A DNA stretch of 31,335 bases from a virus (lineage: Duplodnaviria > Caudoviricetes): positions 1 through 31,335 of the IMG/VR virus record IMGVR_UViG_3300027772_001143. The stretch is one strand, 5' to 3'. The position numbers and the translations under genes were made by a program. Shown piece after piece: positions 1 to 31,335 of the stretch (the stretch's first letter is position 1; every line of letters begins with the position of its first letter). The notes under the pieces were generated by a model. That model ran no database searches. It was not told the origin of the DNA and saw only the letters and a list, made by a program, of their open reading frames with translations.

Positions 1-71
1 ATATATGATTCTAAATCATTTCCATAATCACCACACATTCGCTTGAATAGGTTGGTAATTAATCGAATCAT
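1..71 (-). CDS. Hypothetical protein, N-terminal fragment (runs off the window edge)
   Basis: ATG at 71 overlaps the hsp20 TGA stop (ATGA coupling). The frame is open to the edge: MIRLITNLFKRMCGDYGNDLESY. Not in the ORF track. Confidence 0.55.
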   Translation of the reverse strand, partial: MIRLITNLFKRMCGDYGNDLESY

Positions 72-523
72 TTTTCAGCAGTTTCCTTGATGGTGATTTT
101 CTTAATGGCGTCTTGTACTTTGACCATATTTTCTAGCCAAATCCTAAGCATACCATTCATCATCTCTGCATCTTGAATTTCTACTTTATCTGCAAGAGTA
201 AAGGTGCGTTCAAATCCACGGTTGGCAATACCTTTGAATAGATATTCTTCCTCATCATCATCTTTAGCTGCAGCTTTAATTACGAGTTTATTACCCTCTA
301 AAGTCATCTCAATATCAGACTTAGCAAAACCAGCAACGGCCATCTCAATGACGTACTTGTTCTCTTTTATTTGTTTGATGTTGTATGGGGGATAAGTTAT
401 GGCTTTTGTTGCAGCGGCCGCAGCTGCTTCACGCATGAGTTCCATTGTGTCATTGAAACCAACAGTGAATGATTGAAATTTACCTAAATCGGTATTGAAC
501 AATTCTTTCATAAGATTTGTCAT
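68..523 (-). CDS. hsp20: Small heat shock protein (Hsp20/IbpA-like)
   Basis: Alpha-crystallin motifs YPPYNI, IEMAVAGF, YLFKGIANRGFERTFTL, AEMMNGMLRI. SD AGGAG 7 nt upstream. Confidence 0.95.
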   Translation of the reverse strand: MTNLMKELFNTDLGKFQSFTVGFNDTMELMREAAAAAATKAITYPPYNIKQIKENKYVIEMAVAGFAKSDIEMTLEGNKLVIKAAAKDDDEEEYLFKGIANRGFERTFTLADKVEIQDAEMMNGMLRIWLENMVKVQDAIKKITIKETAEK

Positions 524-690
524 AGTTTTCTCCTAAAAGCAAGATTAAAAATTGATACCCCGAAGGCGTATCGGTTGAGGTTCTGGTTACGGATTCCAGA
601 GACACCATATCGTTGTGCCCGATTTGATAACGCTCCTAAGGTAGGTGGAGCACCTTTTTTCCCATCCCAAGGGACTAGGACTATATCATA
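524..690 (-). promoter_or_regulatory. Structured 5' leader of hsp20 (several hairpins; ROSE-like SD-masking hairpin)
   Basis: Stems at 632-651, 601-619, 582-600 and 554-572 (C-UUCG-G loop), plus CUUGCU-uuu-AGGAG at 530-543. Confidence 0.6.
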
Positions 691-698
691 TATTTATA
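691..698 (-). promoter_or_regulatory. T4-type late (gp55-dependent) promoter TATAAATA upstream of the hsp20 leader
   Basis: Exact TATAAATA on the minus strand, overlapping the stop of the upstream gene. Confidence 0.75.
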
Positions 699-1725
699 CA
701 AAAGTAAAGAGACCGGCGGTGGTTAAAAGCAATATTGCCCAACTTACTAGTGCGGTATAGTAGGTTTTTAATGTTGTACCAAAATATCGGTTACCAATCA
801 TAACACACTTGTGAGTAGGACTCAATAGATAACCTGCATAGTCTACAGCAAAGAACCACATGAAGTATTCTACTCCAAAGACTTGAGCCATCAATACGGC
901 AATGGCAATAAACTTACCAGAACTACCCATTAGGAAACTCACAACAAATCCAGTAAGACTAATTAAAGCCATTCCAGTTAATGTATGTGGATCAAACATA
1001 CTGTTCTTGATGAATTCTACATACTCTGCATTATGCGACTTGAAGAAATTACCCAATACAATAACAACAGCTACTGTACCTAAAACATCCCAACTAATGT
1101 AACTCAGTAGTTTCTTGATGTTCCATTGTCTTGTTAAGAACACATAATATAAGGTCAATAATCCAAAGATTGTGAATACATTGCTTTCACCGCCAAGGTA
1201 TATGTAAGAACCGATTGCAACAATCATCGGAAAAACATTCCTGATGATTTCACTTATCTTAAAAGAATCAGAAGTTTCAATTACGATTTCTTCATCTTTA
1301 ATCTGCGTCCAAATGTAGGCAGAAATGAAAACAAAACTGACTACAAGTAGTGGTGCAATCATACCAATAAATGTTGCGTAGGTAAGACCAAAGACAGCGA
1401 TAGGAAGAACCACAGTCTTTTCCAAAGGTGACCACATATAATAGTGGTGTGTAGACAGATAATCTAATATACCCATCTTCTCACGACCATGGCCACATTT
1501 TGGTGCCACGGTGTCCAGTAGTCCAGCGGATACTGTTACTCTACCCTCAATCGGTAGTACACCACCAATTGCACTTAGTATAACGACAACAAATTTATTT
1601 GAACCAAAAGCTTTTTTGACATAAGAGTATGCTGACCCGAAAAGGTTATATTCTTTTGCAAGACCAGCAGACATCATAATAAAGAATATCATCCATAGAT
1701 ATCCTAATCCATTCAACAGTTCCAT
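694..1725 (-). CDS. Polytopic membrane protein, DUF401-like / ion transporter (IT) superfamily
   Basis: About 10 hydrophobic segments; motifs HHYYMWSPL and GYLLSPTHKC resemble DUF401. Start moved to ATG 1725 (MELLNG), which follows SD AAGGAG. Confidence 0.7.
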   Translation of the reverse strand: MELLNGLGYLWMIFFIMMSAGLAKEYNLFGSAYSYVKKAFGSNKFVVVILSAIGGVLPIEGRVTVSAGLLDTVAPKCGHGREKMGILDYLSTHHYYMWSPLEKTVVLPIAVFGLTYATFIGMIAPLLVVSFVFISAYIWTQIKDEEIVIETSDSFKISEIIRNVFPMIVAIGSYIYLGGESNVFTIFGLLTLYYVFLTRQWNIKKLLSYISWDVLGTVAVVIVLGNFFKSHNAEYVEFIKNSMFDPHTLTGMALISLTGFVVSFLMGSSGKFIAIAVLMAQVFGVEYFMWFFAVDYAGYLLSPTHKCVMIGNRYFGTTLKTYYTALVSWAILLLTTAGLFTFV

Positions 1726-1737
1726 AATTACCACTCC

Positions 1738-2145
1738 TTAATTATTATTTGGTTTTTTACCTATATTGTATTTTGGCACCAATTGCCATTCGTTCTTTTC
1801 TTTATGAGAAATGATTTTAATTTGTGATAAGAAAATAGGTTCTGGCACTTCAGTTTGTTTTGGATTTACCAGTTTGACCAATCCCCAATCTTCTAACAAG
1901 TTGGCAATAGCATTCCTACGAGCCAAGTCACTTTCTGAAATGTCTGTTAGTTTGCCATCTAGTGCAAATAGTTCTTTGAAATGTACCACATAGTATTGTC
2001 CACGTTTGTGGAGTATGTGGCATGATTGATATAGAATTTGTTCTTTTTTGGAAGCTACACCGATCCGTGTTAGTGTTTCACGTACCTTTAGAAAATCATC
2101 TTTTTCATTCAGTGTTACTTCAATTAGGTCATTAAGATTTACCAT
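1738..2145 (-). CDS. regA: RegA translational repressor
   Basis: DDFLKVRETLTRIG, LYQSCHILHKRGQYYVVHFKELFALDG, WQLVPKYNIG; position after gp62. Confidence 0.97.
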   Translation of the reverse strand: MVNLNDLIEVTLNEKDDFLKVRETLTRIGVASKKEQILYQSCHILHKRGQYYVVHFKELFALDGKLTDISESDLARRNAIANLLEDWGLVKLVNPKQTEVPEPIFLSQIKIISHKEKNEWQLVPKYNIGKKPNNN

Positions 2146-2521
2146 TATTCTTCACTCCGCCGGTGTCTGTTTTTATTTTTATTACAGCGATTTGTTCATC
2201 GGAGAGAATACGTAGGGCCTCTTTGGCCTTGGCGTTAGAATAACCAAAATAGGCTTTCACACACTCAATATTCTCGTCAGTTTTGGACTTTTGCCAAGGT
2301 TGAAAGCCTCGTTTCATAGGTCTAATACTATTTAGAAAATATTGGTACTGTATGTCCTTATCGGTACCTGGATAAAGATTCATTTCATTTGCATAAAGTA
2401 CACAATCCATGTGATAGGACAGTGAACGATTTACAATGAATGGTGCATAGTCTACAAAGTCTAGGTCTCCGTCTGGTTTTTTCTTGCGGAAAATGAAGTC
2501 AACGTAGTCAAACGGACTCAT
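2132..2521 (-). CDS. gp62: Clamp loader small subunit gp62
   Basis: YAPFIVNRSLSY, ANEMN, YFGYSNAKAKEAL; lies between gp44 and regA. Confidence 0.93.
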   Translation of the reverse strand: MSPFDYVDFIFRKKKPDGDLDFVDYAPFIVNRSLSYHMDCVLYANEMNLYPGTDKDIQYQYFLNSIRPMKRGFQPWQKSKTDENIECVKAYFGYSNAKAKEALRILSDEQIAVIKIKTDTGGVKNNGKS

Positions 2522-3453
2522 TTGAATTCACACTCAACCATGATTTCTGTTAAACAGGCAATAAGATTAATCTCATGGTCTGCAACAAAGGCTGCCTGAT
2601 ATTGATACTTGGCAATAATAACAACCATCTGTGGCACAGAATTGGCTTCCAATGATTCATACAATGATTCATACAATTTACGAAACAAGGTGGTCGCATC
2701 ATTGTCCAGATTGCCTGTGACCCATTTACGACAGGCCGTAAAGTCTTTTGACTTCAATGCCTTGACCAATTCAGATATATTAACATCAGACACTGATGCA
2801 AGAATACCTTTGTCAATTGTACCTGATACTGAATATCGTTGTAGTTCATTTAGAACACGGCGATTGTCAGGGAAATGTTTGGTGATAACGGCAGCCACAA
2901 CCTGTTTGTCGTATGTGATGCCTTCTTGTTTCAAAATCCACTCAACACGTTTGAAGAATGCCGTAGCCATCTTTAGTTTACTGCCATTGATTTTAAAGTC
3001 AACAACACTACAACGTGAATGAATAGGATCAATGATCCTGTTCTTAAAGTTACAGGTGAAGATAAAGGAACAGTTCTCAGAGAACTCCTCGATTGCACCA
3101 CGCAACGCAGGTTGAGTTGAATTTGGATTTAGATAGTCTGCTTCGTCAATGATGATGACCTTGCGGCCGCCGGTCAAGGATACAGATGAGGCGTAGTTCT
3201 TAATTTTGTTTCTGAATGTGTCAATACCTGACTCATCAGACCCGTTGATAACAATGTAATCACAACCAACTTCTTGACACAAGGCTTTTGCAATAGTTGT
3301 TTTACCAACACCAGCAGTACCTGATAGTAGAAGATTTGGAATCTCTTTACGGTTTACATATTCTTGGAAAGTTGCCCTGATAACTTCAGGCAAAATACAA
3401 TCTTCAACGGTTTTAGGGCGATACTTCTCCACCCACAATATGTGTTCGTTCAT
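2518..3453 (-). CDS. gp44: Clamp loader AAA+ ATPase subunit gp44
   Basis: LWVEKYRP, Walker A GTAGVGKT, Walker B IIIDEAD, SRC motif. Confidence 0.97.
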   Translation of the reverse strand: MNEHILWVEKYRPKTVEDCILPEVIRATFQEYVNRKEIPNLLLSGTAGVGKTTIAKALCQEVGCDYIVINGSDESGIDTFRNKIKNYASSVSLTGGRKVIIIDEADYLNPNSTQPALRGAIEEFSENCSFIFTCNFKNRIIDPIHSRCSVVDFKINGSKLKMATAFFKRVEWILKQEGITYDKQVVAAVITKHFPDNRRVLNELQRYSVSGTIDKGILASVSDVNISELVKALKSKDFTACRKWVTGNLDNDATTLFRKLYESLYESLEANSVPQMVVIIAKYQYQAAFVADHEINLIACLTEIMVECEFK

Positions 3454-3479
3454 TCAAATACTCCATAATATAAAAAAAA

Positions 3480-4082
3480 TCAAATACCAAATACAGAATT
3501 AATTACTATTCTAGCATCATTAACACTAGGACAGGAACCAGAATGTAATTGGTTAGAATCAAATATAACAGCTCTACCTTTTTTAGGAGAAACCCTTTGT
3601 TGTTCAGTTAAAAGACCAACAGGTTGTCCGGTAAAGCATTCGTTATAAAAGATGGTATCACCATCAGAATCATTCACATAGTATAACAGAGTTTTGTAAC
3701 CAAGGCAATTAACACCATCTTCTATCAACTCCATAGTGTCAGCGTGAGGTGGTTGTATGTAAGGTCCTTTTTGGCTTATCAACAGGTTGGATTTAATCCT
3801 ATATGTTGTAAGTACCTTAGACCTCATATGACTTTCAAAAACAAGTTTCAATGGTTCAATATAACCATAATATTCACTGGTTATTTTATCATCATCCATA
3901 AACCTATGCCGTAACTGTATGTGTTCTCTGTTAGGTTCATTGGTGTGAAAATATTCATTTGAACTAATCATTGAAACTGAATACTTGGAAAATGTCCAAG
4001 GGAAATCAGGTCCAATTAATATTTCATGTATTACATCCTGTATTGGTACAGGTAAGAAATCATCAATGACTAATGGTGTCAT
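3480..4082 (-). CDS. 2OG-Fe(II) oxygenase superfamily protein
   Basis: HxD (PHAD), LLYYVNDSDGDT, PKKGRAVIFD, distal His (QLHSG) and Arg (RIVIN). Confidence 0.85.
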   Translation of the reverse strand: MTPLVIDDFLPVPIQDVIHEILIGPDFPWTFSKYSVSMISSNEYFHTNEPNREHIQLRHRFMDDDKITSEYYGYIEPLKLVFESHMRSKVLTTYRIKSNLLISQKGPYIQPPHADTMELIEDGVNCLGYKTLLYYVNDSDGDTIFYNECFTGQPVGLLTEQQRVSPKKGRAVIFDSNQLHSGSCPSVNDARIVINSVFGI

Positions 4083-4270
4083 CCAGGAAATGGCCAGTTT
4101 AAATCTTGTTCAAGTTCTTTGACACGGGATTCCAATACAGAAATTGCTGTGTTGAAATGTCCGGTGCCTTCTGTTTCTGGTTTATAACGGTCTTTTAAAA
4201 CCTGAATTTCTTTCCTCAATACAGCAATGTACTCAGTCCTGTCGGTCCATGTTCTAATTTCACCCATCAT
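4079..4270 (-). CDS. Hypothetical small helical protein
   Basis: 63-aa ORF with ATGA overlaps on both sides; SD GAGG upstream. Confidence 0.7.
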   Translation of the reverse strand: MMGEIRTWTDRTEYIAVLRKEIQVLKDRYKPETEGTGHFNTAISVLESRVKELEQDLNWPFPG

Positions 4271-4542
4271 TTCACCTCATTCATGCTTTCAAATAGAGCT
4301 TCAAACTCTTTTGATTCTGCTACTTCAGTTTGGAAAGAATTTTTGAATTGTGTCTTTGCCATACGCTTGACAATCTTCTTAGGGATTTTCAATTCATCAT
4401 TGGCAAAATCCACAATATCTTTCATTGCTTCATTGTTACCTTGGTTCTTGTTCATGTGTAGAACCAATTCATCAATATAACCTTTGAGTTTTTTCAGTTG
4501 TTCATCATCAAATGAACCAAACAATGTATTTACTTTAGTCAT
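4267..4542 (-). CDS. dsbA: T4 DsbA-like double-stranded DNA-binding protein
   Basis: 91 aa. The pattern LKGYIDE...NEAMKDIVDFANDELKIPKKIVKRM...EFEALFE aligns by eye with T4 DsbA. Confidence 0.75.
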   Translation of the reverse strand: MTKVNTLFGSFDDEQLKKLKGYIDELVLHMNKNQGNNEAMKDIVDFANDELKIPKKIVKRMAKTQFKNSFQTEVAESKEFEALFESMNEVK

Positions 4543-4736
4543 CTTGCCATCTTTCCTACAACATCTAATTCCGATTCATCAACAATAATACTACCAGTAG
4601 TCAAATTAATTGCTGTCTTGCCGGCAAGTTTGTTCTGTTCTTCATCAGCTGTTTCAGGTACTTGAAATACAGCCACAATGTATCGTGGATTTACCGCAAC
4701 TTTATGGCCATTAACGGAATCTGTTAACCAAATCAT
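4539..4736 (-). CDS. Small protein resembling the FlbD/SwrD family
   Basis: Start moved to ATG 4736 (65 aa, SD GGAG). MIWLT...G.KVAVNPRYIVAV...T.INLTTG.IIVDES..DVV resembles the FlbD pattern. Confidence 0.55.
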   Translation of the reverse strand: MIWLTDSVNGHKVAVNPRYIVAVFQVPETADEEQNKLAGKTAINLTTGSIIVDESELDVVGKMAR

Positions 4737-4737
4737 A

Positions 4738-5409
4738 TTACTCTCCGAATTTAGAATGTTTAGATTCAATTGCAATCCAATATTGCAAATCACCTTTGAT
4801 GTTTTTGAAGGACGCCAAACCTTTGGATGAAATTTCAACACTATAAGAATCAGGCATCATCTTTAGATTCTCTGTCAAGAAAACTGCCTTGAATACAGAA
4901 CCATTACCATCAGTAATTTCTGTAGAATTGATGTGTGCTGAATCATCATTTGCATCAAACGAGGTAACATAAATCTTATCACCATCAGACATGATTGCAA
5001 CATTAGGTGACTGCAACACAGCAGATGATTTCATAATGTTAGCCAAATCTTCCGCAGTCAAAGAGAATGATGCATCAACCGATGGAAGGTTCAATTCTTT
5101 TTCTGGTACTGTAACAATAACATTCCGTGAAGTTGTGCGATAGTTAAGTTTCTTACGGCCAGATTTAAAGATAACATGTTTGTCATCAAAATCAATCTCA
5201 CCATCTTTATACAGGGACTGTACAGACAAGAACTGGTTCAAGTCATGAATACAAAAATCTTGTGGAAATTTATCCGTAACTGTGGCTTTTGCCAGTACAG
5301 TTTTAGTGGGTGAAATTGTTGCAAGTTTGTTTCCTTTTTTGAATTCAATACTTGCATTGATACTAACAAAGTTCTTTAGAACCGTCAGTGTCTCATTAGA
5401 AATTTTCAT
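4738..5409 (-). CDS. gp45: Sliding clamp gp45
   Basis: MKISNETLTVLKNF..IN, F.IHDLNQFLS, ENLKMMP..Y.V.IS, LQYWIAIE. Confidence 0.96.
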   Translation of the reverse strand: MKISNETLTVLKNFVSINASIEFKKGNKLATISPTKTVLAKATVTDKFPQDFCIHDLNQFLSVQSLYKDGEIDFDDKHVIFKSGRKKLNYRTTSRNVIVTVPEKELNLPSVDASFSLTAEDLANIMKSSAVLQSPNVAIMSDGDKIYVTSFDANDDSAHINSTEITDGNGSVFKAVFLTENLKMMPDSYSVEISSKGLASFKNIKGDLQYWIAIESKHSKFGE

Positions 5410-5783
5410 TTATGTTCCTCATTATAAAATTTAACATGAGTAAGTATATCATGTTCATACAAAAACATCAAGCAGCACATCGCATGAGCCAGGTGGTGTT
5501 TACCAGATTCTTTATCAAGGATTTCACCTTTCTTCCAAGCCCATAGATGCCGTTGAAGTGCATCATAGTACCTGCGTTTTGAATCAGGTACATTTTTCCA
5601 ATTGTCTCTTTCATACTTCTGAGCACCAAATGTCAATACATCAACAGTGGCTTCAAGAGCAAGAGGTGGTAACAAACCATATTCTAGTTTGTTACCGTCA
5701 AACTTACGACCACCTGTTGTTGCAGTTTGAGATGATTTTACTTCATCTTCATCATTGCTTACATACACTTTGTCGTATCCCAT
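5406..5783 (-). CDS. DUF5664-like dATP/dGTP diphosphohydrolase domain protein
   Basis: GRKFDGNK...LLP, FGAQKYERDNW, YYDALQRH, ESGKHHLAHAMCCLMFL. Start moved to ATG 5783, immediately after the upstream stop. Confidence 0.8.
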   Translation of the reverse strand: MGYDKVYVSNDEDEVKSSQTATTGGRKFDGNKLEYGLLPPLALEATVDVLTFGAQKYERDNWKNVPDSKRRYYDALQRHLWAWKKGEILDKESGKHHLAHAMCCLMFLYEHDILTHVKFYNEEHK

Positions 5784-5784
5784 T

Positions 5785-6603
5785 TTACATCTCACCAACA
5801 TAATTGGCAACTGCTGGCATATCACCTTTAAAGTGATAGGTACCAATGTGGTCTGCTCTCATCCAAGGACACAAGTAGATTTCTCCACCAAGCTTGCGCC
5901 AGAGTTGGCAGAACATATAATCTTCACTTAGGTAACGGTCTGTGCCGCCGCCGGTTGCTGAATCTTTTGAATCAATGATAGTGTCAAAGTACGCATGAAT
6001 GTATCGTGAACCATCAAAGTGTGCTTGACCTACATGGTCTGGTTTGTAACGCAACTGAGGATATGCTGCTTCAAACTTAGGAAATACTTCCCGTTTAACT
6101 AACATAAATCCTGTACCAATTTCCAAAACCTGTAGAGGTTCTGTGACTGAGAATTGTGCTGTGCCTCGTACTGGATTGAAAACATAATCACCCGTAACTC
6201 TTTCAAGCAAACCTACATCCAAATCAGGATTTTTTTCTAGTGCTTTCTTAACTGAACGCCATTTGATGGCTTTCTTAGGATAAGGTCCGCCGATAACATC
6301 TTTGTCCAAGGCCAAGAGTGCAAGAACATCTTGTGGATTAAAGTGAATATCAGCATCTATGAATAACAGGTGTGTACAATCTGAACGAGAAACGAACTCA
6401 TCCACAAGGTAGTTTCTTGCTCTTGTAATTAAAGACTCATTGAAAAGAAATGAAAATTTAATTGTAATTCCATATTGCATACAAATTGCCTGTAGGTCTA
6501 AACAAGCCTTGGCATATAAGCCATGATTCATGCCACCATACATTGGTGTAGCAACGAAAATACTTTTCTTTTGAAGTTCTTCTTTTTTAATTGAAATTTC
6601 CAT
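5785..6603 (-). CDS. GT-A fold glycosyltransferase-like protein
   Basis: IFVATPMY, SLITRARN, DxD motif LLFIDADI, GTGFMLVKREVF, SEDYMFC. SD GGAG. Confidence 0.8.
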   Translation of the reverse strand: MEISIKKEELQKKSIFVATPMYGGMNHGLYAKACLDLQAICMQYGITIKFSFLFNESLITRARNYLVDEFVSRSDCTHLLFIDADIHFNPQDVLALLALDKDVIGGPYPKKAIKWRSVKKALEKNPDLDVGLLERVTGDYVFNPVRGTAQFSVTEPLQVLEIGTGFMLVKREVFPKFEAAYPQLRYKPDHVGQAHFDGSRYIHAYFDTIIDSKDSATGGGTDRYLSEDYMFCQLWRKLGGEIYLCPWMRADHIGTYHFKGDMPAVANYVGEM

Positions 6604-6620
6604 TATCTCTCCAAAGATAT

Positions 6621-6658
6621 AAAAAAAAAGGGGAGACCACTGTTAAATGGTACTCCCC
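6621..6658 (-). terminator. Rho-independent terminator after the HTH gene
   Basis: GGGGAG(U)ACCA-loop-UGGUCUCCCC followed by U9. Confidence 0.8.
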
Positions 6659-6670
6659 ACAATTCACTGA

Positions 6671-6943
6671 TTAAGCAGTGTAGTTAAAGCCTGTGCTCAG
6701 TGCAGCACGAACCATTGCTTTGGTTGGTTTGCCCATACGGTACACAGATACTTTAGAACCATCACCACGGGATTTGGTGTTGGTGTAGATGACATGGCCT
6801 TCTTGGCGCAATTCATCAACACGAGCAGAAACATTTTGGATACCAAAACGAGCACGAGCTTGTGCAACTGACAGGGTGTTGTAACCCTCTGTCTTGCTCA
6901 AGTAGTTAAGGATTTTTGCTTTCGCAGAAATTTTGTTAGTCAT
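6671..6943 (-). CDS. Small winged helix-turn-helix DNA-binding protein
   Basis: Start moved to ATG 6943 (SD AGGAG, 90 aa). KILNYL...LSVAQARARFGIQNVSARVDELRQEGHVI...VYRM fits a wHTH pattern. Confidence 0.8.
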   Translation of the reverse strand: MTNKISAKAKILNYLSKTEGYNTLSVAQARARFGIQNVSARVDELRQEGHVIYTNTKSRGDGSKVSVYRMGKPTKAMVRAALSTGFNYTA

Positions 6944-7004
6944 AATATAATCTCCTAATAATGACAAAGTTAAAAAAAACAAACTTGCTTTCACAAGCAT
7001 TCAC

Positions 7005-7033
7005 ATCATAACACTATTTAGTGTGTGTGTCAA
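7005..7033 (-). promoter_or_regulatory. Sigma70 promoter for the HTH gene, with an embedded late-like ACTAAATA
   Basis: TTGACA-N17-TATGAT with extended -10 TG. Confidence 0.85.
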
Positions 7034-7055
7034 GCAACCTTGCGGTATACTTGTG

Positions 7056-8153
7056 TTAGGCACTAACAAATTTTAAAATGTTATTTGCCTGAACGGGTTT
7101 TGAATTAGTTGGTAATGATACCACATCAGTCTCTGTGGGTAATCCACCTTTTTTTGGATCCGGATTTTTATATTGTGGTAAAAATCCTTTTGCCTTATAT
7201 GGTAAAACATTGATAATTTCATCTAAGTCATGAGTGTGTCCTAATTTTTCCATAATAGTTTGAATCCATTCGGCTTCTTCTTTTACGGCGGTATTAAATA
7301 TTCTTATTGTGCTCACACGTTGTTGTTTCAATACTTCTGCATCACCACTAGCTTCAGGTATATAAAAATGAAATTCAATATCCTGAAAACCATGTTTCTT
7401 AATTAATTTCTTTGCATCACGAAAATTTGTGGTTGGATTTGCATAAGGAGGAATATATCCTAATTTACCTGATGAATTTAGATTTTCATCACCTTTACAA
7501 GCAATTTTTAATTTCTTTGCAGCATCCATCGTAGAGTTAACACCCTTTCGAGAGTGGTATGTCAATATGTTGGAAAAACTAGATTTGTTTTCTCTCACTT
7601 TTTTAAAAATGTTCTTACGCTCAGATACACTCTTATCGGCTGCTACTTCATCAATAAACCATTTGATTTCATCATCTGTATTTGAAATCTCTTTATATTC
7701 AATTGCTTGTAAAGTTTGAAAAATCAAATCTTCTTTGGTGTTAGGAGAACGAGGCGTTCTAATTAAATTGCTTTTATTTTTAGTTAATCTTTTAATTAAT
7801 GGTGTATCAAATTTATACACATCATACATCATTTCGTCAGAACCAAGTTCTTCAGCTGCAGCGTCCCGATTAAAACCGGATAAACCAAGATACATTCCTT
7901 TCCGGTTTTCATCTTCCATGACCATAGGAGGATATTCGGAATGTACCCAACCATTGACTAAAAATGAGGTTTTAAGATTTGTAACATCAGATTGAACAAC
8001 ATTCAATACTCGATTTTGATTTTCTAAAAGGTATACCACTTTATTCCTAGGTGCAATTATACGTCCAACAAACGTAGCACCTTTAGGCACATCAGGCCTC
8101 AATTCTGGTTTACACAATTCTTTAGAGAGAGATAAGTCAAATTTTAGTTTCAT
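7056..8153 (-). CDS. Hypothetical protein with a putative N-terminal ParB/Srx-like domain
   Basis: NQNR...V.NLKTSFLVNGW....PPMV...Y.GLSGFNRDAAAEELG resembles the ParB-N core. The C-terminal part is not recognised. Confidence 0.6.
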   Translation of the reverse strand: MKLKFDLSLSKELCKPELRPDVPKGATFVGRIIAPRNKVVYLLENQNRVLNVVQSDVTNLKTSFLVNGWVHSEYPPMVMEDENRKGMYLGLSGFNRDAAAEELGSDEMMYDVYKFDTPLIKRLTKNKSNLIRTPRSPNTKEDLIFQTLQAIEYKEISNTDDEIKWFIDEVAADKSVSERKNIFKKVRENKSSFSNILTYHSRKGVNSTMDAAKKLKIACKGDENLNSSGKLGYIPPYANPTTNFRDAKKLIKKHGFQDIEFHFYIPEASGDAEVLKQQRVSTIRIFNTAVKEEAEWIQTIMEKLGHTHDLDEIINVLPYKAKGFLPQYKNPDPKKGGLPTETDVVSLPTNSKPVQANNILKFVSA

Positions 8154-8155
8154 AA

Positions 8156-9427
8156 TTAACGTCCTACCTGTCCTAAATATTTTTCTTTAGTTTGGTTCCA
8201 ATCCATGAATATCAAATCATCGTAGAAAAGGTTTTCATAAGAAACGGTATTTTTCTTCTTTAACATTGATATCCGACCCTTAGCATACTTGGTTTTCCAA
8301 ATATTGGCAAGCGCCTGTTCACTGGTGTCAAAGGACTTTACCAGTTGTTCATCACCAATTTCTTTCCTAAGATAGTCATTGGTGTTATTGTACAGAGGAG
8401 AAAAGTAAATTCCCCTCTGATGTTCGGTACGAATAAGTTGTTTTGGAATCTCCAACTTACCATACGCAAAATTTAATGTACGGTTTTTGTGGTCACGCTT
8501 TAATGGAAGACCTTTTGGATTCTTGGCTTCCCACCATTCAAAGTAACGGCGTGTATGATTCTCTTTCACCCAATCATATACCATTCTCATGGTCTTTTTT
8601 GTAGGTTCAAAAGCAACCGAACCAGAACTGAAACCCATTTTGTTCCAATGTTCAAGACCGTCATACTGAGATAAACCACCAGACTTAGTATTCCCGTAAA
8701 GAGAAGTAGTTGTAACTCCAACAAGAACATCATCATACTGTCTTTTCCAATCGTTCTGTACAGTATCAGCAAGACATAACAATGCCAATAACTTACCACC
8801 CATATAGTTGAAACCTAAAGGCTGCAAAGGAACAATCGTGGAACCAATGGCCGTGTGATTAATCATACCTTGTTGTGTCTTGATATCTCTGGCCCATCCA
8901 ATCTCTTTATCTCTTGGAGTCAAATCCAAGAAGTCGGATGATATACAAATAACACCTAGGTACTTACCAGATGTTTCATCAACCACAGTGTAATAAAGAT
9001 TGCGACCAATATTAGAATTGTTTTTCATTGTGGATGAAAAGGTACGAATCGTATTCCATGTTTCAGCCAAATCACCATTGGATAATACCAAGGTCGGTTT
9101 CAATTTTTCGTAGTCATCTGTACCTTCAGGCATCCAGAAATTCTTTTTGACTTTATCAATGAGAGTCTGTTGGCCAATATCAATCAACTGATGGTCATCA
9201 CCAAATAATGTAGTGATAGTTCTAGTTGGATATTTCTCATGCACCTCACACCATTTCTGGTATAAGGTGTACTCTCGTACATCCATTTGAGATGCATAAG
9301 ATAAATCTTTGATGAGGGTTTCTTTTAGTGTATCAGTGTCAATGTGTTCAAATCTATCTGAAGTAAATTCATCGGACCATGTACGCCATTGTTCTTCTAC
9401 ATCAGGGATGTGCTTTTTGGTTGCCAT
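8156..9427 (-). CDS. DUF4338 / Druantia DruA-like protein
   Basis: GRNLYYTVVD...LGVI, PRDKEIGW, NYMGGKLLALL, TTTSLYG, SQY motifs recalled for DUF4338. Confidence 0.75.
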   Translation of the reverse strand: MATKKHIPDVEEQWRTWSDEFTSDRFEHIDTDTLKETLIKDLSYASQMDVREYTLYQKWCEVHEKYPTRTITTLFGDDHQLIDIGQQTLIDKVKKNFWMPEGTDDYEKLKPTLVLSNGDLAETWNTIRTFSSTMKNNSNIGRNLYYTVVDETSGKYLGVICISSDFLDLTPRDKEIGWARDIKTQQGMINHTAIGSTIVPLQPLGFNYMGGKLLALLCLADTVQNDWKRQYDDVLVGVTTTSLYGNTKSGGLSQYDGLEHWNKMGFSSGSVAFEPTKKTMRMVYDWVKENHTRRYFEWWEAKNPKGLPLKRDHKNRTLNFAYGKLEIPKQLIRTEHQRGIYFSPLYNNTNDYLRKEIGDEQLVKSFDTSEQALANIWKTKYAKGRISMLKKKNTVSYENLFYDDLIFMDWNQTKEKYLGQVGR

Positions 9428-10010
9428 TAGTCATTTTTTTCATCATCTTAGGGTTAAAGTATTTGCGTCTAATCTTTTCCAGTTTTTTAAGTCCAAACTG
9501 TAACGCAAGAGGTTTTACCCTTGAAGTATACATGATTCCGTCTTGGTGGTCAAGCTCATGGAGGAAACACCGTGCAGATATACCATCAAAGACTGCCTCT
9601 TTCTTCGCACCGGTGAAATCCTGGTATTCTACCCAAATCTTTTTAGGTCTGGTAATACGCAAGGTCAATAATGGCCATGATAGACATCCCTCTTCCATGT
9701 GAGTTTCACCCTCAGTTTTAACCACCTTAGGATTAAAGAATGCCACATATTCATCATCGGTTCCCATAACAAAAACTCTAAATGGATATCCACATTGATT
9801 GGCAGACAATCCAAATCCTTTGTGTTTCTTACAGGTTTCTACCAATGTGGATGCAAAAGTATTTGGATCAATTGGAGGTTTACTGAAATCAAATTCAGGT
9901 GTTGGTTTATATAAACCCGGCCAATCGGCCGGTACCAACTCAAATGTGGGTATGTCAAGTATAACCTTGGCAGCTTCTTTTGTATCATATAAGATAATAT
10001 CGTCACTCAT
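9402..10010 (-). CDS. def: Peptide deformylase
   Basis: The three PDF motifs GFGLSANQ, EGCLS and HELDH are present. Confidence 0.95.
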   Translation of the reverse strand: MSDDIILYDTKEAAKVILDIPTFELVPADWPGLYKPTPEFDFSKPPIDPNTFASTLVETCKKHKGFGLSANQCGYPFRVFVMGTDDEYVAFFNPKVVKTEGETHMEEGCLSWPLLTLRITRPKKIWVEYQDFTGAKKEAVFDGISARCFLHELDHQDGIMYTSRVKPLALQFGLKKLEKIRRKYFNPKMMKKMTNGNQKAHP

Positions 10011-11725
10011 TTTTCTATCCTTGAAAAGTTATTCACTTTCTTAAATTTAATAATTGACCTAAACTTATCAAAGAGTTGGTCGCCTTTATGGGAAATAACA
10101 AACACATTGGTGTCTGTACCCATTTCATTAATCAACTTTAGAAATTCTTCCGTACCCACGGTATCTAAACTTGAATCAAACACTTCATCCAATATCAATA
10201 GGTTTGTATTGGTAGAGTTCTTTAACTTGGCAATTTGTCTCCATGTGAATAACAAAGCCAAATCAATACGCATCTTTTCACCTTCAGAGAAATTGGCATA
10301 CGAGAATTCATCACGGTGCCTACTCTTAATTGTTTCTTCAAAATTTTCATTGATGTTAAAGTTAACAAAGAAGTCCATGGCAGTCAGGTACTTGTTAATC
10401 AACTTATTCATAATTGGCAAATACTGTTTAATGATTCTGGTCTTAATACCACCATCTTTCAACAATGTACCTGCAAATTCATTATAATGTTTCTCGGTTA
10501 ATTGTTCTTTGTATAACTGGTTATAAGTTTCCAGTTCTTGTTTCAGTTCAATTAACTTCTGGTCAGCACCTTCTGTACCAACTCGTTTCTCATTCAATTC
10601 ACCTAACTCACCATTCAATTTTGTAATGTATTGATTGATAGATGTTATGGTAGAATTGTGTCTAATAATTTCACCGTTGTGTGCATTAATGTGATTGATA
10701 ATATCAGTAATGGCTTTAACCTCATTGTTGACTTTGGTTAGTTCTTCATCAATTTCTTGGAGGCCAGTCCTTTGTGTATCAATTTTCTCTGTCTTTTCTT
10801 TAACTTGAGAATCTTTCCAATCGGGAGTAATTGATTGTTTACATGTCGGACAGTCGTGGTTTTTTTCATAGAACTGAATCTCCTTTTCATTTCTGGCAAT
10901 ATTAGTTTGAACCTTACCTTTAATTTGAAATAGACCCTTGGCTTTTTTGTCAAGTTTCTCTTTCTTATCACCAACTTTACCTTGTAATACATCTATATGT
11001 TTGTTAATCAAATCAATATCTTTTTCCAATTTTTGGATTTGTAGATATGCTTCTGCAACCTCTTGCACTCTCTTTTGTATTTCGGCAACTCTGTTCTTAT
11101 TATTTTCTTCAATGTTCTGCATCTGTAGATTGATTTTTTCTTCTACAAGTTTGATATCATATTTTGATTTAGTGATACCATCTTTTAATGCAGACATTTT
11201 CTCTTTGACAATGGCATTCATTGACGAGAATATTTGTATGTCCAGTAAATCTTCAATGATAGTTCTACGGTCGGCCGCAGACAACTGCATGAATGGTACA
11301 AAGGATGCTGAACCAAGAATGACAACTTGCGTGAAGGATTTATAATTTAATTTGAGAATATTCTTCTCTAAAATCTCTTGGTAATCCTTTGAAGCTGCAT
11401 CTTGGTTCAGCAATACATCATTCAGGTATATTTCAAACACATTCGGTTTGATACCACGAATAACTTTATATTTTTTCTGGCCAATATTAAACTCTACTTC
11501 CACCATAGCATCACGGCCATTAATGGAGTTCAATAATTGAGGTTTATTTATCTTACGAAACGGTTTACCAAATAAACCGAAGCACAATGCATCTAAAATA
11601 GTGGATTTTCCAGCACCATTCTGACCAATAATCAACGTATTTGTTGATTTGGTAAAATTAATTTCCGTAAATGAAGCCCCGGTGGAAAGAAAATTCTTCC
11701 ACCTAATTGTTTGGAATAGTATCAT
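10007..11725 (-). CDS. gp46: Recombination endonuclease ATPase subunit gp46 (Rad50/SbcC-like)
   Basis: Walker A GQNGAGKST, zinc hook CPTC, signature FSEGEK, Walker B LILDEVFD, coiled coils. Confidence 0.97.
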   Translation of the reverse strand: MILFQTIRWKNFLSTGASFTEINFTKSTNTLIIGQNGAGKSTILDALCFGLFGKPFRKINKPQLLNSINGRDAMVEVEFNIGQKKYKVIRGIKPNVFEIYLNDVLLNQDAASKDYQEILEKNILKLNYKSFTQVVILGSASFVPFMQLSAADRRTIIEDLLDIQIFSSMNAIVKEKMSALKDGITKSKYDIKLVEEKINLQMQNIEENNKNRVAEIQKRVQEVAEAYLQIQKLEKDIDLINKHIDVLQGKVGDKKEKLDKKAKGLFQIKGKVQTNIARNEKEIQFYEKNHDCPTCKQSITPDWKDSQVKEKTEKIDTQRTGLQEIDEELTKVNNEVKAITDIINHINAHNGEIIRHNSTITSINQYITKLNGELGELNEKRVGTEGADQKLIELKQELETYNQLYKEQLTEKHYNEFAGTLLKDGGIKTRIIKQYLPIMNKLINKYLTAMDFFVNFNINENFEETIKSRHRDEFSYANFSEGEKMRIDLALLFTWRQIAKLKNSTNTNLLILDEVFDSSLDTVGTEEFLKLINEMGTDTNVFVISHKGDQLFDKFRSIIKFKKVNNFSRIEK

Positions 11726-12804
11726 GCTTGTTCAGTATTCAATGCTTCTATGTAGAGCTCTTTCAATAATGTTTTCAATTTATCGTTATCAATTCCATCA
11801 TCTTTTATGGTCTCCACATATTTGTTCAATGTGGTTAATGTATCTTCAGCTTGGTCCAACATATCATCATCAAGACCTTCTGTAAGGTCCGTGAAATCTT
11901 CAGCAATTGTAACATCTACTGGATTGACATTATACAGGTTACTCATCAGTTTGTCAAACAAATATGGGTTGGTTTTATTAATTACTACCACCTTAACATA
12001 TTTGCCAGCATACTGAGTCAAATCCATATTGGTAATATTTGTAATGGTATCTTTCTTGTCGTCATAGGTAATCTTATGGAACATCTTGTTTGGATTCTTT
12101 ACGAATTCCAGCGAACGCCGATCCATATCAAATATATGAAAACCCCTATCGTCATTATAGTCTTGCCAAGTAAGTTCATACGGGTTGCCCAAATAGAAGA
12201 TATCATCAGCATTGGACTTATGATGATAATGGCCAGAAAAAGTATACTCAAACTTCCTGAATAGAGCACGTTCTAATCCTTCATGTGATGGCATACCACG
12301 ATACATGGCAAACCCAGCAACTTCCAAATGACCCATACAAATTGTGGCCGAGGTGTTCTTAATTTCTTCCATAGAACGTTCATAGTTCTCGGCACATATC
12401 CAAGGCACCATACAAACGTCATATGAGGTATCTTCATATTTCAAATGAATGGTTTGTGGTGAATCAATAACGATTATGTTATCATATTCTTTTAATAATA
12501 AATCAACCGAATTTACATCATTGGTATTCTTGAAATAAGTGTCATGATTACCTGCCAACATATGAACTTCAATACCCATTTGGTACAAAGGGTCAAAAAA
12601 CATTTGTTTTGTTTTCTTCAAGGTAAAGAAGTTTACATACTTCCTTCTATCAAAAGTATCACCAAGAATAAGAACAGTGCGAATTCCGGCAGCCTGTATA
12701 TTAGGAAAGAATACCTCATTATAAAATTTTTCATAGAAGTCCAAGAAGTGTGTGGAATCATTACGAGCTCCAAAATGTTGGTCGGTAATTATTGCTACTT
12801 TCAT
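11722..12804 (-). CDS. gp47: Recombination endonuclease subunit gp47 (Mre11/SbcD-like)
   Basis: Metallophosphoesterase motifs DQHFG, GDTFD, GNHD, GHYH. Confidence 0.97.
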   Translation of the reverse strand: MKVAIITDQHFGARNDSTHFLDFYEKFYNEVFFPNIQAAGIRTVLILGDTFDRRKYVNFFTLKKTKQMFFDPLYQMGIEVHMLAGNHDTYFKNTNDVNSVDLLLKEYDNIIVIDSPQTIHLKYEDTSYDVCMVPWICAENYERSMEEIKNTSATICMGHLEVAGFAMYRGMPSHEGLERALFRKFEYTFSGHYHHKSNADDIFYLGNPYELTWQDYNDDRGFHIFDMDRRSLEFVKNPNKMFHKITYDDKKDTITNITNMDLTQYAGKYVKVVVINKTNPYLFDKLMSNLYNVNPVDVTIAEDFTDLTEGLDDDMLDQAEDTLTTLNKYVETIKDDGIDNDKLKTLLKELYIEALNTEQA

Positions 12805-13217
12805 TTTGCCTTTTCATTAACCATTAATCTTTGTCGCAACTCAGTTGTAGAAAAACTGTGTTGTCTACTATTGAAATATACAGATATTGGTAAATTATAA
12901 CCAGTAAATTGTTTATCTTTATATTCTTCACCAACGATTCTAACATCAATTGGATAAGAAGTCAATATGTCCATCAATTCTTTTTCTGTGGCATATGGTA
13001 TAATTTCATCAACATACTTGCAGGCTTGTAACTGTATGAATCTTTCCAGTACCGTCTGTAAAGGTTTATTTTTGGTAGTTGGTCTATCTATTGTAGGATC
13101 CATTTGTAGTCCAACAATCAAATGGTCACATTGGGTCTTTGCCTCTTTTAGCATCATCACATGACCTGCGTGGAACAAATCAAATGTGGAACAAGTAAAT
13201 CCAACTCTCATAATCAT
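12801..13217 (-). CDS. Cytidylyltransferase (TagD/glycerol-3-phosphate cytidylyltransferase-like)
   Basis: FDLFHAGH (HxGH), LIVGL, YVDEII, FSTTELRQR. The start may be 13211. Confidence 0.88.
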   Translation of the reverse strand: MIMRVGFTCSTFDLFHAGHVMMLKEAKTQCDHLIVGLQMDPTIDRPTTKNKPLQTVLERFIQLQACKYVDEIIPYATEKELMDILTSYPIDVRIVGEEYKDKQFTGYNLPISVYFNSRQHSFSTTELRQRLMVNEKAK

Positions 13218-13759
13218 TCCTCAATAAATTTTTCAAGGCCCTTTGGTTTCTTTAAGGCGTCCTTTTCTGCCTTTTTGGTTTTTCTGGCATCTTCATATGT
13301 TTCTATGAACTCGGCAATATTATCGTAAAGTTCAAATTGCCTTGTGGTACCATCTTCAGATTCCATCATCTCAAATTCATCTAAAATACCATACATCTCT
13401 GTGGCCTTGTACTTGACATACAGTTGTTTTTTTTCTTTTTGTATGCGTCTTAGGAAAGCAAAGTAAATTACCTGTGTAAAGTATGCAAATGGATTGGAAG
13501 ATTTGGTTGAATCGAAGTTTTCAAAGTACATGAGACAGTTTTCAATTCCATCCGAAATCATTTCATCTCGGTAACTGTAATTAATGAAGTTTGGTTTGTG
13601 AGATAAACCTTCTGCTATCTTCATAAAGCACTCACCGATGTAGTTTGGTATCTTAGGTTTCGGTTTATTTTCTTGTGTGGCAATCAGACTGGAAGCCTTG
13701 TAATCTGTTAAGGCCGTTAAGAAATCTTGATTGTTAATATAATGTTTAGTTTTACTCAT
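13214..13759 (-). CDS. gp55: Late transcription sigma factor gp55
   Basis: HYINN..F, YIGECFMKIAEGLSHKPNFINYSYRDEMISDGIENC, NPFAYFTQ. Confidence 0.97.
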   Translation of the reverse strand: MSKTKHYINNQDFLTALTDYKASSLIATQENKPKPKIPNYIGECFMKIAEGLSHKPNFINYSYRDEMISDGIENCLMYFENFDSTKSSNPFAYFTQVIYFAFLRRIQKEKKQLYVKYKATEMYGILDEFEMMESEDGTTRQFELYDNIAEFIETYEDARKTKKAEKDALKKPKGLEKFIEE

Positions 13760-13781
13760 TCAAATGTACCATAAAAAGTTG

Positions 13782-13810
13782 TTGACAAAGGGCTTGACAA
13801 ATGTTATAGT
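13782..13810 (+). promoter_or_regulatory. Antisense-oriented sigma70 promoter
   Basis: TTGACA(13782-13787)-N17-TATAGT(13805-13810) with extended -10 TG, on the plus strand. Confidence 0.7.
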
Positions 13811-13832
13811 TCGTATGTAGCCCCCATGATGT

Positions 13833-14210
13833 TTAGTGTAGTTTTAAGTTCTTTAAGTTATCCATTTCATCCATAGCGTTCATAACATCCATCATATAAT
13901 CTTTTTCTTCCTCAGTAGAAGCATTCTTCTTCTTTTGAATAGATTCATTTACTTTCTCCACGGTAGTGTGGAAATACTCCTTAAAGTCATCACTTGGTTC
14001 CATAACACAAAGAATATCTTCCCACTTTACAGAAGCACGATTTTCTTTTATCATGGCAATTGGAAGCCATTGTTGCATTACTAAGTTTGCATTTCTTAAC
14101 TCAAACATCATAGGTTCTATAATATCCACAACCTCAGTATTCAGGTTGGCAAAGAAACAGATAACATCCATACCATCTTTGAATCTAACAATTTTTACTT
14201 CATTTTCCAT
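13833..14210 (-). CDS. Hypothetical protein (possible Sm-like fold) between uvsW and gp55
   Basis: VKIVRFKDGMDVIC...EPM...QWLP pattern; overlaps the uvsW end. The fold call is tentative. Confidence 0.7.
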   Translation of the reverse strand: MENEVKIVRFKDGMDVICFFANLNTEVVDIIEPMMFELRNANLVMQQWLPIAMIKENRASVKWEDILCVMEPSDDFKEYFHTTVEKVNESIQKKKNASTEEEKDYMMDVMNAMDEMDNLKNLKLH

Positions 14211-15696
14211 CTTTAAGTCCTATGTTGTAAATTTTGAATGAGAACTTCTCCTCATTATATATCTTTACTCTTTCCACAAAATGTTGCAGTGTAAAGTTAA
14301 TATGTTTCTTATGTCTCATATCATCCGCAATATCATACAGTGTAGCCATTTCTTTACCTTCACTTTGTCTTAATCCTCGTCCAATAGACTGAAGATTACG
14401 GACTCTACTTTTAGAAGGAGAAGCAAAAATAATATTATGCAAATTGCGAATATTAATACCTGTACTAAAAGTACCAAAAGAAGCGACAACGATAGCATCA
14501 TTTTCTGTCTCCATTATTCTACGGACTTCTTCTCTTTCTTGTGTTTCTACACCACCGTGTATGAAAAAGACCTTACGGCCATTAGCCTTTTCCAATATAT
14601 CATTATAAAGGATTTGACCATGTTTTTCAACCATTTGATATAATATAAGTGTATTCGTACCTAAACTAATTGCAAGATTTCTAATGAACCTATTTCTATT
14701 TTCATTTGAGATAAGGTATTCTATTTCTTCTTGATAGGTTGCAGACTTCATTTCCTCGGCAATTTTATCTGAATGCCTCAACACAAGACATTTGATTTGA
14801 AAATCTGATAGTTGTTTATTGTCTATCAATTCTTTTGTGGTGATAACTTTTTCCACGGCACCAAACAAGCCTTCAAGTACCAGTTTGTGTGTTTTGGTTC
14901 CGTCCAAAGTACCAGTTAGGCCTATACGATATTTAGTTTTGGTTGCGGATGTAAGTATGGTTGTAAGTGATTGGGCCTTGAACAGATGTGCCTCATCACC
15001 AATTATATAATCAAATTGTTCAAAGTAACTGGCTGGCAGTGTATACAACGACTGCCATGTGGAGATGATTAATGCTTTGTCCGATACTTTGTCTTTGCCT
15101 TGATAGATTCTGTGTACTGCATCTTCAACCAAGAAACCATTGTGTGTTGAGTAGTCTGCAAAGTCGGAGTACAGTTGTTCCACCAAGGAAGTCGTAGGAA
15201 CGATTATAAGGCCTTTAAGATTCTGATAGTCTAGTAGTTGTCTGAACAACAAATAAATGATTAAGGACTTGCCTGATGCCGTTGGAGACAACAATAATGC
15301 TCTACGGTGTTGCATTGCATGTATGAATGCATTTCTTTGATGGTCTCTAACCTGAATTTGTTCACCCCTTGAATGCAAATTTAAAGTTTCTACAAACTTA
15401 TTAAAGTGATACACAGAGTATTCATCTTGTGTTTTGAGTTCACCCCAATCAATAAAGTACTGGCGTTCATCCGCAAACTCTTGTAAGTAACTGGTAAGTC
15501 CCAAATATAACTGTTGAGTTTGTAGGTTGAAAAGTCTTATCTTTCCGTCCCAAATTTTATTTCGGAAGGCCGGAACAAACTGGTGACCAGGTACAAAGAA
15601 AGTAAAATACTCAGATAATTCTCTTGCAACATCTTTCTCGCAGATTATCTTAGCATATACTTCATCTTTTTTAACAATAACGATATCACTGTCCAT
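14200..15696 (-). CDS. uvsW: UvsW SF2 helicase
   Basis: WDGKIRLF, SPTASGKS, DEAH, GLTGT, QSIGRGLR. Confidence 0.97.
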   Translation of the reverse strand: MDSDIVIVKKDEVYAKIICEKDVARELSEYFTFFVPGHQFVPAFRNKIWDGKIRLFNLQTQQLYLGLTSYLQEFADERQYFIDWGELKTQDEYSVYHFNKFVETLNLHSRGEQIQVRDHQRNAFIHAMQHRRALLLSPTASGKSLIIYLLFRQLLDYQNLKGLIIVPTTSLVEQLYSDFADYSTHNGFLVEDAVHRIYQGKDKVSDKALIISTWQSLYTLPASYFEQFDYIIGDEAHLFKAQSLTTILTSATKTKYRIGLTGTLDGTKTHKLVLEGLFGAVEKVITTKELIDNKQLSDFQIKCLVLRHSDKIAEEMKSATYQEEIEYLISNENRNRFIRNLAISLGTNTLILYQMVEKHGQILYNDILEKANGRKVFFIHGGVETQEREEVRRIMETENDAIVVASFGTFSTGINIRNLHNIIFASPSKSRVRNLQSIGRGLRQSEGKEMATLYDIADDMRHKKHINFTLQHFVERVKIYNEEKFSFKIYNIGLKDGK

Positions 15697-16120
15697 TTAC
15701 AAATTTTTCCCATGAAATAAAATCTCTTAACTGCCATGTTCTTTGTTTAAGTTCCGACATAATGGATTCTATAACAGAGATGGCTTCTTCGTGGTAGACT
15801 TTCTTTTCTAACAGTTTGATTAAATCGCCGTCAGCGTCCAAATATGTATTGACATCGGATTTCAAAGCAAACTGAAATTGTTCCCAACCATATTCATTCA
15901 ATTCTTCTCTGGACATTTTGCCAGTAAAGTATTCCCACTTAATCTTACGCATACGCAGATAATCAAAGTGAGCTTTCTTTGATGCAATTTTATGTTTGGT
16001 TAGGATGTTTAGATACTTACTGTGCAAGACAGGTATCTTTAATAGTTCTTTGCTGGGCTCCGTTTGATCCATATTTGAATCCGTTGCCCAGTATTTTAAT
16101 ATTTGTTCAAGATTTTCCAT
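15686..16120 (-). CDS. uvsY: UvsY recombination mediator
   Basis: IPVLHSKYL, KWEYFTGK, YLDADGDL, RTWQLRDFISWEKF; position upstream of uvsW. Confidence 0.92.
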   Translation of the reverse strand: MENLEQILKYWATDSNMDQTEPSKELLKIPVLHSKYLNILTKHKIASKKAHFDYLRMRKIKWEYFTGKMSREELNEYGWEQFQFALKSDVNTYLDADGDLIKLLEKKVYHEEAISVIESIMSELKQRTWQLRDFISWEKFVNGQ

Positions 16121-16147
16121 AATTATATAAAGTGGTAATAAAGTTAC

Positions 16148-16176
16148 ATTATAACATTTTAGTATTACAATGGCAA
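16148..16176 (-). promoter_or_regulatory. Sigma70 promoter for uvsY-uvsW
   Basis: TTGCCA-N17-TATAAT with extended -10 TG. Confidence 0.8.
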
Positions 16177-16677
16177 GTAAGTATATGATTCGTACCTAAA
16201 AGAAGCAGAAACAGTTACAATAGAATCTGCTGACAGTTTGGTATCTAAATTGATATCACCCATGGTAACTGGAAATAAATTCCGAAATTGAATTCTTAAT
16301 ATTGGGTTATTTAAAGAACTTAATATGGTTAGAGTGGCATCGGAAAAATGTTCACTTCTTTGTAGTTCTTGTTTGTAGGTTCTTTTTTCAAAACCATCCG
16401 GATCGGCAATTGATATAAACCAGTTATACAAGTTTTTCCAAGTCTGTAGTTCTTCATCAACAATAAATTCAATATCAAGTGGACTGTAATCTAATTTGGT
16501 ACCAGGTGAATACAAATCCAAGAATGGCGTAGTGCGAATAACTTCACCCAACTTTATGGATGGAATATTAACTGATTGACAAAAATACTGAACAGTTCCA
16601 ATTCTATTAAAAACCAATAGGTATTTTGTAGGTTGTAATAAGTTAGTATTTTGTGGACTTCTGGTCAACGCTGTCAT
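16165..16677 (-). CDS. gp3: Tail completion / tube terminator gp3
   Basis: YFCQSVNIP, PG.KLDY..L.IEFIVDE, SDATLTIL, FRNLFP; position after gp23. Confidence 0.9.
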   Translation of the reverse strand: MTALTRSPQNTNLLQPTKYLLVFNRIGTVQYFCQSVNIPSIKLGEVIRTTPFLDLYSPGTKLDYSPLDIEFIVDEELQTWKNLYNWFISIADPDGFEKRTYKQELQRSEHFSDATLTILSSLNNPILRIQFRNLFPVTMGDINLDTKLSADSIVTVSASFRYESYTYLPL

Positions 16678-16696
16678 TAAATTCTCCTTTATCTAC

Positions 16697-16704
16697 TATT
16701 TAGG
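16697..16704 (-). promoter_or_regulatory. Late promoter variant (CCTAAATA) for gp3
   Basis: TAAATA core about 20 nt upstream of the gp3 start, just after the gp23 terminator. Confidence 0.55.
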
Positions 16705-16708
16705 AGCC

Positions 16709-16738
16709 AAAAAAAAGGACCTCCTAAGAGGTCCTTTT
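16709..16738 (-). terminator. Rho-independent terminator after gp23
   Basis: AAAAGGACCUC-UUAG-GAGGUCCUUUUUUUU. Confidence 0.92.
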
Positions 16739-16765
16739 AAAGCACCACTCTATGGTGGCTTCGTA

Positions 16766-18100
16766 TTACATCAAGTTTTTAACTTGGAAGATACGGTAGT
16801 ATTGGTTAGAACGAGGTGTCAAACCACCGTTACCAACAGCTGAACCTTGTGCAAATGGGTTTGATACCATGCCGTAACGAGTTTTGAATCCAATTTTTGG
16901 TTGGAATGTATACTGGTCAACAGCACGAACCATTTGTAGAGGTACATAAGGGCAATAGAACAAACCGGCATCGTATGGTGATGTACCTTTGTATCCAATT
17001 GTCACCAATTCTTGGTTAGATGTGTAACCACCGAAATATGGGTCAATGTATACCTTGATACGGCCATGCAACATACCAGCAAATGTATTGCCTGTATCGT
17101 CAACTTGTAGGTCAGCAGATAGAGCAGGTGTGTAAGAAAGAACACCAGCCATTGCCATAGCGGAAGCAACATCAGATGATACGATCATCACATTGCCTTT
17201 ACCTCTACGAGTTGCTTTTGCAATCACATTAGCATCACGTTCGATTTGGAAAATCAAACCTTTGAAACGCTCAACAGACCAACGACCGTTAGAGTCAGTG
17301 TCTAAGTCAAATGCACCAGCAGTTGTAGTACCATATTGTGCGCCTGCAACAGCAGACAAATAGATAGTACGGATAACTTCACGGTTGATTTCAGAAAGAA
17401 TTTCTGTAGACAGAATGTTTGACAATTCTGTTTCTGCGTCCAAACCATGAACTGCTTTCAAGTCTTGTGCAAGTTCTAGTGAGTATTCAGCTTTCAATGC
17501 ACGGCTTTGAGCAGTTACAGTAACTTTCTCAATGCTGAATGCCATCTGGTTGAATGCATCTGTGACATCATCTTTACCAAGACCTTCAGCCTTGGTTGTT
17601 GTCATTGCAATACCAGTTGTGTACATGTTAGCAGTAAGGTCGGCAACTGGGTTGGTAACTAAGTCTGCGCCGCCTGTTGCTCTGAAACCATACAAGTTTG
17701 TTGTAGAGTTAGCACCAGTGAACTGTGTATTAGCTTCGTTGAAGAATGCTTCTGTACCAGTTTGTGAACCGTACTTAGCACGCATTGCGAAGATAAGACC
17801 AGTAGGTCCTGTCATTGGCTGAACACCAGCAACATCATAAGCAATCAAATTAGGAAGAGCACGGCGAACCAAGCTAATCAAAATTGGGTCATAGTTAGAA
17901 ATACTAGAACCGGTTGCGTTAGTAGGTGATGATGAATAAGCTGTTTCATTCAACGCTTGTGCATCTTGACGCATTGCTTGTTGTTGGTTTTCCAAAACAA
18001 GAGCTGTAACAGCACGCTTGTATGGGTCTTTAATGGCTTCTAATTCTGGATGATTCAGAACTGGATCCCATTTCTTTTGTAGTTCTTCTGTTAGATACAT
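16766..18100 (-). CDS. gp23: Major capsid protein gp23
   Basis: GVQPMTGPTGLIFAMR, SRALKAEYSLELAQDLKAVHG, FQPKIGFKTRYG. SD AGGAG. Confidence 0.98.
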   Translation of the reverse strand: MYLTEELQKKWDPVLNHPELEAIKDPYKRAVTALVLENQQQAMRQDAQALNETAYSSSPTNATGSSISNYDPILISLVRRALPNLIAYDVAGVQPMTGPTGLIFAMRAKYGSQTGTEAFFNEANTQFTGANSTTNLYGFRATGGADLVTNPVADLTANMYTTGIAMTTTKAEGLGKDDVTDAFNQMAFSIEKVTVTAQSRALKAEYSLELAQDLKAVHGLDAETELSNILSTEILSEINREVIRTIYLSAVAGAQYGTTTAGAFDLDTDSNGRWSVERFKGLIFQIERDANVIAKATRRGKGNVMIVSSDVASAMAMAGVLSYTPALSADLQVDDTGNTFAGMLHGRIKVYIDPYFGGYTSNQELVTIGYKGTSPYDAGLFYCPYVPLQMVRAVDQYTFQPKIGFKTRYGMVSNPFAQGSAVGNGGLTPRSNQYYRIFQVKNLM

Positions 18101-18138
18101 GAGTGTTCTCCTTGTAAGTATCTTTTATTGGTAAACTT

Positions 18139-18146
18139 TATTTATT
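18139..18146 (-). promoter_or_regulatory. Late promoter variant (AATAAATA) for gp23
   Basis: ATAAATA overlapping the gp22 stop, about 40 nt upstream of gp23. Confidence 0.65.
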
Positions 18147-19416
18147 TAACCAATGATTTAGAGATTGATTGTGCGTATTGAGCAATTGCAGGATCAGTAG
18201 AGACAGGTTTCTTATCTTCTTCTTCAACTGTAATTTCTTCATTTAGAGCAGAACTATCGGCAGATTTAACTGGTTGTTCAAAATAAGATTCTCTTAGTGT
18301 AACAACTTTGTCTGCAAATTCTTCTTCTGAAGTGAATTCAACACTCTCTGCGAGTTGTTTCATTTTCTCCACTTGGGTCTGCGTCAGGCCTTCACATACT
18401 GCATGTATAGCCTCTGTTTTAGTTTTTTCGTTTAATTCTTTTTTAAGTTGGATGGCAGCATTGATTTGCTCATTCAAAGAAGCTTCAAGTTCTTCCACAC
18501 GGGTTGTCAATTCTTCGACAACATTAACTTTTTCTTCTGGAATGTCAATGTAATGTTCAACAAACAAATCTTTTAGACCGGCAATAAAGTCTTCCACGAT
18601 TTCGGAGCGTAGACCTTTTTCAACTGCCAATGTGTTTTCTTTCATCCATTCTTCGGCCATGTAGTTCATGTAGTCATCAACTTTGGTAGCCAAATCTTCT
18701 TTAACTTCTTCAATTGCTTCTTCAAACTGAACAACCAATTCGTTTTGGATATCTTCCAAAATTGATTCAGTACGAGAGATAACGGCAGCTTCAAAAATTG
18801 TTGTTGCTTTAGAAACAAATTCTTCGGAAAGATTTTCGTCACTCAATAGAGCGTCCATATCTTCCTTCATTTTTTCTTTCATCTTTTCTTTTTTCATTGC
18901 TGCTTTAATCATTGCTTTGTCTTGCGCCGCATCTTCATGACCTTCTTCTTCAACAACTTCACCATCTTCTTCTGCTTCTTCGTTAGCATAAGATTGGAAT
19001 GTGGCACCTGGATTTGCAGGCATCATTTGTTTTGCCAATTTAGCTTTGATACGGTCACGAATAGAACCGTAATCAGTTGCTGGATCTTGTGCAGTTGCAG
19101 TTAAATCAGAACGACCTTTAGATTGTTGGTCAAATTCACCAGAAATTTTTGAACCTGGTTCTGAACCAACTGGTGGTGTTGCTCCTGGTGGTTTTGCTGA
19201 TGGCACGCCTTTTGTGTAATCAGGATTTGTATCATCCTTCATTTCAGGTGAGTCACCAATTTTGCCAACATCTTTTTGTCCTGAAACAACTGATGTAGAT
19301 AGTTTTTGTGGTTTGTCACCACCACCTCTTTTTGATGCAACATTGGAATCCAAAGTTTCTTTAGAACCTTCGGTTAGAATTGCTTTAGCGGCATCTGACA
19401 GATTAAATTTTGCCAT
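18142..19416 (-). CDS. gp22: Prohead core scaffold protein gp22
   Basis: LSEEF..KATTIFEAAV, KVDDYMNYMAEEW, F.EHYIDIPEEK; acidic coiled coil. Start moved to ATG 19416 (MAKFNL; SD AGGAG). Confidence 0.93.
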   Translation of the reverse strand: MAKFNLSDAAKAILTEGSKETLDSNVASKRGGGDKPQKLSTSVVSGQKDVGKIGDSPEMKDDTNPDYTKGVPSAKPPGATPPVGSEPGSKISGEFDQQSKGRSDLTATAQDPATDYGSIRDRIKAKLAKQMMPANPGATFQSYANEEAEEDGEVVEEEGHEDAAQDKAMIKAAMKKEKMKEKMKEDMDALLSDENLSEEFVSKATTIFEAAVISRTESILEDIQNELVVQFEEAIEEVKEDLATKVDDYMNYMAEEWMKENTLAVEKGLRSEIVEDFIAGLKDLFVEHYIDIPEEKVNVVEELTTRVEELEASLNEQINAAIQLKKELNEKTKTEAIHAVCEGLTQTQVEKMKQLAESVEFTSEEEFADKVVTLRESYFEQPVKSADSSALNEEITVEEEDKKPVSTDPAIAQYAQSISKSLVK

Positions 19417-19445
19417 TTTGAAAATCTCCTTGATTTTATATTGGA

Positions 19446-19453
19446 TATTTATA
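19446..19453 (-). promoter_or_regulatory. Late promoter TATAAATA for gp22
   Basis: Exact consensus about 30 nt upstream of the revised gp22 start. Confidence 0.85.
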
Positions 19454-19454
19454 A

Positions 19455-20099
19455 TTAAAGTTTTTTGACAAATGATTCCCAAATGCGTAGACTTACTTTT
19501 TCTATGTCTTTACGAGATGCTTGTTTAATTTCTTGCTTAGCTTCTTCGTACTGATATTCAGTCCATACGCCATTGACCATCATCCATTCTTTGCCTTCCA
19601 TAATGCCTTGTACAAAAGCACCAGGTGCGGAAGGGTCTGCTACAATATCTGCCGCTGTGGCCAGATGGAAATCTCCTTGAACAACATTAATGCCGTTTTC
19701 CATTTTTAAAGAACCCATACCTCTTGATGACACACCTAGTTGTGCGCCACCCTCAATAAGGTTTCTTGCAATGTTACCCATAGGGGTTTCAAGAATTTTT
19801 GCTTTGCCTATCCAAGCATTTCCCTCTTGGCGTAGTCCAACAATTAAGTGAGACACACGGTCAAGATTAATGGAAGGGGTGTCTGGATGTCCCAGTTCAC
19901 CAAAGGCACGATTTTTATTAATGTATTCTTCGCTGTAACGATTAACTTCATTACGCATGGTTTCTTCTCTATACATGCGTTTGTTTTTGTTAACAGCTTC
20001 AGCTACAAGAAAAGGACCCTCAATATAAAGGGTCTTTTTACCATCTTTTTCTTCTGTAATATATTGTACAGATTCGGTAAGTTCTCTAATGAGTTTCAT
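19455..20099 (-). CDS. gp21: Prohead protease gp21
   Basis: YIEGPF, GELGHP, GVSSRGMGSL, DIVADPSAP. Confidence 0.97.
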   Translation of the reverse strand: MKLIRELTESVQYITEEKDGKKTLYIEGPFLVAEAVNKNKRMYREETMRNEVNRYSEEYINKNRAFGELGHPDTPSINLDRVSHLIVGLRQEGNAWIGKAKILETPMGNIARNLIEGGAQLGVSSRGMGSLKMENGINVVQGDFHLATAADIVADPSAPGAFVQGIMEGKEWMMVNGVWTEYQYEEAKQEIKQASRKDIEKVSLRIWESFVKKL

Positions 20100-20107
20100 G
20101 TTAATCC

Positions 20108-20641
20108 TTATGGTCTCAAGTTATAAGGCGGATAATTGAATGCAGCAGGGTCACTTAGTTGACCACGTTGATAATGTGCATTGTCTTTTCTTAGTTCCAT
20201 GATAATTGTATAAGAATCATTTACTGCCATGCCACGGGTAAAAATACCAATGTCACCATTTGAATATGCTACACTTGCTGTTGGATTTGGAATAGTAATC
20301 CAGTTACCTGCACCATCATATTCACCATTGCCATTAAAAAAGAAAATTGTACTATTGCTGCCGCTGGGTGCTGTCCAAGATAATTCAACATCAGCAATTG
20401 ATGAACTTGCACAATCATACCAAACTCTGTAAACAGAAAGACCATAGTAAGGCAATGGGCCAGTATTTGCAGTTGAAGAAAGTAAATTGGCTTTGGAACT
20501 ATCCATTGCACCATACAAAGTATTTGCCTGTATACGGCGTGTGTTAGCTTCTTGAGTAGTACTATCAAACTTTCCTGTTAATTTAATAACAGTATGTTCT
20601 GTTGTGTCTTTAATGACTTGAGATGTAAATACATTTGCCAT
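20108..20641 (-). CDS. Hypothetical protein in the head gene cluster (gp68 position)
   Basis: 177-aa ORF with SD AGGA, tightly packed between the gp67-like gene and gp21. No family recognised. Confidence 0.75.
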   Translation of the reverse strand: MANVFTSQVIKDTTEHTVIKLTGKFDSTTQEANTRRIQANTLYGAMDSSKANLLSSTANTGPLPYYGLSVYRVWYDCASSSIADVELSWTAPSGSNSTIFFFNGNGEYDGAGNWITIPNPTASVAYSNGDIGIFTRGMAVNDSYTIIMELRKDNAHYQRGQLSDPAAFNYPPYNLRP

Positions 20642-20653
20642 TTGTTGTTCCTA

Positions 20654-20824
20654 TTATTCTTCGGTTTGTTCTTCTGGATTAACAATCAAATTCAAAGCAA
20701 CTTCTTGTTTTTTTGCTTCAATATGTGCCATGACTCTATCTTTAATAGCTGAATACATAACATCACGCATTGCTGTAGCGTTATCTTGTGCTGCATAATC
20801 TATAATTGCTCTTGCTTTGTCCAT
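20654..20824 (-). CDS. Small prohead core protein, gp67-like (56 aa, absent from the ORF track)
   Basis: MDKARAIIDYAAQDNATAMRDVMYSAIKDRVMAHIEAKKQEVALNLIVNPEEQTEE. SD AGGAG and a late promoter upstream; position after the portal gene. Confidence 0.8.
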   Translation of the reverse strand: MDKARAIIDYAAQDNATAMRDVMYSAIKDRVMAHIEAKKQEVALNLIVNPEEQTEE

Positions 20825-20845
20825 AATTTGTTCTCCTAATTAATC

Positions 20846-20853
20846 TATTTATA
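20846..20853 (-). promoter_or_regulatory. Late promoter TATAAATA for the gp67-like gene
   Basis: Exact consensus overlapping the gp20 stop. Confidence 0.85.
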
Positions 20854-22561
20854 ATATACGTTTCAATTTTGTGAATGTATCAAATTCTTCTCTTTTGGCT
20901 TTAGGTGCCGCCTTAGCTGCTTTCATATCCAATTGATGTTGATGTTCTGCATCCACTTGACTAATTTGTGATTGGTCTTGAGCTTGTTGAGACTGTGCAT
21001 CTGTTTGTATTGATGCAGCCATTTGTTGTGATGCAATATCATTTGTAACACCAACTGGTAATCCAAAACCATCTTCTTTTTCTTTGTCAATTTCAGATTG
21101 CATTTCTTTGATTTCATCATCAGTCAAACGCAATACATTCTGTTGAATCCATTTTTGTGAGAAATAACGACCTGTATATGGATCAACTGAGGCTAACAAA
21201 GACAAACGATTAGTCATCAATTCAGCTTCTTTGAGTTCAGAGAAGTTATTATCTTTAATGAAATCATAATGAATGTTTTCTTTAAACATATCCCATTCTT
21301 CGGCGGTACAGATACCTTTGAAGATACACTGTATACGCAAAGCTTGGTCAAATAATTCTGAAAATTTATTACGAACTCTGTCAACAAATTTGGCAAATTT
21401 CAATTCATCTCTAGTAATTTCTGATGAACGACCTAATGTGAAAGCTTGGCCGGACTCTAATCTGGATACTGGCACACTCAATGCACCATACAATTTTTTC
21501 TGGAAGTACTTAACATCTTCCAATTCACCAAGGTTTTGGCCACCTGGTAATGTAGTAATTTCTGTACCTTTACCGCCTTCTCGGCGTGGTAACCAGAAGT
21601 CTTCCATCATGGATAAAAACTTACGGTCATCACGAATCTCACCGGTGTTTGCATCGTAGACAAGTTTGTTTTTATACTTGACCATAATGTCACGAAGGTA
21701 TTGTTCTGCTTTTAACTTTGGTAGGTTACCAACGTCAATATAGAATATGCGGCGTTCTGGTGCTCTAGAGATACGATAGATAACTGTTGCATCTTCAATC
21801 ATACGCAATTGATTCAATGGCTTGATGGCCTTGTGTAAGTATGATAGAACCACTGCACGGCGTGAATCCATAAGACCTGAAACGATTGCTATAACGGAGT
21901 CAACAGTAATTCTTGTGCCTACTGGACCATAGTTGGTAGACGAACCTGACACTACCTTGTCGTTGTAGATGTAATATTCATTGACCGTTTTCATTAACTC
22001 AACGCCAGTGCGTTCATCTTTGGTCTTTTTCATCTCACGAACCTTACGGATTTTTCGTGGATCAATGTATCTTAATTCTTTAATACCGGCCGTAGGATCA
22101 TCTTTGTCGATAATTACATGGTAGTACAATCTACCATCAACATAGTATCTACGAAAAACATCTTGTGCCATTTTTTTGTAATTCAACATACGCAAAATGG
22201 TTTGGAATTCTTCTTTGATGGCTTTCTTAATTTTTTCTGGTTGCTTTAAATCATCCAAAACAATCTGAGTGGTATTACCATCATCGTCTTGCACAATAGC
22301 TTCATTAACAATATCATCAATTGCTGATTCAATTTCTGGTTGCATTGCCATTTCACGATAACGAGAAATAAGTTCTACCTCATTTTTTGCCGTACCGTCT
22401 AAGTCAACATATGTACCATAATATGCAGCTGATGTTATTGTTAATGCGCCATCATCGGCGGCTGGAGGCGTGAATGATTGCTGAGTGGATTTCTCCTGCT
22501 CAGTTTCATCACGGGATATCGTAAACCCAAACAACGAAAATTTATTTATATTTTGTGCCAT
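20849..22561 (-). CDS. gp20: Portal vertex protein gp20
   Basis: YVDGRLYYH, LSYLHKAIKPLNQLRMIEDA, RAPERRIFYIDVGNLP, EDFWLPRREGGKGTEI. Confidence 0.98.
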   Translation of the reverse strand: MAQNINKFSLFGFTISRDETEQEKSTQQSFTPPAADDGALTITSAAYYGTYVDLDGTAKNEVELISRYREMAMQPEIESAIDDIVNEAIVQDDDGNTTQIVLDDLKQPEKIKKAIKEEFQTILRMLNYKKMAQDVFRRYYVDGRLYYHVIIDKDDPTAGIKELRYIDPRKIRKVREMKKTKDERTGVELMKTVNEYYIYNDKVVSGSSTNYGPVGTRITVDSVIAIVSGLMDSRRAVVLSYLHKAIKPLNQLRMIEDATVIYRISRAPERRIFYIDVGNLPKLKAEQYLRDIMVKYKNKLVYDANTGEIRDDRKFLSMMEDFWLPRREGGKGTEITTLPGGQNLGELEDVKYFQKKLYGALSVPVSRLESGQAFTLGRSSEITRDELKFAKFVDRVRNKFSELFDQALRIQCIFKGICTAEEWDMFKENIHYDFIKDNNFSELKEAELMTNRLSLLASVDPYTGRYFSQKWIQQNVLRLTDDEIKEMQSEIDKEKEDGFGLPVGVTNDIASQQMAASIQTDAQSQQAQDQSQISQVDAEHQHQLDMKAAKAAPKAKREEFDTFTKLKRIL

Positions 22562-22597
22562 ATTTTTTTCTCAATAATAAAATCAAAGTAACATAAT

Positions 22598-22616
22598 GGA
22601 GGGCACTAGGCCCTCC
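22598..22616 (-). terminator. Hairpin after gp19 (weak terminator or processing/stability stem)
   Basis: GGAGGGC-CUAGU-GCCCUCC with only an imperfect U-tail. Confidence 0.55.
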
Positions 22617-22625
22617 GCATAAAAA

Positions 22626-23168
22626 TCAAGAAGTTGTATTTGCTTCCCAATACTGATAAGCAAAAGTAACTTGAAACTCTTCCATAGTATCATTTGAACC
22701 CCAATCCAATTCAATTGGTGCCAAATCTATTGGAAACAAACCAACAAAATTGTAAGTTTTTAAAGTTTCGCCTGTTTTGCCATATTGTGTAACAGTTGCA
22801 TCAGATGTATATGTTGATGGTCTGTTAGCTTGCAAAGCTCGCACATTGCTTGTGTTGCTATTAATTGCATTCATCCATGATTCTAAAGAATTTCTGATAA
22901 CGAAATCTTCATCATTGATAATGGTCAAAGACCAGTCTACGAATGTTCTGTTTCCAGCAAACTTCATTTCACGGCCAAAGTAATTAACCGGCACGGTACC
23001 AATTGAAGAACCTGGTAACTGTGCCGATTTGGCCATGAAAGTTGTTTTAGAACCAGCTAAATTGCCGTTTGATGCAATAGTTGGGTAAGTTAAAGTGACA
23101 GCAAATAGGTTAGGACGGGCACCGTCTCCTACCATATTTGCTCTAAATTCTGCTACATTAAATGCCAT
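22626..23168 (-). CDS. gp19: Tail tube protein gp19
   Basis: GARPNLF, AQLPGS, GR..KFAGNRTF.DW, F.VTFAYQYW. Confidence 0.96.
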   Translation of the reverse strand: MAFNVAEFRANMVGDGARPNLFAVTLTYPTIASNGNLAGSKTTFMAKSAQLPGSSIGTVPVNYFGREMKFAGNRTFVDWSLTIINDEDFVIRNSLESWMNAINSNTSNVRALQANRPSTYTSDATVTQYGKTGETLKTYNFVGLFPIDLAPIELDWGSNDTMEEFQVTFAYQYWEANTTS

Positions 23169-23188
23169 TGTTTTCTCCTATTTCGTTT

Positions 23189-23196
23189 TATTTATT
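23189..23196 (-). promoter_or_regulatory. Late promoter variant (AATAAATA) for gp19
   Basis: ATAAATA at the gp18 stop, about 20 nt upstream of gp19. Confidence 0.65.
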
Positions 23197-24925
23197 AGAA
23201 TGCACCAACGACTGTTGTGAAATCAACGCCTGTTGCAACAGCAACAAAGTTCAATTGGATGTAATTAATTGAACGAGCAGGTTTAATGTAAATGTCACCA
23301 ACAAAACGGTTACTATCAATAACTTGTGGAGTGTTGTTTGTGTCATCACATACCACTTTAAAGTCTGTGATACCACGGCGACCTTGTACATCACGCAAGA
23401 ATGGTGTTACCAAAGAAACAAATTGTGCTCTAGTAAACTCATCGTTCAATTCAAACAATGAAAACTTTGCAGCAGTAGAAATAGATTTTTCTAATGTAAT
23501 AAACAATCTACGAACATTGATACGATCAAATGCTGAAGGTTTGTTTTGCAATGTCTTATCACCGTATAGAACGATACCTTGTCCAGGGAATGATACAACT
23601 GGGTTTACACCAGCAGAATAGATTGTATCTCTATCTGATTTGCTTGGATTCCATGCCAATTTGATTGCATTTTTGATTGCACCACGGTTGAAACCAGCAG
23701 GTGAATACCATGGATCTCTTGCAGTATCTGTAGAAACACATAGACCAGCAATATCGCCGTTCAATGGAATATAACGATATACATTGTTATATTTGTCGTA
23801 TTGATATTTCCAACCAGAGTCAGCAAATACATAAGATGATTTTGTCAATGATGATACCCAAGCAGAAATTAGTGTAGTTTCTTGACCACTCTTATTAACA
23901 ACAGCTGAAGATGGAGGTGATACGAATACCACACAATCTCTACGAGAATCTGTTAGTGTGTCTGGATTTGCAATTGTACTAATAACATAATTTTGCACCG
24001 TTGTACTTGCATCACCAGTCAATACTAAAGAAATGTCAATTGAATCTTTGTTATTGAATTGGTCATATGCAGTTTGTATGTCACCAGTTGTTGGAGCAAC
24101 ATCACTACCTAATGTTAATGTTTGTGCGCTGTTGCCATTTGCAGCTGCAATTGTGTCAATTCGTGCAAATATTGTACCTGCAGCGGTTTGTCCCCATGTA
24201 GTTGAAGTATTTGCATAATCAACTGAGTCTGTTGCATAAACATATCTTGATTGGTCAAATATTACTTGTTTGTAATAATTTGTCGAACCGTTTAATGTTG
24301 CGTCATAGGCCTTTGAAACAAATCCAAATGTTTCAAGCACTGTGTTTGCAACGCCTGTAAATTTACCTTGGACATCAATAACAACAATATGTATTTCATC
24401 ATTAGCACCATTAACATTACTAACATAATCTGATGTGCCTGGTGCAGATTGGAAATAATTTTTGTATGTCCATTGATTAAACAATGAGGTATTTGCAGAA
24501 TCAAAAACATCCGTTCTAATGCTGTTACCCAAAGAACCTGGATATCTTGCCATGAAAGCGCCATAAAGATTTGCATTATTTGTATTTAACAAAGAAGCTT
24601 CAAATGCAGCAGCATTTGATATTTGTACATTTGCACCTAAAGTTGCATTGTTTGATGTTGCACCCACGGCTCTAACTATATTTAAGTTATTTCCATATGA
24701 TAGAAAGTTTGCAGCTGTAAAGAAAGATATTGCTGAATTTGAATCTGGTCCTGCTGGAGCCATATTTCTAATTAAATTGATTTCACTATCTATTGATACT
24801 GGTTGATTGGCTGGACCCCATGGGAATGTTCCAGCAAAAGCACCGGCTGTAGTTAGAACTGAAGGTACGACTGTAGTTAAGTCAACTTCAGAAACATTTA
24901 CGCCTGGAGAGATTTGAAACGCCAT
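23195..24925 (-). CDS. gp18: Tail sheath protein gp18
   Basis: SPGVNVSEVDLT, PWYSPAGFNRG, AFDRINVRRLF, IKPARSINYIQLNF. Confidence 0.97.
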   Translation of the reverse strand: MAFQISPGVNVSEVDLTTVVPSVLTTAGAFAGTFPWGPANQPVSIDSEINLIRNMAPAGPDSNSAISFFTAANFLSYGNNLNIVRAVGATSNNATLGANVQISNAAAFEASLLNTNNANLYGAFMARYPGSLGNSIRTDVFDSANTSLFNQWTYKNYFQSAPGTSDYVSNVNGANDEIHIVVIDVQGKFTGVANTVLETFGFVSKAYDATLNGSTNYYKQVIFDQSRYVYATDSVDYANTSTTWGQTAAGTIFARIDTIAAANGNSAQTLTLGSDVAPTTGDIQTAYDQFNNKDSIDISLVLTGDASTTVQNYVISTIANPDTLTDSRRDCVVFVSPPSSAVVNKSGQETTLISAWVSSLTKSSYVFADSGWKYQYDKYNNVYRYIPLNGDIAGLCVSTDTARDPWYSPAGFNRGAIKNAIKLAWNPSKSDRDTIYSAGVNPVVSFPGQGIVLYGDKTLQNKPSAFDRINVRRLFITLEKSISTAAKFSLFELNDEFTRAQFVSLVTPFLRDVQGRRGITDFKVVCDDTNNTPQVIDSNRFVGDIYIKPARSINYIQLNFVAVATGVDFTTVVGAF

Positions 24926-24975
24926 TTTATTCTCCTTGAATTATTATGTGTTCTATTGGTAAGATACCATAGTGA

Positions 24976-24983
24976 TATTTATG
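24976..24983 (-). promoter_or_regulatory. Late promoter variant (CATAAATA) for gp18
   Basis: ATAAATA in the gp17-gp18 intergenic region. Confidence 0.7.
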
Positions 24984-24994
24984 AAACATCGGTT

Positions 24995-26692
24995 TTACAT
25001 TCTTCGGTGGAAATCTTTGAAGTATTCGGAATATGTTTCCCTACCATCGGCAACTTCCCACATATCACCACCTACCATCTCAAAATCATGTTCTAACCCA
25101 TCTTCTATGATAGGTGCCGGTAAAGTATCATCGTCCATTTGATTCATACTTTCCAATTGAATCTGTTTACGAATGTCGTGATTGACAATTTCTTTGAAAT
25201 ATTGTTGAGTTGTGACCCAAGAAAAGATAACCAAAGACATTACCATGTCGTCATTGGCACCTTCTTCAGCTGAAAAAGAATTCCTTTGCTGAATAAAAGT
25301 TGTCAATTCGGAATATGTATCAAAATCGTTAATTAGAAGTTTGTCTCCTTCGATCAAAGTTTTGAGGTTTGAACACCCAATTGCCTTAACCTGAGGTGAC
25401 ATTTTCAGGCCCATCTGAATACCACGGGCAAAACCAGCCGATAATTGTTGTGGTTTTTTATTGCCTGTGAAGATTTTCCATAGGTTCTCATACTCAAAGT
25501 CAGTATGTAATGAGTCTGCAACTTGAGGATTGTTGTTAATTTCTACCAGAATATACGCATCATTGTAATATCTGGCGGTATTATAGATGACTGTAGGGAA
25601 AAGAATAGGTGTAATTGACGAGCTCTTATAGGTGGCCACTTGTTTATATGGTGTCTGTGAGATATCAATAACGGAAATTGCAGAACAATCCAAATTCTTA
25701 CCTTCAGAAACATCAACTGTTAAACAATATAGGTGGTCAGATTTGGCTTCATTGACACCTTCTTTGACTGGATGTTCATATATTTTCAGTAAATCATGTT
25801 GAGTCACAGGGTCGTTGTAGACCAGCTGCTGCAATTTGTAACCAGAAATAAGGGTATTGGATGAACCCAAAAACTCAGTTTCAAACTCCTGTGAGAACTG
25901 ACGTTGAGAAGTATTGCGGATTGTTTCTTCTTTCCATTTTTCATCACGGCCAGGTACGTGTGACCAATGGATTTCAAAGTTAACATAGTTATTTTTCTTG
26001 TTAATTGAATCCATCCACAACTTGTAGAATAGATTCATACCATTAGGAGTAGAAACAATAATAATCTTTGTCTTTTTACCTGATGAAATTACAGGGTAAA
26101 CAGAGTTAAAGAACTCTTCCGCAATGTTTGTTGGAACGAAAGCGAATTCATCTAAGAATACAATGTTAAAAGAACCACCACGAATGGCGGAACTAGATGT
26201 AGACGCTGCGATAATCTTAGACCCGTTCTCCAGTTCTACGTTACCTTTATTCCAGGTAACCACGCCTTGTTGAAGCCACATTGGTAGATTTTCATATGCC
26301 AACTGGTATTTGGCAAGAATATCACGAGCAAGAGAACCTTTATTTGCCAAGACGGCACAGTTCTGACTGTCTTTGAAGATTGTTTCCCATAACATATATG
26401 CCACAGCTGTAGTGGTTTTGCCAACCTGTCTAGGACATTTTGTGATAACGAAACGATTGCTGGCAAAGAGCTTTAACATTTGCTCTTGAAACTTCCACAT
26501 TGCAAAATTTATTAAACCTTCATCAACGTTAACAATCTTAATATAGTTTTTTGCAAAATAAATTGGGTCTTTAGAACATTTGATGTATTCATCAACCTGT
26601 TCTTGTGTGTATTCTACTTTGACACCAGATTTTTTAAGTAAAGGATTATCCCGATAGGCTTCACCAAATTTCAAATCAACATCAGCAATCAT
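24995..26692 (-). CDS. gp17: Terminase large subunit gp17
   Basis: PRQVGKTT, IVFLDEFAFV, VSTPNG, nuclease motifs DVSEG and DDMVMS. Confidence 0.98.
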   Translation of the reverse strand: MIADVDLKFGEAYRDNPLLKKSGVKVEYTQEQVDEYIKCSKDPIYFAKNYIKIVNVDEGLINFAMWKFQEQMLKLFASNRFVITKCPRQVGKTTTAVAYMLWETIFKDSQNCAVLANKGSLARDILAKYQLAYENLPMWLQQGVVTWNKGNVELENGSKIIAASTSSSAIRGGSFNIVFLDEFAFVPTNIAEEFFNSVYPVISSGKKTKIIIVSTPNGMNLFYKLWMDSINKKNNYVNFEIHWSHVPGRDEKWKEETIRNTSQRQFSQEFETEFLGSSNTLISGYKLQQLVYNDPVTQHDLLKIYEHPVKEGVNEAKSDHLYCLTVDVSEGKNLDCSAISVIDISQTPYKQVATYKSSSITPILFPTVIYNTARYYNDAYILVEINNNPQVADSLHTDFEYENLWKIFTGNKKPQQLSAGFARGIQMGLKMSPQVKAIGCSNLKTLIEGDKLLINDFDTYSELTTFIQQRNSFSAEEGANDDMVMSLVIFSWVTTQQYFKEIVNHDIRKQIQLESMNQMDDDTLPAPIIEDGLEHDFEMVGGDMWEVADGRETYSEYFKDFHRRM

Positions 26693-27102
26693 TCTTTGCC
26701 TTGTAAAATTCTATTCAACTCAGCAGTTGAACCAACAAATATGGCCTTGTCAATTTTGGTGTCACCTTCTTTTTTCTTACCATCCATGTCACGCATTTGT
26801 TTTTGTATACCTAATAGTTCTTTGTTGGCATCTACCATGTTTTTGAGTAAGGTACCATATACTTCAAAGGCTCGTGGGTGTTGACCTGCTTTGGCTACTT
26901 TGAGTATTTCTTCCATGGCTTCTTTACCTTGGTCAATAATCTCTTGCAAGTTTTCTTTTGACTGTTGATATGCATCAGTCAGGTCTTGTTTAATATCAGG
27001 TTCATTATAATTTACTGCAACAACAGCAGAAAGTTTTTTCTTTTCTTCTTCTACTGGTGTCACATCAAATATTTTTTCCATATTCTTGTCAAAAGTGTTC
27101 AT
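26689..27102 (-). CDS. gp16: Terminase small subunit gp16
   Basis: HPRAFEV, AIFVGSTAEL; overlaps the gp17 start. Confidence 0.93.
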   Translation of the reverse strand: MNTFDKNMEKIFDVTPVEEEKKKLSAVVAVNYNEPDIKQDLTDAYQQSKENLQEIIDQGKEAMEEILKVAKAGQHPRAFEVYGTLLKNMVDANKELLGIQKQMRDMDGKKKEGDTKIDKAIFVGSTAELNRILQGKE

Positions 27103-27106
27103 GTTT

Positions 27107-28087
27107 TTATGGGTATTCAGTTATTACCGTGTTAGCTGTGTAAGAAGAAGTTGCATTTGCAGTTAATGGTTTTGGTTTAATATCAATATTTACAAATTTC
27201 ACAGGTGTAATATTGTAAGAAGTAAACTTATAATTTGCTCTGGTATTTACACCATATATTGGCTGAGTTGATATAAAATTACCATTAATATTATTTAGAT
27301 GTAATTTGTTATTTGTCCAAAGAACAACTCTTGCTGTCGCGGTTGATGTTTGTGTTGTATAACCTTGATATACTGTTTCACCAATTTGATATGTTCCGTT
27401 ACCTGATGCTGAATTCATAGAAAATTCAATAATATCTGCATCAGTAATGTTATTGTATATTGATGTAATTGAATGAGTAATAAGTCCAGTGAGTGTGGAT
27501 TTACCAAATATATGACCTTTGACTGTAAAGTTCAAAGTCCAAATAATCATTCTTGGATCTTTTTCACGATTGCCTTCATATGTTATATCAGATACACATG
27601 AGTTTAATACTACAGGAATTTCTTTAATGATTCCCATTTCAGGAACCATATTTAATTTGATGGTATAATCTGGTGTAAAATATGGTATAATGTGTTCCAA
27701 TATTTGTGTACCATCTTCTATGTTACGCACATAAAGATAAAGGTTAAAATCAAAATTGTATGGAACTGGATTGTATTGTGATTTTACTCCAGATGAACTA
27801 GATGCAAAGTTTTTAACATTTGTATTTTGTTTTCTGGAAGAATCATAAGAAAGACCTGTCATTTCAAAAGACAATCTAGGTAGAGTTATTTGAACCTTTT
27901 TGTCTAAGTCCAAATCCTCTTCAAGTCTCATAACATATGACTCTTTGGATGCATAGGCAATAGGCACCATGAATCTTTCCAGTTCTGTTAAGTCTGGTTT
28001 ATATCTGACCAATGTAATGTCATTGAATAGATTACCAAAACCTACTACTAGTTTTCTGATGGTTCTATTGTAATATGGTGTTGACAT
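27107..28087 (-). CDS. gp15: Tail sheath stabilizer / completion protein gp15
   Basis: FGNLFNDI, VPIAY, LPRLSFE, PVPYNFDF, QILEHIIPYFTP. Confidence 0.93.
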   Translation of the reverse strand: MSTPYYNRTIRKLVVGFGNLFNDITLVRYKPDLTELERFMVPIAYASKESYVMRLEEDLDLDKKVQITLPRLSFEMTGLSYDSSRKQNTNVKNFASSSSGVKSQYNPVPYNFDFNLYLYVRNIEDGTQILEHIIPYFTPDYTIKLNMVPEMGIIKEIPVVLNSCVSDITYEGNREKDPRMIIWTLNFTVKGHIFGKSTLTGLITHSITSIYNNITDADIIEFSMNSASGNGTYQIGETVYQGYTTQTSTATARVVLWTNNKLHLNNINGNFISTQPIYGVNTRANYKFTSYNITPVKFVNIDIKPKPLTANATSSYTANTVITEYP

Positions 28088-28968
28088 TAGATTGTTCCAA
28101 ATGGGTTAATTTCAGTGAAATCTATAATGGTATTGGCTTCACCAAAAATATGTTGATTATCATATACTTCATTTCTGGTAGAATCTTCCATTGTATCAAA
28201 GGTCATTAACACATGACTTGCATTACTTGATGTTCCAATTACCAATATATTGTTTATAAACTCACCAACGATATTTGTAACACTCAATGTATTTGATGTG
28301 TTACTCCAGTTTTGTACTGTAGCAGTAACGATTGCATTTGCATATGTGTTATCATTTGATTGAAACACAATTTCTTTTTGTGTATAATTGTTTGCACCTT
28401 GAGCCAATGTCAAGTCAAGTGTATAACTGGATTGTGCAACAACATTATCAATATCTTCCACACCAGTATCAATAATTTCTTGTGAGTATTTGAATTTCTC
28501 CATTTCAAGTTCGTAATAATATGGAATCTTACGACCTAACATGAAGAAGTCTTTTGTTTGGTTCACAAATTTAATTTCAAATAATTCACCAGTACCGTTT
28601 AGAAAAGGTACATATATCAAATCACCTTCACGAGGTCTGGTAAAAACATTTTGTGGTACTCGTTGAGAAAAAGAACGCTTAGAAATAATAACATTAATAT
28701 TGTTTTTAATCTCAAGGCCAAACTTAGAAAAGAACTCTCTTTCGCCACCGTACTCCATAGAACTTGATAGGTAAAATTCTACTGGAAATGCTGAACTAAA
28801 TTTCTTAACCGGATCTTCACCATAAAGAATGTCTCGGTCTTCCTCATTAAATATTGGACAATAATAAGCATCAAAACCCATAATCTTTATGGATTCTGTA
28901 ATCAAGTCCTCTACTACCCGCTGTTCGGCCAGTGAGTTATAATTATTAAAGTACTGATTGGTTGCCAT
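28087..28968 (-). CDS. gp14: Neck protein gp14
   Basis: EDLITESIKIMG, SKFGLEI, RPREGDLIY, C-terminal DFTEINPFG. Confidence 0.94.
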   Translation of the reverse strand: MATNQYFNNYNSLAEQRVVEDLITESIKIMGFDAYYCPIFNEEDRDILYGEDPVKKFSSAFPVEFYLSSSMEYGGEREFFSKFGLEIKNNINVIISKRSFSQRVPQNVFTRPREGDLIYVPFLNGTGELFEIKFVNQTKDFFMLGRKIPYYYELEMEKFKYSQEIIDTGVEDIDNVVAQSSYTLDLTLAQGANNYTQKEIVFQSNDNTYANAIVTATVQNWSNTSNTLSVTNIVGEFINNILVIGTSSNASHVLMTFDTMEDSTRNEVYDNQHIFGEANTIIDFTEINPFGTI

Positions 28969-28969
28969 A

Positions 28970-29743
28970 TTAATTCATTAAGAATTCTAATGGTGCTCCG
29001 TACTTGTCACCAATCTCAGCATGTAAGGCATTAATTTCATTGTCGGCTTCTTGGTAAATCTTATCGCCATTCAATGTAACACCACCTGGCAATTGAATAC
29101 CATTAAACTTTTTAAGGTTATTTCCCCAACTTCTTTTGATAAGTGCCGTGGCATATTCTTTTAACCAACGGTCGTTCCAGGCCTGTGTGTATACGGCCGG
29201 GTCTATGTTTGCATAACACTCTGCAATAACAATTGTACCTGCAGGTGCTTGTGATGAACCCCAAGCCCAATCAATATACAGTCTCTGCATATGTCTTTGA
29301 AATCTAATTGGTACTTCACCTGTAAATTGTTGTTCTAACATTCTCAAGTGTTGATGAGTCATGGTGTAATTGATGTATGATGCCGATGTGAAATCATACA
29401 ATTCATTCAAACGAAGTTGGTATCTAAGGTCAAACATACTAATGGATGCCTGAGAATCATACAGTGGAAATATTCTAGTAACACCAACAATTTGCAATGC
29501 ATTATTTGAAGCATCTGTCGCAGCCGAAACATTCAAATATCTTTGGTTCACATCAGTTGATGTTACTGCTTTAATGTAATAAACTTTTTGTAGACCATCA
29601 AAGTGATAATCTTGCCAGTACTGTAGTGCATCATCAATGCGGTCTTCCACCTGGTCGTCATCAACGTTGATTTCAATTACAGGAAATCCTAGTCTGCGTA
29701 AGCAGTAATCTTTAAATGCGGTTCTTGATGTTATTGCGGCCAT
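28970..29743 (-). CDS. gp13: Neck protein gp13
   Basis: YCLRRLGFPVIEINV, DYHFDG, WLKEYATALIK..WG.NL.KF.GIQLPGGVTLNG. Confidence 0.95.
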   Translation of the reverse strand: MAAITSRTAFKDYCLRRLGFPVIEINVDDDQVEDRIDDALQYWQDYHFDGLQKVYYIKAVTSTDVNQRYLNVSAATDASNNALQIVGVTRIFPLYDSQASISMFDLRYQLRLNELYDFTSASYINYTMTHQHLRMLEQQFTGEVPIRFQRHMQRLYIDWAWGSSQAPAGTIVIAECYANIDPAVYTQAWNDRWLKEYATALIKRSWGNNLKKFNGIQLPGGVTLNGDKIYQEADNEINALHAEIGDKYGAPLEFLMN

Positions 29744-29764
29744 TTATTTTCCTCTCTATTGAGG

Positions 29765-29772
29765 TATTTATA
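29765..29772 (-). promoter_or_regulatory. Late promoter TATAAATA for gp13
   Basis: Exact consensus about 22 nt upstream of the gp13 start. Confidence 0.85.
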
Positions 29773-29779
29773 TCTTATA

Positions 29780-30682
29780 TTACCAACTAATAATATAACA
29801 ATAACCAGATCCACCTGGACCACTAGCTGTAATGCTGGTAAATGCGGTTGATGTTCCTCCGCTGCCGCCGCCGCCAGCTCCAAGATTGCCGGCGCCACCA
29901 ATACCAGCGGCACCGGTTGATGTTGCACCACCACCTCCGGTTCCTCCTTGTGCATAATGCCACCACGAGCTCGGTAAGTTTCCGGGTGGTGCAATACCTC
30001 CAACACCTTCAATGCCACCTGAATTTTGATTTGCAGAAAAATATCTGGACGGCCGATTCAGTGTTATTGCAGGTTGAAATCCACCTCTAACGCCAGTCGA
30101 TGTGTTGGTTGCACCGGCGCCGGCAGCTCCTCCTAAATGCATATTGCCATTGCTTGGAACGGTCTGATTTGCACCAGACGCGGCACCGGTATTACCAGCA
30201 ATACTATTCCAAAGTCCTCTACTGGCCATGGGCATCTGGACAATAGTGGCTGCGGTTCCCGCTGTTTGACCGACAGCTCCATTTGCTGATGCCACTAATA
30301 TTTGTGATCGTAACCATGCCGCCGGTGGTGCTGCACCACCACCAGACACAAATGGTTCCACAGCAACATATGTGGGTTGTCCAGGGTCACTTGTTACAGT
30401 GCCTAATCCACCACGTCCAGTCCATACATACAATATATCTGGAATCATCATTGCAGGTATTAGAACAGTTGTTTGTGCTCCCGTACCACCAGCTAACGCA
30501 CCCGCGGACACGCCCGAAAAAGCTCCAGATCCACCGCCGCCTACAGCAAAAATAAAAACCATTTTTGTGCCCCTTGGTTTTACCCAAGTGTGCCAACGTG
30601 TTGCAGCAACTGCTGATGATTCTGCATTTACAAACAGTTGAATGTTTGCGCCGGGTGGTGGTAAATGACTGAAATCTAACAT
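29780..30682 (-). CDS. Glycine-rich protein (putative virion or fibre-associated)
   Basis: Start moved to ATG 30682 (MLDFSHLP, 300 aa), just after the upstream stop. TWVKPRG..MVFIFAVGGGGSG start and GPGGSGYCYIISW end. Confidence 0.75.
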   Translation of the reverse strand: MLDFSHLPPPGANIQLFVNAESSAVAATRWHTWVKPRGTKMVFIFAVGGGGSGAFSGVSAGALAGGTGAQTTVLIPAMMIPDILYVWTGRGGLGTVTSDPGQPTYVAVEPFVSGGGAAPPAAWLRSQILVASANGAVGQTAGTAATIVQMPMASRGLWNSIAGNTGAASGANQTVPSNGNMHLGGAAGAGATNTSTGVRGGFQPAITLNRPSRYFSANQNSGGIEGVGGIAPPGNLPSSWWHYAQGGTGGGGATSTGAAGIGGAGNLGAGGGGSGGTSTAFTSITASGPGGSGYCYIISW

Positions 30683-30684
30683 AT

Positions 30685-31335
30685 TTAAAAACTTATTATG
30701 ATTGCAAAACCTGGACCACCAGCACCTGAAGGTGCCAAGGTGCTCATCGTGGTCGTCAATCCACCTGAACCGCCGCCGCCGCATCCGGGAGCTCCGGCAC
30801 CACCAGCTCCAGCCATGCCCGCGGCACCACCACCAGCTGGTGTGCCTGATCCTCCGCCGCCTTGGCCTCCTCTATTCATAATAAATCCTTGTCCTGATGA
30901 AAAAATATTATTGAGTTGGTTCCAGCCATCTTGGCCACGTTGTGTCGGCGTTGCGGGCAAGATTCCGGGTATATATACACTATTACCATATGGCGCAAAA
31001 TCCGGTGCATTATTGGCGCCAGGTCCAATGAAACCACCGCCGTAGTATGCGGTAGTATTACCACCACCACCACCGCCAGTGCCGCCAGTCACACATAATC
31101 CATCTGATGGATATAATTGATTGATACCATGTCCGAGGCCCGAAGAGCCGTTGTTGCCGCCGTTGGTGCCGCTTTGGCCAGCAAAAAATGAAAACAATCC
31201 TCGACCCGACGGTACACTGTTGGCAATCTGAGAAATTGAAGCTCCTGTGCCGCCGACTCCGCCGGTGCTGACGACTGTTGGTGAAACGCCGCCGCTGCCG
31301 CCATAGGCAAAACAAAAACTTACTTGCTGTTGCAC
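30685..31335 (-). CDS. Glycine-rich protein, paralog of the downstream gene; 5' end lies outside the window
   Basis: Frame open to the window edge; GGGGSGG runs; ends GAGGPGFAIIISF. Confidence 0.75.
   Translation of the reverse strand: MQQQVSFCFAYGGSGGVSPTVVSTGGVGGTGASISQIANSVPSGRGLFSFFAGQSGTNGGNNGSSGLGHGINQLYPSDGLCVTGGTGGGGGGNTTAYYGGGFIGPGANNAPDFAPYGNSVYIPGILPATPTQRGQDGWNQLNNIFSSGQGFIMNRGGQGGGGSGTPAGGGAAGMAGAGGAGAPGCGGGGSGGLTTTMSTLAPSGAGGPGFAIIISF

Follow-up and report, generated by a model that had tools for sequence, protein, structure and literature searches.

A conserved, structured RNA occupies the leader of hsp20 in a T4-like phage fragment, where a 170-nt non-coding gap (positions 524-693, GC 0.44) lies upstream of this gene on the minus strand of the window, i.e., the whole 31,335-nt stretch of DNA that was analyzed (IMG/VR record IMGVR_UViG_3300027772_001143). 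An earlier note on this sequence had proposed such an RNA; strong covariation in relatives bears this out, and the RNA has no match in Rfam. With about even confidence, the gap is read as a composite hsp20 5' leader and not as a single switch, in which a probable ROSE-like gate on translation is combined with a putative passenger small RNA. A bacterial-type ROSE element at this site would put heat (or chaperone) control on the translation of a core lake-phage gene, and the module found upstream of it, here named alpha, is an uncatalogued 48-nt motif with very clean covariation.

Setting and modular architecture of the hsp20 leader

The window represents part of a T4-like phage genome, with clamp, clamp loader, regA, and head and tail genes (PHROG), and this phage has been detected in lake metatranscriptomes. 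Contigs from lake metatranscriptomes span the leader (X1, window positions 1-1086; X2, 401-659 and 630-1146), which, as assembled contigs, carry no information on ends, strand, or level. At 7052-8209, contigs from two RNA runs omit the 365-aa ORF located at 7056-8153 (1156 nt, with 55 other letters between), and a strain without this ORF is represented by these contigs. The Hsp20 of the window shares 37% identity with E. coli IbpA. The earlier note took regA to be the direct upstream neighbor of the gap, a place that is actually held by a DUF401 membrane-protein gene, with regA lying beyond it (Table 1). In most relatives, regA is found immediately upstream, together with TTGACA, at the place where the window has the DUF401 gene; the stop codon of the latter falls within the late promoter TATAAATA.

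Table 1. Features of the hsp20 leader and neighboring genes (window coordinates).
Feature	Position	Strand	Description
hsp20 gene	68..523	-	151 aa; IbpA-like small heat-shock protein; PHROG 432 (E 9e-37); PF00011
ROSE-type hairpin II	529..544	-	UUGCU 542-538 facing SD AGGAG 534-530; predicted bulged G540
Hairpin I	554..572	-	5-bp outer stem, bulged G, CC/GG, UUCG tetraloop; YGCC..GGGU core as in ROSE_3 hairpin I
Module alpha	579..627	-	Two-hairpin pseudoknot: P1 GGCAC/GUGUC 619-615/605-601; P2 UCUGG/CCAGA 600-596/586-582; A-rich 5' end
Alpha pseudoknot	C621-G620-G619 with C592-C591-G590	-	Loop of the second hairpin pairs back to the 5' strand
Module beta	632..651	-	GCUCC/GGAGC stem (651-647/636-632) enclosing conserved CCUUAGG; almost only in front of alpha
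Alternative hairpin AGGUG/CACCU	643..655	-	One clade only; 25/72 window-type leaders
5' hairpin with conserved GAUGGG	660..680	-	From the fold; GAUGGG in 60/72 window-type leaders
Overlaid promoters	680..708	-	Sigma70-like TTTACT 708-703, TG, TATAGT 685-680; T4 late TATAAATA 698-691 in the spacer
DUF401 membrane-protein gene	694..1734	-	346 aa; PF04165; phrog_14035; between regA and the hsp20 promoter
regA translational repressor gene	1738..2145	-	phrog_242

Among the nine gaps of more than 40 nt in the ORF list, the hsp20 gap is the longest and the most GC-rich, as had been claimed, the others having 41-88 nt and a GC content of 0.16-0.40. The four stems described earlier, which belong to beta, alpha, and hairpin I, lie where they had been placed on the minus strand, and so does the late promoter. 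Five copies of TATAAATA are present in the window, all on the minus strand, compared with 2.85 expected by chance. A sigma70 promoter (a -35 box of at least 5/6 and a -10 box of at least 4/6 matching positions, 17 nt apart) surrounds TATAAATA in 20 of 40 distinct relatives; the sigma70-like promoter of the window is a weaker version of this design. Support for the structure comes from covariation among relatives and not from single-sequence folding energy, which was not beyond chance for either 546-690 (z -0.52) or 520-690 (z -0.46).

Relatives were collected by protein search, in which 80 hsp20 loci gave 74 with a usable start and 50 distinct leaders. The order of promoter, 5' hairpin, beta, alpha, hairpin I, and Shine-Dalgarno (SD) hairpin is conserved but modular: in 10 of the 50 distinct relatives, the last two hairpins are the only ones behind the promoter, 61-79 nt from TATAAATA, and alpha also occurs without hsp20. 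The modules are thus gained and lost independently, and the proposal of one unit of about 165 nt does not hold. The range suggested for this unit (546-690) covers stems that are real, but leaves out the SD hairpin and overlooks the alpha pseudoknot; the idea of a multi-hairpin cis-regulatory leader was right in that a real covarying RNA is present, although its best-supported regulatory part, the ROSE-type hairpin, is located just beyond the claimed range.

In the 5' part of the leader, the main stem of beta keeps at least 4/5 pairs in 71 of 72 distinct window-type leaders. An alpha-type loop motif, as detected by a loose regular expression, follows downstream in 83 of 86 window-type beta contexts, and the ROSE motif with SD and ATG in 77 of them. 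The mutually exclusive alternative pairing that had been considered as a sign of a switch can be drawn in the window sequence but is not conserved, as AGGUG/YACCU was found in 25 of the 72 window-type leaders, UCCUAG in 3, and both halves in 2, so that this pairing does not amount to the conserved mutually exclusive expression platform of a riboswitch. Three further candidates were rejected by eye: a leader uORF (AUG at 665), whose frame is not preserved in relatives; a long-range pairing between GGAGC of beta and the ROSE motif, which is part of the window MFE structure and fails in GAAUC-type relatives; and a CsrA site in the 5' hairpin, which is not conserved.

A second optional module, also pseudoknotted and about 45 nt long with a CCUGG/CCAGG pairing, was observed between the 5' hairpin and beta (L028, L034-L036, L788-L816); it has 14 distinct contexts, including 12 in ROSE leaders and one (L810) elsewhere. 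A contig of RNA run X2 matches window 401-659 exactly before it passes into this module. In addition, the same leader type precedes a small ORF without family match in several relatives (L043, L045, L089, L101, L612, and others), and in some of these records hsp20 follows directly after it. No significant family was found for this small ORF in Pfam, PHROG, or NCBIfam; it may be phasin-like.

The probable ROSE-type unit next to the hsp20 start

According to PMC3669281, PMC11182007, and PMC11342760, ROSE-like thermometers are defined by a U(U/C)GCU motif located just 5' of the SD in the 3'-proximal hairpin. This motif together with AGGAG was found upstream of 71 of 78 distinct hsp20 starts, which had been selected by protein; two of the 71 look like chance occurrences, and the seven starts without the motif lie directly behind a small upstream ORF (both judged by eye). 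Among the 38 genes of the window, only hsp20 has the motif. The leader combines three of the features by which ROSE-like elements are recognized, namely the 5' UTR of a small heat-shock gene, the motif near the SD, and a stable upstream hairpin (two to four hairpins). Counting against the ROSE reading, such a motif was present in only 2 of 28 hsp20 leaders of a sampled betaproteobacterial family.

Among 53 distinct copies, the five outer pairs of hairpin I are kept 50, 50, 50, 53, and 53 times, each in the form of several pair types, and inserts between the motif and the SD lengthen the stem beyond shuffles (35 pairs versus 18.8; 2 of 2000 shuffles); because the sets for both counts were selected by the motif, its own conservation there is by construction. 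Hairpin I was not called as an intrinsic terminator in the window, nor in any of 25 pattern-found beta contexts. An open Rfam scan placed ROSE_3 (RF02523) on exactly these two hairpins in two relatives, with 26.2 and 25.6 bits; none of the relatives scored reached its gathering cut-off of 43 bits, and the window gave no score against it. When one relative (L107) was aligned to ROSE_3, both hairpin cores proved to be common.

An imperfect pairing between motif and SD is possible in the window, and its stem extension covaries in relatives. The predicted probability of the ROSE register (ViennaRNA, nearest-neighbor models) is about 0.01 in the window (0.004-0.011) and exceeds 0.5 in approximately 40% of 134 relatives. 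The computed cost of opening the hsp20 SD is 4.2 kcal/mol at 25 C, compared with 0-6.2 kcal/mol for 11 other genes of the window, and falls from 4.5 to 3.3 kcal/mol between 10 and 37 C, which is similar to other genes. Given the absence of a window score, the low register probability, and the ordinary opening energy, the 3' unit, as judged from its sequence, resembles a short ROSE element by layout and is not a filed member of RF02523.

The literature searched contains no earlier account of alpha, and none of ROSE elements in phages; the supplement of PMC5737381 and the sequences of PMC10690425 lay outside this comparison and may hold the motifs. Supplementary file 5 of PMC10690425 contains 19 unnamed DNAVirus candidate structures within 25 bp of HSP20 genes, to which the main text assigns no function or ROSE link; DNAVirus_1086 in this study is 62 nt long and has 18 freshwater members. 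Therefore, the 3' unit has probably been catalogued there without a name, as likened by position and length and not by sequence, and alpha may also have been catalogued without a name.

It is probable that the weak pairing between motif and SD gates hsp20 translation by heat. Transcription would start at the late and/or sigma70-like promoter near 686-673, the pairing would hide the ribosome site when cold and open it on warming, and binding of Hsp20 to its own leader might assist this gate. A different and improbable explanation is that the 3' hairpins serve mainly for self-repression by Hsp20, as in the case of E. coli IbpA acting on its own 5' UTR, and not for melting by heat. Lake temperatures are far below those at which classic ROSE elements melt, which counts for self-repression, and the equivalents of R93 and R97 of IbpA are Arg in all 36 distinct phage Hsp20s matched, with Y34 also aligned in the Hsp20 of the window. 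According to PMC10474464, IbpA represses via a thermometer-type UTR; however, the same study reports that K98A abolished repression by E. coli IbpA, and this position is non-cationic (T, A, Q, or V) in 36 of 36 phage Hsp20s. Moreover, the same leader type also serves a different small ORF. Gating by heat is retained here as the preferred reading of the 3' unit.

Structure and distribution of module alpha

Module alpha is a 48-nt RNA consisting of two adjacent hairpins and a single 3-bp pseudoknot, and all three of its helices covary, as does hairpin I. In an alignment of 65 pattern-found copies (A1), double changes were observed in 4 of 4 pairs of P1. A pattern-free set was also built from regions obtained via the beta motif, the pstS protein, or the hsp20 protein, in which 163 of 231 distinct regions were parsed to give 118 distinct cores. 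The parser imposed no condition on the central pair of the pseudoknot, yet this pair is Watson-Crick in all 118 cores (G-C 77, U-A 34, C-G 4, and A-U 3), compared with a mean of 60 and a maximum of 75 in a shuffled control. A third alignment (A3) comprises 63 copies, i.e., 62 of the 118 cores hand-picked for diversity and the window in place of the identical L001; it has double changes at 12 of 14 pairs, where slid controls fail, with the reading that all these covariation counts refer to related sequences and not to independent events, so that kinship inflates them. When no condition was set on loop sequence, 116 of 159 regions could be parsed (43 could not), and the loop A, GUAA, and the 5' C were invariant in all 116. 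The covariance model R2 gives the alpha of the window 60.7 bits, the window being part of its training set.

An Rfam scan, which the earlier note had suggested as a check, returned no match for the window at gathering level, and only three chance fragments appeared over 450-780 at E ≤10. Nothing in Rfam overlapped alpha in phage, bacterial, or plasmid loci, and GOLLD, ROOL, and Y RNA did not lie at alpha. The COG2908 RNA (RF02939), suggested by the neighboring genes, was considered as a candidate and rejected, as none of 55 records, the majority of them containing alpha, gave a match over the cut-off or at alpha.

In viruses, 77 distinct alpha contexts were found by pattern, with a loose descriptor that admitted a few doubtful copies; 25 of them have beta, and 24 of these lead to the ROSE motif. 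The 52 copies without beta include 28 at most 12 nt away from a stop codon and 29 that lie ahead of a terminator, many copies ending 0-5 nt before it. At loci of the phosphate-uptake gene pstS, which were found by protein, alpha is present in 45 of 78, always on the sense strand and at or near the stop codon; these include 24 distinct copies with double changes in 5 of 9 pairs, some of the contigs having also fed the model. Although alpha is mostly single-copy, one genome (G032) has two copies within a cluster of pstS, LpxH-like, glycosyltransferase, and porin genes. Large lake phages (L083-L199, L331, L340) were observed to have a cluster of genes for pstS, LpxH-like phosphoesterase, glycosyltransferase, and OprO-P porin. 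We take the pstS/LpxH-like cluster to resemble phosphate-starvation lipid-remodeling genes, and COG2908 to be the family of the LpxH-like genes that often follow alpha.

The suggestion that alpha is restricted to phages (72 of 100 viral and 6 of 117 cellular pattern matches complete; 4/100 loci) was overturned by model R2, which has matches in 20 of the 151 genomes examined from the family that includes a Sphaerotilus MAG. The cellular copies had first been missed because the bacterial CCGG stem falls outside the pattern. When the 20 family matches were inspected, 11 proved to have a same-strand tRNA 4-39 nt downstream and two to lie before rtcB, whereas L781 and L782 are coding false positives and L778 looks phage-derived. 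In tRNA arrays, alpha begins 34-40 nt past the upstream tRNA. At the order level, three weak matches that look coding or partial were found in 151 genomes, and at the phylum level alpha was found in 0 of 151. It is present on megaplasmids and in cultured phages: tRNA arrays on plasmids of Variovorax RA8 and Polaromonas P1-6 contain alpha with an RNA-ligase or HNH gene nearby, the jumbo phage RsoM2USA has a copy of 92% identity 4 nt before tRNA-Phe, and four Burkholderia phages, including the lessivirus BcepIL02, have it as well. Because every named carrier of alpha is a Burkholderiales bacterium or a phage infecting one, a betaproteobacterial host is hinted at for the window phage. In Anabaena, long tRNA arrays with rtcB and HNH neighbors are induced by translational stress, according to PMC8421152.

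Several additional features were observed around alpha. A conserved ORF of about 125 aa without Pfam match lies divergently 440-1300 nt upstream in 12 of the 20 bacterial matches and is a candidate regulator of the array (L732-L741, L777, L779, L784), and a conserved AGCUCACGCU hairpin is found upstream of alpha in many bacterial loci. In BcepIL02 (L785, 2500-2950), alpha marks the beginning of 450 nt of GC-rich sequence located upstream of ssb; this stretch has no annotated gene on the same strand and no Rfam match, and is possibly a longer ncRNA. In four other loci (L092, L106, L128, and L193), the P2 hairpin of alpha occurs alone inside a longer conserved non-coding stretch, again without Rfam match.

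Possible roles of alpha and relation to known systems

The reading placed first, tentatively and with somewhat less than even confidence, is that alpha is a passenger small RNA released from stress-abundant transcripts and acting on a host protein. Alpha would then not be a sensor for hsp20 but would ride along in the leader and be cut out to work independently. It is placed in non-coding sequence, at pstS 3' ends, in long tRNA arrays, and in rtcB and hsp20 leaders, and the transcripts concerned probably reach high levels during stress. Its 3' end might be made by a terminator or by RNase P cleavage at the next tRNA, and the released RNA may bind a host protein via the invariant A-rich 5' end and the G-U loop bases, serving as a decoy or modulator. 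All contexts of alpha are compatible with a small RNA embedded in a non-coding section of an abundant transcript. A function as sensor for the next gene fits poorly with the copies that stand between two tRNAs or ahead of a terminator. Within hsp20 leaders, the tight coupling of alpha with beta and the ROSE unit speaks for some role in cis.

It is also possible, though unlikely, that alpha is a cis-acting stability or processing barrier, i.e., a compact knot that halts exonucleases entering the upstream message from its 3' end or designates a cleavage site between units transcribed together. Such a barrier would account for the constant sense orientation of alpha, its start at the pstS stop codon, and its position right before many terminators, but fits poorly with tRNA arrays, where alpha lies between tRNAs that need no such guard. 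A terminator hairpin behind alpha, where present, already protects the 3' end, and the invariant loop and 5' bases suggest a specific contact. The passenger reading covers these sites as well as the arrays.

Rather improbable is a control of read-through, in which alpha (with beta) binds a ligand or the polymerase as a riboswitch aptamer or as an antiterminator RNA of the kind known from HK022 put. Two adjacent hairpins with invariant unpaired bases would suit this function, and so would the location directly before terminators (29/52 copies) and before LpxH-like metallophosphoesterase genes. However, no conserved overlap between alpha and the terminator stem was seen by eye, alpha stands mid-array among tRNAs and not near a promoter, the genes downstream of it have no common pathway, and the 5' switch is not conserved.

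There is little likelihood that alpha belongs to an undescribed class of small self-cleaving ribozymes and serves to separate co-transcribed RNAs. Its neighbors include tRNA arrays, RtcB, and an annotated RNA ligase, and tRNA-linked ribozymes do exist in phages, as described in PMC10879173; in the same study, HDV-like and theta ribozymes are characterized by a nested double pseudoknot with a catalytic C in J4/2, whereas the covariation-supported fold of alpha has a different topology. Furthermore, the distance of alpha from the upstream tRNA places its start away from the tRNA 3' end, and no Rfam ribozyme model matches it.

Finally, it is very improbable that alpha mimics the anticodon loop of tRNA-Thr (N-G-U), with an N-C-N codon of its own as the pairing partner, and acts on ThrRS or an anticodon nuclease, for which the thrS operator is a precedent: the four loop variants do read CGU, AGU, GGU, and UGU, the loop G and U are invariant although the partner of this U pairs in only 93 of 118 cores, and alpha fills slots of tRNA arrays, but the loop has 9 and not 7 nt, GU is followed by A, G, or C in bacterial copies, the pseudoknot buries the 'anticodon', and ARAGORN calls no tRNA in the window.

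Beyond the passenger reading itself, a broader proposal is put forward with more reserve, namely that alpha founds a new class of pseudoknotted RNA common to betaproteobacterial stress tRNA arrays and rtcB operons and to the phages of these bacteria. After release from these arrays, from pstS 3' ends, and from hsp20 leaders, it may act on the translation or RNA-damage machinery of the host, either as a decoy or as a self-cleaving element, and lake T4-like phages may have stacked it before a captured ROSE thermometer. The slot of alpha in stress-type tRNA arrays near RNA ligases bears on what else these arrays and phage tRNA clusters deliver, and its function is directly testable because the carriers include cultured phages as well as culturable Variovorax and Polaromonas.

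Among known systems, the COG2908 RNA motif (RF02939) is similar to alpha in size, having 45 positions, and is named for the gene family often found behind alpha, but its consensus and fold differ. The theta (HDV-like) ribozymes, as presented in PMC10879173, are likewise small pseudoknotted RNAs beside phage tRNA genes; in contrast, the two hairpins of alpha are combined with only one pseudoknot of 3 bp, and its position is 5' of the following tRNA rather than at a tRNA 3' end. Phage RNA thermometers include lambda cIII, the SPbeta blyA fourU, and a sigma70 fourU (PMC11182007 and PMC4166951), with which the hsp20 leader would share the control of phage translation by temperature through a 5' UTR; none of them is described in the passages considered as ROSE-type or as preceding a phage hsp20. 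The 3' unit is likened to the ROSE_3 element of Pseudomonas ibpA (RF02523; PMC3669281), which also occupies about 60 nt before a small heat-shock gene and has two hairpins. The window unit differs from it in belonging to a lytic T4-like phage with a late/sigma70 rather than a sigma32 promoter, in the extra upstream modules of the phage leader, and in an upper stem of only 2 bp, whereas the alignment of the relative L107 shows the YGCC..GGGU core in hairpin I and, in hairpin II, U(U/C)GCU facing the SD with a predicted bulged G.
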